Shown one piece after another: positions 1-58,584 of a stretch of 58,584 nucleotides of DNA (position 1 is its first letter; the number at the start of each line of letters is the position of its first letter). A program made the translations under genes and the position numbers. Location: contig JBBRFA010000005.1 in assembly GCA_038225185.1 (NCBI GenBank), positions 1-58,584 on the forward strand, read 5' to 3'. The notes below the pieces were generated by a model, which was not told where the DNA came from, searched no databases, and saw only the letters and a program-made list of their open reading frames with translations. The stretch comes from Chthoniobacterales bacterium (GTDB taxonomy: Bacteria; Verrucomicrobiota; Verrucomicrobiia; Chthoniobacterales; DASVRZ01).

Positions 1-32
1 CTCGTTTTTTGGAGGCGCTATTGATTATTCTC

Positions 33-1118
33 ATGCGACAGAAACGACTTAAAGCCGCCCCTCACCTGGAGGTTTCTTATTATCACTGCGTCTCGCGCGT
101 GGTGGATCGGCAATTCATCTTTGGCGATGCCCAAAAAGAATACTTTGTTCGACTGATGCGGCTTTATGAAACTTTCTGCGGCCTGCGCCTCATGACCTTC
201 TGCGTGATGTCCAATCACTTCCACCTTCTGCTCGAAATACCCAAGCGACCCGATGGTTTTTTCCTCTCCGATGATGACCTTCTGGAACGTCTCAAACCCG
301 TTAACAGCCCCCTGGAAATCAACACCTTACGTGAAAAACTCGATTCCCTGCGCAAGAACAACGCTCATGCCGAGGCCGATGCGATCAAAGAGAAAATCTA
401 TGCCCGGATGTTCGATCTGAGCAACTACATGAAACTGCTTAAAGGACGCTTTACCCAGTGGTATAATCGCAGCCAGAAACGAGTGGGGACACTCTGGGAA
501 GACCGCTTTAAAAGCGTGCTGGTGGAGGCACGCGGCGAAGCTTTGACCCTGATGTCAGCCTACATCGATCTCAACCCGGTGCGTGCCGGGATGGTGGACG
601 ATCCAAAAGATTACCGCTGGAGCGGCTACGGAGAAGCCGTGGGAGGAAAAAGAGAAGCGCTCACAGGTCTCAAAACGGTGGTGGACACCTGGGAAGCAAT
701 GTTTGGAAACACTCGACTTGCCAAAACAGAAAGTGCGCAGAGCTCAGACGAACTGTCGCGGGAAGAACGGGACTGGGTTTTGTCCCGATATCGATTGCTT
801 GCCTACAATCAGGGTCAGGAGGGGGCATTGTCGGAGGAAGGGAATCCCCTCCGTCGAGGATTTACCGAGGAAGAGATTGCAGCGGTGATCGCTAATAAAG
901 GCAAACTCAGCCGCTGGGAATTGCTGCGTTGCCGGGTGCGCTATTTTAGTGATGGCCTGGTGTTTGGCGGGAAGAGTTTCGTCAACGAGGTGTTTGTGAC
1001 GGAACGAAGTCGATTTGGAGCAACCCGGAAATCGGGCGCCAAGCCCTTGCGCGGCCTTGACATCGGCGAGTTGAAAACAATGCGTGACCTGCGCCGAAAT
1101 CCCATCGGACCGCGTTGA
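33..1118 (+). CDS. REP-associated tyrosine transposase (RAYT, Y1_Tnp/HUH family), long form
   Basis: YYHCVSRVVDR, FCVMSNHFHLL (intact HUH), LWEDRFKSVLVE, AYIDLNPVRAG (catalytic Tyr), DYRWS; ATG at 33 preferred over TTG at 9. Confidence 0.9.
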   Translation: MRQKRLKAAPHLEVSYYHCVSRVVDRQFIFGDAQKEYFVRLMRLYETFCGLRLMTFCVMSNHFHLLLEIPKRPDGFFLSDDDLLERLKPVNSPLEINTLREKLDSLRKNNAHAEADAIKEKIYARMFDLSNYMKLLKGRFTQWYNRSQKRVGTLWEDRFKSVLVEARGEALTLMSAYIDLNPVRAGMVDDPKDYRWSGYGEAVGGKREALTGLKTVVDTWEAMFGNTRLAKTESAQSSDELSREERDWVLSRYRLLAYNQGQEGALSEEGNPLRRGFTEEEIAAVIANKGKLSRWELLRCRVRYFSDGLVFGGKSFVNEVFVTERSRFGATRKSGAKPLRGLDIGELKTMRDLRRNPIGPR

Positions 1119-1281
1119 GCCGTGCGCGTTCGGGGTCAGTCAACATCTTTGGACTAATGGCGCGATGGGTGCCGCCTTTTTTCCCATTGCTAATTCCTCA
1201 CGCAAGCTAAGGAACGGGTCTTTTATTAAGCATAATTTTTGGATTTTGATAGAGCAGTTAACAGTGTAGTTTTTGGATGGG

Positions 1282-4200
1282 TTACTGCACTTGCAAGCGT
1301 ATGCTGGCTGAGTGGCTGTTAAACTCGGGGGCATACATGCATTGCACCTCAGCGATCCCGGTTTGATAGTCACCCCGGAGTTGCACGCGCACCGGATATT
1401 CAAAGACATAAGTGCCCTCGGGAAGATGCTCGATAAAGAAATGACTCGCCGTGTCGCGAGTTGATTCGTAGTAGCTCAATCCATCCTGGAAACGGCGTCC
1501 GGAAATAACGTTCACCGGCTCCGTGCCGCTCCCGCGCTGATCTTTGAGATGGATGTATTCCATGGCGCGATCCACGCGAAGTTCCACCCGGATGATCAAT
1601 TCATCGCCCGGCGCAACCGGGCCGGTGAGAGCCTGCAAAGTGGGTCCCTGCGGGGTGTTGCGGCGGATAAAAACCTGTTTGGTGAGCTTGAGCGGAGTTC
1701 CCTCGCGGGGGGTGATTTTGGCAATGTCTTCCAGGTATTGCCAATGAATGCCGCCCCAAGCCACGCCTTCGTCTTTTTTTACGACAGTGATGTTGCCCAT
1801 GGCCGGCTGAATGGCATCGAGGGCAAACCGTTTTTCGTAAGCACCCGTGCCCGCCTCGTTGCTGGCGGTGGGGGTAATGTTTGTGCCGCCGAGGCTTACT
1901 TCGACGAGATCGCTGCGCTGGAGAATGTCCTTGCCGCGAAGCAGAAGGGCGTAGATGGCGTCGGCGGTGGACTTGGTGGTTTTCCAGTTTTGGGTTTGCT
2001 TTTGTTTCAGCAACCAGACGCGGCATTCCTCCACGGAGGTGAGGTCGCCAGTGACTTCATCGAAGGCTTCGATGAGCAGCGCCTGGGTTTCGATGGGGGC
2101 ACGGTTCCACCACCAGCTTGGGGAGCTGTCTTTCCAGAACATCCCCATTTCTTCGGTGCTCACGCTGCGTTCCTTGAGGGAGGCCATGATGGCGGTGGGG
2201 GTGGTCTGATCGCCAAAGCGTTTGAGGGCGAGGGCAAGGTGCCCCTGGGTGAGGCGACTGCCGGTTTGGAGCCAGTGTTTTTTGGCTTGGGCCAGATAAA
2301 AATCGACGGCTTCGCGACTGCCTGCGGGGATCTCCCGATCTTTCAAGAAAAAGCTGCGCGTGTAGAGATAGAAGGCTTCGATGGAGGTGGGCACGTGATT
2401 TTTCCAAGCCTTGTTGGTGCTCTTCAGGTCCTGATATTCCTCGGCGATCCAGGCGTCGAGCCGGTTTAAAGCGAGGAGGGCGGGTTCGATATTCACAGAA
2501 GCACCGAGGTGACGCAGCCGGGCGAAACCGCTGGTAATGTAGAGAGTGATAAAATCGTCTCCGCGTCCGCCGGGAAACCAGGGCCAGGCGCCGTCGGGAT
2601 ATTGGGCGGTGCGCAGTTTTTGCAAGGCGCGCTCGGTTTCGGAGTTCAGGCGGGCCTCGTCAAAAAGGATGCCGACATTGCGGCGGGCCTGGCTTTCATT
2701 CTTGGCGTCGCGATAATAGGGCGTCTCTTCGAGCAGAAGAGATTTGAGGTCTTGATTTTTTTCGAGAGGCGAATCGAGGGCCGGGGTGTTACGCCATTGT
2801 TCGAAGACTTGTTGAATGAGCGGATCGCTGCCGGCGATGTGACGGGCAAGAGTGTTGGCGTAGAAACGATTGAAAATCTGTTCGTTGCATTCGAAGGGAT
2901 ATTCCATCAAATAAGGCAGCGCCATCACGGCATACCAGGCGGGATTGGAGACCATTTGCACGACCAGATTGCGGTGTTGCAGAGTGTCGGATTTTTTGGA
3001 ATCGAGCAGTTTTTGGAAGGTAAAAGTCTTCGTGCCGGGACCGCGCATGGGCAGGGGGAGAGATTCGGTGACCAGCACGCGACGGGAGAGCACCGGGAGC
3101 CAGCCTTCTTCGCCATCGGAAACGGTATCGGTCGCGGCCACCGCTTTGTAAGTGAGAAAACCGAGGCCATCGGGCACGCTGATGCGCCAACTAAGGGTGC
3201 GGGATTGCTTGGCTGGAATGGCAAAGTCTTGGGAAAGCTCGGTGAGACCCAGGGCAGTCTCGGCGGGTTGACCGGTCTCGGCTTCGTTAAAATGGAGCTG
3301 CGCTTTGCCAGTCTGAGTTTGTTCGGAGCGATTGGTGATTTTTACCGTGAACTCAACCGTATCGCCTTCGCGGAGAAAACGCGGTGGGTTGGGCTGCACC
3401 ATGAGATCTTTGGCGGTGACCATTTTGCCTTCCAACAGACCCGAACGCAGGCCGGTGTCGTGGGCAAAACCGAGAAAACGCCAGGTGGTCAGCGCCTCGG
3501 GCACGGTGAATTCCATGCGGATGACACCGGCGGCATCGGTGGTCAGTTGCGGAAAGAAAAAAACGGTTTCGTTAAGATTTTTGCGGGCGGCAACCTGTGA
3601 GGGATCAATCGTGGGACCGCTGGAGGGAGTGGTGTCCTTGTTAGTGGCAGATTTATCTTTATTTAGCTCATCAGCCTGCATGGGAGCTGCCGCGGGCATG
3701 GGAGCAGACATGTCGTCCAACGAAGCACCTTCCGGCGCTACCAGTCGATTTAGGAGACCATTGCTGGTGCCTCCTCTGGAGCCCATTCTCCACCCACCGG
3801 TAAAAATCCAGGAGTTCTGCGTTAGTTGAATCGGAAATCTTGCACGAACTATGGCCACAGGTTTGGACTTGGTCTGGAAACCGCCTTTCATCTGTCGCAG
3901 CGGGCGCAGGTCGTTCTGAAATTGGCCGGGGTCGCGAACATTTTCGGAGCGAAAGACCGGGAAATCGCTCATCCAATTCCAGGGTTTGAATTGATCGAGG
4001 GAGGCATCGTAAAGGGTGGCGACAAACTCAGCCGCAGCCACTTCCGCGTCTGGCCCCTGGATCACAGCGGTCCAGGTTTCTTTGGCACCGGGCAGCAGTT
4101 TGGAGGTGAAATGTTCCCATTTGAGAGTGAGTTTTTTCTGGGTCCAAGGCACTTGGATCTGCCGGGCTTCGAGCATGGCCCGGTTTTCCTGCACACGGGT

Positions 4201-7200
4201 AATTTGCAGGGTAAAGCCTCCGCGCAATTCCTCGCTAATGGGGTATTCGATGATTTGTTGGGTGGCCTCTGGATCGGTCCAAAAACTTTGCAAGACCCTG
4301 CCTTCCTGCGAGATTTCGACGTAGGCGCCTCCGCGTTCGTAGCCAGTCGCCCAAAGGGCGCGGAGTTTATCGCCGGGAGCTAAGGTCCAATTTTCGGCGG
4401 TGAGCAAATGAGGGATTTTGATCGGCAACCGCTTCGCTGCAGGATCGATCACGCGCAGAGTCAGGCGGCTGCTAACAGGGGTGCCGTTCTCGTCTTTGGT
4501 CTCCAAAATAGCCCGGTAAATGCCCGCGGGCAGCGGGGTGACGATTTTGGTCTGGCCCTCCGTGGTTTGGAAGGGGAGTTCAAGGATTTTTTCGCCGATC
4601 TCCCAAAATTCCGGGTTGGAGAGATCGGGTTTTTCGTCAGACTTCCCGAAACCCGCCCAGCGAAATTGCTGCGATTGCAAAGTGGGACGCTGCACCTGAT
4701 CTGGCTGGATAAGAGGGTGGATTCGCACTTTGCCCGAGGCGGCGCGGGGTTCACCATCCAGAGAGGTTGTGCCAACGGACAGCTCAACCGGTTGGCCTGG
4801 GGTCTGCCATTCTTTGGCCGTGAGATTTGCCTGGAGGGTGGTAAAGCCGACTTTCACGAAGCGTTCTGCCGAACGGGTTTCACCGGCGGAATCTGTGATG
4901 TCGGCCCGCACTGCGAAGGTGAAGATTGGCTCATTTTTTGCATTGGCCAAGGGATCGGGCCGGGCTTGAAAACGGATGTCGTAGGAACCATCCGCAGCGG
5001 TGGTGGTGATGCCGTGGGCGATTTCCTGGGCCGCATTTTGGGGTGGAAAAAAAAAGCGGCACCAGAGCGGCCATTCGACTACGCGAGTGACCCGCCAGGA
5101 GACTTTGGCACCATCGACGGGCGCGTCGGCATACGTGGCGGCCTGACCCCGGACTGCAACTTGCCGGTTGAGCTGGGCAGGCTCGGTGGGCGCATCGATC
5201 GCGGTGTGAAATTTCGGACGTTTATACTCTTCCACACTGATGGAGGTGCTGCTGTAAGGGGTGCCAGGGACACGGATTTTCATCAAGCCCATCAGCCGGT
5301 CGCGCGGGGCGGTGAACGTGCCAGCGAACGAACCGCGGACGTTGGCAACGTGCTCGACTGTTTGAATTTCCTTGCCGTTGGCATCTTCAAAAAGGACGCT
5401 GACTTTGCGTCCGGCAAGGGTTTTGTATTCGTTCGAGCCCTTTGCGGCATGGAGGGCGATGCCTTTGTAGTGAATCGCCTGGCCTGGACGATAAAGAGTG
5501 CGGTCGGTGAAGAAAAAGACGTGCTCGGGATATTCCGTGGGCCGCGACCACCACTGGGGCGAGACTTCCTGGAGCGAGGTGATTGAATGGTTTATCCCGT
5601 CGATTTGGCCGCTCGCTTTGAGGAAACTGGAGCGATGACGTTCGCCTGGAGTGAAGGCGAAAAAACCGTTTCGATCCGTCGCAGTGACGTTTCCTGCCCG
5701 GCGTTTTCCGTTGTCGGTGTAATGCCATTCCTGAATTGTGGCAGCGATCACCGGCTCGCCCGTTACCGCGTGGAGCACGAAACCTTCGATCCGATTTTCG
5801 TTGGGGCGAACGACCAGGGCAAGGTCAGTAACCCAGACGGCGGCGACGCAGATCGGGGTGTCTTTTTCTTTAAAATCAGGGTGCGCACTGGCGATTAGAA
5901 AATAAAAACCGGGTTTGATTTTCCCGGGGGTGGATAACGGAAGGGCGCGTTCCTTGAAGTCGGGCGTGGCGGCAAGATCGATTTTCCAGGCGCGTTCGGG
6001 TGTGGCACGGAGCAGGGTGTCGATTTTCTGATGATCGGCCTGCTCCGGATTCCAGTAACGGCGATTCTGGGCGTTGGCATTCCAATTCTGGCTCACGAGA
6101 CGAAAATGAATTTCGCGCAGATTTTTATATTCCAAAACAAACTCGGGCGTCGCTGAGTTCCAGACCCGTTCTGTTTGTAAAGTCATGGAGGGCGTCTCAA
6201 TGGACTTGGCAAGATTCCAGCAGAGTTTGCCGAAGGGAGATTCGGGAAATGCCTTCGATCCTTCCAAAGCGAGAGTATGTGCCCGCAAAGGATCGTTCGC
6301 CTGATGGGTCGTGGCCAGGGTATGCAGGGCGAGGGCGGAGAGTTCATGGCCGGCGTGCTCCCTGGCGAAGCGTTCGAGAGCGGCGCGCCCCCGTTCTTGA
6401 GCGTTCTCGCCTGCTGCAGTTTGCAACCCCCAAGTGATGCGGGATAGATCGATATCGAGGAACGCATTCCGATCCTTGTCGTCCCGATGAAAACGGAGGA
6501 GATCCTGATAAATTTGCACTGCACGAAAATCGAGGGAAGCGCTATCGGTTGTTTCTGGTTTCCAGGCTAAAAAAGCCTGCGCGTCATCGAGAATCGGAGA
6601 ATCGGCCTGGAGCACAAACCCATCCTCGGGCAGGGAGCCAGCCAGTTCGGCGACATTGAAAAAGGCGAGTGCCTCCTGGGCGATGACATCGTAAAGCGTG
6701 GGTCGATAAGACTCGGGCAAGTTGCTGGCATTAAGAAAAAAACGGTAATCGGAAACCGGGATGCGTTTGAGCGCATCGCTCTCCGCGAGTGCAGCGTCGA
6801 AAGAGGAGCGGATTTCTTTGAGAATGCGGGGCAAATCCCAGGCCTTGAAATCGTCCCCTGGCGATTCCGCCGTGGTGGTGCGCTCCATAAAACGATGGCG
6901 ATTTTGCTGATAATACTGATAAATCCACCAGGCGCGGAGGGTGAGAAGCACCGGGCGGATGGCTTGCGGAGCGGTGGCTAGTTCCGCATCGATCCGGGTG
7001 ATTTTTTCCTCGGGACGATTGCCTTCGATTTCGGCTTGGATGGTAATTTTTCTGCCGATGGCGCGAGCGGCGGTATCGAAATCGCCCGCCGCCAGGGAGG
7101 CGTCGAGAAGGGGTTGAAGTTTTTCCAGAGCGGATTTGGGGAGACCTTTTCCCATGGCTTCCTCCACAGCTTTCCATTCTTTTTCGTGGGGGGCGGCTAC

Positions 7201-7269
7201 GAGGGAAAGGTTAAAAAATGCCATATAAATGGGTAAAACAACAACGAGGAGAGCGGAGGCTTTTTTCAT
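1282..7269 (-). CDS. Bacterial alpha-2-macroglobulin family protein
   Basis: ~2000 aa, signal peptide, FTDRTLYRPGQ, VEEYKRPKF, RKNLNETVFFFPQL, thioester motif YPFECNEQ, C-terminal CMYAPEF; start MKKASALL at 7269. Confidence 0.95.
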   Translation of the reverse strand: MKKASALLVVVLPIYMAFFNLSLVAAPHEKEWKAVEEAMGKGLPKSALEKLQPLLDASLAAGDFDTAARAIGRKITIQAEIEGNRPEEKITRIDAELATAPQAIRPVLLTLRAWWIYQYYQQNRHRFMERTTTAESPGDDFKAWDLPRILKEIRSSFDAALAESDALKRIPVSDYRFFLNASNLPESYRPTLYDVIAQEALAFFNVAELAGSLPEDGFVLQADSPILDDAQAFLAWKPETTDSASLDFRAVQIYQDLLRFHRDDKDRNAFLDIDLSRITWGLQTAAGENAQERGRAALERFAREHAGHELSALALHTLATTHQANDPLRAHTLALEGSKAFPESPFGKLCWNLAKSIETPSMTLQTERVWNSATPEFVLEYKNLREIHFRLVSQNWNANAQNRRYWNPEQADHQKIDTLLRATPERAWKIDLAATPDFKERALPLSTPGKIKPGFYFLIASAHPDFKEKDTPICVAAVWVTDLALVVRPNENRIEGFVLHAVTGEPVIAATIQEWHYTDNGKRRAGNVTATDRNGFFAFTPGERHRSSFLKASGQIDGINHSITSLQEVSPQWWSRPTEYPEHVFFFTDRTLYRPGQAIHYKGIALHAAKGSNEYKTLAGRKVSVLFEDANGKEIQTVEHVANVRGSFAGTFTAPRDRLMGLMKIRVPGTPYSSTSISVEEYKRPKFHTAIDAPTEPAQLNRQVAVRGQAATYADAPVDGAKVSWRVTRVVEWPLWCRFFFPPQNAAQEIAHGITTTAADGSYDIRFQARPDPLANAKNEPIFTFAVRADITDSAGETRSAERFVKVGFTTLQANLTAKEWQTPGQPVELSVGTTSLDGEPRAASGKVRIHPLIQPDQVQRPTLQSQQFRWAGFGKSDEKPDLSNPEFWEIGEKILELPFQTTEGQTKIVTPLPAGIYRAILETKDENGTPVSSRLTLRVIDPAAKRLPIKIPHLLTAENWTLAPGDKLRALWATGYERGGAYVEISQEGRVLQSFWTDPEATQQIIEYPISEELRGGFTLQITRVQENRAMLEARQIQVPWTQKKLTLKWEHFTSKLLPGAKETWTAVIQGPDAEVAAAEFVATLYDASLDQFKPWNWMSDFPVFRSENVRDPGQFQNDLRPLRQMKGGFQTKSKPVAIVRARFPIQLTQNSWIFTGGWRMGSRGGTSNGLLNRLVAPEGASLDDMSAPMPAAAPMQADELNKDKSATNKDTTPSSGPTIDPSQVAARKNLNETVFFFPQLTTDAAGVIRMEFTVPEALTTWRFLGFAHDTGLRSGLLEGKMVTAKDLMVQPNPPRFLREGDTVEFTVKITNRSEQTQTGKAQLHFNEAETGQPAETALGLTELSQDFAIPAKQSRTLSWRISVPDGLGFLTYKAVAATDTVSDGEEGWLPVLSRRVLVTESLPLPMRGPGTKTFTFQKLLDSKKSDTLQHRNLVVQMVSNPAWYAVMALPYLMEYPFECNEQIFNRFYANTLARHIAGSDPLIQQVFEQWRNTPALDSPLEKNQDLKSLLLEETPYYRDAKNESQARRNVGILFDEARLNSETERALQKLRTAQYPDGAWPWFPGGRGDDFITLYITSGFARLRHLGASVNIEPALLALNRLDAWIAEEYQDLKSTNKAWKNHVPTSIEAFYLYTRSFFLKDREIPAGSREAVDFYLAQAKKHWLQTGSRLTQGHLALALKRFGDQTTPTAIMASLKERSVSTEEMGMFWKDSSPSWWWNRAPIETQALLIEAFDEVTGDLTSVEECRVWLLKQKQTQNWKTTKSTADAIYALLLRGKDILQRSDLVEVSLGGTNITPTASNEAGTGAYEKRFALDAIQPAMGNITVVKKDEGVAWGGIHWQYLEDIAKITPREGTPLKLTKQVFIRRNTPQGPTLQALTGPVAPGDELIIRVELRVDRAMEYIHLKDQRGSGTEPVNVISGRRFQDGLSYYESTRDTASHFFIEHLPEGTYVFEYPVRVQLRGDYQTGIAEVQCMYAPEFNSHSASIRLQVQ

Positions 7270-7419
7270 AATGAACCAACTAGGAAGACGCGCGAACGTC
7301 CCGGATCTTAGACAAAAAAATTCCAGACACCCATGGAAATCACCGCAGGCGGGAGACTTCATGGAAAATTCACCCCCACTTCATCATGGCTCCATGTTTG
7401 CATTTTAGGTTGGCAGGCA

Positions 7420-8115
7420 ATGTTATCTGCCAACCATTTGTTAAAAGCGTTGCTGACCGGGGATGAGAGAATCCTGGCCGAGTGGATCGCGCAGGCGACC
7501 CTGCGACGAATTATCTGGTTAGGAGGAGTGACCTTCCTCACCTGCGCCTTTTATGGCTCCACTTTTGGCCTTTGGCGGAGTGAACTCCAGAGTGTTTACA
7601 CCGCCCTCAAGTTTCCGGTGGTGGTTCTCCTCACCTGCGCTGCCAATGCGTTGCTGAATGGAAGCCTGGCCCATGCGCTCGGCCTGGGCCTGGGATTTCG
7701 ACAGTCCACCCTCATTATTCTGATGAGTTTCACGAGCATGGGTCTCCTGCTTGCCGCGTTTGCGCCCGTGTTGCAATTCGTCTGGTGGAATCTTCCCGCG
7801 CCGGACGATCCGCTGGCGTTGACCGGTAAAAATTTTACCCTCCTTACCCATGTCGTCGCCATTGCCCTGGCCGGCATCGTGGCCAATCGACGACTCTGGC
7901 TGCTCATTTTCCACCTCACTGGCAGCCGGCCCAAGGCCACCCTCATTCTTTGGATCTGGCTGGGGAGCAACCTGCTTCTGGGCAGCCAGATTTCCTGGAT
8001 TTTACGTCCGTGGATCGGTTCCACGGTGTCGCCGCTCACTTTCTTTTCCACCGAACCGCTGCGCGGTAATTTCTTCGAGGCCGTCTGGGAAAGTCTTCTT
8101 CAATTACTCCGCTAA
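7420..8115 (+). CDS. Polytopic membrane protein of unknown function (paralog of the next gene)
   Basis: About five hydrophobic segments; C-terminal GSQISWILRPWIG resembles SLQMMTALRPIIG in the neighbour. Confidence 0.75.
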   Translation: MLSANHLLKALLTGDERILAEWIAQATLRRIIWLGGVTFLTCAFYGSTFGLWRSELQSVYTALKFPVVVLLTCAANALLNGSLAHALGLGLGFRQSTLIILMSFTSMGLLLAAFAPVLQFVWWNLPAPDDPLALTGKNFTLLTHVVAIALAGIVANRRLWLLIFHLTGSRPKATLILWIWLGSNLLLGSQISWILRPWIGSTVSPLTFFSTEPLRGNFFEAVWESLLQLLR

Positions 8116-8133
8116 AACAACCCAAAACCAACC

Positions 8134-8871
8134 ATGCAAAACGAATCCGAACCCGAAATCGACCTCTTATCTGAAACTGAGGAAAACTTTAATGATCCCA
8201 TCGATCTGCGGTATCAGCTCCAACCTATGCAGGAAGTGGCCCACCCCTTCGCCATTCTCGCGTGTTTACTGAAAAATCCCGGACGCATTCTCTACGAACT
8301 GCAAGGCAAACGCTCTGGGACGATTTTCGCCGGATTGTTCCTGCTCATGGCTATTTCCCTCGCCATCCATGGAGTCGTCGTGGGAAGTCTCACAGGGGGT
8401 GAACAATTTCTGATCGCTCCGCTCAAAATCGTCACCGGTTCGTTGATTGCGGCGGCCATTTGTCTGCCCAGTCTTTATATTTTACAATGCCTCGGAGGAG
8501 CCGACGTGAGTTTGCGAGGGGTGGGAGGAGAACTGCTCGCTCAAGCTGCACTTACCGCAGTGTTATTAATCGGTTTCGCGCCGGTGGCCTGGATTTTTTC
8601 ACAGTCCACCGACGCAGTGGGATTGATGGCGTTTTTGCATCTCCTTTTTTGGGGGGTGGCACTCCATTTTGGTCTTCGGTTAATGGGGCGCAGTCAGGAA
8701 TCCACCGCCAGCGCCGGGAGGGGGCCATTGCGTGTCTGGATGATCGTGTATCTACTCGTCTCGCTGCAAATGATGACGGCGTTACGGCCCATTATTGGAG
8801 CTGCGCCGGAGACGCTTCCGCGTGAGAAAATGTTTTTTCTAGCCCATGCGTGGGAGGTTTTTTTCCGCTGA
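8134..8871 (+). CDS. Polytopic membrane protein of unknown function
   Basis: Hydrophobic segments, ICLPSLY and QMMTALRPIIG motifs, CA-rich leader before ATG. Confidence 0.8.
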   Translation: MQNESEPEIDLLSETEENFNDPIDLRYQLQPMQEVAHPFAILACLLKNPGRILYELQGKRSGTIFAGLFLLMAISLAIHGVVVGSLTGGEQFLIAPLKIVTGSLIAAAICLPSLYILQCLGGADVSLRGVGGELLAQAALTAVLLIGFAPVAWIFSQSTDAVGLMAFLHLLFWGVALHFGLRLMGRSQESTASAGRGPLRVWMIVYLLVSLQMMTALRPIIGAAPETLPREKMFFLAHAWEVFFR

Positions 8872-8883
8872 TTCGCCCAGACC

Positions 8884-8929
8884 CATTGGCGAAATTCTTC
8901 GTCAGATTGCAGATGGAGGGCGGAGCCAT
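8884..8929. repeat. Dispersed intergenic repeat, copy 1 (copy 2 at 21484-21529)
   Basis: 41/46 identity between copies, with identical core tcttcgtcagattgcagatgga. Confidence 0.85.
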
Positions 8930-8989
8930 TTCAGCCACGGGAGCCGCCGCAGGTAAGTCTTCCGACTCCTGCTAAGCTTTGCAATTTCG

Positions 8990-10204
8990 TCAGGCTAATT
9001 CGCTGCGAATCTGGACGGTGCGGAAGATGTCGTGACGGGTGACCAAACCAATGATGCGTCCATTTTCCAGCACGGCCAGGCGTCCACTGCCGCCGGACGC
9101 CATTTGTTGGGCGACTTCGGTGGCGCTGGCATCGGGGGCGATGGCGCTATCCAAGGCGTCGCCTGGATCGAGGATGTCGCGGGCCGTGGTGTAAGGCCAG
9201 CGTTCCTTGGGCACGGTGGTCACTTGTTTGAGGCGCAGAATGCCGAGAAAAGTGCCGTCGCTGTCGCAGACCGGATACGCGCTGTGGTGCGAGGTAAAAA
9301 AGTAATCGTCCACGACGAGATTGAGCGGCAGATGGCTGGGGACGATGACTGGCTCGGAGGTCATGACTTCGCGGATGGCGGTTTTGCCGAGCGTTTCTTT
9401 TTGCACAGCGGCTTCGTAGCCTTGGGCGGCTGCATTTTTTAGAAAAGTGCCGATGAGGAAGAAGACAAAGGCTTGGATGGGTGATTTAAAAAGCAGAAAA
9501 ACGCCGGCAATCATCAATCCCCAGGCGAAGACGATGCCGACGCGCGAGCTAATGTAAGTGGCGTGCTGGAGACGTCCGGTTTTCATCCAGATGAGGGCGC
9601 GAAAGACGCGGCCACCGTCGAGCGGATAGCCTGGGATGGCGTTAAAGCAGAGGAGAAAGAGGTTGGCGATGGCCAGCCAGTGAAACATTTGTGCGACAGC
9701 GCCTGCCTGGAGAAGTTCCCCGGCCAGGCTGGCACCGTAATAAACGAGGATGAGAACGACGGTGACAGCGGGGCCGCCAAGGGCGATTTTTAATTCGGAG
9801 CGGGCATCGTCAGGTTCGCGGGAGATTTCGGCGACGCCACCGATAAAGCTGAGGGTAATGCGCGGGACTGGTATGCCGCATTGCTGGCTGACCACGCTGT
9901 GGCCCAACTCGTGGAGGAGCAGGCTGAGATAAAAAACCAGGGCGGAGATGGCGCTGAGACCGAAATAGAAAAGCGTGGTTTCCCCGGGCAGATAATACGG
10001 AAAATAAGCCGAGGCAAGTGACCAGATGACAAGGCCCAGGAGCAGAAACCAACTGGCATCGAGATAAAAAGCGATGCCGCGAATGTTGCCTACGAAAATG
10101 CCGCGTTCACGCTCGACCCGGGCTGGAGCGGAGGCAATGGTGCGAGGCACCGGTGGTGGAACGGAATGCGGTAGCGGCGGCGGCACGGAAATAGAGGAAC
10201 TCAT
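8990..10204 (-). CDS. Site-2 protease (peptidase M50) with tandem CBS domains
   Basis: HELGH zinc motif, FNAIPGYPLDGGR, C-terminal CBS pair (VMTSEPV, IIGLVTRHDI). Confidence 0.95.
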   Translation of the reverse strand: MSSSISVPPPLPHSVPPPVPRTIASAPARVERERGIFVGNIRGIAFYLDASWFLLLGLVIWSLASAYFPYYLPGETTLFYFGLSAISALVFYLSLLLHELGHSVVSQQCGIPVPRITLSFIGGVAEISREPDDARSELKIALGGPAVTVVLILVYYGASLAGELLQAGAVAQMFHWLAIANLFLLCFNAIPGYPLDGGRVFRALIWMKTGRLQHATYISSRVGIVFAWGLMIAGVFLLFKSPIQAFVFFLIGTFLKNAAAQGYEAAVQKETLGKTAIREVMTSEPVIVPSHLPLNLVVDDYFFTSHHSAYPVCDSDGTFLGILRLKQVTTVPKERWPYTTARDILDPGDALDSAIAPDASATEVAQQMASGGSGRLAVLENGRIIGLVTRHDIFRTVQIRSELA

Positions 10205-10241
10205 AGGTCTCTAGTTGGGACTTGGCGGGAAAGAGAAACGT

Positions 10242-13200
10242 TCAATGTACGACAGTGGGTTGGGGGGCAAGCGGAAGGATTTCCAGCCGGAGAATCGGTG
10301 CTGGAGCGAAATTCACGAGGTCGAAATCGAGGGTGGCAGATTCTTTTTTTGGTTCCACCGGCCATTGCGCGGAAGTGCCGGCTTCGAGTGGTGTGTGGGT
10401 GAAGATAAAGATCTCGGAGACAGCCTTTTCCAAACCGGTAAAAATCTGGTTGAGCTGGATTTGGCCTTGCAAGAGTGGAGCCTTGCCGGTGCCGGTAAGC
10501 CGCAGCTCGGGGGTGAGTTGCCATTGGGCGATGCGTCCGCGGAGATCGATTGGAGATTCGCTTTTTACGAGGAGATCAATTTGCCAGTCGGGCGGCACCC
10601 AGGGGAGTCGAAAGGGATGGCGCGGCGCCAGTTCGGGGAGAGTCTCGGAGAGCGAAAGATCCCGGTGCAGGACCGCATTTTGGAAGGTTAAACGTCCGGT
10701 GAGAAAATTGTCTTCCGGGGTGCGTTGCCAGCGAACCGAACCGGAGACCACCGCCTCCGAAGGATCGTCGGAAGCCGACAAAGTGAGGTTTTTCCCGTCT
10801 ATGACCAGATCGGTGGCGGCCCCGGCCAGACCGCTCAGTTCCCAAGTGCCGCCGCGATAAAGACCGGTGAGACGGTCGGTTTGGATCTGATCCCGGGTCA
10901 CGGTGAAGGGGCCTTGGATTTTTTGGAGAGGTGCAGGGAGCCAGGAAGGTTGCCAATTAAGATTTTGGGCGGTGACCGTGCCGGCAAAAATCGGTTGTGC
11001 CAGGGTGCCTTCAAGGGTGGTGCGAGCGGAAAATTCGCCCGAAAAAGGACGCGACGCCACCACCCAGGGATGCCATTTTACCGTGTCGAAACGTGTGGCT
11101 TCGAGGGTGCCGGTGAGAGGTTTTTCCCGATCCAGCCAGCTTCCTGCCGCCAGATTGGCCGGCGTAAACGCGGTGGGCAGACGGATGTCGGTCAGGAGAC
11201 GGTCGCGGTCTTTCTCGGGATGAATCCGGGCTTGGATCTGGAGGTGATTGTCCGAATGGCTGGCGTCCAAAGAAAGCGTGGAAATGAGCCAGCGATTTTC
11301 AAAGGAAAAATCGCTCAGAGCGAGAGCGAGGCTTCCTTTCAAAGCCTCCCAGGGGCCGTCGAGAGTGAGATCAAAATCCGCCCGCCCGCGCACGGGCCAG
11401 AGGGTGCCGGTGAGTTCGCCAATTTCGCTGAGGGCGACTTTTTCACCGGTAATCCTGCCGCTAGCCACGGCTTGGGAGTCGTAAAATGCCGTCCAAGTCG
11501 GTGTCTCCAAGGCAGCGAGAATATTGACGGGGAGAGTAATGTCGCCGGTGATTTCTGAGGAGCGACTTCCGCTGATTTGCAGGTTGCGAAGTTCGACCGA
11601 ATCTGTGCGGACGAAGACGGCTGTTTCCAACCGGGCATTGGGGCGTTGCACGATCAATTGATTTAAAGTGATGCCAGCCGGGGAATAGGAGCCATAACTT
11701 TCCACGTCGATGGGCACTGCGCTTGGGCCTTGCGAAAGGATAAAATCGTTCAGTTTTACTTTGAAGGCACCGGAATGAGCCGCCACGCTGCCGTCGCCGC
11801 TCCACCACCATTTTGCGCCTCCCGAAACGGCGCGGGTTGAGATGATGCGCGGTAAAATCGGGCCGTAACTCGCGACATTCGCCGCTGAGGTTTCGATTTC
11901 GCCCGAATAACGTCGCGGCTGGCTCAGATTGAGCGTCGCCCAACCTGTCGCCAAATCCTTTCCGCGGGCAAATTCCAGCGAGCGGGCACTAATCTCCGTG
12001 CCGTTCAACGCCAGATCGCCCCGCACCCGGTCGATATCGATTCCGCGCACTTGCAAAGGTCCGCCCCGCATTTTTAAATTACCCGAAAACTGCTCTTTTT
12101 GTCGGCGCACATCCCCGGCGAAAAAAGCTTCGCCACTGACCACTTCCTGATCTGGAAAAAAAACCCCGATTGCAGATTGCAGATCGTCGATCTCGGCTTG
12201 CACCTGGAGATCGAACGTCTCGGGAATCTCCCAGCCTTTTCCAGGGAGTGAGGAATTGCCTTTAAGCCGGATTTTATTTTTTTCCTGCACCAGATCGAAT
12301 TGCGGAATCTCCAGCCGTCGATTGACGAGTAAAGCACTGGCAATGAAGGAGTTCCATCGCCGTTGATGCCAGCGAAAATCTGTCGCATTGATTCGCAGGG
12401 CTGTGGTGGCACGGGACGGCTCTGCGGGACTGCCGCGAAAAGTCACCCGGCCTTCGTGGAGCGTTCCCTCGGCAAATTCGTCGTTGCCGAGGAAATCCCC
12501 CACCTCGCTGACCGATAAATTCCAAAACGATGTCGCCGCCTCGACTTGCAAATCGGCTTTGCGCCGGTCGATTTCGATATCCGCCCTACCCTCCCCGCCA
12601 AAGGCTGCCCATTGCAGATCGGAAGTGATTTTTTTCAAGTCGGGCCGGGTAAAATCCAACGCCGCCCGTTCCAAATCCAAAGTCGGCGAGAAACGCACTC
12701 CGCCCACATAAAACGCGCGGTTTTTGAGCGCCGTCACTCCTTTTAGGTTTACAAACTTTTTCGTCCAACGACCTTGCCGTGCCTCGATCAGCGGCAAATG
12801 GATCGCCCCAGTAGTATCCGTGTCGAAATGAAAATCGGCCTCCGAAATCTCCAGACGTCCACCCTCCCAACGCAGGTCCAGCGAAAAATCGGTGACGAGC
12901 CATTTTGCAGGGAAAAAATCACGTGCCCTGCTGCTTTTATCCGGTTTGATGACAGGGTCAGCAAAAGCTTTTTCCGCCGCGGGGGGGGAGGCAAAATCCC
13001 AAGTGACACTGCATTTTCTCATGAGAATTTCTTTCGTGGGCGAGATTTCCTGATCAAAAAACAAGTGCCAGGGCGAAAAATCCACCGCGATGCGCTGGCA
13101 TTGCAGGCGGTTTTGCTTTTGAGTGGAGGGAGATGCCTGGATGCCGCGTAATTCCGCCTTGCCTGAAAAGAAATTGGCTTCCACGCGTTGCAATTCAAGG

Positions 13201-13376
13201 TCCCATCCTGCCTTGTGTGCCTGGGAGACGAGAACCTTGCGCACAGCCCAGGAGGAAAAGCCCGGTTGAAAAAAATAAATTAAAAAACCCAAAATCAGCA
13301 GCCCGGCGGAAATAATCTGCCACCGGGCGGTCTTTGCAGGCGGGGCGGAGCTGGAAGCGGGAAGATTTTTTTGCAC
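10242..13376 (-). CDS. AsmA/TamB-like beta-taco envelope protein
   Basis: 1044 aa, single N-terminal TM anchor, long beta-rich body, LEGTLAQPIFAG and LTGTGKAPLLQG segments typical of TamB. Confidence 0.7.
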   Translation of the reverse strand: MQKNLPASSSAPPAKTARWQIISAGLLILGFLIYFFQPGFSSWAVRKVLVSQAHKAGWDLELQRVEANFFSGKAELRGIQASPSTQKQNRLQCQRIAVDFSPWHLFFDQEISPTKEILMRKCSVTWDFASPPAAEKAFADPVIKPDKSSRARDFFPAKWLVTDFSLDLRWEGGRLEISEADFHFDTDTTGAIHLPLIEARQGRWTKKFVNLKGVTALKNRAFYVGGVRFSPTLDLERAALDFTRPDLKKITSDLQWAAFGGEGRADIEIDRRKADLQVEAATSFWNLSVSEVGDFLGNDEFAEGTLHEGRVTFRGSPAEPSRATTALRINATDFRWHQRRWNSFIASALLVNRRLEIPQFDLVQEKNKIRLKGNSSLPGKGWEIPETFDLQVQAEIDDLQSAIGVFFPDQEVVSGEAFFAGDVRRQKEQFSGNLKMRGGPLQVRGIDIDRVRGDLALNGTEISARSLEFARGKDLATGWATLNLSQPRRYSGEIETSAANVASYGPILPRIISTRAVSGGAKWWWSGDGSVAAHSGAFKVKLNDFILSQGPSAVPIDVESYGSYSPAGITLNQLIVQRPNARLETAVFVRTDSVELRNLQISGSRSSEITGDITLPVNILAALETPTWTAFYDSQAVASGRITGEKVALSEIGELTGTLWPVRGRADFDLTLDGPWEALKGSLALALSDFSFENRWLISTLSLDASHSDNHLQIQARIHPEKDRDRLLTDIRLPTAFTPANLAAGSWLDREKPLTGTLEATRFDTVKWHPWVVASRPFSGEFSARTTLEGTLAQPIFAGTVTAQNLNWQPSWLPAPLQKIQGPFTVTRDQIQTDRLTGLYRGGTWELSGLAGAATDLVIDGKNLTLSASDDPSEAVVSGSVRWQRTPEDNFLTGRLTFQNAVLHRDLSLSETLPELAPRHPFRLPWVPPDWQIDLLVKSESPIDLRGRIAQWQLTPELRLTGTGKAPLLQGQIQLNQIFTGLEKAVSEIFIFTHTPLEAGTSAQWPVEPKKESATLDFDLVNFAPAPILRLEILPLAPQPTVVH

Positions 13377-13493
13377 AGAAATCGGTCGTCATTCTACGCG
13401 AAAATCCACCAGGCTAAAGGCGGATTTTTTTCGATGAGCAGATCAGAAGATCAAACCATGGAAATATAGGAAAACTATCGTGGCGGGATCGTT

Positions 13494-14135
13494 TCAAGGC
13501 ACAACCGGCACGATTTCCACATCCTCTCCGAGCACGCGGCTGAGACGCTCCCGGAAATTGGCCTCCGTCTCATCCAGCAATCCCCGGCTTTTTTCGCGGG
13601 CTAACTCTTGCAATGCCGTCACCGATGTCTCCATGTCGCGAGCCGAAATCGGATTCCAATACCCGTTTTCATGGACCTCCACTTTCAAATCCTTATTCTC
13701 AATCGATAACAGGGTCGCAGGAGGCATCATCACTCGAGTCCCGTCTTTTCCCACATCCACCGAAAAACGTTCCAGCAGGTTAAAACCGCTTTTTACGGCA
13801 TAGTTGCCTCGCAGGCGAATCCGCTTCGTGCTGCCCGCCCAGGTGTGAGTAAATTCGCGTTCGACCTCGATTTTGCGCTCCAGCACTGCCACCTCGGCGA
13901 TTTCCGCTGTGGTTTCGGCGATCACCCGCTCGTTCACCCGCACGCGCGGCTGAAAATTTGCCACTTCAAAAAAACGTTCCCGCAAGGCGCGGGCTTTTTT
14001 TTCCAGAGCCGCTTCCGCTGCCAGCACCACGCGATTGGGCACCGCTTCCAACCAACGCAATCCCCACCAAGCCAGACCGGCCATCAACAGACAGAAAAAT
14101 GCAAAACCCAGGATGCGGGCAGGTGGACGATACAT
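13494..14135 (-). CDS. DUF4230-like membrane-anchored protein
   Basis: N-terminal TM helix, GNYAVKSGFNL and MPPATLLS segments, ~210 aa. Confidence 0.65.
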   Translation of the reverse strand: MYRPPARILGFAFFCLLMAGLAWWGLRWLEAVPNRVVLAAEAALEKKARALRERFFEVANFQPRVRVNERVIAETTAEIAEVAVLERKIEVEREFTHTWAGSTKRIRLRGNYAVKSGFNLLERFSVDVGKDGTRVMMPPATLLSIENKDLKVEVHENGYWNPISARDMETSVTALQELAREKSRGLLDETEANFRERLSRVLGEDVEIVPVVP

Positions 14136-14228
14136 TGGGAAAAAACTTCACCGGGAAAAGACATCCGGCAAGAAAAATAGAGCAAAGAGTAAGATCCCAT
14201 ACAATCCATCAATACCCTTAAAAAGTTA

Positions 14229-14259
14229 CTGGCCGCCGAACCAAAGGTCCGACGGCCAG
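14229..14259 (-). terminator. GC-rich hairpin followed by a T-tract on the minus strand
   Basis: ctggccg...cggccag stem; minus strand continues taacttttt. Confidence 0.45.
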
Positions 14260-14330
14260 CTGTTCCCCCCAGAACAATTCTTGAAATCTATATCGAAATT
14301 CGCACGGTTTTTAGGTTGTGCAAGAGAAGT

Positions 14331-14348
14331 TTGTGAAAAATTTCACAA
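14331..14348. promoter_or_regulatory. Palindromic operator TTGTGAA-N4-TTCACAA (matches the Rex consensus)
   Basis: ttgtgaa aaat ttcacaa in the AT-rich divergent intergenic region upstream of alaS. Confidence 0.6.
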
Positions 14349-14542
14349 TTTCTTTAACGACATTGTCTATTTAACACATCCCGACACGTCGTCAAACGGG
14401 TATTTTGAATTAATTTGTCACAATCAGGTTACGGAAAGGCTGAAAAAGCGTTTTCGAGGTGTTTCTCCCGTTTTTTTCTCAGCCGAGTTCCCCGGCGCAC
14501 TCTTTACCTTTCGCGCCGCTTCGCTACATTCGGCCTCCTGCC

Positions 14543-17500
14543 ATGATGACCAGCACCCAAATCCGCCAGAGTTACCTCGATTTTTTCCGTGAAAAAGAGC
14601 ATACCATCGTTCCTTCGTCGTCGCTTCTACCCGATTCGCCCAATTTGCTTTTCACGAATGCGGGGATGAACCAATTTGTGCCCATTTTCCTTGGTCAAAC
14701 CCAGTGCCCCTACACGCCTGGACGCGCCGCCGACACGCAGAAATGCATTCGGGCCGGAGGTAAACACAACGACCTCGACGACGTGGGACTCGACACTTAT
14801 CACCACACTTTTTTCGAGATGCTCGGGAACTGGTCTTTCGGCGATTATTTCAAAAAAGAAGCCATCGCATGGGCCTGGGAACTCGTCGTGGAACGCTGGG
14901 GCTTCCCCGCCAACCGCGTCTATGCCACTATCTACAATCCCGATCAAACACTCGGCGACCCGGCGGAACGCGATGAGGAAGCCTACGGGTTTTGGGCCGA
15001 AAAATTCCGTGCGGCTGGACTCGACCCCTCCATTCACATCGTTAACGGCAACAAAAAAGATAATTTCTGGATGATGGGCGAGACCGGTCCGTGCGGTCCG
15101 TGCTCCGAATTGCACATCGACCTTACCCCCGAAGGCGACACCAAAGGCAGCCTCGTGAACACGGGCGACGCCCGCTGCATGGAGATTTGGAACCTCGTAT
15201 TCATCCAATTCAACGCCAACCCCGACGGCACGTTTTCGCCGTTGCCCGCCCAGCACGTCGATACCGGCATGGGTTTCGAGCGCGTTACCAGCATTATCCA
15301 AGGCACCAAAGGGTTCACCGATTTCGCCAACGCAAAAATCTCGAATTACGACACCGATATTTTCCGTCCGATCTTCGACGAAATTGAAAAGCTCAGCGGT
15401 TGCCAATACACCAGCACCTTGCCGGGAGACGGCTCTCAACTCTCAACTCCCAACCCTCAACTGCCTATCGACATAGCATTTCGTGTCATCGCCGACCACA
15501 TCCGGACGCTCAGTTTTGCCATCGCTGACGGCATCCAACCAGGCAACAACGACCGCAACTACGTCCTCCGCCGCATCCTCCGCCGCGCTGTCCGTTATGG
15601 GCGCACCCTGGGATTTTCGGAGCCGTTTTTCTACAAACTGGTCGGCCTCCTCGCCCGCGAAATGGGCGACATCTTTCCAGAAATACGCGCCAAACAAAAA
15701 CTCGTCGAAGAAACCCTCAAGCGCGAGGAGGAGGCGTTTAATAAGACGTTGGATAAGGGGATAGCCCTCTTCGAGGCGGAAGCTGCGAAGCTGCCGGGGA
15801 GCGCACTCGACTCGCGTGCAGATTTTGGCGACTCGCCAAAATCTCCCCTCCCCATCGCCCTAGGCGCCATTTATTCCAAGCGCAACCTCCCCCATTTCGA
15901 GCGTCCGTGGGGCAAATACGCGGTCACGTTTTCCACGTTTCAACGTTGCACGCTCACCGATGCCGAGCGCGACATCGTGCTTAATTGCGTTCTCTTCCCT
16001 TTTGAAAATGGGAAATATCATCTTTACGCAGCCAGCGTTATGCCCGACCACGTTGACCTGCTTTTCGAGCCGCAGGTAAAGGAGAACGATGTTACGGGTG
16101 CTCCGATTTTTTATTTGCTGACGGAGTTGCTGCAAAGTATCAAGTCCGTTTCGGCACATGAGATAAACAAATTACGGGGGACAACAGGACCCGTCTGGGA
16201 TCAGGAGTCGTTTGATCGTTTGATCCAGTCGGATGCGGATTTGCAGGAAAAGTTTATGTATATTTGTCGGAATCCATGGGATGCCGGTGTGGTGCGAGAT
16301 ACGGAGGATTATCGCTGGCTTTGGACGGGGGAAAAAAGTGCTGCTGCGCAGGTGGAGGAGGGCGCATTGGGCGAGTCGCCCAATGCGGCACGCGAGTCGC
16401 GTGCGCTCCCCGGAGCTTTCGCCTTTCGGCTCTATGATGAGCAGGGGTTCCCGCTGGATTTGACGGAATTGATGGCTCGCGAACGCGGGCTCACGGTGGA
16501 TACGGAAGGTTTTGAAAAGCTCATGGATGAGCAACGCTCACGCGCCCGTGCGGCACAAAAGAAAACGGTGATCGAGCTTTCCGAGATCGAGACAAAAGAG
16601 CCGACGCAATTTCTCGGCTACGAAGATTCGCAGGCAGGTGCGCAGGTGGCCGAGGTGCTGAATTTAAAGGGAAAGAATGTCGTTATCCTGACCAATTCCG
16701 TCTGTTACGCCGAGATGGGTGGTCAGGTCGGCGACACAGGGGAATTGACGGGCGCGGGTGGACTTTGGCGCATTGCGAATACGCAGAAATCGGGTAATAC
16801 CTGGCTTCATTTTCTCGAAGACGCCGATGCCCCGGCAGTGGGCGATCAGGTAACGATTCAGCTCGACATTCCGCGTCGCGCGGCGATTCAAAGACATCAT
16901 TCGGTGACGCATTTGCTGCATTGGGCGTTGCACGAAGTCGTCTCGCAGGAAGCGACGCAGAAAGGCTCTTTTGTCGGGCCAGACAAGCTGACGTTTGACT
17001 TCAATTCCGCCGCGCTCACCCCGCAACAAGTGCGCGACATCGAGCGGTTGGTGAATGAGAAAATCGTCCAAAACGACCCGATTTCCTGGTCCGAGGTGCC
17101 TTATGCCGAGGTGAAGGGCCGGCCCGACATCATGCAATTCTTCGGCGACAAATACGGCGACACGGTGCGCGTCGTCGATATTGGCGGCTACTCGAAGGAG
17201 CTTTGCGCGGGCACCCATGCGCGGGCGACAGGCGAGATCGGGCTATTCCGAATCAGTAGTGAAGCCGCCGTGGCCGCAGGTGTGCGCCGCATCGAAGCGG
17301 TGGCTGGTTTGCAGGCCTACGAAACCGCTTTTTCCGATAGCGAACGCCTGAAAACGTTTGCCGCAAAACTGAACAGTCCATTGGCCGAGATCGAAAATAA
17401 ACTCGACGCTCTGCTCATCCAGCAAAAGGAACTCGACCGAGCCCTCAAAGCCGCGCAGCAACGCGAAGCCGCCAGTCGCGCCCGCGCCCTCCTCGCCAAC

Positions 17501-17839
17501 TCCGAGACGATCAATGGCACTCCCACGATCATTGCGAATCTCGGTGCCACTGACGGCGATACCCTGCAAACCGTGGCCGACGCGTTAAAATCGCTGGGCT
17601 TTACCGGAGTTGTCCTGCTCGGCGGTGCCGTTGATGCATCCGTCGCGCTAGTCGCTTCCGTCTCATCCGACTATACCGCCCGATTCCAAGCCGGTAAAAT
17701 CATCCAAACCGTGGCACCTATGATCGGTGGCAAAGGTGGCGGCCGCCCCGACAACGCCCGGGGCGGCGGCAGGGAACCCGCAAAACTCGAGGAAGCTCTC
17801 GCCCAAGCCCGCCGGTTTTTGGCGGAGATCTCATCGTGA
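14543..17839 (+). CDS. alaS: Alanine--tRNA ligase with an in-frame RAYT-like domain insertion
   Basis: LLFTNAGMNQF, HHTFFEMLGNWSFGDYFK, DTGMGFER, RVIADHIR, editing motifs HSVTHLLH and ELCAGTH, GVRRIEA, GGKGGGRP; 1098 aa, longer than a typical ~880-aa AlaRS. Confidence 0.98.
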   Translation: MMTSTQIRQSYLDFFREKEHTIVPSSSLLPDSPNLLFTNAGMNQFVPIFLGQTQCPYTPGRAADTQKCIRAGGKHNDLDDVGLDTYHHTFFEMLGNWSFGDYFKKEAIAWAWELVVERWGFPANRVYATIYNPDQTLGDPAERDEEAYGFWAEKFRAAGLDPSIHIVNGNKKDNFWMMGETGPCGPCSELHIDLTPEGDTKGSLVNTGDARCMEIWNLVFIQFNANPDGTFSPLPAQHVDTGMGFERVTSIIQGTKGFTDFANAKISNYDTDIFRPIFDEIEKLSGCQYTSTLPGDGSQLSTPNPQLPIDIAFRVIADHIRTLSFAIADGIQPGNNDRNYVLRRILRRAVRYGRTLGFSEPFFYKLVGLLAREMGDIFPEIRAKQKLVEETLKREEEAFNKTLDKGIALFEAEAAKLPGSALDSRADFGDSPKSPLPIALGAIYSKRNLPHFERPWGKYAVTFSTFQRCTLTDAERDIVLNCVLFPFENGKYHLYAASVMPDHVDLLFEPQVKENDVTGAPIFYLLTELLQSIKSVSAHEINKLRGTTGPVWDQESFDRLIQSDADLQEKFMYICRNPWDAGVVRDTEDYRWLWTGEKSAAAQVEEGALGESPNAARESRALPGAFAFRLYDEQGFPLDLTELMARERGLTVDTEGFEKLMDEQRSRARAAQKKTVIELSEIETKEPTQFLGYEDSQAGAQVAEVLNLKGKNVVILTNSVCYAEMGGQVGDTGELTGAGGLWRIANTQKSGNTWLHFLEDADAPAVGDQVTIQLDIPRRAAIQRHHSVTHLLHWALHEVVSQEATQKGSFVGPDKLTFDFNSAALTPQQVRDIERLVNEKIVQNDPISWSEVPYAEVKGRPDIMQFFGDKYGDTVRVVDIGGYSKELCAGTHARATGEIGLFRISSEAAVAAGVRRIEAVAGLQAYETAFSDSERLKTFAAKLNSPLAEIENKLDALLIQQKELDRALKAAQQREAASRARALLANSETINGTPTIIANLGATDGDTLQTVADALKSLGFTGVVLLGGAVDASVALVASVSSDYTARFQAGKIIQTVAPMIGGKGGGRPDNARGGGREPAKLEEALAQARRFLAEISS
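15433..15462 (+). repeat. Short heptamer tandem repeat (ctctcaa-type, 4 units) inside alaS
   Basis: ctctcaa ctctcaa ctcccaa ccctcaa ct, translated as SQLSTPNPQL. Confidence 0.75.
15794..16413 (+). mobile_element. REP-flanked RAYT cassette inserted in frame in alaS
   Basis: 26-bp terminal inverted repeats (15794-15819 and 16388-16413, 1 mismatch), each with an adjacent inner hairpin; interior encodes KRNLPH..YAVTF, VMPDHVDLL, IKSVSAHEIN, VWDQESFDRLI, YICRNP, YRW. Confidence 0.9.
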
Positions 17840-17898
17840 CCGATGGTGCCGCCGAACAATCGCTTGACGCACCCTCATCCAGGCTCACACTGTAGGCC

Positions 17899-18549
17899 AT
17901 GCGCTGGCAAACCATATACGAAGCACGCTGGATCCTTGCCATCCTCGTTGCCGCAACCTTGGGCTCTGCCCTTATTCCACACTGGCTGGGCCTGCTCCTT
18001 GCGGGCCTTTTTCTCCTGCTTATCCTTTATGTGTTTTACTTTTTTCGCGATCCCGAACGCGCCATCCCAGCCGGGGATCAATTGGTCGTCGCGGCAGCCG
18101 ACGGCGTCATCGCCGACATCGTCCCCGAATTGATCGAACCCGAGGTAACCGGGCAACCCATGCAACGCATCGGGATTTTTCTTTCTGTCTTCGACGTTCA
18201 CACCAATCGCGCTCCGTTGGCTGGCAAGCTCATCCATTGCCAACATCATCTCGGCCAGATGCTCGACGCCCGGCACCCCGACGCGACGCGGTTAAACGAA
18301 TACATCACCTGGGGATTTAAAAATTCGCAGGTTACTTTCGTTGTGCGCCAGATCACCGGCGCCATCGCCCGGCGCATTATTCCCTGGAGCAAAGTCGGCG
18401 ATGAACTTAAAAAAGGCGAACATTTCGGCATGATCCGCTTCGGTTCGCGGACCGAGGTCTATCTCCCGCTCGACGCCCGGTTATTAGTGAAAGTGGGCGA
18501 CCGCGTAAAATGCGGCACCACTCCCATCGCCGAATTGGCCGATCGCTAA
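17899..18549 (+). CDS. psd: Phosphatidylserine decarboxylase proenzyme (short type)
   Basis: FFRDPER, AADG, IFLSVFDVHTNRAP, IARRI, cleavage motif RFGSRT. Confidence 0.95.
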   Translation: MRWQTIYEARWILAILVAATLGSALIPHWLGLLLAGLFLLLILYVFYFFRDPERAIPAGDQLVVAAADGVIADIVPELIEPEVTGQPMQRIGIFLSVFDVHTNRAPLAGKLIHCQHHLGQMLDARHPDATRLNEYITWGFKNSQVTFVVRQITGAIARRIIPWSKVGDELKKGEHFGMIRFGSRTEVYLPLDARLLVKVGDRVKCGTTPIAELADR

Positions 18550-18569
18550 AACGCCAGGCCTCCCTTAAA

Positions 18570-19403
18570 ATGCATCCCGGCGAACCCAGAATCTACCTCC
18601 TGCCGAATCTGATGACGGCGGGAAATCTTTTCTGCGGATTCACGGCGATCCTGAGGATTATCGAAGGCGCCCTCATCCAGGTTAACAATCCCGAGGCCGT
18701 CGTGCCTTTCGTTTACTATCATCAAGCCATCCTGCTCATTCTCGGAGCCTGCGTCTTTGATATTTTGGATGGGCGCATGGCACGTTTCTCGGGGGCGGAA
18801 AGTCCCTTCGGACGCGAATTCGATTCCCTCGCCGACATTGTCTCCTTCGGGGTGGCGCCCGCATTGTTAGTCTATCGCATCGTCTTGAAAGACTGGAATG
18901 CCGGGTGGCTTATCGCATCCGTCTATCTCGTCTGCGGAGCATTGCGTCTCGCCCGTTTTAATTGCATCGCCGCCGCCAAGGAAAAAGGAACCGAACTGGA
19001 TAAGGATTTCTCCGGGTTCCCCATTCCTGCCGCCGCCGGGGTCACCGCCTCGATCACACTTTTTATGTTAGGCCTACAGGAAAACGACCGGGAGATCGGC
19101 CCCTGGCGTTTTGCACTCGGCCCGCTGCTGCTCTTTCTATCCTGGATGATGTTCAGCCACTTTAAATATCCCAGCTTCAAGGCAATCAACTGGCGCACCC
19201 AGAAATCGGTGCCCAAACTCATCGCATTCATTGTCATCATTCTTTTCACGATTCTTTACTGGCGTTGGATGCCCGCCGTGCTTTTCATTAGCTATTTACT
19301 TTACGGCTTCTTTCGTCCGTTCGTTTCCAAACGTCTCCGCAAAGAAATCGAGGAGGACGATGACGAGGAGGAATTGGAAAATCCACCGCCCGCGACGACG
19401 TGA
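18570..19403 (+). CDS. pssA: CDP-diacylglycerol--serine O-phosphatidyltransferase
   Basis: LPNLMTAGNLFCG, DILDGRMAR...FGREFDSLADIVSFGVAP, LRLARFN; adjacent to psd. Confidence 0.95.
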   Translation: MHPGEPRIYLLPNLMTAGNLFCGFTAILRIIEGALIQVNNPEAVVPFVYYHQAILLILGACVFDILDGRMARFSGAESPFGREFDSLADIVSFGVAPALLVYRIVLKDWNAGWLIASVYLVCGALRLARFNCIAAAKEKGTELDKDFSGFPIPAAAGVTASITLFMLGLQENDREIGPWRFALGPLLLFLSWMMFSHFKYPSFKAINWRTQKSVPKLIAFIVIILFTILYWRWMPAVLFISYLLYGFFRPFVSKRLRKEIEEDDDEEELENPPPATT

Positions 19404-20584
19404 GCGACTTCCATCAACGAGGTGTCATCTGCACACTTTCCCGGCTGCGCGATCAGCCTCTTGCCCATCTCGAAAACGATCTCCTGGTCAACGCACTCAA
19501 CCAGCCGCCCGCCCTGGTCCTGCCCAGCACGTGGGAGGATTTTTCGCGGCCACCTTTTCAACAAATTCTCGACGCGTTACGCGATGCCTCGTGGATTTCG
19601 CAGATCGTCGTAAGCCTCAACCGGGCTTCCGCATCCGAGGCGCATCTGGCTTTTCAAAAACTAAAAGCCCAGGAAGATCGCCGTCTTGTTTTACTTTGGA
19701 ACGACGATCCCGCCCTGACCAAACTTCTTCCCCCTGGCAGCAGTGGCAAGGGACTCAATCTCTGGGCTGCCACAGGATGGTTGCTAGGAGAAGGCCATGC
19801 CAGAACCCTCATCACTCACGATACGGATATTCTAAATTATCAACGCGAATTACCCGCCCGCCTCGCCCTGCCGCTTTTGCATCCCGAGTTGGGTTATTCT
19901 TTCGTAAAAGGCTATTACCCTAGAATCTCGGGACAACTTTTCGGACGGGTTACCCGCCTCTTCGTGGGTCCATTGCTCCGGGCCCTGGTGCGGGTGGAGG
20001 GCCACTCACCTTTGCTCGATTTTCTGGAAAGTTTTCGCTACCCATTGGCAGGAGAATTTGGGGCGGGATTGAAGGAGTTGGAAAAGATCGCACTCCCGGC
20101 CGGCTGGGATCTGGAGGTGGATTTGCTTTGTTCGGTCCATCGCCGGCTACCACCCGAAAAAGTCGCCCAAGTGGATCTGGGAGCCAATTACGAGCACAAA
20201 CATCAACCGGCGGGCAGCGGTCTCGCGCCGTCGGGTCTCACGCGTCTGGCAGCGGAAATCTGGCAGAGTCTCCGGAATAATTTGCAGCGCGAAGGACTTA
20301 GAATGACCTCCGATTTCATTCAGGCATTGGTCAGCGCCTATTATAAATTAGCGGGCGAAGCCGTGACGCGTTATCATCATGTCTCGATTGCCAACGGCCT
20401 TACGTATTCCATCGGGCAGGAGAAAGCGTTGGTCGCAGAATTTGGGCAGGTTTTATTATCAGAATCTCCGTCTGTTCCGCCAGCATTACCAGCCTGGGCG
20501 GAATTGGCGTCAACCGATCCCGAGCGTCACGCTCTTTTGCAAAAAACTTTGCTAACACAAAGACCAACCCACGAGTCCAATTAA
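19400..20584 (+). CDS. gpgS: Glucosyl-3-phosphoglycerate synthase-like glycosyltransferase
   Basis: MSDFHQRG start, GKGLN, HDTDI, FVKGYYPR, GRVTRLFV, FRYPLAGEF, YEHKHQ. Confidence 0.75.
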   Translation: MSDFHQRGVICTLSRLRDQPLAHLENDLLVNALNQPPALVLPSTWEDFSRPPFQQILDALRDASWISQIVVSLNRASASEAHLAFQKLKAQEDRRLVLLWNDDPALTKLLPPGSSGKGLNLWAATGWLLGEGHARTLITHDTDILNYQRELPARLALPLLHPELGYSFVKGYYPRISGQLFGRVTRLFVGPLLRALVRVEGHSPLLDFLESFRYPLAGEFGAGLKELEKIALPAGWDLEVDLLCSVHRRLPPEKVAQVDLGANYEHKHQPAGSGLAPSGLTRLAAEIWQSLRNNLQREGLRMTSDFIQALVSAYYKLAGEAVTRYHHVSIANGLTYSIGQEKALVAEFGQVLLSESPSVPPALPAWAELASTDPERHALLQKTLLTQRPTHESN

Positions 20585-20589
20585 CCGCC

Positions 20590-21480
20590 ATGCAGGAGGC
20601 CATCGATGAGTTTTTGTTATATCTGGCGACAGAAAGAGGGTTATCGACCAATTATCAACTCTCGGTCCGCATCTCTTTGGAAGGCTTCGCGGCGTGGCTG
20701 GCCAAAACACGTTACCGCCTGTCTTTTAACGAAGTGACGATTGAGGATATCACCGATTACCTTGGCCATCGCAAACGCGGTGGACTTGCTCCCGGTTCGA
20801 TCAAATTGCTGATTGTTGCGATTCGAATTTTTTTTAGATTCCTAACGGCGCGTAAGATCCTGTCCCGGGATATCGCGGGGGTGCTTCCCTTGCCCAGGTT
20901 ATCGCGTATTTTGCCCGAGACCTTGAACGAATTGCAGGTGGAACGTTTGCTCGAATCGTTACCCGAAAAACATCCCGCCGCGTTGCGCGACAAAGCGATG
21001 ATCGAATTGCTTTACGCCAGCGGATTGCGAGTCTCGGAGCTGGTGAATGCCCGGCTGGAAAATCTCAATCTTGAGGAAGGTTTCATCCGGGTGGTTGGCA
21101 AGGGCGATAAAATGCGTCTGGTGCCGGTGGGTGCCCGTGCCCGCGAAGCGATTGCCAATTATCTCGCGGTGGAACGTCCCAAGGTGGTCGGGAAAAAAAC
21201 CGGGAGCCAGATTTTTTTAAATCGACGTGGCACGCTCCTAACCACCGTGCGGGTATGGCAGATTGTGAAGCAATGCGCCCGTTTCGCCGGGATTGAGATC
21301 AACGTTTATCCGCATTTGCTGCGGCATTCGTTTGCCACGCATTTGCTGGGTAATGGAGCGGATTTGCGGATTATTCAAGAGATGTTGGGACACGCCGATA
21401 TCGCGACCACCCAGATTTATACGCATGTGGATCGGGATCATTTAAAAGCGATCCACCGTAAGTTTCATCCGCGAGGTTAA
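20590..21480 (+). CDS. xerD: Site-specific tyrosine recombinase XerD
   Basis: ERGLSTN, RDKAMIELLYASGLRVSEL, GKGDKMRLVP, PHLLRHSFATHLL, GADLRIIQEMLGHADIATTQIYTHV, HPRG end. Confidence 0.9.
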   Translation: MQEAIDEFLLYLATERGLSTNYQLSVRISLEGFAAWLAKTRYRLSFNEVTIEDITDYLGHRKRGGLAPGSIKLLIVAIRIFFRFLTARKILSRDIAGVLPLPRLSRILPETLNELQVERLLESLPEKHPAALRDKAMIELLYASGLRVSELVNARLENLNLEEGFIRVVGKGDKMRLVPVGARAREAIANYLAVERPKVVGKKTGSQIFLNRRGTLLTTVRVWQIVKQCARFAGIEINVYPHLLRHSFATHLLGNGADLRIIQEMLGHADIATTQIYTHVDRDHLKAIHRKFHPRG

Positions 21481-21483
21481 ATT

Positions 21484-21529
21484 CATTAGTGAAAGTCTTC
21501 GTCAGATTGCAGATGGATGGCGGAGGCAT
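21484..21529. repeat. Dispersed intergenic repeat, copy 2 (copy 1 at 8884-8929)
   Basis: 41/46 identity to copy 1. Confidence 0.85.
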
Positions 21530-21560
21530 CGCAAGCTGTAGCAACCCGCTGGTGTCGTCC

Positions 21561-21649
21561 GGGTTAACAACGAATGGACTCAAAATGACACATAAAAAAG
21601 GTAATTGATGCTAGATCGCGATTGATTAGTGTCCATTCGTGGGTAACCC
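21561..21649. repeat. Imperfect inverted repeat (gggttaacaacgaatggac ... gtccattcgtgggtaaccc)
   Basis: 19-bp arms with 2 mismatches around a ~50-bp AT-rich spacer. Confidence 0.7.
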
Positions 21650-21712
21650 ATGTCTGAGTATTTGCAGGTTAGTATTAAGGATGGATCTAACTTGGTAAAG
21701 CGGCTTTAGCTT

Positions 21713-22231
21713 TTACTGCCCTTTTTTGTAGAGTTCGACGACTTTTTGTTGCAGGGCCGGGAGACGTTCCTTGCGTTTTTGGTCCATCTCGCTGCGCAGT
21801 TCTTCCTCGACTTTGCGACGTTCGGCTCGATAGATTTCGGCAAACTTCCGGCGTTGTTCCTCGTTGAGTTCCAGTCCGCTGTTTTTCAAGGCATTATCCA
21901 CAGCCTGATTGGTGCGTTTTTCACGTTCGCCTTGGATAAATCGCTGATGAGCTTTTTCATCTCCCGGCAATTGTTCCCAGCGGCGCATTTTTTCGAGGAC
22001 TTTCTGGCGATCTTCCGGGCTAAGTTCTTCGAGGCGTTTCCGAAATTTTTTGCCTCGGGGAGGACCGTCTGGACGGGGTTCGCCCCCAAATTTTGGTGGC
22101 CGCGGCTCGTAATCGGACGGAGGCGGTGAAATGGGCGGACCTACAACCGGTTCCTGAGCCAAAAGGGATGGTCCAATGCAGGAGATCCCAAGGAGGACGA
22201 GCGAGGTTAGTAAGAGACGGTGCCGAGCCAT
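21713..22231 (-). CDS. Secreted helical, charged protein (DUF3106/Spy-like)
   Basis: Signal peptide, Pro-rich linker, ELSPEDRQK/WEQLPGDEK helical repeats. Confidence 0.6.
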   Translation of the reverse strand: MARHRLLLTSLVLLGISCIGPSLLAQEPVVGPPISPPPSDYEPRPPKFGGEPRPDGPPRGKKFRKRLEELSPEDRQKVLEKMRRWEQLPGDEKAHQRFIQGEREKRTNQAVDNALKNSGLELNEEQRRKFAEIYRAERRKVEEELRSEMDQKRKERLPALQQKVVELYKKGQ

Positions 22232-22551
22232 AATTCGTTATCGTTGAGGACCAGGTCCAGGTCTTTGAAGGCGACTGGATCATCGACTGGCGCTTTGGCC
22301 AGCAGCACATCGTTGGGAGAGGGAGCGAGCGAGTTTTGCCAGGTGAACAAGAAAGCCAGCAAGGCAAGACCCGTGGTGAGGCCTCCGAGGGTGCGCCAGG
22401 ATTTTTTCCACCAGGATTGCCAGGATGAGGCAGTGTCGGACGTCGATAAACGGATGCGACGCAGCACATCGTCGGTGAATTTTCCCGAGACCTGCGGCTG
22501 GCGAGCTTTCCCCAGTAAATCCCAAAGGGTGTGATCATCTTGCGGTTGCAT
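22207..22551 (-). CDS. Small single-pass membrane protein, anti-sigma-factor-like
   Basis: LWDLLGKA..P.VSGKFTDDVLRRIR N-terminus, one TM helix, acidic tail. Confidence 0.6.
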   Translation of the reverse strand: MQPQDDHTLWDLLGKARQPQVSGKFTDDVLRRIRLSTSDTASSWQSWWKKSWRTLGGLTTGLALLAFLFTWQNSLAPSPNDVLLAKAPVDDPVAFKDLDLVLNDNELWLGTVSY

Positions 22552-22591
22552 ACATGGAATAAAACCAAAAATCGGGTTAAAAGTTGCGGAC

Positions 22592-23806
22592 TTATTTTTT
22601 GGATTTTAGAAAGTTTCGAATGGAGCGGTCGAGTTTACGGGTAAACCAGCGGTGAAAAGGGCCGTGCGAACGAAAAGACTCCCAGGCAGACCGGAGCCGG
22701 GCGAGATTTTTTTCACTGCGCTGGCAGGCTTTGGTTTGCTCGCTGAGCAGCGAACGGAGGTGTTTGTTTTCCGATTGATAACGTTCCAAACGTTGTCCGC
22801 GTTCCACAAAGGGAATAAGGGCGCGCAAATAATCACTGGCTGCGGCAGCTTCCAGAACGGGATCGGGAGTGTGCTTTTTCCATTCCTCAACAGTTGCTTC
22901 GTAAAGTGCAACCAATTGATCGATAGCGCTTTCCGCATCGGCGTGTTGACGGATAAAAGCGGTTGTTTCCGTTTGTGCGGCAGGCTGGTAGGCGTCGATT
23001 TGGGCTGCGAGTTCGGAGGCGGCGAGACCTTCCTCCCAGATGGCGCGGCTAAGATTGATCTCGCGACGGGCGGCGACATTATCGGGAGTAAGGAGCGGCC
23101 CAAGCATTTCGCCATCGGTGGTGCTCACGGCACATCCCCGGGCCAGAGCTTCGAGGGCGGTGCGTCCGGTGCCGAAAACCAAATCGTGCCGGTCATAAAT
23201 CGGGAGTGGATCCACCACATTTCCCTTCACCCAGTCGAGTTCCTGATGAAAAGTGATGCCGCGTTCCTCACAAATGCGTCGCAGATGCTCCAATATCCAC
23301 GGGCGCGGCGGTATTCTGGAGCAAAAAACCGCTGAACGCAGTTTCACGGGAGCGGTTTTTGGTGGGGAAAAATGCTCCAGCCGCAGAAAATTGGGTAGCG
23401 CAGACATTCGCTCGGGTGGGATGTTTTTTTCGAGTATGACTCGCTTGTTTGCGTTGTGGCTAAGGTTGATGTAACGCAAAATTCGCGGATGCACGGCGAC
23501 GCGTTCCTGCAAGGGAACGATGCCGTGAATGTAGCAAATTGCTGGCACATCGGGCAAAGCAAGCAAGGCGGCCATGGTTTCCATGTGATGCTGCCCATGG
23601 ATGATGTCGGGCCGCATTGGCAGCCGGCTTAAATCGCTTACCACAGGAAAAAGTTCATCGGTCAGCAACTCGGAGATATGACCCAGCCGGGCGGAAAAAA
23701 TCATTACGTCGTGCCCTCTTTTTCGGAGGAGACGACAGAGATCGATCACGACGCTTTGCGTGCCTCCGCGCTGACGCAGTGAGTGGTTGGTGATGAGGAT
23801 TTTCAT
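22592..23806 (-). CDS. Glycosyltransferase family 4-like (GT-B) with coiled-coil tail
   Basis: MKILITNHSL..RGGTQ, RGHDV, PDIIHGQH, GRTALEALARGC; ATGA overlap with the upstream Mur ligase. Confidence 0.85.
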   Translation of the reverse strand: MKILITNHSLRQRGGTQSVVIDLCRLLRKRGHDVMIFSARLGHISELLTDELFPVVSDLSRLPMRPDIIHGQHHMETMAALLALPDVPAICYIHGIVPLQERVAVHPRILRYINLSHNANKRVILEKNIPPERMSALPNFLRLEHFSPPKTAPVKLRSAVFCSRIPPRPWILEHLRRICEERGITFHQELDWVKGNVVDPLPIYDRHDLVFGTGRTALEALARGCAVSTTDGEMLGPLLTPDNVAARREINLSRAIWEEGLAASELAAQIDAYQPAAQTETTAFIRQHADAESAIDQLVALYEATVEEWKKHTPDPVLEAAAASDYLRALIPFVERGQRLERYQSENKHLRSLLSEQTKACQRSEKNLARLRSAWESFRSHGPFHRWFTRKLDRSIRNFLKSKK

Positions 23807-25260
23807 GGGACCACGAGGTTCGGAGCAGGGCGCGTTTGGAGAGCGGCGGTTACCTCATGGAGAAGATACGGTCGCGATGGCGGGTGGACCGCGAGGAGCA
23901 GGGTATCGCCCGGGCGCGCCCGCTCGACGATCCAGTGAATGATGCCTTTGCGGGTGTTTTGATAGGTGGCATCGACGTTGCGTTCCAGGAGGTCGGCCAC
24001 GAGGCGATCTGTGGAAAACGGAGGGGTGTAATCCTCGGGTTTTTGGCCGGCAATCGGGGCGATCAAGACGTGATCTGCCAATGTAAGAACCTCGGGAAGG
24101 CGTTTTTGAACGTAGCCATCACCCGGACCGGGATATTGCGGTTGAATCACGCACAGCAACCGGCCTTGAGGATGACTTTCGCGCAATGCCCCGAGAGCGG
24201 TCAACAAGGCGTCGGGATGCACGTTGCTTTCCACATAAAAACGCACGCCACCTGGTGTGCCGGCACTTTGCAAACGATCCTGCACCGGGACGAAGCGCGC
24301 CAAAGCCTTCGCAGAAAACGACGAGGTAATCCCCAGATGGTCTGCGGCCACAGTCGCCAGGGCGGCATCCAAGGCATTGGCGCGCCCGAGCAAAGGCAGA
24401 TTGAAAAATGCTCCCATAAAAGAAAAATGACCTCCACAAGAATGAGCGGAAAAATCCGTGATTCGCTCGTTGTTTACCGGTTCAAACCCCACCGTAATGA
24501 CCTTGCAGGCAGCATGTTGCAACAAATCCGCTGTGCCTGCCGCCTCATCTCCGGCGACCACCGCGACACCGGTCTGGGGGAGGGCGGAGAGCATCGCGGC
24601 AAATATTTTGCGATAATCGGCCACATCCCGATACAACTCGATGTGATCGGGGAAAACGTTCGTGAGAATCGCGTCGGTCGGGCGATAATGGGTAAATTTT
24701 GGGGTCAAATCCGTCGGCGACGACGCATATTCATCCCCTTCGAGAATAGCGAGGGCACCACCCTCCAGACGTAATCCGGTGGAAAAAACCCCCGGCACAC
24801 CACCGATGAGATAATCGGGAGCCAGCCCGGCATTGTCCGCGATCCAGGCGAGCATGGCGGTGGTGGTGGTTTTTCCCTTGCTCCCGGTGATCGCCCAACG
24901 GCGGGTGGCGGGCAAGATCAGAGCGGCCACCACTTCGGGATAGGAGGTGACGAGGGAGCCGGAGTCAATGAGCTGCGCCAGAAACGGGTGATCGGCGGGG
25001 AAGGATCGTCCTGCCACCCAGAGATTTACGTTTTCAAGGTCGGCCGGGGGGGCCGGATCGATTAGGATTGCGGCTTCGCGCAAGCGATCCGACATGGGCG
25101 GATCGGTTTGCGTGTCGCAACCTCCTATATGCCAGCCTTGTCGTTGGAGGCAGAGAGCCAGGGGTGCCATGGCGATGCCGCAGATGCCGAGAAAGTAAAT
25201 CCGTTTGCCACCAGGAGATTGCTGCAAAAATGAGGCGACAGGAAGATGGGGACCGGACAT
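23803..25260 (-). CDS. Mur ligase family protein (Mpl/MurC-like, divergent C-terminal domain)
   Basis: LGICGIAM Rossmann motif, P-loop TGSKGKTTTT, EGDEY, TNVFPDH. Confidence 0.85.
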   Translation of the reverse strand: MSGPHLPVASFLQQSPGGKRIYFLGICGIAMAPLALCLQRQGWHIGGCDTQTDPPMSDRLREAAILIDPAPPADLENVNLWVAGRSFPADHPFLAQLIDSGSLVTSYPEVVAALILPATRRWAITGSKGKTTTTAMLAWIADNAGLAPDYLIGGVPGVFSTGLRLEGGALAILEGDEYASSPTDLTPKFTHYRPTDAILTNVFPDHIELYRDVADYRKIFAAMLSALPQTGVAVVAGDEAAGTADLLQHAACKVITVGFEPVNNERITDFSAHSCGGHFSFMGAFFNLPLLGRANALDAALATVAADHLGITSSFSAKALARFVPVQDRLQSAGTPGGVRFYVESNVHPDALLTALGALRESHPQGRLLCVIQPQYPGPGDGYVQKRLPEVLTLADHVLIAPIAGQKPEDYTPPFSTDRLVADLLERNVDATYQNTRKGIIHWIVERARPGDTLLLAVHPPSRPYLLHEVTAALQTRPAPNLVVP

Positions 25261-25299
25261 AAAAAAACCTCCGCAACGATGAGTCGCGGAGGTTTTTTT
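25261..25299. terminator. Rho-independent terminator (bidirectional-looking)
   Basis: aaaaaaacctccgc-loop-gcggaggttttttt. Confidence 0.85.
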
Positions 25300-25316
25300 A
25301 TCGAGAAAAAAGACGA

Positions 25317-25439
25317 TTATTCTGTGATGATCGTGCCCGACCCAAAGACCCCGCTATCGATGATTGGACCCGCTGCAAGGATGCTTTGGGTGATGACAGG
25401 ACCAACGGGGATGATTTCGGAATGTATGTTTAATTTCAT
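25317..25439 (-). CDS. Unannotated 40-aa peptide MKLNIHSEIIPVGPVITQSILAAGPIIDSGVFGSGTIITE
   Basis: Hand translation ATG(25439) to TAA(25317); CA-rich leader caacacactcaaacacacatctcatt; terminator 17 nt after the stop; internal 11-aa periodicity. Confidence 0.7.
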   Translation of the reverse strand: MKLNIHSEIIPVGPVITQSILAAGPIIDSGVFGSGTIITE

Positions 25440-25631
25440 AATGAGATGTGTGTTTGAGTGTGTTGATTAATGTGAATTGCAGAGAATTCTGCCCGACAAT
25501 ATTTTGTATAGATTTTGGTGATTCGACAGACAAGAAAAAAATCACCGTCCCTCAAAAATTCTGGCGCGAAATGGATTCTGGCTTGCGGGTTATAAGCTTT
25601 CCAGCTATCAAACTCCCAAAATCACCTGCAT

Positions 25632-26411
25632 TTGTCTGTCTCCATTTCTCAATATTCCGTTGAGCCAACCGTTGTCAGCGGAAAGTGGGTGCTGTCGGTG
25701 ATTTTGCCTGGTATTCGTCCTCAAATATTGGGCGATGCACTGGAGGCCAGCCTGTCTGGAAGTGGCATCGGTTATAATGATAAAAGTCTTCTCCTGGATG
25801 TGGCCGATGAAACGATCCATCCAGCCGACCGGGCCATTTCTGTCTGGGCTCATCGCCAGCGGCGTGAGCGGCTGGTTGTTCATGCGAGAGAACTTAGCGC
25901 CCTCTGGCAATTGCTGGCCGACGACATCTGGATCACGATTATCGGCGATCCCATCTGGCGCGCGGTCGATTGTTTTCGCAATCTCTCGACGAATCCCACT
26001 CACCCGCTCCACGCCGGGATCGTGGAAAAAAAAATCACGCTGGGAGAATTTTACCGTTCGCCTCTCTCTGTCTCGGTCTGCAATCGGCAATGCCGCAAGC
26101 TGGCCCTCACGGGAGCGGAGACCAGCGTCGATCTCATGCTGACCAACGCCACCAAGGCACTAAAACAATTTGCCTGGATCGGGCTGGAAGGCGTGGATGC
26201 CGGCCCACAAAAAAAACTCGGGACACTTTTACAGCAAAACGGCTATCCCTGCGCCATTCCAGTGCTGGCCATCGGGTTGCCTCCCAAAAAATTACCCGAT
26301 CCTGAGACGCAGGAAATTATTCGCAAAGCGGAGGCCGCTGATTGTGCCCTGTGGGAAAAGGCGAGGGAGATGCGAGCGGAAAGTTTTGCCGGGACGAAAG
26401 CCCAATCATGA
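25632..26411 (+). CDS. Degenerate sulfotransferase family 2-like protein
   Basis: ITIIGDPIWRAVDCF resembles the T.LRDP..R..S.Y motif; NRQCRKL and LKQFAWIGLE match that family's pattern; no clear 5'-PSB motif; ATGA overlap with the next gene. Confidence 0.5.
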   Translation: MSVSISQYSVEPTVVSGKWVLSVILPGIRPQILGDALEASLSGSGIGYNDKSLLLDVADETIHPADRAISVWAHRQRRERLVVHARELSALWQLLADDIWITIIGDPIWRAVDCFRNLSTNPTHPLHAGIVEKKITLGEFYRSPLSVSVCNRQCRKLALTGAETSVDLMLTNATKALKQFAWIGLEGVDAGPQKKLGTLLQQNGYPCAIPVLAIGLPPKKLPDPETQEIIRKAEAADCALWEKAREMRAESFAGTKAQS

Positions 26412-27976
26412 TCGCTCTGCCCGAAACTTCTGCACCGATTCTGCCCCGGCTGCTGTTTGTGAGGGGTTGCACCCGCGAGGTTGAAGAATATTTCCAACTC
26501 TCGGCCGTGCAACCTTGGGTGGAAGGTTTGGGGCATCATTTCCAGATCGAAGTGGTGCAGGATGCGAAGTGTCTGCTTACGGTCGCAGAAAAATTCGCGC
26601 CCGATCTCGTGCTTTTTTTTGGTGCCAAATATCAATTGCTTTACAGCGGTCCGGCGTTGGATTTTCGCGAAAGACTCGGGGTTCCCGTCGTTGCTTTGAG
26701 CCTGATGGATGCCCACAGCCCGGCCAGGGAGGCTTTTTTTGCCCAGGCCAGTCGTTTGGGCGTCGAGGCCATTTTTAGCATCGATACCGGGATGCGGGAA
26801 ATGGCGGGCGATTTCGCGCCGATGATTTTTTATTGCCCGTGGTTTGTGAACGAAAAAATGAGCTACGATTTCGCCCTTCCCAAGACGGTTCCCATCGCTT
26901 TGATCGGCGATGGGTTTGTTTCCACGGGGAACGATTGGCGTTATCCCTGGCGGCGCGAAGTGGCAGGGCGTTTATTAGAACATTTCCCCGTCTTTACTTC
27001 TCCCCGGCCGGGAAAAAACTATAGCCATCGGATGGTTGGCGCTGCCTATGGGCAGATGCTGAATCGAAGCTGGCTGGCGCTCGCCTGTGGAGCGTCGCGC
27101 CATATTTTCATGAAGAAAAATCTGGAGATACCCGCCAGCCGTTGTTGTCTGGTGACCGAGCCCAACGAAGCTCTTGTCCACCTGGGGTTTCGCGATGGTG
27201 AAAACTGTCTCTTTGCCGCGCCCGACGATGTGTTGGAAAAATGCCGGGACATGCTTGCCGATCCGACGCGGCTTTTGGAAATCACGGATCGCGGACGCGC
27301 CTTCGTTCTGGAAAATCATCGCGCCATCCATCGCACCGTGATTGCCGACTGGCTGGCTTGCCGGCAACGTCTGGGGGCCGGGCAACGCATTCTCCAGAAA
27401 GAGATTTGCGGACCATTGGAAGTCACAGGGGACAACGATGGCCGCGAGTCCATTCATCTGAGCGCGCACTCTCCCTTTCAACTAGCCCTTGAGGAGGCGC
27501 GGAGGTTTTGGCGGGCGGGAGAGTATGCCGCAAGCGCCGCCGCCGCAGCCCGCGCGGGACACTTGCTTAGACAAACCACCGAACCGTCTTTGCTCCTGGC
27601 TTGGGCGGCGTTGGGATGCCACCAGCCGCAGGAAGCATTGGATGAGTTGCGCGCGATTTTACTCCGTTCGGTGCAGCGTGCAGCCATGGCCCCCGATCCT
27701 CTTATCTGGGCCACCTATCTGCTTGGATTAAAACTGGCCGGTCACCATCGGGAGGCAACGTTGTTTGCCGGAAGCTTTCCCGATTTGCGGCATCCTTTGC
27801 TCGACCGGATTAAATCCATTCTCCTGCCGCAATGGGAAGCCGTGCCGACGCGTTACCAACCCTCGGCCTTGTTTCCGCCGTGGTCTTCAGCAGAAGAGTT
27901 AACGCGTTTTCTGGAGCCGTTGCTTGCCCGGATTCAGGAAAATCCATTGCCAAATGAGGTGACAAGCCAGGCATGA
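26408..27976 (+). CDS. Glycosyltransferase (CgeB/Glyco_trans_1_2-like) with TPR-like helical tail
   Basis: YPWRR, GAAYGQMLNRS, KNLEIPASRCCLVT, LGFRDGENC, EITDRGRAFV. Confidence 0.75.
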   Translation: MIALPETSAPILPRLLFVRGCTREVEEYFQLSAVQPWVEGLGHHFQIEVVQDAKCLLTVAEKFAPDLVLFFGAKYQLLYSGPALDFRERLGVPVVALSLMDAHSPAREAFFAQASRLGVEAIFSIDTGMREMAGDFAPMIFYCPWFVNEKMSYDFALPKTVPIALIGDGFVSTGNDWRYPWRREVAGRLLEHFPVFTSPRPGKNYSHRMVGAAYGQMLNRSWLALACGASRHIFMKKNLEIPASRCCLVTEPNEALVHLGFRDGENCLFAAPDDVLEKCRDMLADPTRLLEITDRGRAFVLENHRAIHRTVIADWLACRQRLGAGQRILQKEICGPLEVTGDNDGRESIHLSAHSPFQLALEEARRFWRAGEYAASAAAAARAGHLLRQTTEPSLLLAWAALGCHQPQEALDELRAILLRSVQRAAMAPDPLIWATYLLGLKLAGHHREATLFAGSFPDLRHPLLDRIKSILLPQWEAVPTRYQPSALFPPWSSAEELTRFLEPLLARIQENPLPNEVTSQA

Positions 27977-28902
27977 GCGTGATTTTTTACCATTTTCGTC
28001 CCGCGCCGGATGGACGACCGTTGACTCCAGCATCGGCAAAAATTCCGCAGGCTTTGCTGGCCGGGTTGGAGTTTGCCTCCGATGCACCGGGAGAGGCTTT
28101 TACGCTGGCGATTATTTTTCCTACTGCAAACGACACGCAGGCTCACAAGCAGCGGGCCGATGCCGCCTGGCTGGTCTCGGATGCCTCGGGCAGGGTGAGC
28201 GGGAATCAGGTGGCCACAGCCCGATCGTTAAGCTGTTCGGCGTTGTTCGGGACCGATCCTGGTTTGAAAACATTTGCCACGACCGAGGTGCCCGCGTTTC
28301 AAGTGCTCAATTATCCCGGAATGCCACAGCCTGTGGCCGAAAGCGCCAGCAAAATTTTTCCCGTGGGCCTGATTGGCCCTGAATCGATGTTCCACCCGGG
28401 AGAAGTGGGCGAAGGCCGTTGGAGTCGGATGCAGATTGAATCGATCTCGCAAACTTTCCCGACGTTGAGCTGGCGGACGGATGCGAGGGGGCAGTTTTCC
28501 CATGCCGCACGACTTCTGCGGGCCCAGTGTCAGTTGGTTTTTGTCGCAGGCGAACCGTTGGAAGTCTTTCGTCCGGAGACTCTCGATATCGCCTTCGATG
28601 GTGGATGTATCGTTACGACGCCCAATGTCACCTTGCAAAAACTGGGCTTTATTCATCGGGAAAACTGCCTTCTCGTCACTCCGGCCGACGCGATTTCGGA
28701 ATGCATCGCCCTGCTCCAGGATCCGGTGTTGTTGGAAAAAATTTCCCGCCAGGCGCAGACTTTGGCCGGAGAAATTCTCGACATCTCCGCTCGTGGCTGG
28801 TTGCTCGACTGGCGGCAGGCGACGCGGGCCGGAAAAACATTTTCGCCCGATGCCCCGCCGGAGCCGCCGGCAAAACCGCCCTGGTGGGAACGCTTGTTCT
28901 AA
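27973..28902 (+). CDS. Degenerate paralog of the CgeB-like glycosyltransferase
   Basis: LDIAFDGGCIVT..N..LQKLGFIHRENCL..LLQDPVLLEKISRQ aligns with the previous gene; ATGA overlap. Confidence 0.6.
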   Translation: MSVIFYHFRPAPDGRPLTPASAKIPQALLAGLEFASDAPGEAFTLAIIFPTANDTQAHKQRADAAWLVSDASGRVSGNQVATARSLSCSALFGTDPGLKTFATTEVPAFQVLNYPGMPQPVAESASKIFPVGLIGPESMFHPGEVGEGRWSRMQIESISQTFPTLSWRTDARGQFSHAARLLRAQCQLVFVAGEPLEVFRPETLDIAFDGGCIVTTPNVTLQKLGFIHRENCLLVTPADAISECIALLQDPVLLEKISRQAQTLAGEILDISARGWLLDWRQATRAGKTFSPDAPPEPPAKPPWWERLF

Positions 28903-28905
28903 CTA

Positions 28906-29784
28906 TTAAGCCTCTTTGCGCTTGCTGAACCAGAGGCCGATGGCAAAGATGAGCAGCAACAAAGTGCCGAGCGCCGCGCCAAATGGCGGATTGTTAGCTC
29001 CCGAAAATTGTTTGTAGATCACATCCCCGATCATTTGCTGGCTGCCGCCTCCCATCAGACCGCTGATGGCAAACATGCCCAGCGAAGGAATAAAAACCAG
29101 CATCACCCCGGCCACGATGCCTGGTTTGGTGAGGGGAATGATGACATTGGAAAATGCGCGCACGGGACCAGCCCCCAGATCGTAGGCGGCCTCAACGAGG
29201 GCGTTGTCGAGTTTTTCGGCGCTGCCGTAAATCGGTAGAATCATGAACGGGAGATAGTTATAGACCAGGCCAAGGATGACGGCGCCGGGCGTGTATAACA
29301 TTTCCAGCGGTTCGGAGATGACTTGTGCCCAGAGCAGAAAGCCATTGAGGAGGCCTTGCTCGGAGAGAATGGAAATCCAGGAGTAGGTGCGTATGAGAAA
29401 ACTCGTCCAAAAGGGAATCATGACTAACATCATGAGAATGTTCCGCATTTTTTCCGGGGAACGCCCGATAAAATAACCCACCGGATACCCGAGAATGAGG
29501 CAGATGACGGTGGTGAGGAAGGCGAACCAAATGGAGCGTCCGAAAATCTCTGGATAAGGTGCCTGGAAGGCGCGGGCGTAGTTGTCGGTGTTGAAGTCGA
29601 AAACGATTTGCCCGATGCCGCTGCGATCGCAAAAAGAGGCGACGACCAGTAGAAGCGTGGGGACGATGACAAAGAGCGACAGCCAGAGCAGGAGAGGCGA
29701 CACCGAGAACCACGGCCCGGGACCGGGCCGTGGTTTTAAGGTGGCGGAATCGTCCGCGCCTCCGTTGTCAGGTGCTCCGGCCAT
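28906..29784 (-). CDS. potB: Spermidine/putrescine ABC transporter permease PotB
   Basis: IPFWTSFLIRTYSW, YLPFMILPIY, EAAYDLGA, PLTKPGI. Confidence 0.9.
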   Translation of the reverse strand: MAGAPDNGGADDSATLKPRPGPGPWFSVSPLLLWLSLFVIVPTLLLVVASFCDRSGIGQIVFDFNTDNYARAFQAPYPEIFGRSIWFAFLTTVICLILGYPVGYFIGRSPEKMRNILMMLVMIPFWTSFLIRTYSWISILSEQGLLNGFLLWAQVISEPLEMLYTPGAVILGLVYNYLPFMILPIYGSAEKLDNALVEAAYDLGAGPVRAFSNVIIPLTKPGIVAGVMLVFIPSLGMFAISGLMGGGSQQMIGDVIYKQFSGANNPPFGAALGTLLLLIFAIGLWFSKRKEA

Positions 29785-29795
29785 GTGCGGGAAGG

Positions 29796-30830
29796 TTAGT
29801 CGGCCCGGAGATCGGTGACGAGGGCATCGACATCGGAGGCGAGTTTGCCGATGTCTTTAAAGAGCTTGAGTTTGGCGGCGTCTTCCGCTGGCGGGAAGCT
29901 GGCAGGATTGGCCAGATCTTCGGGCGACAACAATTTACGCGCCTCCAGATTGGGGTTGGTGTAAGGGAAGTCGGCGGAGATCAAGGCGCTGATTTCGGGT
30001 TGCAAAATAAAGTTGATGAATTTCTCGGCGTTGGCCTTGTTTTTGGATTTTTTGGGAACGGCCAGGCTGTCGATAAATTGATGGGAACTTTCCTTGGGCA
30101 CGACCCATTTGAATTTTTTATCCTCGCGCAGGAGCAAGGCGCCTTCTCCGCTCCAGACGAGACCGAGATCGGTGTCGCCATTGAGCAACGAAGTCTTGGG
30201 ACTGTCGGAATCATAGACTTTGACCAAGGGCAACCATTTGGCGAGAACGCCGCGGGCTTTTTCGAGGTTTTCCGTGGTGATATCGTTGAAGGGGATGCCG
30301 AGTGAACCGAGAGCGGCGCTGACCAATTCGCGGGCGTCATCGAGCACGACGATGCGACGTTTGTATTTTTCCTGGAATAAATCGGCGTAACCTGTGATGG
30401 GTTCCTTGATTTTAGCGGTGTTAACCACGATGCCGACCGAGCCGACCATCCAGGGCACGCTATATTTGTTGGCAGGATCGAAACTTAGGTTGAGGTATTC
30501 GGGCGCGATATTTTTGAGGTTGGGAATGGCGGAGAGATCGAGTGGCTGGAGGAGGTTTTCCTTGATCAACGCCTCGATGGTGTATTCGCTGGGCTGGATG
30601 AGATCGTAGGAGCCGCCGCTGACGAGTTTGGCGAGCATTTCCTCGTTGGAGGCATAGTTTTCCAGGGAGACCTTGATGCCGGTGGATTCCTGAAATTTAT
30701 CGATGACGGCCTGCGGAATATATTCCGACCAGCTAAAGATGCTGAGAGTGCCCTGGGCAAATGCACCGCTGATGGTGAGCAGCCAGCAGAAGGCAGCGAG
30801 GATGAGGTGTGGGATGCGTGGTGTTTTCAT
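29796..30830 (-). CDS. potD: Spermidine/putrescine ABC transporter substrate-binding protein
   Basis: WSEYI, SNEEMLAKL, YDLIQPSEY, FDPANKYSVPW, LDDARE, WSGE. Confidence 0.9.
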   Translation of the reverse strand: MKTPRIPHLILAAFCWLLTISGAFAQGTLSIFSWSEYIPQAVIDKFQESTGIKVSLENYASNEEMLAKLVSGGSYDLIQPSEYTIEALIKENLLQPLDLSAIPNLKNIAPEYLNLSFDPANKYSVPWMVGSVGIVVNTAKIKEPITGYADLFQEKYKRRIVVLDDARELVSAALGSLGIPFNDITTENLEKARGVLAKWLPLVKVYDSDSPKTSLLNGDTDLGLVWSGEGALLLREDKKFKWVVPKESSHQFIDSLAVPKKSKNKANAEKFINFILQPEISALISADFPYTNPNLEARKLLSPEDLANPASFPPAEDAAKLKLFKDIGKLASDVDALVTDLRAD

Positions 30831-30878
30831 GGTGTTATGGTGGTGGTGTTTTCCTTGTGTTGTGGGTTGATGTTAGTG

Positions 30879-31724
30879 TTAGCGAAGACCGCGTTTGCGG
30901 AAAAATTCGGCGAGCACCACGAGCAGGGCGGTGGCGGCGATAAAGAGTGTGCTGAGTGCATTTAGCTGGGGGTCGAGGCCTTTTTTCACCATGCCATAGA
31001 CTTTGATGGGCAGGGTGGCGGCTTCCGAGGAATAGGTAAAGACCGTAACGAGATATTCGTCGAGAGAGAGGGTAAAGGACATCAGGGCGCCGGAGATGAT
31101 CGCGGGCATCAGGTAGGGCACGATGACCAGCCAGAAGGCGCGAAAAGGTTTGGCTCCCAGATCTTGAGCAGCTTCTTCCAGCGAAGGGTCGAGGCTGTCG
31201 AGGCGCGCTTGCACGGCGATGAGAACGAAAGGAAAACAAAACGTGGTGTGCGCGACGATGACCGACCAGTAACCGAGAGGAAAACTAATTGAGAGAAACA
31301 ACAGACGCAGGCTGGCGCCCATGAGGACTTCGGGAATCACCATGGGAATGAAAATCAACAAGCCTAACAAACGTCGGGCGGGGAAACGATAGCGATGCAA
31401 AAGCCAGGCGCCCGCAGTGCCGAGCAGGGTGGCAAACAGGGTGACGGCAAGAGCGATGATGAGGCTGTTTTTAAAGGATTGGATGAGAACGGTGTTCTCG
31501 AAAAGCGTGCGATACCATTCCAGGGTGAAACCTTTCCAACGAATGTTGAGTTTGCTGTCGTTAAACGAATAAACCGTCAGCAACAGGATCGGCAGATAGA
31601 GAAAAACGAAGACAAGCAGGGTCCACGAGCCAAAGAGCCACCGCATCAATTGCGGTCCGGCTGGCAAGCCAGACACTTTGAGAGGCCCTTTGTTATTCCC
31701 GGTGGTAAGTGTCGCGTCTGACAC
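30879..31724 (-). CDS. potC: Spermidine/putrescine ABC transporter permease PotC
   Basis: FLYLPI..YSFN, WKGFTLEWY, LEEAAQDLGA, FTLSLDE, PQLNALST. Confidence 0.9.
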   Translation of the reverse strand: MSDATLTTGNNKGPLKVSGLPAGPQLMRWLFGSWTLLVFVFLYLPILLLTVYSFNDSKLNIRWKGFTLEWYRTLFENTVLIQSFKNSLIIALAVTLFATLLGTAGAWLLHRYRFPARRLLGLLIFIPMVIPEVLMGASLRLLFLSISFPLGYWSVIVAHTTFCFPFVLIAVQARLDSLDPSLEEAAQDLGAKPFRAFWLVIVPYLMPAIISGALMSFTLSLDEYLVTVFTYSSEAATLPIKVYGMVKKGLDPQLNALSTLFIAATALLVVLAEFFRKRGLR

Positions 31725-31809
31725 AAGGGCAACTTTCGTTTTTTAACCGCAAGTCTGTCAACCAGGAAACTTAAAAAACTTCTCGCGCCAATAAATGTGG
31801 GCGCGCTGG

Positions 31810-32145
31810 CTATTTACGCCAGTTGCCGAGCAAAACCTGCGAGCGCACCCAGTCCAGATACGGGGCGGAACCGTCGGTTACTTCTAAAAAAATGCATTCG
31901 GCCACCTCGGCGGGGTGAAGTTCCAATAATCGCTGCTGGAAACGTCCGCGATGGATGGCCGAGGTTTTAAAAATGCCGAGCACTTCGTGTTCCTCGACTA
32001 ATTCGCCCTGCCAATGGTAGATGGATTCGATGGCTGGCACCAGATTGACGCAGGCAGCGAGGTGTTCGCCGACAAGTTCGCGAGCGATGGCCCGGGCAGT
32101 CTCCCCATCGGGAAAAGTGACAAATGCAACGACGACGCCAGACAT
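31810..32145 (-). CDS. cutA: Divalent-cation tolerance protein CutA
   Basis: LAACVNL, SIYHWQG, LHPAEV, YLDWV. Confidence 0.92.
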   Translation of the reverse strand: MSGVVVAFVTFPDGETARAIARELVGEHLAACVNLVPAIESIYHWQGELVEEHEVLGIFKTSAIHRGRFQQRLLELHPAEVAECIFLEVTDGSAPYLDWVRSQVLLGNWRK

Positions 32146-32153
32146 GGTTTTTC

Positions 32154-33254
32154 CTAACTATGCAGGACCACAGCGGCGGGTTGACGACAAATCCAACCAC
32201 CGCCCACGACGATGTCGCCTTGATAAAAAACTGCGGCCTGTCCCGGAGTGACGGCTTTTTGCGGGCTATGCAGGCGCACGCGGGCTGTGCCGTCGCCCTG
32301 GGGATAGACCGTGGCGTCGGCGCCGGGATGTGCGTAGCGGATTTTTACGTTGACGTCGATTGGCTCGTTGATTTCGCCCTGGCTTATCCAATTGATGCGG
32401 TCGATCTCGAATTGCTCGGCGACGAGATCCTCGGCTTCTCCGACGATGACGCTGTTGGTGTCGGGATCGATATCGATCACATACATGGGGCGCGGTGAAC
32501 CGCCGGGAAGACCTTTGCGCTGGCCGATGGTGAACATTTCGATGCCTTCGTGCGGGGCGATGTAATTACCTGCCTTGTCGTAAATGCCGCCGGTATGAAA
32601 TTCTTTTTCGCCCAAATGCCCGCGCAGAAAGGCTTTATAATCGTTCCCGGGAACGAAACAGATTTCCTGGCTATCGACTTTATCGGCAACACGCAGGCCG
32701 AGTTGACGTGCGATGGCGCGGATTTCGGGTTTGGACATGCCGCCCAGCGGAGTGAGGGCATGGGAGAGTTGCTCTTGTTTGAGGCTGAAAAGGAAGTAGG
32801 ACTGATCTTTTTTCGGATCGATGCCTTTGCGCAGGACGGCGCGGTCGGGATGATGCTCGATGATGGTGTAATGCCCGGTGGCGATGTAATCGCAGCCCAA
32901 GGCGCGCGCCTTGGTCCAGAGATTGCCAAATTTGAGCTTTTCGTTGCACATGACGCACGGATTGGGGGTGCGCCCGGCCTGATATTCGCTGGAAAAATAT
33001 TCGATGATAAGCTGCTCGAACTGATTGGATTCATCCACGACGTAATGCGGAATGCCCAAGGCATGGGCGACTCCCCGGGCGTCGGCGATGGCGGAGGGGC
33101 CGCAGCATTTGTCTTCCGCGCGCGAGATGCAATCCTGAGGCCAGACTTTCATGGTGACGCCGACGACATCGTAGCCCTGCTCTTTGAGCAGATGGCCGCA
33201 GACGGAGCTATCGACTCCGCCGCTCATGCCGAGTAGGACGCGTTTTTTTTTCAT
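32154..33254 (-). CDS. mnmA: tRNA 2-thiouridylase MnmA
   Basis: MSGGVDSSV, GRTPNPCVMCN, ATGHY, KDQSYFL, DSQEICF, TIGQRKGL, TPGQAAVFY; start MKKKRV at 33254. Confidence 0.97.
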   Translation of the reverse strand: MKKKRVLLGMSGGVDSSVCGHLLKEQGYDVVGVTMKVWPQDCISRAEDKCCGPSAIADARGVAHALGIPHYVVDESNQFEQLIIEYFSSEYQAGRTPNPCVMCNEKLKFGNLWTKARALGCDYIATGHYTIIEHHPDRAVLRKGIDPKKDQSYFLFSLKQEQLSHALTPLGGMSKPEIRAIARQLGLRVADKVDSQEICFVPGNDYKAFLRGHLGEKEFHTGGIYDKAGNYIAPHEGIEMFTIGQRKGLPGGSPRPMYVIDIDPDTNSVIVGEAEDLVAEQFEIDRINWISQGEINEPIDVNVKIRYAHPGADATVYPQGDGTARVRLHSPQKAVTPGQAAVFYQGDIVVGGGWICRQPAAVVLHS

Positions 33255-33315
33255 GGAGAAAAAGAGAGTAGCATAAAACAAGCCGCTGTCATCCGCCGGC
33301 TGGGGCAGGAGTTTA

Positions 33316-33891
33316 TTATTCGGCGAGAAAATTTCGGCGAAGAATGTCGCCGTTGCTGCTTTGGGGAAAACGAACGAGAAAATCGCGGGCGATGGCGCTG
33401 GCTTTGACGGGATCTTTAATGACCTCGGCGTAAAGTGTGGCCTGGTTAAAGAGGCTGAACTCGTGGTTGGGATCTTGTTTTTGTGCGATGAGATATTGTT
33501 CCAGGGCATCGTCGGCGCGTCCGAGGAATCGATAGCAATTGCCGAGATCGGTGCGCACATTGGGATTATCGGTGCCAGCGGCGAGCGCTTTTTCGTAAAA
33601 GGCGGTGGCCTCGGCCCAATGGCGGCGGTCGTAATGCCAGTTACCTGCTTCGACGAGGCCGGGAGGCGGCGTGGCGGTGTTGTCGTGATTGTGGCCCTCG
33701 TGGCTGGAGGCGCCGGGAGTGAAAACGGGAGTTTCCACTGGTTTAGTGCCCGAAACCAGCCAGACCACGAGTCCGCCCGTGAGCAAAGAGGAAAGAAGGG
33801 CGACGCCGAGGCTGGCCAGAATGAGTTTGCGCGGGGACCATCCGCCCATGGGATCAGAAGAAGGTCGCGATTCGGGCTGTGTAGGTTTCAT
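33316..33891 (-). CDS. Membrane-anchored TPR protein with His-rich linker
   Basis: TM helix, HEGHNHD, TPR motifs (YEKAL..NVRTDLGNCY). Confidence 0.8.
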   Translation of the reverse strand: MKPTQPESRPSSDPMGGWSPRKLILASLGVALLSSLLTGGLVVWLVSGTKPVETPVFTPGASSHEGHNHDNTATPPPGLVEAGNWHYDRRHWAEATAFYEKALAAGTDNPNVRTDLGNCYRFLGRADDALEQYLIAQKQDPNHEFSLFNQATLYAEVIKDPVKASAIARDFLVRFPQSSNGDILRRNFLAE

Positions 33892-34479
33892 TTACTGGAG
33901 AAAGAGGCCGATCCCGACCAGAGCGATGGTGCCACCAGCCAGACGCAGCCATTGAGTTTGGCCGATTTTGGCCAGAGCGACGCCCAAACCGATCCCGCCA
34001 AGGTGAAGAGCGGCGGTGGAAAGCAGAAACCCGACATTATAAGTAAGAGCCGAGACCGCGTGTGGTGTCTCAACGGTATGAGCGAATCCGTGGAAAACCG
34101 CAAGAGTGCCCACCACGACGGCGGTTTGCCAGACCGGCAGACGCACCGCCAGGGCGACGACCACGCCCAGGATGAGCACGGAACTTAAGATGCCGAGTTC
34201 GAACTGAGGCAGGTTCCAACCAGTGAGACCGAGCAAACCACCGAGCGACATCATGCCTATGAAAGCTAACGGCACAGCCCAGAGAGCGCGTCCGCCGCGT
34301 TGCACTGCCCACAATCCCACGGCGAGCATGGCCAGGAGATGATCCAGCCCGGAGATCGGATGCTCCAATCCATGAATGAAGCCTGCGGAATGGGCCCCCG
34401 AATGGGCCAGGGCAAGGCTGGGTGACAAAACCATTGCCAACAAAAACCAGCGACGAGGAAGAGAAGAACCATGCAACAT
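33892..34479 (-). CDS. HupE/UreJ family metal (Ni/Co) permease
   Basis: signal+AH, GLEHPISGLDHLLAMLAVGLW, FHGFAH, ALHLGG. Confidence 0.93.
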   Translation of the reverse strand: MLHGSSLPRRWFLLAMVLSPSLALAHSGAHSAGFIHGLEHPISGLDHLLAMLAVGLWAVQRGGRALWAVPLAFIGMMSLGGLLGLTGWNLPQFELGILSSVLILGVVVALAVRLPVWQTAVVVGTLAVFHGFAHTVETPHAVSALTYNVGFLLSTAALHLGGIGLGVALAKIGQTQWLRLAGGTIALVGIGLFLQ

Positions 34480-34608
34480 GATGGGGGGACGGTAACTTCA
34501 ATGGACAGACGGTCAAGTGCCGACCATCTCATTGGGTAAAAAGTAAGTGGGGAATTCCGTCCGGCGCAACTTGCGTTTGTGGGGTGGAACAGCCAAAGTG
34601 CTTGTTCC

Positions 34609-36369
34609 ATGGATACCGAACCTACACCCGCCAAAAAACCTCCACTCCGCACGGTTTTTCGGGTTCTTACCTACGTAAAACGATATCCTTGGATGGCCAC
34701 GGGGACGATTCTCTGCGCGATTGCCTCGACTTTGCTGGTGGTGGTTTTTCCCACGGTGACGCAGCGGGTGATCGATCAGGCCATCCTGGGAGGTAAACCC
34801 GAGTTGCTCTGGCCGCTGGTGCTGGTGGGGCTGGCTGCATTTTTTTTACAGGATATCTTCAACGGATTGCGCATCATGCTGAACAATGTTTTCGAGCAAA
34901 AAGTGATCTTCGATCTTCGCAGCGATCTTTACGAACACATCCAGCGGCTGCCTTTGCAATGGTTCGATAACCGTTCCACGGGGGATATTATGACCCGTAT
35001 TTTGGAGGACGTGAACTCGGTCGAGCGAGTGTTGATCGATGGGATCGAGCAGGGAACGGTGTCTATTTTGCAGATTTTAATCATTGGGGCAATGATGTTT
35101 TCCACCCAGCCTGCGCTGGCGGCACTGGCACTGGCGCCGGTGCCGTTTTTGGTCGCCGGCGCCCTGGCTTACACGCTCACGGCCCACAAACGTTACCGTC
35201 AGCAGAGAAAGGCTTCATCGGCCATGAATTCGCTTTTGCACGATAATCTGGCCGGGATTCGTCAAATCAAAACTTACGTGCGCGAAAGTGAGGAGCATGC
35301 TCATTTCAATAAAATTAGCGCCCAGTTACAGCAGGCGACACTCGTAGTTATGAAAACTTGGGCGTTGTATCAGCCTTCGATGAGTTTTTTTACATCGTGC
35401 GGACTTATTTTGCTGCTCGCTTTTGGGGGGCAGGCAGTTTTGGCCGGCACCTTTTCCGTGGGGGAATTTACCGCGTTTTTAATCTTGTCTCGCTATCTTT
35501 ACGAGCCGATTGGGCGGTTGCATTCGCTTAATCAACTCATTCAATCGGGCCGCGCTGCCGGGGAACGGGTGTTTGAAATCCTCGACACCCCGACGGAACT
35601 CGGGGCGGCAGATGTGGATACCGGGGAACGGGTGCGCGGCGAGGTGATGTATCGCAATGTCAATTTTTCCTACTCCGACGAGATGCCGACCTTGCGTCAC
35701 ATCTCGCTGCATGCCCGGCCCGGCGAAACGATTGCCCTGGTGGGGGCGACAGGAGCGGGAAAATCGACTTTAATAAACTTGCTCACGCGCTTTTATGAAT
35801 TTGACTCGGGGAGCATCGAGATCGATGGACGCGCATTGGCCGATTATTCCAAGGCCGACTTGCGAGTGAATATCGGGGTGGTCACCCAGGAGAGTTTCCT
35901 TTTTAACGGTTCGATTCGGGAAAATCTTCTCCTTGGAAAGCCGGGGGCGGGCGATGCGGAATTGGAAGAAGCTGCGCGCAATGCCAATGCCTGGGGCTTC
36001 ATCGCGCGATTGCCCGAAGGTCTCGCCACCAAAGTGGGCGAGCGCGGAGTCAAGCTGAGCGTGGGCGAAAAACAACGTATCTCCATTGCGCGTGCCTTGC
36101 TCAAGGATCCGCCGATTTTAATCCTCGATGAAGCCACCGCCAGCGTGGATACGGAGACGGAACGGGAGATTCAGCAGGCCCTGGAACGGTTGCTGGGCAC
36201 GCGGACGAGCTTCGTTATTGCCCACCGCCTGAGCACGGTGCGTCATGCCACGCAGATTTTGGTCCTGGACCAAGGCCGCATCGTGGAACGAGGCACTCAC
36301 GATGAATTAGTGGAGGCAGGAGGAGTTTATGCCCGGCTAAGCGCGACGAGTCTGATCGGTGCGGCGTGA
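34609..36369 (+). CDS. ABC transporter, fused permease/ATPase (MsbA/MdlB-like exporter)
   Basis: TM domain, GATGAGKST, LSVGEKQR, ILDEATASVD, IAHRLST. Confidence 0.95.
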   Translation: MDTEPTPAKKPPLRTVFRVLTYVKRYPWMATGTILCAIASTLLVVVFPTVTQRVIDQAILGGKPELLWPLVLVGLAAFFLQDIFNGLRIMLNNVFEQKVIFDLRSDLYEHIQRLPLQWFDNRSTGDIMTRILEDVNSVERVLIDGIEQGTVSILQILIIGAMMFSTQPALAALALAPVPFLVAGALAYTLTAHKRYRQQRKASSAMNSLLHDNLAGIRQIKTYVRESEEHAHFNKISAQLQQATLVVMKTWALYQPSMSFFTSCGLILLLAFGGQAVLAGTFSVGEFTAFLILSRYLYEPIGRLHSLNQLIQSGRAAGERVFEILDTPTELGAADVDTGERVRGEVMYRNVNFSYSDEMPTLRHISLHARPGETIALVGATGAGKSTLINLLTRFYEFDSGSIEIDGRALADYSKADLRVNIGVVTQESFLFNGSIRENLLLGKPGAGDAELEEAARNANAWGFIARLPEGLATKVGERGVKLSVGEKQRISIARALLKDPPILILDEATASVDTETEREIQQALERLLGTRTSFVIAHRLSTVRHATQILVLDQGRIVERGTHDELVEAGGVYARLSATSLIGAA

Positions 36370-36387
36370 TTTTTTTCTCAGGAAAAC

Positions 36388-37452
36388 TCAGGCTTTGCGG
36401 CGTCGTTTCCCAAATAGGAGCAGGCTGCCCAGCATCCCGAGAGAGGCAACGGTAGGCTCGGGAACGAGAGTATAAACCACCGCGCCGGTCGCCACCATAT
36501 CGACATCATTGCTAAAACCGGAATTGGTGAGCCAGTTGGTGGTGTCAAGCCAGTTTACAATTTGAACGCTATTCGTGGGACCGTCCTCGCCCAGCACGGC
36601 GTAACCGAAAATGGTGGTGCCAGCAGACACGAGGTCGGTGGTTTTTACAAATACCCCTGCCACGCCTTGAGGACCGATGTTGGCATTGTTCATCGTATCC
36701 AATTCCGGTCCGGCAGCGGTGGAATAACGGAATACATCGTAACGCTGCGAGGCCAGTCCGGTTCCCACACCTCCATTATTGTAGGAATCTTCGCCGATGA
36801 GGATGGCATCGCTGAACGCTGTCGGCACGCCGTTGGAGTCGATGCCCGTGACGGCGGCGATTTTGAAGCCGCCATTGGCTCCGGAGCTTGGCGATCCTGG
36901 ACCACGTCCACGCTCAAAAACGGCAAATCCTGTGGTGCTCGATGCTTGGAAACCGAGGCTAAACAAAAAATCCATCCGCTCCACATTGTTCACCACGTCT
37001 CCCACGTTGGCGCTCTGGTTCACAAAAAGATTTTCCGTGCCCGATAGAATGTTTCGCGAAGTGAACAACGCATCCATGGTATTTAAATACCGCCCGCTGA
37101 CGGTATGTGTGGTGCCGCTCACGGAGATGGCTGCATTCCAGGCTGCGGTTTGCGAAGGATTGGTCTGCGGAAAAGTGCTTGCCGCATTATTTCTGCGTGC
37201 CACTGCCTGACCCACCACGGTCGGTGCATAAATATCGCCTGCTGCGATGAAACTATCGATGCGCCGCTCGATGCCGTTGTAAGTAACCGTAAATGGACCG
37301 CCAGTTCCGCTTACGCCATTGCGCAGGAGAGGATCCGTCACCACTAGATCGATGATATTGACGGAGGTGATCGAAGTTTGTGCTTGAGCCTGACCGCAAA
37401 GCGAGATCAGAACGGCCAGAGTGATAAAGGGAAAAATAAAACGGGAAGACAT
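36388..37452 (-). CDS. PEP-CTERM exosortase-dependent surface protein
   Basis: Signal peptide ending AQA, C-terminal VPEP + TM + RRRKA. Confidence 0.9.
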   Translation of the reverse strand: MSSRFIFPFITLAVLISLCGQAQAQTSITSVNIIDLVVTDPLLRNGVSGTGGPFTVTYNGIERRIDSFIAAGDIYAPTVVGQAVARRNNAASTFPQTNPSQTAAWNAAISVSGTTHTVSGRYLNTMDALFTSRNILSGTENLFVNQSANVGDVVNNVERMDFLFSLGFQASSTTGFAVFERGRGPGSPSSGANGGFKIAAVTGIDSNGVPTAFSDAILIGEDSYNNGGVGTGLASQRYDVFRYSTAAGPELDTMNNANIGPQGVAGVFVKTTDLVSAGTTIFGYAVLGEDGPTNSVQIVNWLDTTNWLTNSGFSNDVDMVATGAVVYTLVPEPTVASLGMLGSLLLFGKRRRKA

Positions 37453-37696
37453 AAATAAACTTTTGCAAAAAAAACACGGAGATAGGCAAATAATTTTTAA
37501 TTGGCTAGTCGAATAATGAAAAACCCTTATTAAAAATAACTTTTTTGAGAAATTGTCGCGAAAAGTCCAGTATGGATAAAAAAAACCATTAAACATCGGG
37601 CTGATTGCTGTAGTTATCACAAATTTTACTGGGTTGCGCCGACAAACTAAGATATGGCACATGAGATGCTACTGCGGCACGTGCCAACAACCTATC

Positions 37697-40231
37697 ATGG
37701 AAAAAAACCTATTATTATCTAAATCGTTGACTCTTGCGGCTTTTGTCGCGGTTTCCACCATTGCCGTCCACGCTCAGGAAAGTGCTGAGCTGGATACTCT
37801 CCTCGTCACGGGCGCCGAAGTGCCCATTGCCGAGTCGATCATGCCCACCGTCCGGCCTTACAACGCCGCATTCGGGTTGGATCGCAACATTCAGGACGTT
37901 CCTCGTAACGTTACCATCATCTCCCGCGAACAATTGGACGCCATCAGCATTCAGGACGTGCGCGATTTCTCGAAACTCACCTCCTCCAGCTATACTAGCA
38001 GCAATTTCGGTGCTCCCTCCAATCCCAGTTTGCGCGGTCAGACTGCGGACGTCCTTGTCAACGGGATGAAAAGATCCCTCACCAACAATGGCAATGGCCT
38101 GCCGATTAATTTTAACTCGGTTGAGTCCGTCGATATTTTCAAAGGTCCGCCGACGGTCATCTACGGTGTTTCCAACGGTTTTACTGGCGGCTTCATCAAT
38201 TTGGTCACCAAACGTCCCTATTTCGGCAAGTTTCAAGGCTCGGCCAGCTTCACCCTGGGTGAATTTGAGCAACGTCGCTGGAACCTCGACATCGGCGGTC
38301 CCATCATCGCCGACCAGCTCGCCTATCGCGTTTCCTACTCCGGTGAGGAATCCGGCAGCTTCTACGAAAATGGCAACAAAAATACGCAGGCCATCTACGG
38401 CGCAATCACTTGGACGCCTTCCGCCAATTACACCTTGGAACTCAACGCCGAAATGTTCTTCGCCGATTACACCGAAAACTTCGGCGTCAACCGTGTCACC
38501 CAGGATTTGGTCGATAACAATCGTTACATCACCGGATTTGTCGGCGATCAGAATGGCGACGGTGTCATTGACAATCGCGATGTCAACAGCGGGTTCAACT
38601 CTGTCATTCTTGGCGAAACTATTACTTTGGATCGTAGCGTCCGCCTTCTTCGCCCTAGCGATGGCTCCTACGGACGCACTTTCAACATCCAAGCCATCCA
38701 GACTTTCAACATTGCCGACAATTTCACGATTGTTAACAACACGATGTATCAATGGGTCAAACGACAGACCCTGTCCTCTTATTATTACTCGGAAATCATC
38801 GACCCGGCCCAATCCATCGGGAACCGGACAGAGTTTCGGATGGATTTTGAGACTCCCTATGCATGGCAGCCAGCGTCCGTTGGGACCACCAAGCCGTCCT
38901 CCACCTCAGACAGTATGAGCAAGGACGGAAAGACGGTCATGGAAACCATTCCGCCTTACACGATCAAGACTTCGGTTAACTTCGGTCTCGATCTTCGCTA
39001 CCAAGAAGTCACGGCGTTCAATGACTTCAATAACGAGCCGGCCAATGCGTGGGACCTCAGTCGTCCACGTGAGTTGATTGACTACGTTAACTTTGACGGG
39101 TCAGTCCCAGTTCCCGGATATCCGGGGCGCGTGGCATCACCCGGTATTGATAACGTTAATGGTGGCGACACCAATCGCTCCCGGCAACTCTACATTTCGC
39201 CTTTTGCACAAGCGGACTTAAAGTTCTCCGAGCAAATCTCCCTTTTGATGGGTGTTCGTTTAGACATTCTTTATGTCGAGGCGATTGATCCCCTCTTTAG
39301 CCCCGATTACATCGAGCGCTTTCAAGGGCAGACCAACGCCGAGCGAGGCATTGACGGGGAGGATAGCACTGTGGTCGGTATTCCCAACTTCAATATTAGT
39401 CCGTCCTACAAACCATTTCCGTGGTTGACCACTTACTTCACTTACAACTACAGCCAATCCACCGCATCAGCCAATGGAGGGGGGTTTCCAACTCCAGCGA
39501 CAAGATTAGAAAATGGTATCTTGGTCGCACAGGATAGTATCAATGTTAAATCGCAATTGCGCCGCGAAAGTGAGTTGTTTGAGTTCGGCGTTAAAGCAAG
39601 CTTGTTCGAAGACACCGTTTTCATCGGAGCGGCAGCGTTTAAGCAGACTCGTGTTGTCCCAACCATCGGAGCAGGTTCCAACGCGCTCGATGTGTATGGA
39701 TTTGAGATCGAGGCAAACTATCAGCCGAACAAAAACTTCTATGCGACTGTTGGTTACACCTACCTGGATGCACAGCTTAAAAATCAGTCGCCCTTCTCAG
39801 TTCAAACCTATGCAATCGATGCGCCAAATGCTCCCTCGTTTTTCCCAGGGAGCGTCGTGACTGACACCTTCGGCGGGTTGGGAACTGCCTACCCGGTTGC
39901 AAATTACGAACAGCCTGCCTTGCCTGACCACCTTTTCAATGGCTTGGTTAGCTATAGCATCGACACCCGCATCGGTAAGTTTGGAGTTATACTCGGGAGC
40001 ACTGTCACTGGTCCTTTCAACGTGGATTTTCCCGGAACTGTCGTAGTCCCCTGGCAGTATAGTGTGGATGCCACTTTGTTCTACAAACACAAGAACTTCG
40101 AGGCTCGCCTTGCCTGCCTCAATGCCACGGACGAGCAAAACTGGTCTCCATCCAACCCCGTTTACGCACTGGATGGGATCGTTGCCGACCTTCCCCGTCG
40201 TTTCGAGGGCACCATCACCATCAAGTTCTAA
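37697..40231 (+). CDS. TonB-dependent receptor
   Basis: Signal peptide, TonB-box-like DTLLVTG, plug motifs (PRNVTII, VESVDIFKGP, GGFINLVTKRP), C-terminal Phe. Confidence 0.93.
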   Translation: MEKNLLLSKSLTLAAFVAVSTIAVHAQESAELDTLLVTGAEVPIAESIMPTVRPYNAAFGLDRNIQDVPRNVTIISREQLDAISIQDVRDFSKLTSSSYTSSNFGAPSNPSLRGQTADVLVNGMKRSLTNNGNGLPINFNSVESVDIFKGPPTVIYGVSNGFTGGFINLVTKRPYFGKFQGSASFTLGEFEQRRWNLDIGGPIIADQLAYRVSYSGEESGSFYENGNKNTQAIYGAITWTPSANYTLELNAEMFFADYTENFGVNRVTQDLVDNNRYITGFVGDQNGDGVIDNRDVNSGFNSVILGETITLDRSVRLLRPSDGSYGRTFNIQAIQTFNIADNFTIVNNTMYQWVKRQTLSSYYYSEIIDPAQSIGNRTEFRMDFETPYAWQPASVGTTKPSSTSDSMSKDGKTVMETIPPYTIKTSVNFGLDLRYQEVTAFNDFNNEPANAWDLSRPRELIDYVNFDGSVPVPGYPGRVASPGIDNVNGGDTNRSRQLYISPFAQADLKFSEQISLLMGVRLDILYVEAIDPLFSPDYIERFQGQTNAERGIDGEDSTVVGIPNFNISPSYKPFPWLTTYFTYNYSQSTASANGGGFPTPATRLENGILVAQDSINVKSQLRRESELFEFGVKASLFEDTVFIGAAAFKQTRVVPTIGAGSNALDVYGFEIEANYQPNKNFYATVGYTYLDAQLKNQSPFSVQTYAIDAPNAPSFFPGSVVTDTFGGLGTAYPVANYEQPALPDHLFNGLVSYSIDTRIGKFGVILGSTVTGPFNVDFPGTVVVPWQYSVDATLFYKHKNFEARLACLNATDEQNWSPSNPVYALDGIVADLPRRFEGTITIKF

Positions 40232-40247
40232 CATTTAACACTCACCC

Positions 40248-40290
40248 ACGATTGGTTGGGCAGGGAAACAGGGATTTCCCAACCAATCGT
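40248..40290. other. Long hairpin right after the receptor stop codon
   Basis: acgattggttggg ... cccaaccaatcgt, 13-bp perfect stem. Confidence 0.7.
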
Positions 40291-40298
40291 AAGTTTTC

Positions 40299-40340
40299 GA
40301 TGGCCCCGCCCTGTCCAGGTGCGGGGCCATTTTCTTTTCT
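40299..40340 (+). terminator. Rho-independent terminator
   Basis: atggccccgc-loop-gcggggccat followed by tttctttt. Confidence 0.8.
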
Positions 40341-40404
40341 GCAAATATGACCGCACATTTCATTTCTAACATCAGATTCTACCAGCGCGTATCCAGCCGC
40401 CTAC

Positions 40405-41661
40405 ATGCTGCGCAAAAAGGTCGTCCACGAAATCGTTATGAAAATGCCATCCCAGAGTAATTTAACCGCAACCCCCGACGCCGGGGAGCGCACGCGACTC
40501 GCGTGCAGTTTTTGGCGAGTCGCCAAAAACGCATTATCCATCGCGAAGCGCACTTTTTGGAGAAGCGCGACGATCGCCAGTTGCGGGAAAATTTTTAATG
40601 AATCGCCCAAACCCGCACCCAAGTCGCGGCCGCTACCCGGAGCTTTCGCGCTCGTTGCATTATTAGGGATCCCGTCAGTCCACGCCGCCGAAATCATCCG
40701 TCCCAAAGTCGTGGTCATTTCCACGTTCGAGATCGGACAAGACACCGGCGATGTCCCCGGCGAATTTCAACTCTGGGCCGAGCGCGAAAAATTTGCCAAC
40801 CCCATCACAGTGCCCGGCCTCGATCATCCCGTGCTCTCCAACGATCAGGGAGTCTTCGGCGTGGTCAGTGGCACCACCGTGCGGTCCGCCGTCCAAATCA
40901 CCTATCTCATCAACGACCCGCGCTTTGATTTTTCCAAAACTTATTTTCTCATCGCTGGCATCGCTGGCGTGGATCCCGAAAATGCCAGCGTGGGCAGCGC
41001 CGCCTGGGCGCGCTGGATCGTCGATGGCGATATCGCTTACGAAATTGATTCGCGCGAAACCAAGCCCGACTGGCCTTATGGCATCGTCCCCATCGGCGGA
41101 AAAATTCCCAATCAAATTCCGAAAGACGCCCCCTGGGCTCCCAAACCCATGGCCTGGAAACTCAATCCCGCACTCGTCAATTGGGCCTACCAACTCACCA
41201 AAGACATCGTTATTCCAGAGACCGACGATGCCAGGGCGCACCGCGCCAAATTTACCGCCTGGAAACCCGCCCAGGAACCGCCAAAAATTCTCCTCGGCGA
41301 CATTGTCGGCTCCTGCCGTTACTGGCACGGCACCGTCCTCACGAAATGGGCCAACGATTGGACAAAACTTTACACCGGCGGGGAGGGCGATTTCGTCATG
41401 TCCAACATGGAGGATCAAGGCATCGCCGCCGCCCTCGAACGAAGTTCCGCCTTGGGCAAAGTCGATTTTCAACGGGTGCTTTTCCTGCGCACCGGCAGCA
41501 ATTACTGCACTCCGCATCCCGCCCAGACCGCCATGGAAAGCATGACGGAGGAATACAGCGGCATGTTACCCTCGCTCGAATCCGCCTATCTCGCAGGCAG
41601 CAAAGTGGTCCACACCCTCATCGCCGACTGGAAAACTTACGAAACCACCACCCCTAAATAA
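40405..41661 (+). CDS. Purine nucleoside permease (NUP family), exported, with a REP-derived N-terminal extension
   Basis: PKVVVISTFEIGQDTGDVPGEFQLW, DPRFDFSKTYFLIAGIAGVDP, GSAAWA, MEDQG, LRTGSNY; start may be 40405, 40438 or 40444. Confidence 0.85.
   Translation: MLRKKVVHEIVMKMPSQSNLTATPDAGERTRLACSFWRVAKNALSIAKRTFWRSATIASCGKIFNESPKPAPKSRPLPGAFALVALLGIPSVHAAEIIRPKVVVISTFEIGQDTGDVPGEFQLWAEREKFANPITVPGLDHPVLSNDQGVFGVVSGTTVRSAVQITYLINDPRFDFSKTYFLIAGIAGVDPENASVGSAAWARWIVDGDIAYEIDSRETKPDWPYGIVPIGGKIPNQIPKDAPWAPKPMAWKLNPALVNWAYQLTKDIVIPETDDARAHRAKFTAWKPAQEPPKILLGDIVGSCRYWHGTVLTKWANDWTKLYTGGEGDFVMSNMEDQGIAAALERSSALGKVDFQRVLFLRTGSNYCTPHPAQTAMESMTEEYSGMLPSLESAYLAGSKVVHTLIADWKTYETTTPK
40481..40649. 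repeat. REPIN-like inverted pair of the alaS-type REP
   Basis: 40481-40506 is the exact reverse complement of alaS right repeat 16388-16413; 40615-40640 matches it 21/26 and is followed by the same agctttcgc. Confidence 0.9.
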
Positions 41662-41668
41662 AAGATCG

Positions 41669-41750
41669 TCCGCAGATTCCCGCAAATTTTTAACACTAAA
41701 AGCAACGCACTGACCGCAAAAAATCTGCGTTAATCTGAGAAATCTGCGGA
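41669..41750. repeat. Short inverted/tandem cgcagatt / aatctgcg repeat element
   Basis: tccgcagattcccgcaaatt ... aatctgcgttaatctgagaaatctgcgga. Confidence 0.7.
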
Positions 41751-41768
41751 TAGCCTCAACCAAACCTC

Positions 41769-43094
41769 ATGCTCGAAACTTTTTTCCAACTCAAAGAAAA
41801 CGGCACCACCGTCCGGCGCGAACTCACCGCCGGCCTCACCACTTTTGCCGCCATGGCCTACATCCTTGCGGTCAATCCGCAAATCCTCTCCGCCTCCGGG
41901 ATGGAAATCGGCGCCCTCATCACCGCCACCGCCCTGGCTTCGGCGATCATGACCTTGGCCATGGCTTTCATGACCAACTACCCTCTCGCCCTCGCTCCCG
42001 GCATGGGGCTCAACGCTTTCTTTGCCTTTACCATCTGCGGCGCCATGAAAATCCCCTGGCAATCGGCCCTCGGCATGGTGTTCTGGGGCGGGCTGCTTTT
42101 TCTCGTCCTCTCGCTTACCGGCTTGCGCAAAAAACTGGTCGAAGCCATTCCGTTCGAGCTTAAACTAGCCATCACCTGCGGCATCGGATTATTCATCGCC
42201 TTTATCGGACTCAAAAACGGCGGGATCGTAGTCGCGCACCCGGCCACCTTGGTTGGGTTGGGCGATTTTGGCGCGCCCGGCCCCTGGCTGGTCCTCGGCG
42301 GAGTGGTCCTCATCGGTGCCCTGGTCGCCCGCAAAATCAAGGGAGCCGTCATCATTGGTGTTCTCGTCGTCACCGGCCTCGGATTTTTTATCCACGGCGC
42401 AAATGGTCCGATTACGGCGACTCCCGGCAACATTTTTGCCCTGCCCGCTTCACTGGCCCCGACGTTTATGCAACTCGATCTTTCCTTTCTCTGGCGCGAA
42501 CCAGGGGTGGCCATTCCCCTGGTTCTTGCCCTCCTTTTTGTCGATCTTTTCGACGGCATGGGCACCTTGATCGGAGTCTGCAATCGCGCCGGATTACTCG
42601 ATAAAAATGGCAACCTGCCAAAAATCGGACGCGCCTTTACCGCCGATGCCAGCGCAGCCATGATCGGTGCCTGCCTGGGCACTTCCACGGTTACGCCTTA
42701 CATCGAATCCGCTGCCGGAGTCGAGGAAGGAGCCCGCACCGGGCTGTCGTCAGTGACGGTGGCGGTCTGTTTTCTTCTCGCGCTATTTTTAAATCCGCTC
42801 ATCGCCATCATCCCGGCGGTGGCCACGGCGCCGGCGCTCATCATCGTGGGTATTTTTATGATGCAAGGCGTGCTCGATATCGATTTGAAGGATTTCACCA
42901 AAGCGGTGCCGGCCGTGGTGACGATGCTGGCGATGCCGTTGACCTTTAGCATCAGCGAAGGGATCGCCCTCGGTTTTTTGGTTTATGCAGCCTTGAATCT
43001 TTTTCTCGGCCGATGGAAGCAAGTCACGCCGCTGGCCTGGTTTCTGGCAGTTCTGTTTCTGGCCCATTTTATTTATCAAAGCCACGGCGGCTGA
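41769..43094 (+). CDS. NCS2/AzgA-family purine permease
   Basis: FQLKENGTTVRRELTAGLTTF, LAPGMGLNAFF, YIESAAGVEEGARTGL, MPLTFSISEG. Confidence 0.95.
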   Translation: MLETFFQLKENGTTVRRELTAGLTTFAAMAYILAVNPQILSASGMEIGALITATALASAIMTLAMAFMTNYPLALAPGMGLNAFFAFTICGAMKIPWQSALGMVFWGGLLFLVLSLTGLRKKLVEAIPFELKLAITCGIGLFIAFIGLKNGGIVVAHPATLVGLGDFGAPGPWLVLGGVVLIGALVARKIKGAVIIGVLVVTGLGFFIHGANGPITATPGNIFALPASLAPTFMQLDLSFLWREPGVAIPLVLALLFVDLFDGMGTLIGVCNRAGLLDKNGNLPKIGRAFTADASAAMIGACLGTSTVTPYIESAAGVEEGARTGLSSVTVAVCFLLALFLNPLIAIIPAVATAPALIIVGIFMMQGVLDIDLKDFTKAVPAVVTMLAMPLTFSISEGIALGFLVYAALNLFLGRWKQVTPLAWFLAVLFLAHFIYQSHGG

Positions 43095-43159
43095 CTTTTT
43101 TCCATGCCAGGAAATTTCGTGAGGGATTTTGACCGGCAACGTCGTTAGCCTAAGATGAA

Positions 43160-43516
43160 ATGAAAGACCCTGCGCTCGATGACCTCTTAAAATCCATGGC
43201 AAATGTTGTACCGCCGACTGGCGATGAAATCTTTCGCCAAGCCGTGTGGCGGGAGGTGCGGCATCGTCGGGCGTTGATCGAGGAAAAGCCGTCCGGACTT
43301 TTGCGAGATTGGAGCGAGGCTCTGCAAAGCCTCTTTCCCCGGCTGGCCTTGGGAGGCGCTGCTCTTGCGGTCGGGATGGGTTTGCTGGTCGGCACATTCA
43401 CGACAAAAACAATCGGAAACTCCAGATCTTCGGCGACTGTCCAAGCTCTGGATCTGGGTGTTTTCCAACCCGAAGCCGCTGGAATGATTCACGCTCGGTT
43501 ACTGGCCAAACAATGA
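43160..43516 (+). CDS. Membrane anti-sigma factor, CnrY-like by position
   Basis: 118 aa, FRQAVWREV N-terminal helix, one TM; first gene before sensor and ECF sigma. Confidence 0.65.
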   Translation: MKDPALDDLLKSMANVVPPTGDEIFRQAVWREVRHRRALIEEKPSGLLRDWSEALQSLFPRLALGGAALAVGMGLLVGTFTTKTIGNSRSSATVQALDLGVFQPEAAGMIHARLLAKQ

Positions 43517-43965
43517 GAGGCAAATGGCCAATTTTACTGACTGGTCTGGTGCTTTTAAGTGTCGTCGCCGCCACCAGCTCCCTCATTACCGCCTGGGTGA
43601 TGCGCACGGCTGAGACATCCCGAAGCGCAGATTTTCACGATTACATCCATGCCGAGTTGGGGATGACCGATGCCCAGGAAAAACGTCTGCTTCCTTCCGA
43701 AAAACGTTACGAGGAGACGAAACGCCATCTCACCGAAGTCATCCGCCAGTCCAACCAGGAACTCGCCCGCGCCATTCAGCAAGAGCGTGCCAATTCGCCC
43801 CGCGTGCAGGCTGCGGTCAAGAGCATCCACGAAGCCCAGGGACAACTTCAGGAAGCGACTCTGGAGCATATTTTTGAGATGAAAGAAGTGATTGAGCCAG
43901 CACAGTATGAGCGGTTGATCGATCTCACCCAGCAAGCCTTGCGACGGCAGGGTGGCGACGAGTGA
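43513..43965 (+). CDS. cnrX: Periplasmic metal sensor, CnrX/NccX-like
   Basis: TM anchor, DFHDYIH..E and ATLEHIFEM match the CnrX His/His/Glu/His/Met ligand pattern; ATGA overlap with upstream gene. Confidence 0.75.
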   Translation: MRGKWPILLTGLVLLSVVAATSSLITAWVMRTAETSRSADFHDYIHAELGMTDAQEKRLLPSEKRYEETKRHLTEVIRQSNQELARAIQQERANSPRVQAAVKSIHEAQGQLQEATLEHIFEMKEVIEPAQYERLIDLTQQALRRQGGDE

Positions 43966-43971
43966 TGGCCC

Positions 43972-44520
43972 ATGAGCGATCCCGACTGGCCCGATGTGCA
44001 GGCTCTGCAAAACGGCGAAAATGAGGGTCTGGATCGGTTGCTTGAGCGTCATCGGCGTCCGCTGCAAACCTTTATTCATCGCATGATCGGCCACGCCGCC
44101 GATGCTGACGAACTCACCCAGGAAACCTTTGTGAGAGTTTATTTTCAAATTCAACAGTATCAACCCGAGGCCCCCTTCGTGGCCTGGCTGTATCAGATTG
44201 CCCGTAATTTGTGCCGCGATTATTTCCGCAGCCGGGCATTTCGACAAAGGCAGCAATCCACCGAGTGGCTGCCCGAAATGAGCGACCGCCATTCCATCGC
44301 CAGCGCTCCGTTCACCCAGGAAAATCTGGAGCGGACGGAAAAACTGCAGATCGCCATCACTCGTCTGCCGCTTGCCTTGCGCGCCTGTATCGTGCTCACC
44401 GCCATCGAGGGTTTATCGCATAAGGAAGCCGCCCTAAGACTCGGCATCAGCCCCAAGGCAGTGGAAAATAAAACTGCCCGGGCTAAAAAACGTCTCTTGA
44501 TTGTTTTGAAAAAAATCTGA
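43972..44520 (+). CDS. ECF sigma-70 factor, CnrH-like by context
   Basis: ADELTQETFVRVY, WLYQIARNLCRD, EGLSHKEAA.RLGISPKAVE. Confidence 0.9.
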   Translation: MSDPDWPDVQALQNGENEGLDRLLERHRRPLQTFIHRMIGHAADADELTQETFVRVYFQIQQYQPEAPFVAWLYQIARNLCRDYFRSRAFRQRQQSTEWLPEMSDRHSIASAPFTQENLERTEKLQIAITRLPLALRACIVLTAIEGLSHKEAALRLGISPKAVENKTARAKKRLLIVLKKI

Positions 44521-44554
44521 GGGATCGCTCTCGCCGATTTCGTTTGCAAAGTGT

Positions 44555-45892
44555 ATGCCAATCTCCAGTTTACCCCATCGTCCCCTGCCCTGCCCAAGGC
44601 GGATGAAGCAGCGTTGGGGTGGTTTTTTTCTGGGAATGCTCTTTCTCGTCGCCGGCCATGTGCAGGGTTCCGCCATCAGCATCGACGACGCTGTCCAGAC
44701 TGCGCTTAAAAATAATCGTGAGTTGCAAGCAGCCCGTTTCGCCGTGCAAAAAGCCCAGGCCCGCCTCATCCAGGCCGGACGCTGGCCCAATCCCGAGGTC
44801 AGCGTGTCGGGAGCGAGCGATTTCGCTTTGACCGCTGAAGGCGAATACGCTTTTAGCGTGGGACTTTACCAGAATTTCCCCCTCACCTCGCGCCTCGCGC
44901 TTTCCCGCGAACTGGGGCGGCTCGATGTCGTCCGGGCGCTTCGCGAAATTCGCAACGAAGAACGTCTCCTCATCCGCCGCGTTCACCAAGTTTACCTGGA
45001 TAATGTTGCCGCCCGGGAACGCGCTACCACTTGGGTTCGCATCGATAACGAACTCACCCGCACCCTCACTTTGGCCCGTCAACGCGTCGTCTCCGGCCAG
45101 GGTTCTCTTTCCGAAACTGCCATCGCGCTCGCCGCCCAAAAAAAAGCCTGGAGCGAACATCTCACCGCCACCACCGAAGCGGCCTCCACTCTTATTCTCC
45201 TGAAAACTCTCCTCGGATTATCCGCCGAACAAGCCCTTATCCCAAGCGATTCCCTTGCCCAAATCGTCCTCCACCTGCAATCTCTCGCCGGTGCCCGCCC
45301 CTCCGTTTTACATCGTCCCGACGCCGAACTTTTAATCCTCGAAGCCGACCGGGCCAGCCTCGAAATCCGCCTGGCCCGCACCGAAGCTTGGGAAGGTCTG
45401 CGCATCGGGGTCGATACCTCCAGCGAACGCAGCAACGACGCCCCCGGCGGCCTCGGCACCACCCAGATGGCAGGCCTGACTGTCTCCCTCCCTTTGCCCG
45501 TCTGGGATCGAAAAATTGGGCGTCGCGCAGAAAAAATTGCCGACCGCGACGAAGCCAACGCGCGTCTTGCCGCCATCCGCTTGGAAATGCAAAATTCCCT
45601 CGTCGCTCAACTCCAGACGATCACACTTTTGCAGCGCCAAAAATCCGCCTTCGCCACCGAAGCCCTGGTCCCACTTCTCGAAGCCGAAAAAGCTTTGCTT
45701 GCTGGCTTTGAGGAAGGGCGCATCGATTTGCGTGATCTGCTTGCCCTGCGCGCGCAGGTCTCCGAATTCCGCCTGCAAAACACCGCGCTCCTCGTGCGGC
45801 TGGCCGAGGCTTACGCCGATTTAATCTCGATCTCCGGACGTCATCCCGCCGTGAGTCGGAAGTATCTGGAACCCACAAAATCCACTTTATGA
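44555..45892 (+). CDS. TolC-family outer membrane efflux protein (CzcC/CnrC-like)
   Basis: ALKNNRELQAAR, AGRWPNPEV, VSLPLPVWDR, GFEEGRIDL. Confidence 0.88.
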   Translation: MPISSLPHRPLPCPRRMKQRWGGFFLGMLFLVAGHVQGSAISIDDAVQTALKNNRELQAARFAVQKAQARLIQAGRWPNPEVSVSGASDFALTAEGEYAFSVGLYQNFPLTSRLALSRELGRLDVVRALREIRNEERLLIRRVHQVYLDNVAARERATTWVRIDNELTRTLTLARQRVVSGQGSLSETAIALAAQKKAWSEHLTATTEAASTLILLKTLLGLSAEQALIPSDSLAQIVLHLQSLAGARPSVLHRPDAELLILEADRASLEIRLARTEAWEGLRIGVDTSSERSNDAPGGLGTTQMAGLTVSLPLPVWDRKIGRRAEKIADRDEANARLAAIRLEMQNSLVAQLQTITLLQRQKSAFATEALVPLLEAEKALLAGFEEGRIDLRDLLALRAQVSEFRLQNTALLVRLAEAYADLISISGRHPAVSRKYLEPTKSTL

Positions 45893-46827
45893 AAAACGCT
45901 CTCTTTTTGATTTTTCTCGCCCCAATCCTTCTCACCTCCCTGACTCCCGCAACTGCCGAGGCCGCCGAAGCCGCCGGTGCCATTTACCTTTCCGAAGTGC
46001 AACGACGCAACCTCGGCCTGCAAATCGTGGAAGCCGGGATCCACGAGCTGGCCCGCACCGCCGAGGTCAGCGCCGTCCTCGTCGTTCCCCCCGAAAAACA
46101 TGGCCAGGTGAGTGCGCCATTTGCCGGCAAAGTCACCGAAGTGCTCGTAAAATTAGGCCAGAGCGTGCGCGCGGGCGATCCCGTTTTAAAAGTCACCCCG
46201 CTGGCTGTCGGCAGCCCGGCCCAAACGCTCGTCTCGCCCATTGCTGGGCATGTCATCCGGCAAAATTCCATGCCCGGACGCACCTTCACCTCCGAGACCA
46301 GCCTCGTCGAAGTGGGCGACGATTCGGAGTTACTCGCTCAGGGATTGTTTTTTCAGTCGCCGATTTTAAACGAAATAAAACTCGGTGCTCGCGCAACTTT
46401 TTTAGTCGATGTCCATCCCGGCGAAACTTTTCCAGGCGTCTTGCAACGCATCGATACCGGGCACGGACCGGAGGACCCGGTTTTTCATATTTACGCAGCC
46501 ATCCCCAATCCCCGGCATCAGTTGCGCCCCAACTTTCGCGGACGTCTGCTGGTCGAATTGGAAGCCCCCCAAGCCGTGGTGGCCATTCCGCGCAGAGCCG
46601 TGCTCGGTTCCCTGGGTAAACTGTTCGTTTTTGTCGAAAATGAGGACGCCCATTTTGAAAAACGTGAAGTCATTCTCGGCCTGCGCAGTGGCGATCTCAA
46701 CGAAATCGTCGAAGGCCTTCTCCCCGGCGAAAAAGTAGTCACCGTCGGCAATTACCAGCTCCAATACGTCCTGCCCGAGGGCAGCGAACCCGCCGCCGCC
46801 GATCCCCACGCCGGACACACCCACTAG
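45889..46827 (+). CDS. RND periplasmic adaptor subunit (CzcB/CnrB-like)
   Basis: APFAGKVTEVLVKLGQSVRAGDP, NPRHQLRP, GLLPGEKVV, terminal DPHAGHTH. Confidence 0.9.
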   Translation: MKNALFLIFLAPILLTSLTPATAEAAEAAGAIYLSEVQRRNLGLQIVEAGIHELARTAEVSAVLVVPPEKHGQVSAPFAGKVTEVLVKLGQSVRAGDPVLKVTPLAVGSPAQTLVSPIAGHVIRQNSMPGRTFTSETSLVEVGDDSELLAQGLFFQSPILNEIKLGARATFLVDVHPGETFPGVLQRIDTGHGPEDPVFHIYAAIPNPRHQLRPNFRGRLLVELEAPQAVVAIPRRAVLGSLGKLFVFVENEDAHFEKREVILGLRSGDLNEIVEGLLPGEKVVTVGNYQLQYVLPEGSEPAAADPHAGHTH

Positions 46828-46842
46828 CCATCGCACCGATTC

Positions 46843-49800
46843 ATGTTCGACCGCATCATCGCGTTTTCCATTCGCAACCGTCTCCTCGTCGTCACCCTGG
46901 CGGCGCTCATCGTGGTTTATGGCGGATTCGTGCTCACGCAATTGCCGGTCGATGTTTTTCCCGATCTCAATCGCCCCACGGTCACCATTTTTACCGAAGC
47001 CCGCGGCCTGGCTCCTGAAGAAGTCGAAACGCTCGTCACTCTGCCTCTCGAAACAGCCGTCAATGGCGCCACCCATGTCGAACGTGTGCGCTCCATGTCG
47101 GGCATCGGCCTTTCCCTCATCTTTGTCGAATTTGGCTGGGACACCGACATTTATCTGGCCCGGCAAATCGTCGCCGAACGCATCCAGGGCACTGTCGGAC
47201 AAATTCCCGAAGGCATCATCCCCGCTCTCGGCCCCATCTCCTCGCTCATGGGACAAATCATGGCCGTGGGTCTCACCAGCACCTCCCCGACCGTCAATCC
47301 CCAGGATTTACGCGGCATCGCGGAATGGGATATTCGCCGTCGCCTGCTGGCCATTCCCGGCGTCTCGCAAGTGACCATTCAGGGTGGCGACCTCAAGGAA
47401 TACCAGGTTCTCGTCGATCCGCAGAAGCTCATCGCCTTTAATCTTTCCCTTCACGAAGTCGAGACCGCCATTGAGGAATCCAACGTCAATTCCTCGGGCG
47501 GTTTTCTCCTCGAACCTTACGAGGAAAAACTCATCCGCAATCTTGCCCGCGTGGAAAACAGCGACGATCTCACCGGCACCGTCATTAAAACCCTGCCCGA
47601 CGGCACCCCGATCACCCTGGGCGAGGTGGCGCAACTCCGCCAGGGCGGGCCACTCGTCAAACGCGGCGACGCCGGCATCAACGGTCAACCCGGCGTCATC
47701 CTCGCCATCGGCAAACAACCCAATGCCGACACCGTCAAACTCACCCGCCTCATCGAAAAAGAGCTCGCCACCTTGCAAGCCACGTTGCCCGCCGGCGTCA
47801 CCATCCACACCGATCTTTTTAAGCAAAGCAATTTCATCGAACGCGCCATCAAAAATGTCGAGGAAGCTCTCCGCGACGGCAGTCTCATGGTGGCCATCGT
47901 GCTCTTTCTTTTTCTGCTCAATTTTCGCACCACGTTTATCACGCTCACCGCCATCCCCCTCTCCCTCCTAATCACTTTCATCATCTTCAAATGGTTCGGT
48001 CTCGGCATCAATACCATGACCCTCGGAGGTCTCGCCGTGGCCATTGGCGAGCTGGTCGATGATGCCATCGTGGATGTGGAAAATGTTTTCCGTCGTCTGC
48101 GCGAAAACCGGCTCGCAGGTGAACCGAAATCAAGCGGCAAAGTCGTGCTCGAAGCCTGCCGCGAAGTGCGCAATTCCATCGTCTTCGCCACCATCGTGGT
48201 CGTTCTGGTTTTCATCCCCCTCTTTGCTCTCGATGGCATCGAGGGCCGCATTTTTGCTCCGCTCGGCCTGGCCTATATCACTTCCATCGGAGCAAGTCTG
48301 CTCGTCGCCCTCACGGTTACCCCGGCTCTATGCACCTATCTTTTGCCGCGAATCAAGCGCATGGCTCATCCTCGCGAAGGCGCCCTTGTTCGCACCTGTA
48401 AAACGTTGGTCGCCAAAGTCTTAAAAGTGGGCTTCCGCATTCCAATTGTCATTTTTACCGCGGTGCTGGCCGCGTGGCTTGGTGCCGTGGCCCTGGTGCC
48501 CTTTTTTGGCCGCGAATTTCTCCCCGAGTTTAACGAAGGAAGCGCCACCGTCTTTGTTCTGGCCGCTCCCGGCACTTCGCTCGAAGAAAGTAATCGCGTG
48601 GGAAAAATCGCCGAAAATCTCCTCCGCGAAGTGCCCGAGGTCAGCACGATTGGCCGTCGCACCGGACGCGCCGAAGGCGATGAACACGTGCAGGAAGTAA
48701 ACTCCACCGAGATCGAATTTGAACTCAATCCCTCCACCCGCAGCCGGGCGGAGATTCTTGCCGATATCCGCGAAAAACTCGCGCAAATCCCCGGCGTCGT
48801 CACCGGGGTGGGACAACCCATTTCCCATCGGATCGATCATTTGCTCTCCGGCGTGCAGGCGCAGATTGCGATCAAACTTTTTGGTGACGATCTCGCCGTT
48901 TTGCGCGAGCAGGCGGAAAAAATCCAGGCCGTTATCGCCACCGTGCCCGGCATTGCCGACGCCCAGGTGGAACGCATGACTCTTATTCCCCAGGTCCACG
49001 TCCGCGTGAATCGCGAACGCGCCGCCCAATACGGATTGCGTCCGGGCGAAGTGGCCCGATACGCCGAACTCGCTCTCCAGGGCAAAACCATCACCCGCGT
49101 GATCGAGGGGCAGCGTTCCTACAATGTCGTTCTGCGGTTGCCCGATTCGGCCCGCCGCGATTTGCAATCGATTCGCGATCTCCCCATCGATACCCTCAAT
49201 GGACGCCTCGTTCCACTCGGCCTCGTCGCCGATGTGGAGGAGGCAAAAGGCCCCAACATGGTCAATCGCGAAAATGGTCAGCGCCGCATTTACATCTCCG
49301 CCAACGCCGCCGGACGCGACCTCGTGAGCGTGGTCGAGGAAGCGCGGCAACGCATCGACCAAGAGATTCGTCTGCCCGTCGGCTATTCCCTATCTTATGG
49401 CGGACAATTCGAGAGTCAGGCCCAGGCTTCGCGGCTGATTTTGCTGCTCAGCCTGCTCAGTTTTATGGCGATGTTTCTCGTTTTATATCTGCAATTTCGC
49501 AGTCTTTCCCTCGCTTTACAGGTGATGATGAGCATCCCCCTCGCCTTTATCGGAGCGGTCATCGGGATCAAATTTCTCGCCGGTGGAGTTTTTTCCATCG
49601 CCTCGATGGTCGGCTTCATTGCCCTCACCGGCATCGCTGCCCGCAATGGTATTATGATGATTTCGCATTATCTGCATCTGATGGAAGTCGAAGGCGAAAA
49701 ATTTGATCAAGCGATGATTATTCGCGGCACTCAAGAGCGGATTATCCCGGTTTTAATGACTGCATTGACCGCTGGATTCGCCCTTGTGCCGTTGCTCTTG

Positions 49801-49968
49801 GGAGCGGGCCAGCCGGGACGGGAAATTTTGCATCCGGTGGCCGTGGTGATTTTTTGCGGACTCTTTTCCAGCACCTTGCTCGACCTCGTCGTGCGTCCCC
49901 TGGTTTTCTGGAAATGCAGCGGACGCGCTTTGCAAAAACGATTGCAAACCACCCAATCTCTCACCTAA
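46843..49968 (+). CDS. Heavy-metal RND efflux permease (CusA/CzcA family)
   Basis: LPVDVFPDL, APEEVE, GELVDDAIVDVEN, IEGRIFAPL, FLPEFNEG, VGFIALTGIAARNG, PVLMTAL. Confidence 0.95.
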   Translation: MFDRIIAFSIRNRLLVVTLAALIVVYGGFVLTQLPVDVFPDLNRPTVTIFTEARGLAPEEVETLVTLPLETAVNGATHVERVRSMSGIGLSLIFVEFGWDTDIYLARQIVAERIQGTVGQIPEGIIPALGPISSLMGQIMAVGLTSTSPTVNPQDLRGIAEWDIRRRLLAIPGVSQVTIQGGDLKEYQVLVDPQKLIAFNLSLHEVETAIEESNVNSSGGFLLEPYEEKLIRNLARVENSDDLTGTVIKTLPDGTPITLGEVAQLRQGGPLVKRGDAGINGQPGVILAIGKQPNADTVKLTRLIEKELATLQATLPAGVTIHTDLFKQSNFIERAIKNVEEALRDGSLMVAIVLFLFLLNFRTTFITLTAIPLSLLITFIIFKWFGLGINTMTLGGLAVAIGELVDDAIVDVENVFRRLRENRLAGEPKSSGKVVLEACREVRNSIVFATIVVVLVFIPLFALDGIEGRIFAPLGLAYITSIGASLLVALTVTPALCTYLLPRIKRMAHPREGALVRTCKTLVAKVLKVGFRIPIVIFTAVLAAWLGAVALVPFFGREFLPEFNEGSATVFVLAAPGTSLEESNRVGKIAENLLREVPEVSTIGRRTGRAEGDEHVQEVNSTEIEFELNPSTRSRAEILADIREKLAQIPGVVTGVGQPISHRIDHLLSGVQAQIAIKLFGDDLAVLREQAEKIQAVIATVPGIADAQVERMTLIPQVHVRVNRERAAQYGLRPGEVARYAELALQGKTITRVIEGQRSYNVVLRLPDSARRDLQSIRDLPIDTLNGRLVPLGLVADVEEAKGPNMVNRENGQRRIYISANAAGRDLVSVVEEARQRIDQEIRLPVGYSLSYGGQFESQAQASRLILLLSLLSFMAMFLVLYLQFRSLSLALQVMMSIPLAFIGAVIGIKFLAGGVFSIASMVGFIALTGIAARNGIMMISHYLHLMEVEGEKFDQAMIIRGTQERIIPVLMTALTAGFALVPLLLGAGQPGREILHPVAVVIFCGLFSSTLLDLVVRPLVFWKCSGRALQKRLQTTQSLT

Positions 49969-49991
49969 CCACACACAAAAAACCGACCATT

Positions 49992-50447
49992 ATGAAAACA
50001 AACCGTATCCCAATCAGCATTAGTGCTTTGCTTGCCATCGCCGTCCTCACGCCTACTCTTCGCGCGGAAGAAAACCATGGCCAGAAGCACGGCCACAAAC
50101 ACACGGAAGAAACTGTAAAAGTAAGCCTGCCCGAGACGTTGGAAGACTTGTGGTCGGCGATCAAACTTGAGCACGCCGTGTTATTGGCTGCGGTGGAAAA
50201 AAAGGACGACCACGCCACCCACGATGCGGAGGAAAAATTGCAGGTTTACTTAAAAGCATTGCCAGAAAAAACCATCTCTCTGGCACCGACCGCGCAGAAA
50301 CGGATCGAAGGTCAGGCAAAAAATCTGGCCCGGGTCTATGATTCCATCCACCACGCCGCGGACGATCTCGCCTGGGAGAAAGCTTCCGCCGATTTAAAGA
50401 AAGCCGAGGGAGCACTCACACTGCTCGCGGCGCAATTGCCGCAATAA
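49992..50447 (+). CDS. Secreted His-rich helical protein
   Basis: Signal peptide, HGQKHGHKH, CA-rich leader, last gene of the efflux operon. Confidence 0.8.
   Translation: MKTNRIPISISALLAIAVLTPTLRAEENHGQKHGHKHTEETVKVSLPETLEDLWSAIKLEHAVLLAAVEKKDDHATHDAEEKLQVYLKALPEKTISLAPTAQKRIEGQAKNLARVYDSIHHAADDLAWEKASADLKKAEGALTLLAAQLPQ
50352..50443 (+). repeat. 92-bp direct repeat, left copy
   Basis: Identical to 51935-52026. Confidence 0.95.
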
Positions 50448-50552
50448 GGTCTTTGCGTCGCGGCACTCACGGCTGGTCTTTGTCCTATACCACCCCTTCA
50501 GCCCTTGATCTATAATTTGATTCCCGGTTTGCAGGTTGAAAAATCAAGCAAG

Positions 50553-51350
50553 ATGAACCATTCTCCAGTTGCGATGGATGCTTTGGGTGAAATTGAAATC
50601 AGAATCGAGGGTTTTGTCGGTGCACAAGAGCTCAAGCCCGCGTTGGTCGATATCGAGGAGATTCGGGAGATCCTTTCCCAAGCGTCCGGGCTTTTATTCC
50701 CTTCGGAGAAACGTTCGCAGCGTCCACTGATCAGCTACGAGATCGATGAAGGCTCTGTGCGTCACAGGTTCCGGACAGTGATGCAAAGCGTGATCGGGTT
50801 CGGAGCGGTTCTCGCACAAATCACTGCCCAAGGGCAGATCGATTTCCTTCACGAACGCAGTGCGGTCGCCATTGAAAAATTGCAGCATCTGGCCGTTGAA
50901 AAAGATTACGTGGTCACCATTAGCGCGAACGAAGGCCGCTTGATGATAGACCGGACGACTCACTACTTGCGCAACACCAGGCTTTGGGTGGATGCTGAGT
51001 TTTATCTTTATGGAGAACTCACGAACGCCGGTGGCAAGAGCAGTCCGAACATTCACCTGGATACTGAAGAGTTTGGCACTCTCCTGATCTCGACGAACAA
51101 GGAATACCTAAAAGGCACTGACAAGAATCTGTTATACAAAAAGTTTGGTTTGCGGGTAACAGGAAAACAGAATTTGCCGACCTTCGAGATGGACCGAAAT
51201 TCGTTGATCTTCGTCGATTTATTCGATTACGACACGGAATACTCCGACTCCTACCTGGACGGCCTCATGAAGAAATCCACGCCCGCCTGGGAGACCGTCC
51301 CGGACGCGGACCAATGGCTGGACGAAATCCGGGGAGGAACGCATGTCTAA
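50553..51350 (+). CDS. Hypothetical protein coupled to the PIN-domain gene
   Basis: 265-aa ORF; stop overlaps the next start, with ggagg upstream of that start; start may be 50553 or 50574. Confidence 0.75.
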   Translation: MNHSPVAMDALGEIEIRIEGFVGAQELKPALVDIEEIREILSQASGLLFPSEKRSQRPLISYEIDEGSVRHRFRTVMQSVIGFGAVLAQITAQGQIDFLHERSAVAIEKLQHLAVEKDYVVTISANEGRLMIDRTTHYLRNTRLWVDAEFYLYGELTNAGGKSSPNIHLDTEEFGTLLISTNKEYLKGTDKNLLYKKFGLRVTGKQNLPTFEMDRNSLIFVDLFDYDTEYSDSYLDGLMKKSTPAWETVPDADQWLDEIRGGTHV

Positions 51351-51846
51351 ACTGCACGGAAAGCTCGGAGTCTTATTTGACACGGGCTTTTTGATCCGAT
51401 TAAACCAACCGCAAGACCCTTTGCACGCGAATGCGCGTGGTTATTTGAGATATCTGCTGGAAGGTGACCATCGGCTTTATGTTTCCACGATCGCGCCGGC
51501 CGAGTATGCTGTCAGGGACAAGATCGAGAACCTGCCGATGCGGTATTTCCGAGTGCTTCCGTTCAATATCGATCACGCTCAAAAAGCAGGGGAGTTAGCT
51601 TGGAACGTCTTTTCCAAACGCGAACAAATTCCGGGGGATTTAACCCAGCGCGTTATCATTCCTAACGACACAAAAATGTTTGCGCAAGCCGACGTCACCA
51701 CTGAAATCACGCATTATCTAACCGCAGATCAAAAGTGCGAAGTTGTTTACCGACTGGTCAACGTCGCAAAAACTATGCGCTTTCAAATTTTATCGTTACG
51801 GATACCTCACCACCAAGCCTTCGGGGAACTGGACTTGGTTGATTAG
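51343..51846 (+). CDS. PIN-domain (VapC-like) protein
   Basis: VLFDTGFLI, VSTIAPAEY, LPFNIDHA, NDTKMFAQA, YLTAD give the PIN acidic residue pattern. Confidence 0.75.
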   Translation: MSKLHGKLGVLFDTGFLIRLNQPQDPLHANARGYLRYLLEGDHRLYVSTIAPAEYAVRDKIENLPMRYFRVLPFNIDHAQKAGELAWNVFSKREQIPGDLTQRVIIPNDTKMFAQADVTTEITHYLTADQKCEVVYRLVNVAKTMRFQILSLRIPHHQAFGELDLVD

Positions 51847-51849
51847 ATA

Positions 51850-52030
51850 CCACGGTTACAAACTGGAGAAGGAAACCGGCGAAGTCACTATCCCAAAGGC
51901 GATTGAAGATTTCTGGTCGGCACTCAAACTGGAGCACGCCGCGGACGATCTCGCCTGGGAGAAAGCTTCCGCCGATTTAAAGAAAGCCGAGGGAGCACTC
52001 ACACTGCTCGCGGCGCAATTGCCGCACTAA
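51850..52030 (+). pseudogene. Truncated, internally deleted second copy of the His-rich protein gene
   Basis: HGYKLEKETGEVTIPKAIEDFWSALKLEHA aligns with HGHKHTEETVKVSLPETLEDLWSAIKLEHA, then jumps to the identical C-terminus; no start or signal peptide. Confidence 0.85.
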
Positions 52031-52568
52031 AATTTTTGCGTCGCGGCACCGACACCCGGTCTGGCGCTTCCCGGTAAGCTTGCAACCATGCCCGGGCCGA
52101 CTCCGGCGCCAGCCACGGCATCGGACAATGGGGCTGGAGCGCCCGACGATAGTTTTCCCCGGCAAGACGGTCGATCCATCTCTCATAATCCAGCACCCAA
52201 CCGAGAAAGCTGCCTGCGGCTTCCTGAAACGCCTGCCACTCCCATTCACTGCGAGGTATCGCAAGGCTTTCCCCAAGATACCGACCGGGATGCGGCGGAG
52301 CTTTTCCGCCGTGCAAATACGCGTTCATTCGTCCCCGCACAAAAATAAAACCCGGCTGTTTCTCGCGATACAACCCCACGCAAAAACTATGCAATTCCAG
52401 CAACCCGACTTCACTGACAAAGCGATAACGCGAACTTCCCTGCAAACCAGTCTCACGGCTGGGGAGAAATCCGTAGCGGGCCAGCAAATTACTGCCATGC
52501 CGCACGTCCTGCCCAAAAAACCACATCTGTTGCTCCAGACCGCGCATCAAGTAATGGTAGATCTTCAT
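51999..52568 (-). CDS. Hypothetical protein downstream of the COG0523 GTPase
   Basis: ~190-aa ORF (QQMWFFGQDV, ELHSFCVG), co-oriented with the GTPase; start uncertain. Confidence 0.65.
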   Translation of the reverse strand: MKIYHYLMRGLEQQMWFFGQDVRHGSNLLARYGFLPSRETGLQGSSRYRFVSEVGLLELHSFCVGLYREKQPGFIFVRGRMNAYLHGGKAPPHPGRYLGESLAIPRSEWEWQAFQEAAGSFLGWVLDYERWIDRLAGENYRRALQPHCPMPWLAPESARAWLQAYREAPDRVSVPRRKNFSAAIAPRAV

Positions 52569-52616
52569 CCGCGGAACAGGCACCGCAGGATTGGCTAATA
52601 CTCTCACGGTGAATGA

Positions 52617-53879
52617 TCAGACAAGCACCGGTTCCTCGTGCAACTGTTGTTCGGCGACAGATTCCTCAATCGTTTTCCAGGGGGCGAAAGGATCCGAAAA
52701 TCGATTCCAACCCTTCTGTCCTAACTGCATTTCTGTCTCGGTGAGCAGACATTTGTTAAAAAGCAGCGTGAGCTTTTCGCGATCCATATCGCAACCGATC
52801 AAGACGATTTCCTGGCGTCGATCTCCAAACGGCTCCTGCCAGTTCTTATGGATTTCGCGCTCGATTTCCTCGTCGATGGGCCATTGCTCTCGCGGCACCG
52901 CCGCCCACCAGACGGCGGTGGCCTGGTAGGTGCAGGCTCCTCCTGCCTGCGACCAGAGACCGACGAACTTCGGACGTGTGGCCAGCCAAAAAAAACCTTT
53001 CGACCGCATCACCCCAGGCCAGTCGCGCCCAATCAAATCCCAGAATCGCTTGGGATGAAACGGTTTGCGAGCGCGATAAACAAAACTCGATATGCCATAT
53101 TCCTCGGTCTCGGGCACGTGCGAACCGCGTATTTCCTGCAACCAACCTGGGGCTTGACGCGCTTCGTCGAGATTGAAAAGCCCGGTGTCGAGCACCTGAT
53201 CGAGCGCGACCTGACCGTGACGGCTGTAAACGATTTTTGCCCGGGGATTGAGGGCGTGCAAAATGCCGCCGAGTTTTTCGCGTTGCTCTGTCGAGATGAT
53301 GTCGATTTTATTCACCACCAGCACATCACAAAATTCAACTTGCTCGATCAGCAGATCGACAATCGTGCGGTTGTCTTCCTCGCCCAACTCCAGTTTGCGA
53401 GCCTTGAGATAATCGGCCTTCTGATAGTCGCGCAGAAAATTATAACCATCGATCACAGTCACCATGGTGTCGAGTCGGGCAAGATCGCCCAATGAAACGC
53501 CATTTTCATCGGCAAACGTAAAGGTCTCGGCCACCGGAAGCGGTTCGGAAATACCGGTCGATTCAATCAGCAGATAATCGAAGCGTCCTTCACCGGCCAG
53601 CTTGCGCACTTCGACTAACAAATCTTCGCGCAAAGTGCAGCAAATGCAGCCGTTGGACATTTCCACAATCTTTTCCTCGGTGCGATTGAGGGCGGCACCT
53701 CCGTTGGCCACCAGGGCGGCGTCGATGTTCACTTCCGACATGTCGTTGACGATCACGGCGACGCGTTTGCCCTCGCGATTGTTTAGAATATGATTGAGCA
53801 AAGTCGTTTTGCCAGCACCGAGAAAGCCGGAGAGCACGGTGACAGGCAGACGTGGCGAGGGAGAGATAAGATGATTCAT
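52617..53879 (-). CDS. COG0523 zinc metallochaperone GTPase (ZigA/YciC-like)
   Basis: [58 protein letters not shown], CobW_C domain [20 protein letters not shown]. Confidence 0.95.
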
Positions 53880-53882
53880 AAA

Positions 53883-53950
53883 TGCAATACGTTTGCGTAA
53901 TTTGCGATGAAAAAAAATCGGTGTCAATTTATATTGCAAGCAGATTGCAA
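53883..53950. promoter_or_regulatory. Two TGCAA-N5-TTGCA-type boxes upstream of the COG0523 gene
   Basis: tgcaatacgtttgcg (53883-53897) and ttgcaagcagattgcaa (53934-53950). Confidence 0.7.
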
Positions 53951-54283
53951 AAAAACTCATCTATTTGCTTTCATTCACACCCTCGTTTGCAAGAGCGAAC
54001 AAATGTCGCTTGGATGCCAGCGCACGGGCAGCTTCAAAGCGGCGGCGATCATAGGCAAATCATTTTACCGTTGCGTTTCCTCGATTCGACAAGGTGCTTC
54101 GCTATTAAGCCCGCTCTCGTGGCACTGCGATGCGCCGGGCACCCTCCGAATAAGATCTACCCTTTCCTCCCCGGATGTGACCTAGCAAAGCAGACATGAC
54201 GACTTTCCGATAAAGAGCTGGCGCGAGTAGGGCCGGGCGGCATCAAAATACGGGCGCAACTTTAACCGTGGCCGGGAGATAAT

Positions 54284-54949
54284 TCACCTGGCCACATCGA
54301 TCACCAAGCGGATGCGAGCATGGTCGGCGCAACACTGGGGATGGCTCCGGTGGATAAGCGCACTTTCTGGGTCGCCCACAAAACCACTCCCTTTAATGAG
54401 AGCGACATGCCAGGGCAAAAGGCTGCGAATGCTGCCGGGGTTCGGCACGATGGCCTCGTTTGCCTGCTGAATGCTCCGTCCACGCAAACCGAGTTGCGCT
54501 GCCTGAGCTTCCGAAGCGGGCACCCATTGCGTGCCTGCGCCGTGGTAGGTGCAAAGGAGGCGAAGCGAAAGATGATCGACGTGAAAAACCGAACAAGCAG
54601 TGTCAATCACGCGCAGCAAACGGACACGAACAGGACTGCATGCGGCGATTTCGCGAAATTGTTTGACGAGAAAATCGATGTCGTTAAGCCAGTCTTGTAA
54701 AACGAGATCGGTCGGTGAATTTCCGAAAATTTTTGCAATAACCCTGGAAGTTGCGGCAAGATCTTCCGGTTTAAGAACAAAATCCAATTCAAGCGAGGCC
54801 TGCGATTTGACATAGTTTGCCAGATATTGCGCGACTTCGCGTGGAGGTTCGCGCTCCCACAGACAGATGCTGACACCTGGCCTCACGATTTCTGCAAGAA
54901 CGCTGGGTTGCCTGGCCTGAAGGATTTGCGGAGAGACAAGGAGTTGCAT
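54284..54949 (-). CDS. DUF1826 family protein
   Basis: CSVFHVDHLSLRLLCTYHGAGTQW, ALIKG, LIHRS, RIRLVID; a usual COG0523 neighbour. Confidence 0.85.
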   Translation of the reverse strand: MQLLVSPQILQARQPSVLAEIVRPGVSICLWEREPPREVAQYLANYVKSQASLELDFVLKPEDLAATSRVIAKIFGNSPTDLVLQDWLNDIDFLVKQFREIAACSPVRVRLLRVIDTACSVFHVDHLSLRLLCTYHGAGTQWVPASEAQAAQLGLRGRSIQQANEAIVPNPGSIRSLLPWHVALIKGSGFVGDPESALIHRSHPQCCADHARIRLVIDVAR

Positions 54950-55167
54950 GGCGGTAAGTAAAAATTAACGGATCAAGCGGGTGAACAAGCATCAGCCCCG
55001 GCGTTTTTGTTATCTATTTGCCTACCCATTATGCTGGCGTAAACAAGCATTGGCTGGGGTCGTCATGGAGATGGCGCGTTGCTTGGCAGCCGTGTGCGTA
55101 TTTTTTTAAAGTTACGTGTCCATGGTTCACGTTCTCATCGCCTGGTTTGAAAAAAATAACTGACAAG

Positions 55168-55200
55168 AAAAAGGGGCAGCACCATTGCTGATGCCGCCCC
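55168..55200 (-). terminator. Rho-independent terminator of the PEP-CTERM gene
   Basis: Minus strand ggggcggcatc-loop-ggtgctgcccc ttttt. Confidence 0.75.
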
Positions 55201-55217
55201 AATTAAGATTTTGCAAG

Positions 55218-55973
55218 TTAGGCAACTTTGCGACGACGACGGAGGAGCAGAGCGCCACCGCTTAGAGCCAGGAGCAATGTCGTGGCTGGCTCGGGAATCA
55301 CCTCGAAGGTGTAGGTGCCAGTGCCAACTTGTTCTAAATCGGTAACATGGGTGCCGGTGATCTCGAAAGTAACATTGTAAATTCCGGGCTGGGTGAACGC
55401 CATGTTGAAATGGACGTGGTCACCGGCAGAAAGCGAGATAACAACGGCGCTGGTAATACCTCCGAAAGATTGAATCTGAATGTTGGCAGAATCCACGAAG
55501 ACGGAGAAAAATCCACCGTTATCGACTCCGCTACCCGTAATGCCAGTGAGAGTTAGCAAAATAGAGCTAGACCAATCATCGCGATTTAATTCTTCGGTGC
55601 CAAATCCAAGGAATGGCACACCGGCAGTATTAGAATCGACAGAATTATCGGGCAATAACCAAACGGGGAGACCCGCGGCCACCCCGACAAAATCAAATTC
55701 TGAACCTGCAGGACGGAGCGCGGAAGCCGCAAAACGAAGATTCAACGCATCGGTTTCGTATTCGAAGCCAGTTGGATCGTTGGATTGGGCTACACCATCG
55801 ACGACGACCACCTCACCGTCTTCGCCGAGGTGCCAGTGAGGTTCGAATACGCCCTCATTCCCATTTTCATAACCGATGCCAATGTCTCCGTGACCGAGAG
55901 TCCAGATGGCTTGCGAATGCGCTAACGAAAGGGAAGCGACCAGGGTAAGAGCTAACAAACTAATTTTTTTCAT
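55218..55973 (-). CDS. Choice-of-anchor M (TIGR03769-like) PEP-CTERM surface protein
   Basis: GHGDIG, HWHL, VWLLP, PFLGFGTEEL, HVHFNMAFTQPGIYNVTF, IPEP+TM+RRRR. Confidence 0.85.
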   Translation of the reverse strand: MKKISLLALTLVASLSLAHSQAIWTLGHGDIGIGYENGNEGVFEPHWHLGEDGEVVVVDGVAQSNDPTGFEYETDALNLRFAASALRPAGSEFDFVGVAAGLPVWLLPDNSVDSNTAGVPFLGFGTEELNRDDWSSSILLTLTGITGSGVDNGGFFSVFVDSANIQIQSFGGITSAVVISLSAGDHVHFNMAFTQPGIYNVTFEITGTHVTDLEQVGTGTYTFEVIPEPATTLLLALSGGALLLRRRRKVA

Positions 55974-56026
55974 GATTTTTTGGATAGAATTTAAGTGGAT
56001 TTTAAAAATTGGAACCGTTCCAGCGA

Positions 56027-56041
56027 TGCAACTGTATTGCA
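56027..56041. promoter_or_regulatory. TGCAA-N5-TTGCA box upstream of the PEP-CTERM gene
   Basis: tgcaactgtattgca. Confidence 0.7.
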
Positions 56042-56081
56042 GGAAAAGGGCTCTGCAACCACTTTATGCAAAAAACTTGCG

Positions 56082-57257
56082 TTAATAATTGATCGTTGGG
56101 TGCAGCGCGATTTTTACCCTTGCAAAACGTGCGGCATTATTGCTGACAGGTTGGTCATCAATCAATTTTACCCGTTCCCAATCCGTGCCAATCACCTCGG
56201 TAATCGTGCTCGTGCCAGAAGTATTCCAATCGGTCCAGGTCGCTGCGGTGAGGTCGTTTGTCACTTGCGCGGTGTAGATAATTTGAGGATTGGATGCGGC
56301 TTTGCGTCGGATAAATTCGATGGTGAGTCGCTGCGTTTGATTAATTTCTTCGATTTTCACCAACGGCAGACCGCTTAGGCCGATGTCGGCGGCCATGGGG
56401 ACCGCATCGGGCTTGGTGGGATCGAGATTAAAGGCGTATTCGATCAAGTTGAGCAGACCATCGCCATCGGGATCGGCGAGAGGCAGACCAATCGCGGGAT
56501 CGACAATTTGCGGCCCGCTAAAATGGGTGGCCCGCCAGGTGGCCAACGTGCCTATGGCAAAAGTAACGGTGTGCGGATCGCTGGAGATTGGCAGACTGTC
56601 CGAAGCTCGAAAAGCGCTGCCTCGGAACGTGATCCGATAGATGCCAAGCTCGGTAAAATTCCAGTTCATATGGTTGTGCGAGACGTCGCTTAAATAGTAG
56701 CGATCCGTGGCATCGATCCCATCGAAATTTGCCATCCAGATTGTTGGCACTCCGAAGCCACTGGTCGTGTGGACCGAGAAATACGGGGGATCGATAGCTG
56801 CACCAGAGTATTCGACCTGTAAAAGCTGAACGGCCTGCCAACGCCGTGTCAACCCATTAAGCCTGGGATCGGGGTTGGAGTAAGAAAGCAGAATGCCCGA
56901 CGGGTGCGACCCCCGGATACCGGGCCAGGTGTAGGCGCGATTGCTTTGCGGTAAATTCCAATAAGGGGTGCCAATCTCAGCTCCGATGAAATTGAAAGCG
57001 GCATTATTGTTTCTAACAACGCGATCTCCCGGCCTGCTGGCGTCTGTGGTAAGGGAGTCGCGTGCCGGAAGCGCGGCATCCTCCAGAGGCGTCTCCAGAT
57101 TGGGATTGTCGAATCCGCCGCCATGACGAAAAAAAGTCTGCCAGGTGTCGGTGGCAGGCACATAACGATAGGTAAGATCCACGTGATCTGTGATTAACAA
57201 GGCCGCCTGACTGGAAATAGCCAATGATAGGAATAGGCCGCAGATTGGGATTTTCAT
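56082..57257 (-). CDS. Choice-of-anchor M domain protein with a Verrucomicrobia-type C-terminal domain
   Basis: Signal peptide, HVDL, YWNLPQ, HNHMNWNFTELGIYRITF, ADPDGDGLLNLIEYAFNLDP. Confidence 0.8.
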   Translation of the reverse strand: MKIPICGLFLSLAISSQAALLITDHVDLTYRYVPATDTWQTFFRHGGGFDNPNLETPLEDAALPARDSLTTDASRPGDRVVRNNNAAFNFIGAEIGTPYWNLPQSNRAYTWPGIRGSHPSGILLSYSNPDPRLNGLTRRWQAVQLLQVEYSGAAIDPPYFSVHTTSGFGVPTIWMANFDGIDATDRYYLSDVSHNHMNWNFTELGIYRITFRGSAFRASDSLPISSDPHTVTFAIGTLATWRATHFSGPQIVDPAIGLPLADPDGDGLLNLIEYAFNLDPTKPDAVPMAADIGLSGLPLVKIEEINQTQRLTIEFIRRKAASNPQIIYTAQVTNDLTAATWTDWNTSGTSTITEVIGTDWERVKLIDDQPVSNNAARFARVKIALHPTINY

Positions 57258-57291
57258 GAAATGGAGTTCGCTCCTGGCTTTAAAAACGAGC

Positions 57292-57984
57292 TCAGCGAGG
57301 CAGGGCAATGTTGTCGCCCGCCTCGATGCGAGCCTTGATCACGGACGAGAGGTGGCTTTCCACATGGCCGTCGGAATAAAGATAATTGGAGGTGCCGAGC
57401 GAATGATCGGCTCGTTTGTAAGTCGTGAAACGATCTGGGGAGATGTCCTGCGTCACAGCGTTCCAGGAAGTCCAGGAGGAGGAATGGGTGTGATCCTCCG
57501 AATCGCTCACATCGGCGTGATCGGAGATGATGAATGCCATGATGGTGCCGCTGCGGTTGTTCACTTTTAAGAGATTATTGCCGATGCCACCGAGACTCTC
57601 GCCCTGGGAATCGAATTCGGGCACGAAGAGGTAGCTATTCATCACATAGCTGGTGCCTTTGGCTTCGAGACGGTCCGCCGCTTTGGGATCGGCCGGGCAA
57701 AGCCGCACTTTATCGACGTTACCCAAATAAGATTCGAGAGCGTAAATCCAGGATTGCCCGATGGCAGCAGTGTGCGAGGTCTCGGGAAGATGTTGATCGT
57801 TCTCGGCTGCGTATGTCATCAGGGCAATGCCGATTTGACGCAGATTGGAGGCGCAGGCGGTTTTTTTACCAGTGAGCAACACTTTTTGAAAAACAGGAAA
57901 AGCCAATGCTGCAAGCACTCCGATGATCGCAACCACGATCAAGAGTTCAACCAGACTAAAAGCAGGGCTTCGTTTGCAATTCAC
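57292..57984 (-). CDS. Prepilin-type N-terminal methylation protein with H-X9-DG-like C-terminus
   Basis: AFSLVELLIVVAIIGVLAAL, CASNLRQIG, CPAD, SYVMN, H..GTSNYLYSDGHV. Confidence 0.92.
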   Translation of the reverse strand: MNCKRSPAFSLVELLIVVAIIGVLAALAFPVFQKVLLTGKKTACASNLRQIGIALMTYAAENDQHLPETSHTAAIGQSWIYALESYLGNVDKVRLCPADPKAADRLEAKGTSYVMNSYLFVPEFDSQGESLGGIGNNLLKVNNRSGTIMAFIISDHADVSDSEDHTHSSSWTSWNAVTQDISPDRFTTYKRADHSLGTSNYLYSDGHVESHLSSVIKARIEAGDNIALPR

Positions 57985-58028
57985 TTGCGAAAGATGACCA
58001 ATAAAGAGCTATCCGCAAGTTTTTTGCG
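57975..58028. promoter_or_regulatory. Two TGCAA-N5-TTGCA-type boxes at and upstream of the prepilin start
   Basis: tgcaattcacttgcg (57975-57989) and cgcaagttttttgcg (58014-58028). Confidence 0.6.
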
Positions 58029-58444
58029 TTAAAATCGCAGGATAAGTGCGTTTAATTGGTGGCGCTGACACATTTTGTGCGACGACTGGAGGTCCCATCA
58101 GTTTCCATGAAGCAAAAAGATCGTGAAAATGAGTTTCACCTGCATTTTCCAGTTAAATTCTGGCTCAATTATAAAAATTTTGTAAAAGCAAGTTTCTATA
58201 AAAAGCTAGGATGGTGTGAACTCGGGTGTAGGCCTTGGAGGCGGACAAAACTTATAATTTTAAAGAACCAATGCAAAGCTGGTGAGCGCAATCTTTGTTT
58301 TTTAACGTTAATCATCTGAATAAACGGCATGGCCTATGCTGCGGCAGAAGTGTGAACTTAAAATTTGTATCCCTCCCAGCTTTTCGCTGGTTCACCAAGA
58401 CATTGACTCGCATTAATGGCCAAAAAGAGAAGTCATTCTCAAGA

Positions 58445-58584
58445 ATGTATTCTCAAAACTGCAACGCCACTTCGCTGTGGCTATTTTGCGTTCTGCTCGT
58501 CGTCCCTCGACTGGCGTTTGCGCAAGCCAATCAGATCGATCTGGCCGGAGCGCGCGATGTGGCCGTCCTGGGTTCCTCGACCAT
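58445..58584 (+). CDS. Partial secreted protein, possibly ice-binding-like (DUF3494), cut by the window edge
   Basis: MYSQNCNATSLWLFCVLLVVPRLAFA|QANQIDLAGARDVAVLGSST resembles the DUF3494 start (DLG.A..FAVLAGST). Confidence 0.45.
   Translation, partial: MYSQNCNATSLWLFCVLLVVPRLAFAQANQIDLAGARDVAVLGSST

Follow-up and report, generated by a model that had tools for sequence, protein, structure and literature searches.

The window analysed here is a 58,584-nt stretch of DNA from the genome of a Chthoniobacterales bacterium (G000). An ORF extending from 14459 to 17839 on the forward strand encodes an alanyl-tRNA synthetase (AlaRS) of 1126 aa; translation likely starts at ATG 14543, which would yield a protein of 1098 aa. 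The frame is also open upstream from GTG 14459. The protein matched the alaS equivalog model TIGR00344 at 832.7 bits (cut-off 457), a full-length alanine--tRNA ligase match, and Pfam identified tRNA-synt_2c (in two stretches), tRNA_SAD and DHHA1. Positions 15791–16414, corresponding to codons 445–652 of alaS, constitute a stop-free in-frame insert of 205–208 codons. The original prediction had described 205 extra codons without a stop and an LPG that recurs 615 nt downstream, and both coordinates and translation agree with this description, with LPG codons at 15791–15799 and again at 16406–16414. The central domain of the insert, a predicted REP-associated tyrosine transposase (RAYT), contains neither a start nor a stop codon of its own. 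The features of the locus are listed in Table 1.

Table 1. Features of the alaS locus and of a related dispersed repeat in the window
Feature	Position	Strand	Remarks
alaS N-terminal part	14543..15790	+	Aminoacylation domain and most of the helical tRNA-recognition domain; tRNA-synt_2c profile positions 1-377
Left linker	15791..15871	+	REP-coded peptide LPGSALDSRADFGDSPKSPLPIALGAI; pLDDT < 50 in full-length model; low linker dS
Left terminal inverted repeat, containing hairpin 1	15794..15819	+	Begins CCGGGGAGCGCAC...
Left hairpin 2	15820..15844	+	12-nt arms, 1-nt gap, 100% complementary; co-variation across element ends
Predicted RAYT (Y1/HUH) core domain, 153 aa	15872..16330	+	NF047646 match, alignment, model, fold match, dN/dS
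HUH motif codons CAC GTT GAC (H-V-D in window)	16049..16057	+	Base 16055 = G
Catalytic tyrosine codon TAT, Y-x-x-x-N-P motif	16259..16261	+	Y130 invariant in 17/17 aligned
Right linker	16331..16414	+	REP-coded peptide, end ...GESPNAARESRALPG
Right hairpin 2	16363..16387	+	12-nt arms, 100% complementary
Right terminal inverted repeat, containing hairpin 1	16388..16413	+	Ends ...GTGCGCTCCCCGG
alaS C-terminal part	16415..17839	+	End of tRNA-recognition domain, editing domain (tRNA_SAD), C-Ala/DHHA1
Dispersed repeat copy, REPIN-like	40480..40650	+	Left unit and degenerate right unit

Alignment with the AlaRS structure placed the insert precisely. The last 67 residues before the insert align with residues 317-383 of PDB chain 3hxu_A and the residues that follow it align with residues 390-438, such that the insert occupies the position of a 6-residue loop between residues 383 and 390. 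This loop is short and surface-exposed. Two relatives in the same genus carry empty alleles of the kind that the prediction had proposed to look for, reading ...EAARLLGESSKQISGAFAF in G002 and ...DVATSNIAGDFAF in G003. The alaS gene is single-copy, as PF01411 matched only the pieces of one gene in all five genomes searched (G000, G004, G005, G048 and G057), one of which (G057) is 100% complete in 4 contigs.

The two ends of the insert are inverted copies of one unit that consists of a terminal repeat and two hairpins. The predicted 26-bp inverted repeats with one mismatch and the adjacent hairpins with 12-bp arms were all present, and the inverted arms could be extended to 93 nt at 72% pairing. 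When folded as single-stranded DNA, each end formed two adjacent hairpins (z = -3.5 to -5.7), and only 0–2 of 200 shuffled sequences folded as well. Hairpin pairing was maintained across 91 element ends (87.9% of cells, compared with 67.5% when shuffled and 33-50% when slid), with 312 double-sided changes versus 84. The terminus GGGGAGCGC was common to both ends in 52 of 97 related elements. No common target motif was seen beside the element termini; the comparison merely lengthened the terminal repeat, with TCY preceding GGGGAGCGC at one end and RGA following GCGCTCCCC at the other.

Several lines of evidence identify the enzyme encoded between these ends. The NCBIfam model REP_Tyr_transpos (NF047646) matched the insert over profile positions 4-145 of 146 (E = 9.4e-19) at 67.7 bits, short of its equivalog cut-off of 80 bits. 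The RAYT motifs quoted in the original prediction were all found in the translation. The HMM scan that it had proposed returned the three AlaRS families, but Y1_Tnp (PF01797) remained below threshold for the alaS copy (E = 0.016, 15.8 bits; cut-off 23 bits). With the insert as the sole query, Pfam gave no match at E <= 0.01, and a PDB search with the single insert sequence gave chance-level matches only. A profile built from 17 inserts matched 4er8_A in the PDB at E = 1.5e-4, and among the host proteins of relatives 14 of the 18 scanned list PF01797 at E <= 0.001, with 10 of those 14 reaching 23 bits. The AlphaFold2 model of the core (pLDDT 90.4) had the same chain, TnpA-REP bound to a REP hairpin, as its best PDB fold match (E = 1.4e-6, TMq 0.68), with IS200/IS605 TnpA structures, including those of ISDra2 and IS608, ranking next. 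The full-length model was poor (pLDDT 63.5, pTM 0.33) and was used for per-region confidence alone. From the NCBIfam match, the fold and the relatives, rather than from the sub-threshold Pfam match, we conclude that the core, as modelled, is a RAYT with a Y1/HUH fold.

The catalytic residues require separate comment. The predicted Y1/HUH reading held for the fold and for the catalytic tyrosine, which is present, but the HUH motif itself reads H-V-D in the window, whereas 16 of 17 aligned relatives have H-V-H. The difference results from base 16055, which is G in the window and C, giving a His codon, in contigs of all three public runs that cover it. In the family alignment H-x-H was kept in 146 of 150 rows, as was Y-x-x-x-N-P. 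Catalysis may be impaired in the assembled H-V-D allele. One relative, G006, contains a clearly degenerate copy with G-V-H on a long branch.

Relatives, mostly in Verrucomicrobiota and some in Planctomycetota, carry inserts of the same kind at fixed positions of roughly a dozen further housekeeping genes. The hosts are AlaRS and MetH (two sites each), ThrRS, RecG, PriA, CarB, ValRS, LeuRS, Ham1 and an HrpB-like helicase. Among 61 genomes of the order, all 18 matches at E <= 1e-25 were located inside open frames of 762-1328 aa that encode AlaRS, RecG, ThrRS or CarB. Of the best 80 loci from species genomes, 59 were internal to long ORFs, adding PriA, ValRS, LeuRS and Ham1 as hosts. The domain was detected in 886 long database proteins at E <= 1e-5, and 12 of 120 among the matches listed of these 886 contain two RAYT domains in one protein. 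A search of protein representatives yielded 15822 matches at E <= 0.001, of which 253 reached E <= 1e-30; a large share of the representatives are gene fragments, whose lengths are unusable for counting embedded versus stand-alone copies. Carrier contigs reach about 4 Mb. Up to three RAYT copies occur per relative, in separate host genes and with a distinct hairpin variant for each copy, and in some relatives MetH is split exactly at an insertion site with the RAYT as the C-terminus of the first piece. These results show that the insert belongs to a large lineage in which a RAYT resides in the reading frame of conserved housekeeping genes, at a small number of fixed positions. The search of other genomes that the original prediction had proposed thus found the domain inside other aminoacyl-tRNA synthetases and essential genes, and the proposed landing of a unit in an essential gene stands for the in-frame unit in alaS but not as a single landing, since the lineage is large and occupies fixed sites.

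As is characteristic of RAYTs, inverted REPs flank the gene, and further copies of them are scattered through the genome. The two-hairpin unit of the insert ends had about 56 REP-model matches in G000. Across five related genomes of the genus, with at most 150 candidates scored per genome and a REP model derived partly from the counted genomes' own element ends, matches numbered 56, 100, 46 and 107 in the four that carry a RAYT in frame, compared with 0 in the RAYT-free G003 (93% complete). A protein of the alaS-insert lineage is present in one copy in G000. The view that the alaS insert is the sole RAYT of this genome had to be narrowed, as family searches found further Y1 genes. These comprise an IS200-like gene on contig C41 and an ORF of ~370 aa that occurs in multiple copies at the ends of contigs, one of them at positions 3-1118 of the window; they could in principle act on repeats.

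Comparison of G000 with its nearest relative, G005, gave dN/dS values of 0.093 for the host, 0.153 for the RAYT core and 0.515 for the linkers. The linker dS was only 0.29, compared with 0.92-1.25 elsewhere, and low linker dS recurred in ThrRS and RecG pairs. Among 32 AlaRS proteins, host and core identity were correlated (r = 0.72) and had similar means (0.706 for the host and 0.695 for the core). Judged by these substitution patterns, the core has been under purifying selection about as strong as that on AlaRS itself, the REP-coded linkers are conserved at the nucleotide level, and the insert has co-diverged with AlaRS in this clade. The hairpins co-vary.

The most likely explanation for these results is that the insert is the RAYT of this genome together with its two flanking REP units, carried in frame in alaS, translated with it and servicing the REPs; we consider this explanation probable. 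We infer translation of alaS and the insert as one polypeptide because the reading frame is conserved. The gene would be read straight through into an AlaRS of ~120 kDa without splicing, and the RAYT would fold separately, held on two flexible REP-coded linkers. AlaRS would remain active, because this alaS copy is the only one. The RAYT domain would work in trans on single-stranded REP hairpins and thereby sustain the REP/REPIN population. More speculatively, residence in an essential gene could provide constant expression and protection from deletion, as for inteins but without protein splicing, and the arrangement could have originated from an in-frame REPIN into which a RAYT recombined or from transposition of the whole unit.

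A domesticated appendage, i.e. a Y1 domain that no longer acts on REPs and is retained because it helps its hosts (by binding nucleic acids or in regulation, for instance), would also be expected to co-diverge with AlaRS over long times and to be under strong purifying selection. Many hosts do handle nucleic acids (the aminoacyl-tRNA synthetases, RecG, PriA and the HrpB-like helicase), and H-V-D in the window allele would fit a loss of activity. However, MetH, CarB and Ham1 share no nucleic-acid task, the H-x-H and tyrosine residues are kept throughout nearly all of the family alignment, the flanking REP hairpins are conserved and co-vary, dispersed REPs follow the presence of the RAYT, and close relatives tolerate empty sites. 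We regard domestication as unlikely. Because the domain also occurs in MetH, CarB and Ham1, and because catalytic residues and REP ends are kept, the evidence is more in line with an enzyme that would still act on REPs than with a nucleic-acid-binding appendage specific to the host.

Removal of the insert from the RNA or the protein was also considered. No Hint or intein family was found in the host ORF, where Pfam at E <= 0.01 gave tRNA-synt_2c, tRNA_SAD and DHHA1 only, and the intein junction residues (an N-terminal Cys/Ser and a C-terminal His-Asn followed by Cys/Ser/Thr) are absent, as the insert starts with LPGSA and ends with ALPG followed by AFAF. The intein reading was therefore rejected, in accordance with the lack of intein termini that had been pointed out in advance. 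A ribozyme or self-splicing intron was rejected on the absence of Rfam matches (0 at E <= 1 for 15500-16700, both strands). Contig joints at 15841>16363 and 15845>16359 were examined as possible excision products and rejected, because the flanks of alaS do not match the loose ends of these contigs and because REPIN-like doublets in G000 share both ends. Two further contig joints, 15587/15594>16706 and 16482>16702, have short sides of 25-34 letters. No joint of the alaS flanks over an empty site was found among the Logan contigs, which cannot show absence.

A route of separation other than an intein might still be envisaged, in which a long terminal RNA stem is cut and the ends are rejoined, or in which proteolysis of the linkers frees the RAYT and the two AlaRS pieces reassemble. 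The extended pairing of the insert ends, the predicted disorder of the linkers and the splitting of MetH at an insertion site in some relatives are compatible with such a route. Nevertheless, in all 18 strong matches in relatives and in the 59 of 80 species loci the frame stays open and in register on either side of the insert, which argues against RNA excision because an excised RNA would need no frame conservation; the negative Rfam and Hint/intein results point in the same direction. To our knowledge, bacteria have no RNA rejoining route of the terminal-stem-cut type. We consider separation by either means improbable.

That the alaS copy is a dead relic decaying in a permissive loop is very unlikely: H-V-D in the window and the degenerate G006 copy could be taken as signs of decay, but the low core dN/dS against the nearest relative, the H-V-H found at the same place in the contigs of all three covering runs, and the intact REP ends are not those of a relic. 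An assembly or binning artefact that fused a transposase to alaS is hardly credible, even though the assembly is fragmented (156 contigs) with breaks that tend to fall at REPs. The same architecture occurs in hundreds of independent assemblies, including contigs of up to about 4 Mb, and Logan contigs span the left junction in all 4 runs, which come from 4 studies, while 2 of these runs also have contigs across the right junction. The junctions are thus not the assembly chimera that would have refuted the original prediction. Its central claim of a complete REP-RAYT-REP unit in frame is supported: the single alaS gene carries such a unit in a short loop on the protein surface, and intein features are lacking.

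Generalizing from translation of this RAYT with AlaRS, an HUH/Y1 element may persist over the long term as a translated, non-splicing domain in essential genes (aminoacyl-tRNA synthetases, RecG, PriA, MetH and CarB), expressed from host signals, shielded from deletion, servicing REPs and REPINs and occasionally re-invading the same loops in other lineages. We give this generalization an even chance. If it is true, an intein-like niche has been attained without protein splicing, a mode of existence not yet described for bacterial transposases. The RAYT/REPIN system has been puzzling in that a single-copy transposase is inherited vertically with unclear benefit to the host, while the repeats depend on the transposase. 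A transposase built into essential proteins across hundreds of genomes would constitute a natural experiment in how a mobile-element gene secures expression and permanence, and would add an entire enzyme to the short palindromes and inteins already regarded as selfish DNA within protein-coding genes. The defined loops of AlaRS, ThrRS, RecG, PriA, MetH and CarB that can carry large domains should be of use in protein engineering and annotation.

Among the papers listed in full-text searches of the literature, none was found to describe a RAYT or Y1 transposase in frame within a housekeeping gene. A large survey of the RAYT family excluded "unexpectedly long proteins" as gene fusions or annotation errors (PMC6006769). 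Among the closest parallels are in-frame REP-type palindromes (Rickettsia RPEs and intragenic REPs of Opitutus terrae and others), which, according to PMC3733652, are tolerated as extra peptides and often located in DNA-repair and tRNA-related genes. The inserts described in that paper are repeats alone, of 20-82 aa, whereas the alaS repeats bracket a complete 153-aa enzyme. The list of intragenic REPs in Additional file 3 of PMC3733652 might bear on priority.

The alaS insert shares with known RAYTs (E. coli TnpA-REP, 4er8; Pseudomonas RAYT-REPIN) the Y1/HUH fold and, in the family, the HUH motif and catalytic tyrosine. As in RAYT-REPIN systems, one copy of the lineage is present in the genome, inverted REP hairpins at its flanks are also dispersed, partly as REPIN-like doublets, and the gene is mostly inherited vertically under purifying selection. 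However, known RAYTs are stand-alone genes, whereas the alaS RAYT lies within the reading frame of an essential protein, and its score falls below the equivalog cut-off of the NCBIfam RAYT family. IS200/IS605 elements likewise use a Y1 transposase, with a fold like that of the ISDra2 and IS608 TnpA proteins, which recognises subterminal DNA hairpins. The ends of these elements are asymmetric and they disrupt genes, whereas the alaS insert has symmetric inverted ends, preserves the host frame and is single-copy in G000, placing it outside that family. The distribution of the insert resembles that of inteins and homing endonucleases, which also reside in frame at conserved sites of essential genes, often those of replication, repair and translation. 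Inteins, too, sometimes occur twice per host protein, with the same site occupied by different lineages and empty alleles in close relatives. In contrast to inteins, the insert has neither a Hint domain nor Cys/Ser ... His-Asn junctions, and splicing is not expected; in contrast to homing endonucleases, its enzyme is an HUH single-strand DNA transposase with DNA terminal repeats and genome-wide non-autonomous copies.

Translation of the alanyl-tRNA synthetase (AlaRS) frame confirmed the predicted in-frame, stop-free insert bounded by recurring LPG codons. Pfam matched tRNA-synt_2c in two separate stretches, as well as tRNA_SAD and DHHA1, and the gap in the catalytic-core match is the insert; the TIGR00344 score was 832.7 bits. 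The AlaRS residues flanking the insert align to PDB chain 3hxu_A, a catalytic fragment of AlaRS, at positions 317-383 and 390-438, and therefore the insert takes the place of a loop of 6 residues in the helical tRNA-recognition domain. As alaS was the sole AlaRS gene in 5/5 carriers checked, near-closed genomes included, the interrupted gene must yield a functional enzyme.

Coordinates of the alaS insert, its parts and related features of the same genome (positions refer to the window unless a contig is named)
Feature	Position	Details
alaS ORF	14459..17839 (+)	1126 aa; likely start ATG 14543, giving 1098 aa (database protein P0001)
Insert	15791-16414	codons 445-652
LPG codons	15791 and 16406	spacing 615 nt
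Inverted repeat, 26 nt	15794-15819 / 16388-16413	one mismatch
Hairpins, 12-nt arms	15820-15844 and 16363-16387	
RAYT core	15872-16330	
Degenerate doublet	40480-40650	in 5' part of ORF 40405..41661
Y1/HUH ORF	3-1118 (+)	371 aa; cut by contig start
Doublets, ~200 nt	C57:13098-13215, C62:2908-3025, C123:4277-4393	left and right units
Partial REP unit	C21:20196-20219	227 codons into a 696-aa open frame
MetH locus (L140)	C4:43900-48900	outside the window

Independently assembled contigs from four public DNA runs, representing four studies, were aligned to positions 15300-16900. The left junction was spanned in 4/4 runs (records 1, 9, 17, 28) and the right junction in 2/4 (records 7, 14); contig ends clustered inside the right REP, as expected of a repeat. 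The junctions are thus genuine, which disposes of an assembly chimera. The HUH motif is encoded in the window by CAC GTT GAC (H-V-D). However, base 16055, a G in the window, was C at full contig depth in the three covering runs (X1, X2, X8), giving the canonical H-V-H. We therefore conclude that the Asp residue is either a minor allele or an error in the consensus of this assembly. Base 15647 is C in the window and G in all four runs.

The inverted repeats and adjacent hairpins lie where the original prediction placed them, and end-to-end complementarity extends 93 nt at 72%. As every terminal repeat also forms a hairpin, each end would present two adjacent hairpins as single-stranded DNA. Predicted folding of the ends as single-stranded DNA gave z = -3.5 to -5.7, with 0-2 of 200 shuffles folding equally well. 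Across 91 element ends, 87.9% of cells paired, compared to 67.5% when shuffled and 33-50% when partners were slid; hairpin 1 was paired in 99.5% of cells, and double-sided changes numbered 312 versus 84. These data, from related rows (two per element) that are not independent evidence, argue strongly that compensatory change keeps both hairpins. Comparison of the bases adjoining the termini of related elements only lengthened the inverted repeat.

The predicted Pfam Y1_Tnp match was borderline for the window copy (E 0.016, 15.8 bits; cut-off 23), but its identity as a REP-associated tyrosine transposase (RAYT) stood on other grounds. NCBIfam REP_Tyr_transpos matched 142/146 positions (E 9.4e-19), its 67.7 bits falling short of the 80-bit equivalog cut-off. 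For the core, an AlphaFold2 model built with 16 relatives had a pLDDT of 90.4, and its top PDB fold match (E 1.4e-6, TMq 0.68) was 4er8_A, the E. coli REP-associated transposase in complex with a REP hairpin; IS200/IS605 transposases ranked next. Together with relatives whose embedded domains exceed the Pfam cut-off, these results answer the objection that a missing Y1_Tnp match would pose. In a full-length model of low confidence, the core was predicted best within its region, with pLDDT 84-93 for most of residues 461-590, and both REP-coded linkers fell below 50. This model, of unreliable geometry, fits a self-contained RAYT domain on flexible tethers. The anatomy, the RAYT fold and the sole alaS support the central proposal that a complete REP-RAYT-REP unit landed in an essential gene.

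The search for RAYTs inside other essential genes was productive. In 61 genomes of the order, 18/18 matches at E <= 1e-25 lay inside open frames of 762-1328 aa, the hosts being AlaRS (G000, the window's own genome, and G004, G005, G006, G043, G048, G057), RecG (8 genomes), ThrRS (2) and CarB (1). A search of 5.8 billion proteins yielded 886 matches of 365-2000 aa at E <= 1e-5. Among the 120 listed, which stem from assemblies of Verrucomicrobiota with names such as Chthoniobacterales, Terrimicrobiaceae and Limisphaerales, hosts were AlaRS, MetH, ThrRS and one HrpB-like helicase; 12 of the 120 carried two RAYT domains. Insertion sites were few and fixed. The 150 domains counted, two pairs of which are mutual duplicates, occupied AlaRS site B, the loop filled in the window (64), MetH site 1 (33), a second AlaRS loop, site A (17), ThrRS (14), MetH site 2 (12), RecG (8), CarB (1) and the HrpB-like helicase (1). 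With one GTDB genome per species, 259 loci encode a relative. Among the best 80, Verrucomicrobiota contributed 60 (51 internal to long ORFs, 6 C-terminal in a longer ORF, 3 short ORFs), and Planctomycetota four, all internal (ValRS twice, LeuRS, Ham1). Two loci in Actinomycetota-labelled bins and two lacking a phylum label were also internal, and 12 from Acidobacteriota, Cyanobacteriota and Thermodesulfobacteriota were all short, stand-alone-sized ORFs. PriA was the host in five further loci of the species-genome set. From these data we conclude that the insert belongs to a large, old RAYT lineage residing in frame inside essential genes.

In the six C-terminal cases (L066, L073, L078, L080, L090, L106) the host gene seems to have been split directly after the insert; the RAYT follows the MetH homocysteine-binding domain in L073, L080 and L106 and the AlaRS N-part in L078, and the RAYT of L106 is itself truncated. 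Typical verrucomicrobial RecG and AlaRS hosts occurred in bins labelled Solirubrobacterales (L061) and Bifidobacteriaceae (L072), labels that may reflect mis-binning.

Alignment with AlaRS of the same genus recovered the anticipated empty alleles, site B being empty in G002 and G003. In G001 (L054/L059) the site is occupied by an unrelated helical insert of ~150 aa that lacks any Pfam match, in G005 by a close relative of the window insert, and in G004 by a different RAYT lineage (identity 80% for host, 53% for core, 29% for linkers). RecG repeats this picture between G002 and G005 (host 87%, core 54%). It follows that these loops have been filled on more than one occasion. AlaRS sites A and B are hot spots for in-frame additions in general. 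The domain tree, built with FastTree only, sorts mainly by host site (19 label changes; minimum 7, shuffled labels 78), and its starred branches force several host-gene switches. Refilling may have proceeded by site-specific insertion, recombination into a resident in-frame REPIN (a REP doublet), or allele exchange via conserved flanks. Site A of G001 and G005 (L041) carries low-complexity Pro/Ser/Ala-rich inserts of ~85-100 aa. MetH of the window's genome is encoded by two ORFs, split at the inter-domain linker that is RAYT site 1 in relatives; the second has an in-frame ~340-aa insert between the B12-binding cap and B12-binding domain that matches Pfam Zeta_toxin, a P-loop kinase (E 1.5e-10).

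Comparison of the window's genome with its nearest relative, G005, gave dN/dS values of 0.093 for the AlaRS host (dS 1.25), 0.153 for the core (dS 0.92) and 0.515 for the linkers (dS 0.29), indicating that the core is constrained as protein and the ends as DNA. Linker dS was equally low in ThrRS and RecG pairs (0.24-0.47 versus 0.79-1.9 for hosts, where computable). H-x-H and Y-x-x-x-N-P were each kept in 146/150 domains. Host and core identities of 32 AlaRS proteins of the window's clade were correlated (r = 0.72; means 0.706 and 0.695), which fits long joint inheritance of AlaRS and core.

The insert ends matched ~20 other places in the genome by BLAST, and a covariance model built for the two-hairpin unit gave 56 matches. 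Several copies are doublets that look like the alaS element minus its core. The REPIN-like doublet inside the window lies between the sole upstream ATGs of its ORF and a signal-peptide-like stretch. After its right end comes AGCTTTCGC, the identical 9 bases that follow the alaS element, both reading ...LPGAFA, whereas AGAAAAC comes next in other copies. These bases may be flanking alaS sequence co-transferred at copying. The partial REP unit on C21 may be another in-frame insertion. A protein of the insert's lineage occurs in this genome solely within alaS; the genome also encodes an IS200-like gene. The 371-aa Y1/HUH ORF (SNHFHLL, YIDLNPV) has a long C-terminal extension, and fragments of it lie at the ends of C6, C28, C52, C104, C123 and further contigs. 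It is therefore probably present in many copies, as an element that causes breaks in the assembly.

The embedded enzyme may maintain the REP repeats of its genome. REP counts would then be expected to track RAYT presence, as was seen when at most 150 candidates per genome were scored in five related genomes of the genus: 46-107 REP-model matches in the four with an in-frame RAYT and 0 in RAYT-less G003. Full-text searches of the main texts of a subset of the literature found no paper that places a RAYT within a housekeeping gene. Palindromes of the REP or RPE type lying in frame within genes are known, including in tRNA-synthetase and repair genes and in the verrucomicrobium O. terrae (PMC3733652). 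RAYTs are described as stand-alone genes, present in single copy, inherited vertically and flanked by REPs, whereas the RAYT reported here lies in frame within alaS.

Follow-up and report, generated by a model that had tools for sequence, protein, structure and literature searches.

The question raised by this locus is whether a short open reading frame (ORF) lying in front of a Mur ligase gene is a gene at all and, if so, whether its product could be a ribosomal substrate of the enzymes encoded behind it. The DNA analysed, which we call the window, is a stretch of 58,584 nucleotides from a Chthoniobacterales bacterium (GCA_038225185.1, JBBRFA010000005.1:1-58584). Its genome, G000, was compared with congeneric Chthoniobacterales genomes, three of which (G001, G003 and G005) carry the genes discussed here while two (G002 and G004) do not. 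A sequence-only reading of the window had proposed the ORF as the gene of a candidate precursor peptide with an 11-residue repeat, a CA-rich leader and a strong terminator directly ahead of the ligase gene.

The ORF itself was borne out by translation. Read on the minus strand from 25439 to 25317 (25317..25439), it runs ATG AAA ... TAA and encodes 40 residues followed by the TAA stop. The peptide opens with an N-terminal MK... segment and continues with three 11-residue units of the pattern G-x-x-I-[TD]-x-x-hydrophobic-hydrophobic-x-x, the third of them incomplete; the motifs G-P-V-I-T, G-P-I-I-D and G-T-I-I-T begin at residues 13, 24 and 35, as had been claimed. Set against itself at an offset of 11, the peptide gives 8 identities in 29 positions, a score that 0.1% of 20000 shuffles match at that offset; since 3.7% of shuffles match it at any offset, the period-11 signal of the window copy alone is marginal and only suggestive. 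The 40 nt 5' of the ATG (25440..25479, minus strand) form a leader that is rich in C and A (75% together), contains no G and has no Shine-Dalgarno-like run, and CA-rich leaders are also found 5' of the orthologous small ORFs described below. This leader had been likened to those of other genes in the window, a likeness that holds for a minority only of the 29 gene starts tabulated, namely 29796-30830 (90% C+A), 20590 (75%), 46843 (72%) and 55218 (no G).

All three of the congeners that have a ligase orthologue also have a small ORF immediately upstream of it, with 57 residues and four units in both G005 and G001, and 36 residues and two units in G003. The sequence-only reading had offered the lack of any conserved small ORF near homologous clusters as grounds for its own rejection; a repeat ORF and a hairpin were found upstream in 3 of the 3 genomes with the orthologous enzyme pair. 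In these congeners the repeat is far clearer than in the window (G-x-P-I-[ST]-E-[GD]-[IV]-[LIF]-x-x), and the period-11 signal in G005, G001 and P0002, a database protein introduced below, was matched by 0 of 20000 shuffles. The window peptide aligns with its orthologues unit by unit (I-T-Q-S-I-L-A-A against I-T-E-G-I-L-A-T) and ends within the third unit. Although the peptides are only 30-45% identical, the residue motif is retained across them. Together they make up an acidic family with an MK... head and two to four 11-residue units, in which members differ by whole units (in-frame indels of 33 nt) and conservation is higher over the first 11-13 residues than in the spacers.

Several measures indicate that it is the protein sequence that is being kept. 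Between G005 and G001 the small ORF has a dS of 0.92 and a dN of 0.15 (dN/dS 0.16), and the differences at codon positions 1, 2 and 3 number 7, 9 and 23. Tandem Repeats Finder reported no DNA repeat in either of these two loci, and a protein repeat without a DNA repeat implies that the repeat is maintained at the protein level. In the window, the frame-specific codon-usage score of the ORF is 13.45, compared with 16.1 +/- 6.6 for in-frame gene pieces and -10.9 +/- 6.7 for out-of-frame pieces, and only 0.2% of the out-of-frame pieces of the window's genes match it. The exact window peptide is missing from a collection of 15 billion proteins, and so are the peptides of G005 and G001, which indicates that these ORFs were never called as genes. 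On the strength of the orthologues, the dN/dS, the whole-unit indels and the gene-like codon usage, we conclude from comparative sequence evidence that the ORF is a real, selected, translated-looking and lineage-specific small gene. That it might instead be an open frame present by chance in a small RNA or non-coding leader, as its shortness, the marginal periodicity of the window copy (p = 0.037 over all offsets) and its absence from the output of every gene caller could suggest, is already effectively refuted and retains a negligible probability, given that the frame is open in four genomes and two strain variants, that substitutions are in excess at third positions and indels come in 33-nt units, that so few out-of-frame pieces reach its codon-usage score, and that no Rfam family was matched in the window.

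Variation at the level of strains is concentrated in the same place. The region 22500-26400 of the window was found in 12 contigs from 8 studies, all of them DNA and none from an RNA run, and in two strain-level variants from metagenome contigs the ORF is open and its length unchanged. The variant X3 has 17 base differences over 708 nt, 14 of them within the 123-nt ORF, giving ~11% divergence in the ORF against ~0.5% in its flanks; two further changes fall in the A-run upstream of the hairpin described below, and none is listed in the stem or U-run. Eight codons of X3 alter the residue, at positions 12, 22, 23 and 30-34 only, leaving the head and the G-P-x-I motifs unchanged and placing the variation at spacer positions. 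Nine of the base changes lie within 14 nt, a clustering more suggestive of segment replacement than of point mutation. Separately, in one contig of run X8 (depth 2.3) the 3' part of the peptide gene (window 25310-25394) is duplicated, with 53 letters between the copies; this weak signal may come from a second, tandem gene copy in some related strain or from faulty assembly.

The peptide family is tiny, consisting of four genomes of one genus and two orphan proteins. A word-indexed search of 5.8 billion proteins yielded one real match among 21 candidates, P0002, with 46 aa and three units. An exhaustive HMM search of 1.84 billion representatives yielded nine matches, with P0002 found again and P0008 (49 aa) new; five of the seven long proteins from this search (P0004, P0005, P0006, P0009 and P0010) are unrelated repeat proteins, and P0003 and P0007 were left out. 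P0004 and P0009 are long and eukaryote-looking, and have many tandem 11-residue repeats of their own (G-R-P-I-S-D-E-V-F-T-P and T-E-P-I-S-S-N-L-V-P-R), which are probably convergent with the peptide family.

With the family profile, the peptide was found in 4 of the 401 genomes sampled from the order and 3 of the 401 from the class, all of a single genus. The order-wide search returned 37 of 401 genomes at E <= 0.1, 4 of them real; four of the 33 weak matches were inspected and all were rejected as alternative frames. Class-wide, 24 of 401 genomes matched, of which 3 were real, and the other 21 matches lie in large frames (20 of ~1270-1330 aa and one of 521 aa); the one inspected was RpoB. A stretch of ~40 residues of RpoB (L206 1501-1626 and about 20 other genomes of Verrucomicrobiota) scores E ~1e-4 against the peptide profile, a likeness that we judge to be a chance resemblance of strand-turn motifs. 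Searching 41 relatives with the single peptide gave 10 genomes at E <= 10, and besides G000 only G005 was real. The matches in L004, L005, L006, L008, L011 and L012 proved to be alternative frames of large genes or to have no ligase nearby, and those in L003, L007, L009 and L010 sit in open frames of 395-866 aa. A metagenome scan with the peptide produced 265 pattern matches, none of which was confirmed, and a first scan of genome contigs with one protein as query produced no match. NCBIfam returned no family for any of the six peptide members, and PADLOC gave no match; Pfam MF_alpha matched three of the six (E = 0.013), which was judged spurious, with no other Pfam match. The libraries and literature searched contained no description of the peptide family or of a Mur ligase and a GT4 glycosyltransferase as its partners.

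The small gene is followed by a predicted intrinsic terminator (25261..25299, minus strand) made up of an A7 run, a 10-bp stem, a 5-nt loop and a U7 run. This hairpin begins 17 nt past the stop of the small ORF and ends at the ligase ATG. Its stability of -28.9 kcal/mol compares with -10.4 +/- 2.7 for shuffles (z = -6.9, with 0 of 200 shuffles as stable); a simple consensus terminator scanner did not list it. Both the strong hairpin at this distance from the stop and the position of the ligase ATG (25260-25258) directly after the U-run, with 0 nt between, are thus as first described. Strong hairpins with a U-run occur at the same place in G005/G001 and in G003, alike in shape and position and unrelated in sequence. 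The most plausible ligase start lies 0 nt (G000), 3 nt (G001) or ~10 nt (G003) past the U-run, too close for a separate promoter to fit in between, so that the enzyme genes would be transcribed only by read-through. In G005 (L014 1345-1480) an insertion of ~135 nt relative to G001, with a long inverted repeat, lies between the terminator and the ligase start; it displaces the ancestral ligase start, a remnant of which can still be read immediately behind the U-run, and the start now used is a new ATG 19 codons ahead of FLGICG.

An arrangement of this kind could also mean that the ORF acts as a leader in cis only, its translation controlling termination by attenuation or a ribosome-induced mechanism, and hence the expression of the ligase and GT4, with no role for the peptide itself. 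The order of short ORF, terminator and biosynthetic genes is that of an attenuator, the initiation region of the ligase overlaps the hairpin and is buried in it at three of the four loci, and termination in the mcc operon is controlled by the binding of ribosomes to mccA (PMC4231749). We nevertheless regard this explanation as quite improbable. In the minimum-energy folds of the four leaders the hairpin formed alone in each, with no antiterminator pairing, and the stop lies 17 nt (G000) or about 20-36 nt (the other three, by reading) from the hairpin, a distance over which a terminating ribosome would not mask the GC stem; attenuator leader peptides differ in having alternative antiterminator and terminator pairings coupled to ribosome position. 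There are also no runs of one regulatory codon, and the low dN/dS, together with a motif kept in such divergent peptides, implies that the amino-acid sequence matters.

The gene behind the hairpin (23803..25260, minus strand) encodes a Mpl/MurC-type Mur ligase paralogue of 485 aa with the N, M and C Mur_ligase domains of Pfam (PF01225, PF08245 and PF02875). It scores 187.6 bits against NCBIfam mpl (TIGR01081, cut-off 388.7) and 175.4 bits against murC (TIGR01082, cut-off 335.1), which is below both equivalog cut-offs, at about half, and its nearest solved structures are 3hn7, 6cau and 3eag. The likeness to Mpl and MurC extends from these best profile and PDB matches and the three domains to the P-loop GKTTT and the columns invariant across 30 Mpl-like sequences (the Mpl/MurC catalytic columns), all of which are retained; unlike them, the protein belongs to a separate, fast-evolving Verrucomicrobiota clade, and its gene shares an operon with those for a GT4 and a peptide. 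In a maximum-likelihood tree (quick search, LG+G4, 46 rows) the four ligases of this locus type form one clade (SH-aLRT 99), sister to L045 of the Verrucomicrobiales (94), and with L045 they fall inside a Verrucomicrobiota paralogue clade (99), apart from the housekeeping Mpl-like clade, which comprises 24 Chthoniobacterales rows and has terminal branches about four times shorter. A search of 41 related genomes gave a ligase match in 38 at E <= 1e-20, and an orthologue only in G005, G001 and G003, at 53-55% identity. At this threshold G000 yields a single ligase match, compared with 2-4 per congener; most relatives have the housekeeping Mpl-like ligase, of which no copy was found in the G000 assembly (94% complete). 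In a metagenome scan with the ligase (598 pattern matches, 575 confirmed relatives), the best 80 of the 575 are all <= 39% identical.

The third gene (22592..23806, minus strand) starts within the ligase stop (ATGA) and encodes a GT4 glycosyltransferase of 404 aa, assigned by an N-terminal Glyco_transf_4 signature only (Pfam), with no NCBIfam match and no PDB sequence match. In G001, G003 and G005 a GT4 of 46-47% identity is encoded directly downstream of the ligase, its start overlapping or abutting the ligase stop.

The order of peptide ORF, hairpin, Mur ligase and GT4 is found in 4 of the 4 genomes with this ligase clade, and the three genes make up a cassette of about 2.9 kb, carried by a few bacteria of soil and water. 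The cassette sits between genes for an aldo-keto reductase (AKR) and SMC in G005 and G003, and in G001 the same AKR-like ORF lies upstream of it (on the upstream side, the only one read). The corresponding site in G002 has no cassette, with about 60 nt between the AKR stop and the SMC start; no peptide and no ligase orthologue was found in the assemblies of G002 (77% complete) and G004 (95% complete). In G000 the cassette is elsewhere and neighbours a gene for a tyrosine recombinase; SMC is encoded on a different contig, adjacent to an S41-type peptidase, and the AKR was not found in the 94%-complete assembly. Judged by these gene orders, peptide, ligase and GT4 form a self-contained cassette whose gain, loss and relocation involve all three genes together. 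Its enzymes evolve fast by the measure of protein identity, with G000 and G005 sharing 78% in SMC, 55% in the ligase and 46% in GT4. The protein collection also contains 13 ligase clusters with 48% identity or more to the window's ligase and 11 GT4 clusters with 43% or more to its GT4, and six ligase/GT4 cluster pairs agree in the size of their longest contig. P0002, the ligase P0103 and the GT4 P0014 each derive from an NCBI contig of 3895 nt; they are probably on the same contig, which suggests a fifth complete cassette.

Some features of the surrounding DNA deserve separate mention. Two ORFs lie downstream of GT4 in G000 only (21713-22551, minus strand), one of 114 aa with a single hydrophobic segment and one of 172 aa for a secreted, coiled, charged protein with weak Metal_resist/DUF3106 matches, and neither is part of the cassette in the other genomes; a XerC/D-type recombinase gene follows them on the opposite strand (20590-21480). 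Divergent from the peptide gene is a 259-aa ORF (25632-26411, plus strand) with gene-like codon usage (0.30 per codon) and no Pfam match, which overlaps the TTG start of a 544-aa Glyco_trans_1_2 ORF (26342-27976) by 70 nt, and one of the two starts is probably wrong. In G004 (L215 2680-3370) the AKR is followed by ~700 nt of repeated palindromic elements, with units around GTTCCCAAACTTCAGTTTGGGAACG, and not by the cassette or SMC; the locus ends there.

More distant relatives of the two enzymes are also found side by side. Adjacent ligase-GT4 pairs occur in four Verrucomicrobiales genomes (L045, L046, L047 and L063), with 35-37% identity in the ligase and 30-33% in GT4, and no periodic small ORF was found within 4 kb of them, which implies that the enzymes can work without such a peptide. 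A 36% identical ligase, P0109, is also found in the cultured Phragmitibacter flavus. In L045 the ligase-GT4 pair, with a ligase of 37% identity, is closely preceded by an ORF of 36 aa (3773-3883), which has a CA-rich leader, is followed by a masked run of N and resembles the family by eye (L-P-I-V-D-E-G and P-R-x-G-D-P); as a family member it was rejected (E > 10 with the family HMM, hhalign probability 0.2%). The loci of Verrucomicrobiaceae have a weak ATP-grasp (GSH-S_ATP-like) ORF convergent to GT4 (L047 6576-7577, minus strand) and an alpha/beta-hydrolase-like secreted protein encoded directly upstream of the ligase. Outside the paired clades, the GT4 family was found in 4 further genomes of the 401 in the phylum sample, with no ligase within 1.5 kb.

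Enzyme pairs that do without the repeat ORF lend weight to an explanation in which the peptide is an unmodified, small, beta-rich protein (a regulator, an enzyme subunit or chaperone, or a co-transcribed structural peptide) and what the ligase and GT4 produce is a non-ribosomal glyco-amino acid. It should also be considered that the only invariant positions of the unit are G, I and two hydrophobics, a strand-plus-turn pattern that recurs by chance in Ig-like adhesin repeats (P0006 and P0010) and in RpoB. Moreover, no RRE/PqqD-like domain was found in Pfam/NCBIfam scans of the ligase and GT4, and the cassette contains no protease or exporter, having only three genes bounded by the unrelated housekeeping genes AKR and SMC. 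Against this, a fold that tolerates two, three or four units and an incomplete last one would be odd for a fixed partner, the focus of variation on the spacers of the ORF, with its flanks so nearly constant, is more like that of a diversifying product, and the peptide is co-inherited strictly with the enzymes. On balance we consider an unmodified protein doubtful, while giving it substantial weight.

The leading hypothesis is that the ligase and/or GT4 act on the peptide as a ribosomal substrate or precursor, which we hold tentatively and with confidence somewhat short of even. For the precursor proposal of the sequence-only reading, the conserved small ORF beside the enzymes and its purifying selection stand in favour; against it are a cassette lacking an RRE, protease and exporter, and the distant pairs lacking a repeat ORF. 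The suggestion that Ser, Thr and Asp positions of the units are modification sites fared worse, as family members disagree at them, with T, S, D, R or E found at unit position 5 and E, Q or S at position 6. That the candidate acceptors (T/S at the former, E at the latter) vary counts against the precursor hypothesis. Among the features general to RiPP precursors, the locus appears to offer a short ORF under protein-level selection that is co-inherited with candidate tailoring enzymes, and it lacks the dedicated protease and/or exporter that is common, though not universal.

If the peptide is a precursor, the cassette would be expected to work as follows. One promoter would serve all three genes. 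Most transcripts would end at the hairpin and yield peptide only, and a minority would read through, with a ligase start in or just behind the hairpin keeping enzyme output low. The peptide would then act as a ribosomal substrate or scaffold of the ligase and/or GT4. Mpl joins a ready-made peptide, via its free amino group, to the carboxylate of UDP-MurNAc, and an Mpl paralogue with a nucleotide-sugar domain could couple a ribosomal peptide in the same manner. The product of the small gene may thus be a RiPP-like precursor, or may be joined to a non-ribosomal building block, probably a UDP-sugar acid, as Mpl joins its peptide to UDP-MurNAc. A more specific proposal is that the Mpl-type enzyme couples a UDP-sugar acid (UDP-MurNAc-like) to the repeat peptide or extends its carboxylate, that GT4 then passes the sugar-peptide to an acceptor, and that the result is the first Mur-ligase-dependent ribosomal natural product; in this full form we think it unlikely.

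Known systems offer partial parallels. In microcin C synthesis the small gene mccA is separated by an intrinsic terminator from mccB and the enzyme genes, an arrangement that sets the ratio of precursor to enzyme, and one promoter has been shown experimentally to give an abundant short and a rare long transcript (PMC4231749). The cassette is similar in placing a very short substrate-type gene first and an intrinsic terminator before the enzyme genes, and by analogy its transcripts may follow the same pattern. It differs in its components, as MccA has 7 residues and no repeats and is acted on by the adenylating MccB, whereas here there are 40-57 residues of 11-mers (window, G005 and G001), a Mur ligase and a GT4. 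For the chemistry, a closer parallel is the PGM1 ligase of pheganomycin synthesis, which joins a non-ribosomal acid to a ribosomal peptide (PMC8939145, citing Noike et al. 2015). This ATP-dependent carboxylate-amine ligation is what an Mpl-type enzyme would perform on the peptide, but PGM1 has an ATP-grasp fold, the pheganomycin cluster has many further enzymes, and we found no sequence relation to the pheganomycin pathway.

Graspetide precursors can carry several tandem cores, with tandem duplication and the gain or loss of small units as the commonest changes (PMC8939145). The peptide family resembles them (microviridin-like and plesiocin-like) in its unit number of 2 to 4, its variable spacers and the hint of a second tandem copy in X8. 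Unlike graspetide loci, the cassette has no ATP-grasp macrocyclase, its only ligase being of the Mur-ligase fold, and the ring positions (T/S/K and D/E) are not conserved. Glycocins pair a SunS-type GT2 glycosyltransferase with a Cys-stapled helical hairpin peptide; here the transferase is a GT4, the window peptide has no Cys and the other members have one Cys each. In the literature searched we found no Mur ligase acting on a ribosomal peptide, and the sole related remark was that Mur ligases co-occur with cyclodipeptide synthases (PMC2922099). By analogy we file the cassette with systems that combine a small substrate-peptide gene, a leaky terminator and tailoring enzymes. Within the libraries and literature searched, that layout is documented, and what is new is the peptide family and its association with these two enzymes, Mur ligase and GT4; the peptide may be of a new enzyme-tailored kind.

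Even on the most cautious reading, the locus contains a conserved small gene that gene callers miss, and it shows that Mpl paralogues of Verrucomicrobiota are more than simple recycling ligases. If the peptide is a substrate, Mur ligases would represent a new enzyme fold among the tailors of ribosomal peptides, and the chemistry of peptidoglycan precursors would be linked with genetically encoded peptides. To our knowledge the natural products of Verrucomicrobiota are almost unexplored. Should the coupling to a UDP-sugar acid be true, cell-wall-precursor chemistry would have been recruited in these bacteria to make or anchor a genetically encoded, hypervariable peptide.

What the first reader, a model, noticed from the sequence alone, without database searches (positions are those of the whole stretch)
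40481..40649. The same REP pair, without transposase, is translated in the N-terminus of the nucleoside permease
Seen: ccggggagcgcacgcgactcgcgtgc plus hairpin gtttttggcgagtcgccaaaaac (40481-40530) and a degenerate inverted copy (40615-40640) form a 160-bp REPIN-like unit. Its right end gives LPGAFA in the same frame as in alaS, including shared agctttcgc. All in-frame ATGs lie upstream of the element and the hydrophobic signal core follows it directly. Inference: this repeat family is dispersed and repeatedly enters coding sequences in frame, like Rickettsia palindromic elements, here extending a signal peptide.
Basis: partly seen in the sequence, partly recalled or inferred. Interest (0 to 1): 0.75.

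Follow-up and report, generated by a model that had tools for sequence, protein, structure and literature searches.

The report
Mobile repeat pair inside signal peptide
A 160-base pair of selfish hairpin repeats (a REPIN) sits in frame in the export-signal part of a periplasmic nucleoside-binding gene of an uncultured Verrucomicrobium, probably read through and cut off with the signal; it is a clear new example of a phenomenon already described.

Summary
40481-40530 is a near-consensus two-hairpin REP unit, and 40592-40640 is its degenerate inverted partner. The family is dispersed: 45 profile hits in this genome, and it is present in 4 of 5 same-genus genomes.

Comparison with relatives shows that the ancestral start of this NUP gene is ATG 40438 (MKM...). 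The REPIN, about 56 codons, was inserted in frame inside the signal-peptide coding region, about 15 codons after that start. No ATG, GTG or TTG lies between the element and the hydrophobic core. Assemblies from four studies show no indel there. A second strain keeps the 418-aa frame, and a second lineage (P0002) carries a REP-derived extension at the same place. The mature domain is under purifying selection (pN/pS 0.087).

The REPIN is therefore most likely translated as a long basic n-region and removed with the signal peptide (about 65%). Translation itself is not shown.

The same family is in frame in alaS, metG and thiC, but 34 of 45 copies are intergenic. REP units are almost free of stop codons, so an open frame is weak evidence on its own.

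Intragenic REPs, including ones in Verrucomicrobia, in tRNA-synthetase genes and at N-termini, are in print (PMC3733652). This is a new member of a known kind.

The parts
40308..40340 (+). Terminator-like hairpin plus T-run after the upstream TonB-dependent receptor gene (stop at 40231). It is conserved in the same-genus genome G004.
40347..40460 (+). 38-codon mini-ORF in another frame. It begins MTAH.. at the place where G004's NUP begins MTHKK.., and ends ..RYENAIPE*, like the C-terminal ends of NUP proteins. Inferred to be the relic of a largely deleted upstream NUP paralog.
   Evidence: read; inference
40394..40433 (+). Relic of the 3' coding end of an upstream NUP gene (..AAYMLRKKVVHEI, against ..AAHRVGSKVVHEI in L050). 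It includes ATG 40405, which is therefore unlikely to be the true start.
   Evidence: local alignment score 31; 1000 shuffles gave mean 15.2, sd 2.1, max 25, with 0 of 1000 reaching 31; 5 nonsynonymous and 0 synonymous differences in codons 1-11 between strains.
40438..40440 (+). Most likely start codon (MKM..). It is homologous to the start of REPIN-free relatives: L050 begins MKMRFRNKLF.. and P0006 begins MKMKFRTNSL..
   Evidence: inference from alignment by eye over the first ~37 nt
40481..40530 (+). Left REP unit, near consensus. It has a G(G/T)AG-type tag, hairpin 1 at 40490-40506 and hairpin 2 at 40508-40530.
   Evidence: E 1.2e-15
40531..40591 (+). Spacer between the two arms of the REPIN. 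It holds a weaker direct echo of hairpin 2 at 40550-40577.
   Evidence: D1
40592..40649 (-). Right REP unit, inverted and degenerate (hairpin 2 has decayed), together with the element's flank GCGAAAGCT. On the + strand it encodes ..SPKPAPKSRPLPGAFA.
   Evidence: E 2.6e-11
40651..40686 (+). Ancestral part of the signal peptide h- and c-regions (LVALLGIPSVHA). Cleavage is predicted after VHA, between 40686 and 40687.
   Evidence: the only 11-residue windows with mean Kyte-Doolittle hydropathy above 1.5 begin at residues 65-73 of the pre-sequence; homologs end ..HAA/ELIRPK. No signal-peptide predictor was run.
40687..41661 (+). Mature NUP-family protein. PF06516 covers ORF residues 100-416.
   Evidence: E 1.7e-104; pN/pS 0.087 between strains

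Best explanation
A REPIN (an inverted pair of REP units from a genus-wide, GTAG-type REP family that flanks a RAYT-like gene 25 kb away in alaS) transposed into the signal-peptide coding region of a periplasmic NUP-family gene. It landed about 15 codons after the ancestral ATG (40438). Its length is a multiple of three (about 168 nt, 56 codons) and its reading frame has no stop.

Translation still starts at the old ATG and runs through the repeat. This gives a long, basic, non-hydrophobic n-region of about 68 residues. Translation then reaches a hydrophobic core whose first residues (..GAFA) come from the element's end and whose remainder (LVALLGIPSVHA) is ancestral. Signal peptidase then removes the whole pre-sequence, so the mature protein is unchanged and the insertion is nearly neutral.

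Shown: the repeat, its family, its position relative to the ancestral start, the intact frame in several strains, and purifying selection on the mature part.

Inferred: the start codon used, read-through, export and cleavage.
For: 1. The repeat and its family are real. Hairpin 1 keeps pairing through double changes: GCACGCGA..TCGCGTGC becomes GCACCCGA..TCGGGTGC in contigs C34 and C100.

2. The ancestral start lies upstream of the element. Locus L050 carries tandem NUP genes in which the end of the first (..GSKVVHEIIANWSRYENEIPQ*) overlaps the start of the second (MKMRFRNKLF.., an ordinary 27-aa signal peptide). The window has the same layout: a relic of the 3' end, then ATGAAAATG (0 of 1000 shuffles reach the relic alignment score). 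P0006, at 79% identity, starts MKMKFRTNSLL...

3. No ATG, GTG or TTG lies in frame between 40446 and the h-region. The next is GTG at codon 102, inside the Pfam domain.

4. The frame is not an assembly error. Contigs from runs of four studies cover the REPIN or part of it with 0 gaps. One of them (X1) may be the source of the window. A second strain (L049) keeps a 418-aa ORF with no indel over 1430 nt.

5. A second lineage (P0002; 407 aa, 80% identity over the whole alignment) has an 83-aa pre-sequence. Its best tblastn match in this genome is a REP locus (contig C57, 13958-14200, E 0.042), and its right end ..STRGTRALP is in the same phase as here.

6. The gene is alive. For the mature part, pN/pS is 0.087 (4.5 nonsynonymous, 15.5 synonymous differences). 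For codons 12-78 it is 0.62 (8 nonsynonymous, 4 synonymous).

7. The coded extension is compatible with an n-region. The pre-sequence has 12 K+R against 3 D+E, and no hydrophobic window before the h-region.

8. The family is demonstrably tolerated when translated. It lies in frame in the single-copy genes metG, thiC and alaS, and these inserts are shared with other species.
Against: No RNA, ribosome or protein evidence exists for this gene.

An 83-aa Sec pre-sequence is far outside the family's range: 87 of 89 scorable homologs have 2-44 residues before the mature motif.

An open frame is weak evidence here. 2 of the 3 forward frames of this REPIN are open, 35 of 45 REP hits have at least 5 of 6 frames open, and stop triplets number 44 against 138 +/- 10 in shuffles.

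The extension evolves almost neutrally, as untranslated DNA would.

Hairpin 1 followed by a T-run scores as a terminator-like site (40490-40506), and the RNA can fold to -71 kcal/mol. Either could reduce expression.

No Shine-Dalgarno-like motif is evident before 40438 (read).

The same-genus comparator G004 may carry the other paralog, so it is not a clean empty site. The DNA of P0002 could not be obtained, so an internal TTG or GTG start there cannot be excluded.
Confidence: 0.65

Rival explanations
1. The REPIN lies in the 5' untranslated leader. Translation starts downstream of it, either at a non-canonical codon just before the h-region (for example ATT 40591) or at GTG 40708, which would give a protein without a signal peptide. 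The long ORF would then be an accident of a stop-poor repeat.
For: REP units are nearly stop-free, so the open frame costs nothing. The extension evolves nearly neutrally (pN/pS 0.62). Di Nocera et al. [quoted passage not shown]
Against: There is no ATG, GTG or TTG between 40446 and 40708. ATT 40591 is GTT in the other strain. A start at 40708 would delete the signal peptide that all full-length homologs seen carry, and would clip the Pfam domain, which begins at residue 100. The ancestral ATG is upstream and still in frame.
Confidence: 0.17
2. The insertion has silenced the gene, or nearly so. The NUP ORF is an unexpressed or poorly expressed recent pseudogene, because the REP hairpin with its T-run terminates transcription or blocks translation.
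For: A terminator-like site lies at 40490-40506 followed by AGTTTTTGG. The predicted RNA structure is stable, at -71.1 kcal/mol; 5 of 200 shuffles fold at least as well. An upstream paralog at this locus has already decayed.
Against: The mature region is under purifying selection between strains: pN/pS 0.087, with no indel or stop in 972 nt. The REPIN-bearing allele is the only one seen in assemblies from four studies, and a diverged lineage (P0002) keeps both the extension and an intact domain.
Confidence: 0.08
3. The true start is the off-frame ATG 40598 inside the right arm, and the assembly carries a 1-base error, or the ribosome shifts frame.
For: ATG 40598 is preceded by GGGAAAA about 9 nt upstream. 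With a +1 shift it would give a normal ~30-aa signal peptide (read).
Against: No indel is seen in contigs from four studies or in L049. In the other strain the ATG itself is lost: AATGAA becomes ACCAAG.
Confidence: 0.02

Closest known systems
GTAG-tagged REPs / REPINs with RAYT transposases (Di Nocera et al. 2013, PMC3733652, passages read; Bertels & Rainey 2011, recalled)
   Same: A short GC-rich palindrome behind a G(T/G)AG tag. Dozens of copies, mostly intergenic. Many copies in inverted pairs 80-165 nt apart. Two inverted copies flank a RAYT-like gene. The hairpin is kept by compensatory changes. Some copies lie inside ORFs, including tRNA-synthetase genes and ORF N-termini; the paper found the most intragenic GTAG REPs in the verrucomicrobium Opitutus terrae.
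   Different: The unit has two hairpins, the second AT-flanked. The tag is mostly GGAG in this genome. This copy sits inside a Sec signal peptide, with the ancestral start codon retained upstream; I did not find that placement described. The family's RAYT-like gene is itself carried in frame inside host genes.
Rickettsia palindromic elements (RPE; Ogata et al. 2000, as cited in PMC3733652 and PMC3184786, passages read)
   Same: Palindromic repeats inserted in frame into genes that still encode functional proteins. Some RPE-1 copies decorate N-termini and are reported as expressed.
   Different: No sequence relation was tested or is expected. RPEs have no known associated transposase, whereas here a RAYT-like gene is flanked by the repeats. 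The host is a free-living environmental bacterium, not an obligate intracellular one.
Extended signal peptides of Gram-negative secreted proteins (e.g. the ESPR of autotransporters; recalled, not tested)
   Same: A long N-terminal extension ahead of an otherwise ordinary n-h-c signal peptide, removed on export.
   Different: Those extensions are conserved sequences with a proposed function. This one is a recent, fast-evolving mobile-element insertion.

Membership tests
REP / REPIN (GTAG-type) | Short imperfect palindrome repeated many times in one genome | tested here: met
   19 copies at up to 5 mismatches against 0 for the reversed pattern. 45 nhmmer hits at E<1e-3; the profile was built from those 19, so they match by construction.
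REP / REPIN (GTAG-type) | GTAG (or a degenerate G-Y/T-R-G) tag next to the stem | tested here: inconclusive
   Most copies here read GGAG. The right arm here, contig C31:24961 and the G017 variant read GTAG. The paper allows degenerate tags, e.g. GTGG in O. terrae.
REP / REPIN (GTAG-type) | Inverted doublets at short, similar spacing | tested here: met
   Pairs in this window (134 nt start to start), on contig C31 (83 nt) and on C34 (112 nt), plus many pairs in G001 and G005 80-165 nt apart.
REP / REPIN (GTAG-type) | A RAYT (HUH Y1 transposase) flanked by the repeats in the same genome | tested here: inconclusive
   Inverted REPs at 15794 and 16413 flank a 170-aa insert in alaS. Its Y1_Tnp score is only 14.9 bits (E 0.05), there is no Pfam hit at E<=0.01 and no PDB hit. 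Relatives' copies score 16.5-17.2 bits, below the cut-off of 23. The HUH-like and YIxxNP-like motifs were seen by eye; these motifs are recalled, not from any call.
REP / REPIN (GTAG-type) | Predominantly extragenic location | tested here: met
   34 intergenic, 4 partial overlaps at gene ends and 7 inside genes, out of 45 hits, in a genome called 86% coding by my crude codon-usage gene caller.
RPE-like in-frame insertion (works like, not a member) | The insert is in frame and stop-free, the host gene is intact on both sides, and relatives lack the insert | tested here: met
   metG: absent in G001, G003 and G004, present in G005 (Pfam). thiC. alaS. NUP: P0006 and L050 lack it.
RPE-like in-frame insertion (works like, not a member) | The inserted peptide is present in the expressed protein | not testable with these tools
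   No RNA holder was listed and there are no proteomics data.
NUP family (PF06516) | Match to the Pfam model above its gathering score | tested here: met
   349.8 bits against a cut-off of 27, over residues 100-416.
Sec signal peptide | A basic n-region, a hydrophobic h-region of 10-15 residues, and an AxA-type cleavage site | tested here: inconclusive
   The h-region, and VHA followed by AE, were seen by hydropathy and by alignment with homologs. The n-region is about 68 residues, far longer than usual. No dedicated predictor was available.

The most novel reading that the evidence does not exclude
In this genus the REP/RAYT system may be specialised for living inside reading frames.

- The REP unit is almost free of stop triplets in all six frames.
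- Its peptides recur in one preferred hydrophilic phase (PGSA.DSRA.FGDSP) in alaS, thiC, metG and recG.
- The RAYT-like gene has no gene of its own. It is carried in frame as an internal domain of essential proteins: AlaRS here, and RecG and ThrRS in congeners.

That would be a non-splicing, intein-like niche that guarantees expression of the transposase and blocks its loss. The NUP signal-peptide copy would then be one more permissive landing site of such a system.
Probability: 0.3. Interest if true: 0.75.

Novelty: new member of a known kind. Interest (0 to 1): 0.4.

Why it matters
It gives a well-documented case for a question usually left open for repeats at ORF N-termini: are they coding or leader? 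Here the ancestral start codon can be located upstream of the element by comparison with REPIN-free relatives, and no alternative canonical start exists. The case for read-through is therefore unusually good.

It also suggests a simple reason why signal peptides may be safe landing sites for mobile repeats: whatever is added ahead of the hydrophobic core is cleaved off. In practice it warns annotators that the 418-aa call mixes a relic of a paralog, a mobile element and a real gene.

The phenomenon itself, REPs in frame in genes, is already in print.

Tried and rejected
1. Idea: the region 40340-40480 is a duplicate of the gene's own 5' end. Local alignments to G004's gene start and to 40641-40800 were at chance level (scores 16 and 15; 130 and 155 of 300 shuffles reached them). 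Rejected. The true relation is to the 3' end of a NUP gene. The same relic aligned against this gene's own 3' end was not significant (score 17; 239 of 1000 shuffles reached it).

2. Frameshift or ATG 40598. Rejected.

3. Rfam over 40200-40800 gave only a chance-level ClpQY_promoter hit (15.7 bits against a gathering score of 42).

4. The sigma-70 consensus scan found 0 promoter-like sites in 40150-40800. This consensus may not apply to this phylum.

5. No RNA holder was listed among the 17 runs, so expression could not be examined.

6. DNA of the P0002 lineage. The one metagenome scan returned another strain of this species (L049) and REPIN-free relatives, not P0002's contig.

7. phmmer of the alaS insert against PDB sequences gave only chance hits (E 0.32 and 0.97).

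8. Literature. A search for 'Rickettsia palindromic element' with 'signal peptide' found 0 papers. A search for REP, signal peptide, inserted and in-frame found 3 unrelated papers. Supplementary file 3 of PMC3733652, which lists intragenic REPs, was not opened and may hold signal-peptide cases.

9. No REPIN-less allele (joint) was seen in the four runs laid. Contigs cannot prove that such an allele is absent.

Full report
**What is there**

The window is contig C5 of a 3.15-Mb, 156-contig genome.

The sequence at 40481-40530 has two parts. The first is the 26-mer CCGGGGAGCGCACGCGACTCGCGTGC, which contains an 8+8 palindrome. The second is a perfect 11+11 hairpin at 40508-40530. The 26-mer recurs exactly at 16388-16413 (-) and with one mismatch at 15794-15819 (+). 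None of 100 shuffles gave a match. An inverted, degenerate partner lies at 40592-40640: the arms are 49 nt long, 76% complementary and 62 nt apart.

Genome-wide there are 19 copies at up to 5 mismatches and 0 for the reversed pattern. Copies on contigs C34 and C100 keep the first hairpin through paired changes (G-C to C-G). A profile built from those 19 copies finds 45 hits at E<1e-3.

A 22-nt degenerate pattern is found in 8 of 41 genomes searched. The counts are: own genome 15, same-genus G001 79, G002 19, G004 2, G005 43, G003 none, and three genomes outside the genus with 1-5. All reversed-pattern controls gave 0. Many copies are inverted pairs 80-165 nt apart.

This is a REP/REPIN family. 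The tag before the stem is GGAG in most copies here, and GTAG in the right arm and in some relatives.

**The gene**

The ORF 40405-41661 (418 aa) matches Pfam NUP (PF06516) over residues 100-416 (E 1.7e-104). Just before that domain lies ..PLPGAFALVALLGIPSVHA/AEIIRPK. This is an h-region and c-region like those of homologs, which read for example ..LLLVALGLPSLHAAGLIRPK.

I examined the 120 best homologs listed. Of these, 100 are single-domain proteins of 450 aa or less. My motif regex matched 89 of them. In 87 of those 89, 2-44 residues precede the mature motif. The two exceptions are P0001, which is this protein with one substitution (98 residues), and P0002 (87 residues). The 11 without a regex match look ordinary by eye, and one is a fragment.

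**Where the gene used to start**

The same-genus genome G004 keeps the synteny of TonB-dependent receptor, NUP and permease. Its NUP is 348 aa and starts MTHKKYSIFQ.., 118 nt after the receptor gene, with no REPIN.

More telling is metagenome locus L050 (76% identity to P0002; its gene product, P0003, is 81% identical to the window protein). It holds two NUP genes in tandem. The end of the first (..GSKVVHEIIANWSRYENEIPQ*) overlaps the start of the second, whose ATGAAAATG opens an ordinary signal peptide MKMRFRNKLFPIAAGLAFCVMARATYA.

The window has the same arrangement in decayed form. 40394-40433 aligns to the 3' coding end of L050's first gene with score 31; 1000 shuffles gave mean 15.2 and max 25. 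A deletion of about 16 nt follows, and then comes TATGAAAATG at 40437-40446. P0006 (79% identity) starts MKMKFRTNSLL...

So ATG 40438 is the ancestral start of this gene. ATG 40405 lies inside the relic of a lost upstream paralog. Between two strains, codons 1-11 carry 5 nonsynonymous and 0 synonymous differences. The mini-ORF 40347-40460 is probably what is left of that paralog; this last point is inference.

**Where the element went in**

Before the REPIN the ORF reads MKMPSQSNLTATPDA (15 aa). After it the ORF reads LVALLGIPSVHA (12 aa). Together that is 27 aa, the length of the signal peptides of L050 and P0006.

The inserted part (GERTRL...SRPLPGAFA) is about 56 codons. It spans roughly 40482-40649, that is, the 160-nt REPIN plus the 9-nt flank AGCTTTCGC. 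That flank is part of the element: GCGAA..AGCT lies beside other copies. This explains why alaS and NUP share LPGAFA.

The insertion therefore split the signal peptide, and the element's end now supplies the first residues of the hydrophobic core.

**Is it read through?**

Evidence for read-through:
- There is no ATG, GTG or TTG in frame between 40446 and GTG 40708, and 40708 is inside the mature domain.
- The frame is not an artefact. Contigs from runs of four studies lie on the region without gaps. X1, which may be the window's source, covers it whole. X2 has a 1635-nt contig with 4 substitutions. X4 has two contigs. X7 has a 312-nt contig with 11 substitutions. No contig skips the element.
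- Locus L049, another strain, has the same 418-aa ORF and no indel over 1430 nt.
- In that strain the off-frame ATG 40598 is lost, which removes the frameshift idea.
- P0002 (407 aa) is a more distant lineage with an 83-aa pre-sequence. Its best tblastn match in this genome is a REP locus (E 0.042), and its right end is in the same phase as here.
- The mature part is under purifying selection (pN/pS 0.087), whereas the extension is nearly unconstrained (pN/pS 0.62, on small counts).
- The extension is basic (12 K+R against 3 D+E) and has no hydrophobic stretch before the h-region. That fits a cytoplasmic n-region.

Evidence against, or cautions:
- REP units are nearly stop-free. 35 of 45 hits have at least 5 of 6 frames open. 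Stop triplets number 44, against 138 +/- 10 in shuffles and 128 +/- 12 in random genomic pieces. The copies are related, so this is in effect one consensus.
- 2 of the 3 forward frames of this REPIN are open.
- An 83-aa pre-sequence is extreme for this family.
- Hairpin 1 plus its T-run looks like a terminator.
- The RNA folds to -71.1 kcal/mol, z -2.2.
- No RNA run was listed.

I put read-through with cleavage at about 65%, a downstream or non-canonical start at about 17%, and silencing at about 8%.

**Does the family enter genes?**

I used a crude codon-usage gene caller (2615 genes, 86% coding). By its calls, 34 of the 45 hits are intergenic, 4 overlap gene ends, and 7 lie inside 4 genes: alaS (2), NUP (2), metG (2) and thiC (1).
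- The metG insert (residues 273-305) is shared with G005, which matches at 86% identity straight through it. It is absent in G001, G003 and G004 (Pfam).
- The thiC insert (..SARDSHAAK..) is shared with G005 (..GSARDSRAVEGDSPSTS..) and absent in G002, G003 and G004.
- In alaS the two inverted REPs flank a RAYT-like domain, all in frame. G004 and G005 share this, while G002 and G003 lack it.

These are single-copy housekeeping genes, so the repeat is certainly translated there.

**Comparison with what is known**

Di Nocera et al. 2013 (PMC3733652; passages read) describe GTAG- and CGTC-tagged REPs inside ORFs. [quoted passage not shown] Many of their cases lie at ORF N-termini, which they mostly judged non-coding. 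They note that RPE-1-decorated N-termini in Rickettsia are expressed. Delihas 2011 (PMC3184786; passages read) reviews repeats fused to the 5' and 3' ends of ORFs. Earlier reports of this scan also describe REP pairs in frame in argS, leuS and proS of other genomes.

The kind is therefore known. I did not find a REPIN placed inside a Sec signal peptide with the ancestral start demonstrably upstream. The paper's supplementary list of intragenic REPs was not opened.

**Verdict**

This is a new member of a known kind, of moderate interest (0.4).

The more unusual thing lies next door. The family's RAYT-like gene is itself carried in frame inside alaS here, and inside recG and thrS in congeners.

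Noticed in passing
window 15794-16413 (inside alaS, 14459-17839): Two inverted REPs flank a ~170-aa RAYT-like domain, all in frame inside alanyl-tRNA synthetase, whose ORF is 1126 aa. G004 and G005 share this; G002 and G003 lack it. The HUH-like motif reads H-V-D here and H-V-H in relatives' copies. This is the only copy of this domain in the genome. Pfam Y1_Tnp scores only 14.9 bits.
   Followed up: partly
L129 1024-3855 (-), L130 641-3538 (+), L132 1012-4059 (-), L131 718-3183 (-): In congeners the same RAYT-like cassette (47-52% identical to the alaS insert, with REP-coded peptides beside it) sits in frame inside recG (G002, G004, G005) and inside a threonyl-tRNA-synthetase-type gene (G004). 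The Pfam domains of the host proteins lie on both sides of it. A transposase carried as an internal domain of essential proteins deserves its own study.
   Followed up: partly
window 40347-40460: Relic of a second, upstream NUP gene: a start-like MTAH.., an internal deletion, and a C-terminal ..KVVHEI / ..RYENAIPE*. Tandem NUP genes exist in L050, and fused double-NUP proteins of 640-711 aa are common among the homologs.
   Followed up: partly
G000 contig C31:24868-24996 (metG) and contig C21:20183-20241 (thiC): A REP pair lies in frame in methionyl-tRNA synthetase, and a single REP remnant lies in frame in ThiC. Both are shared with species G005. The REP is read in the same hydrophilic phase (..GSA.D.RA...SP..) as in the left arm in alaS.
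   Followed up: yes
window 40490-40515: REP hairpin 1 followed by AGTTTTTGG scores as an intrinsic-terminator-like site on the coding strand. If it is active, it could make NUP expression depend on translation through the repeat.
   Followed up: no
L018 1480-1944 and 2040-2160 (G000 contig C41): An IS200-type TnpA (Y1_Tnp, 81.5 bits) lies about 100 nt from a REP copy whose first hairpin is interrupted by an insertion of about 40 nt.
   Followed up: no
G000 contig C34:1624-1999: An array of four REP units with a 198-nt period, including two near-identical direct copies. It looks like a local tandem duplication of a REPIN.
   Followed up: no
G005 contig C6:18138-21842 and contig C4:288891-290771: The open frames of alaS (1305 aa) and metG (677 aa) in G005 are even longer than here, with extra unmatched stretches between the matched blocks. 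This suggests further in-frame insertions in that species.
   Followed up: no
all 45 REP hits of G000: Stop triplets on both strands number 44, against 138 +/- 10 in shuffles. 231 of 270 frames are open, against 160 +/- 7 in shuffles. The copies are related, so this amounts to about one consensus (chance roughly 0.05).
   Followed up: partly
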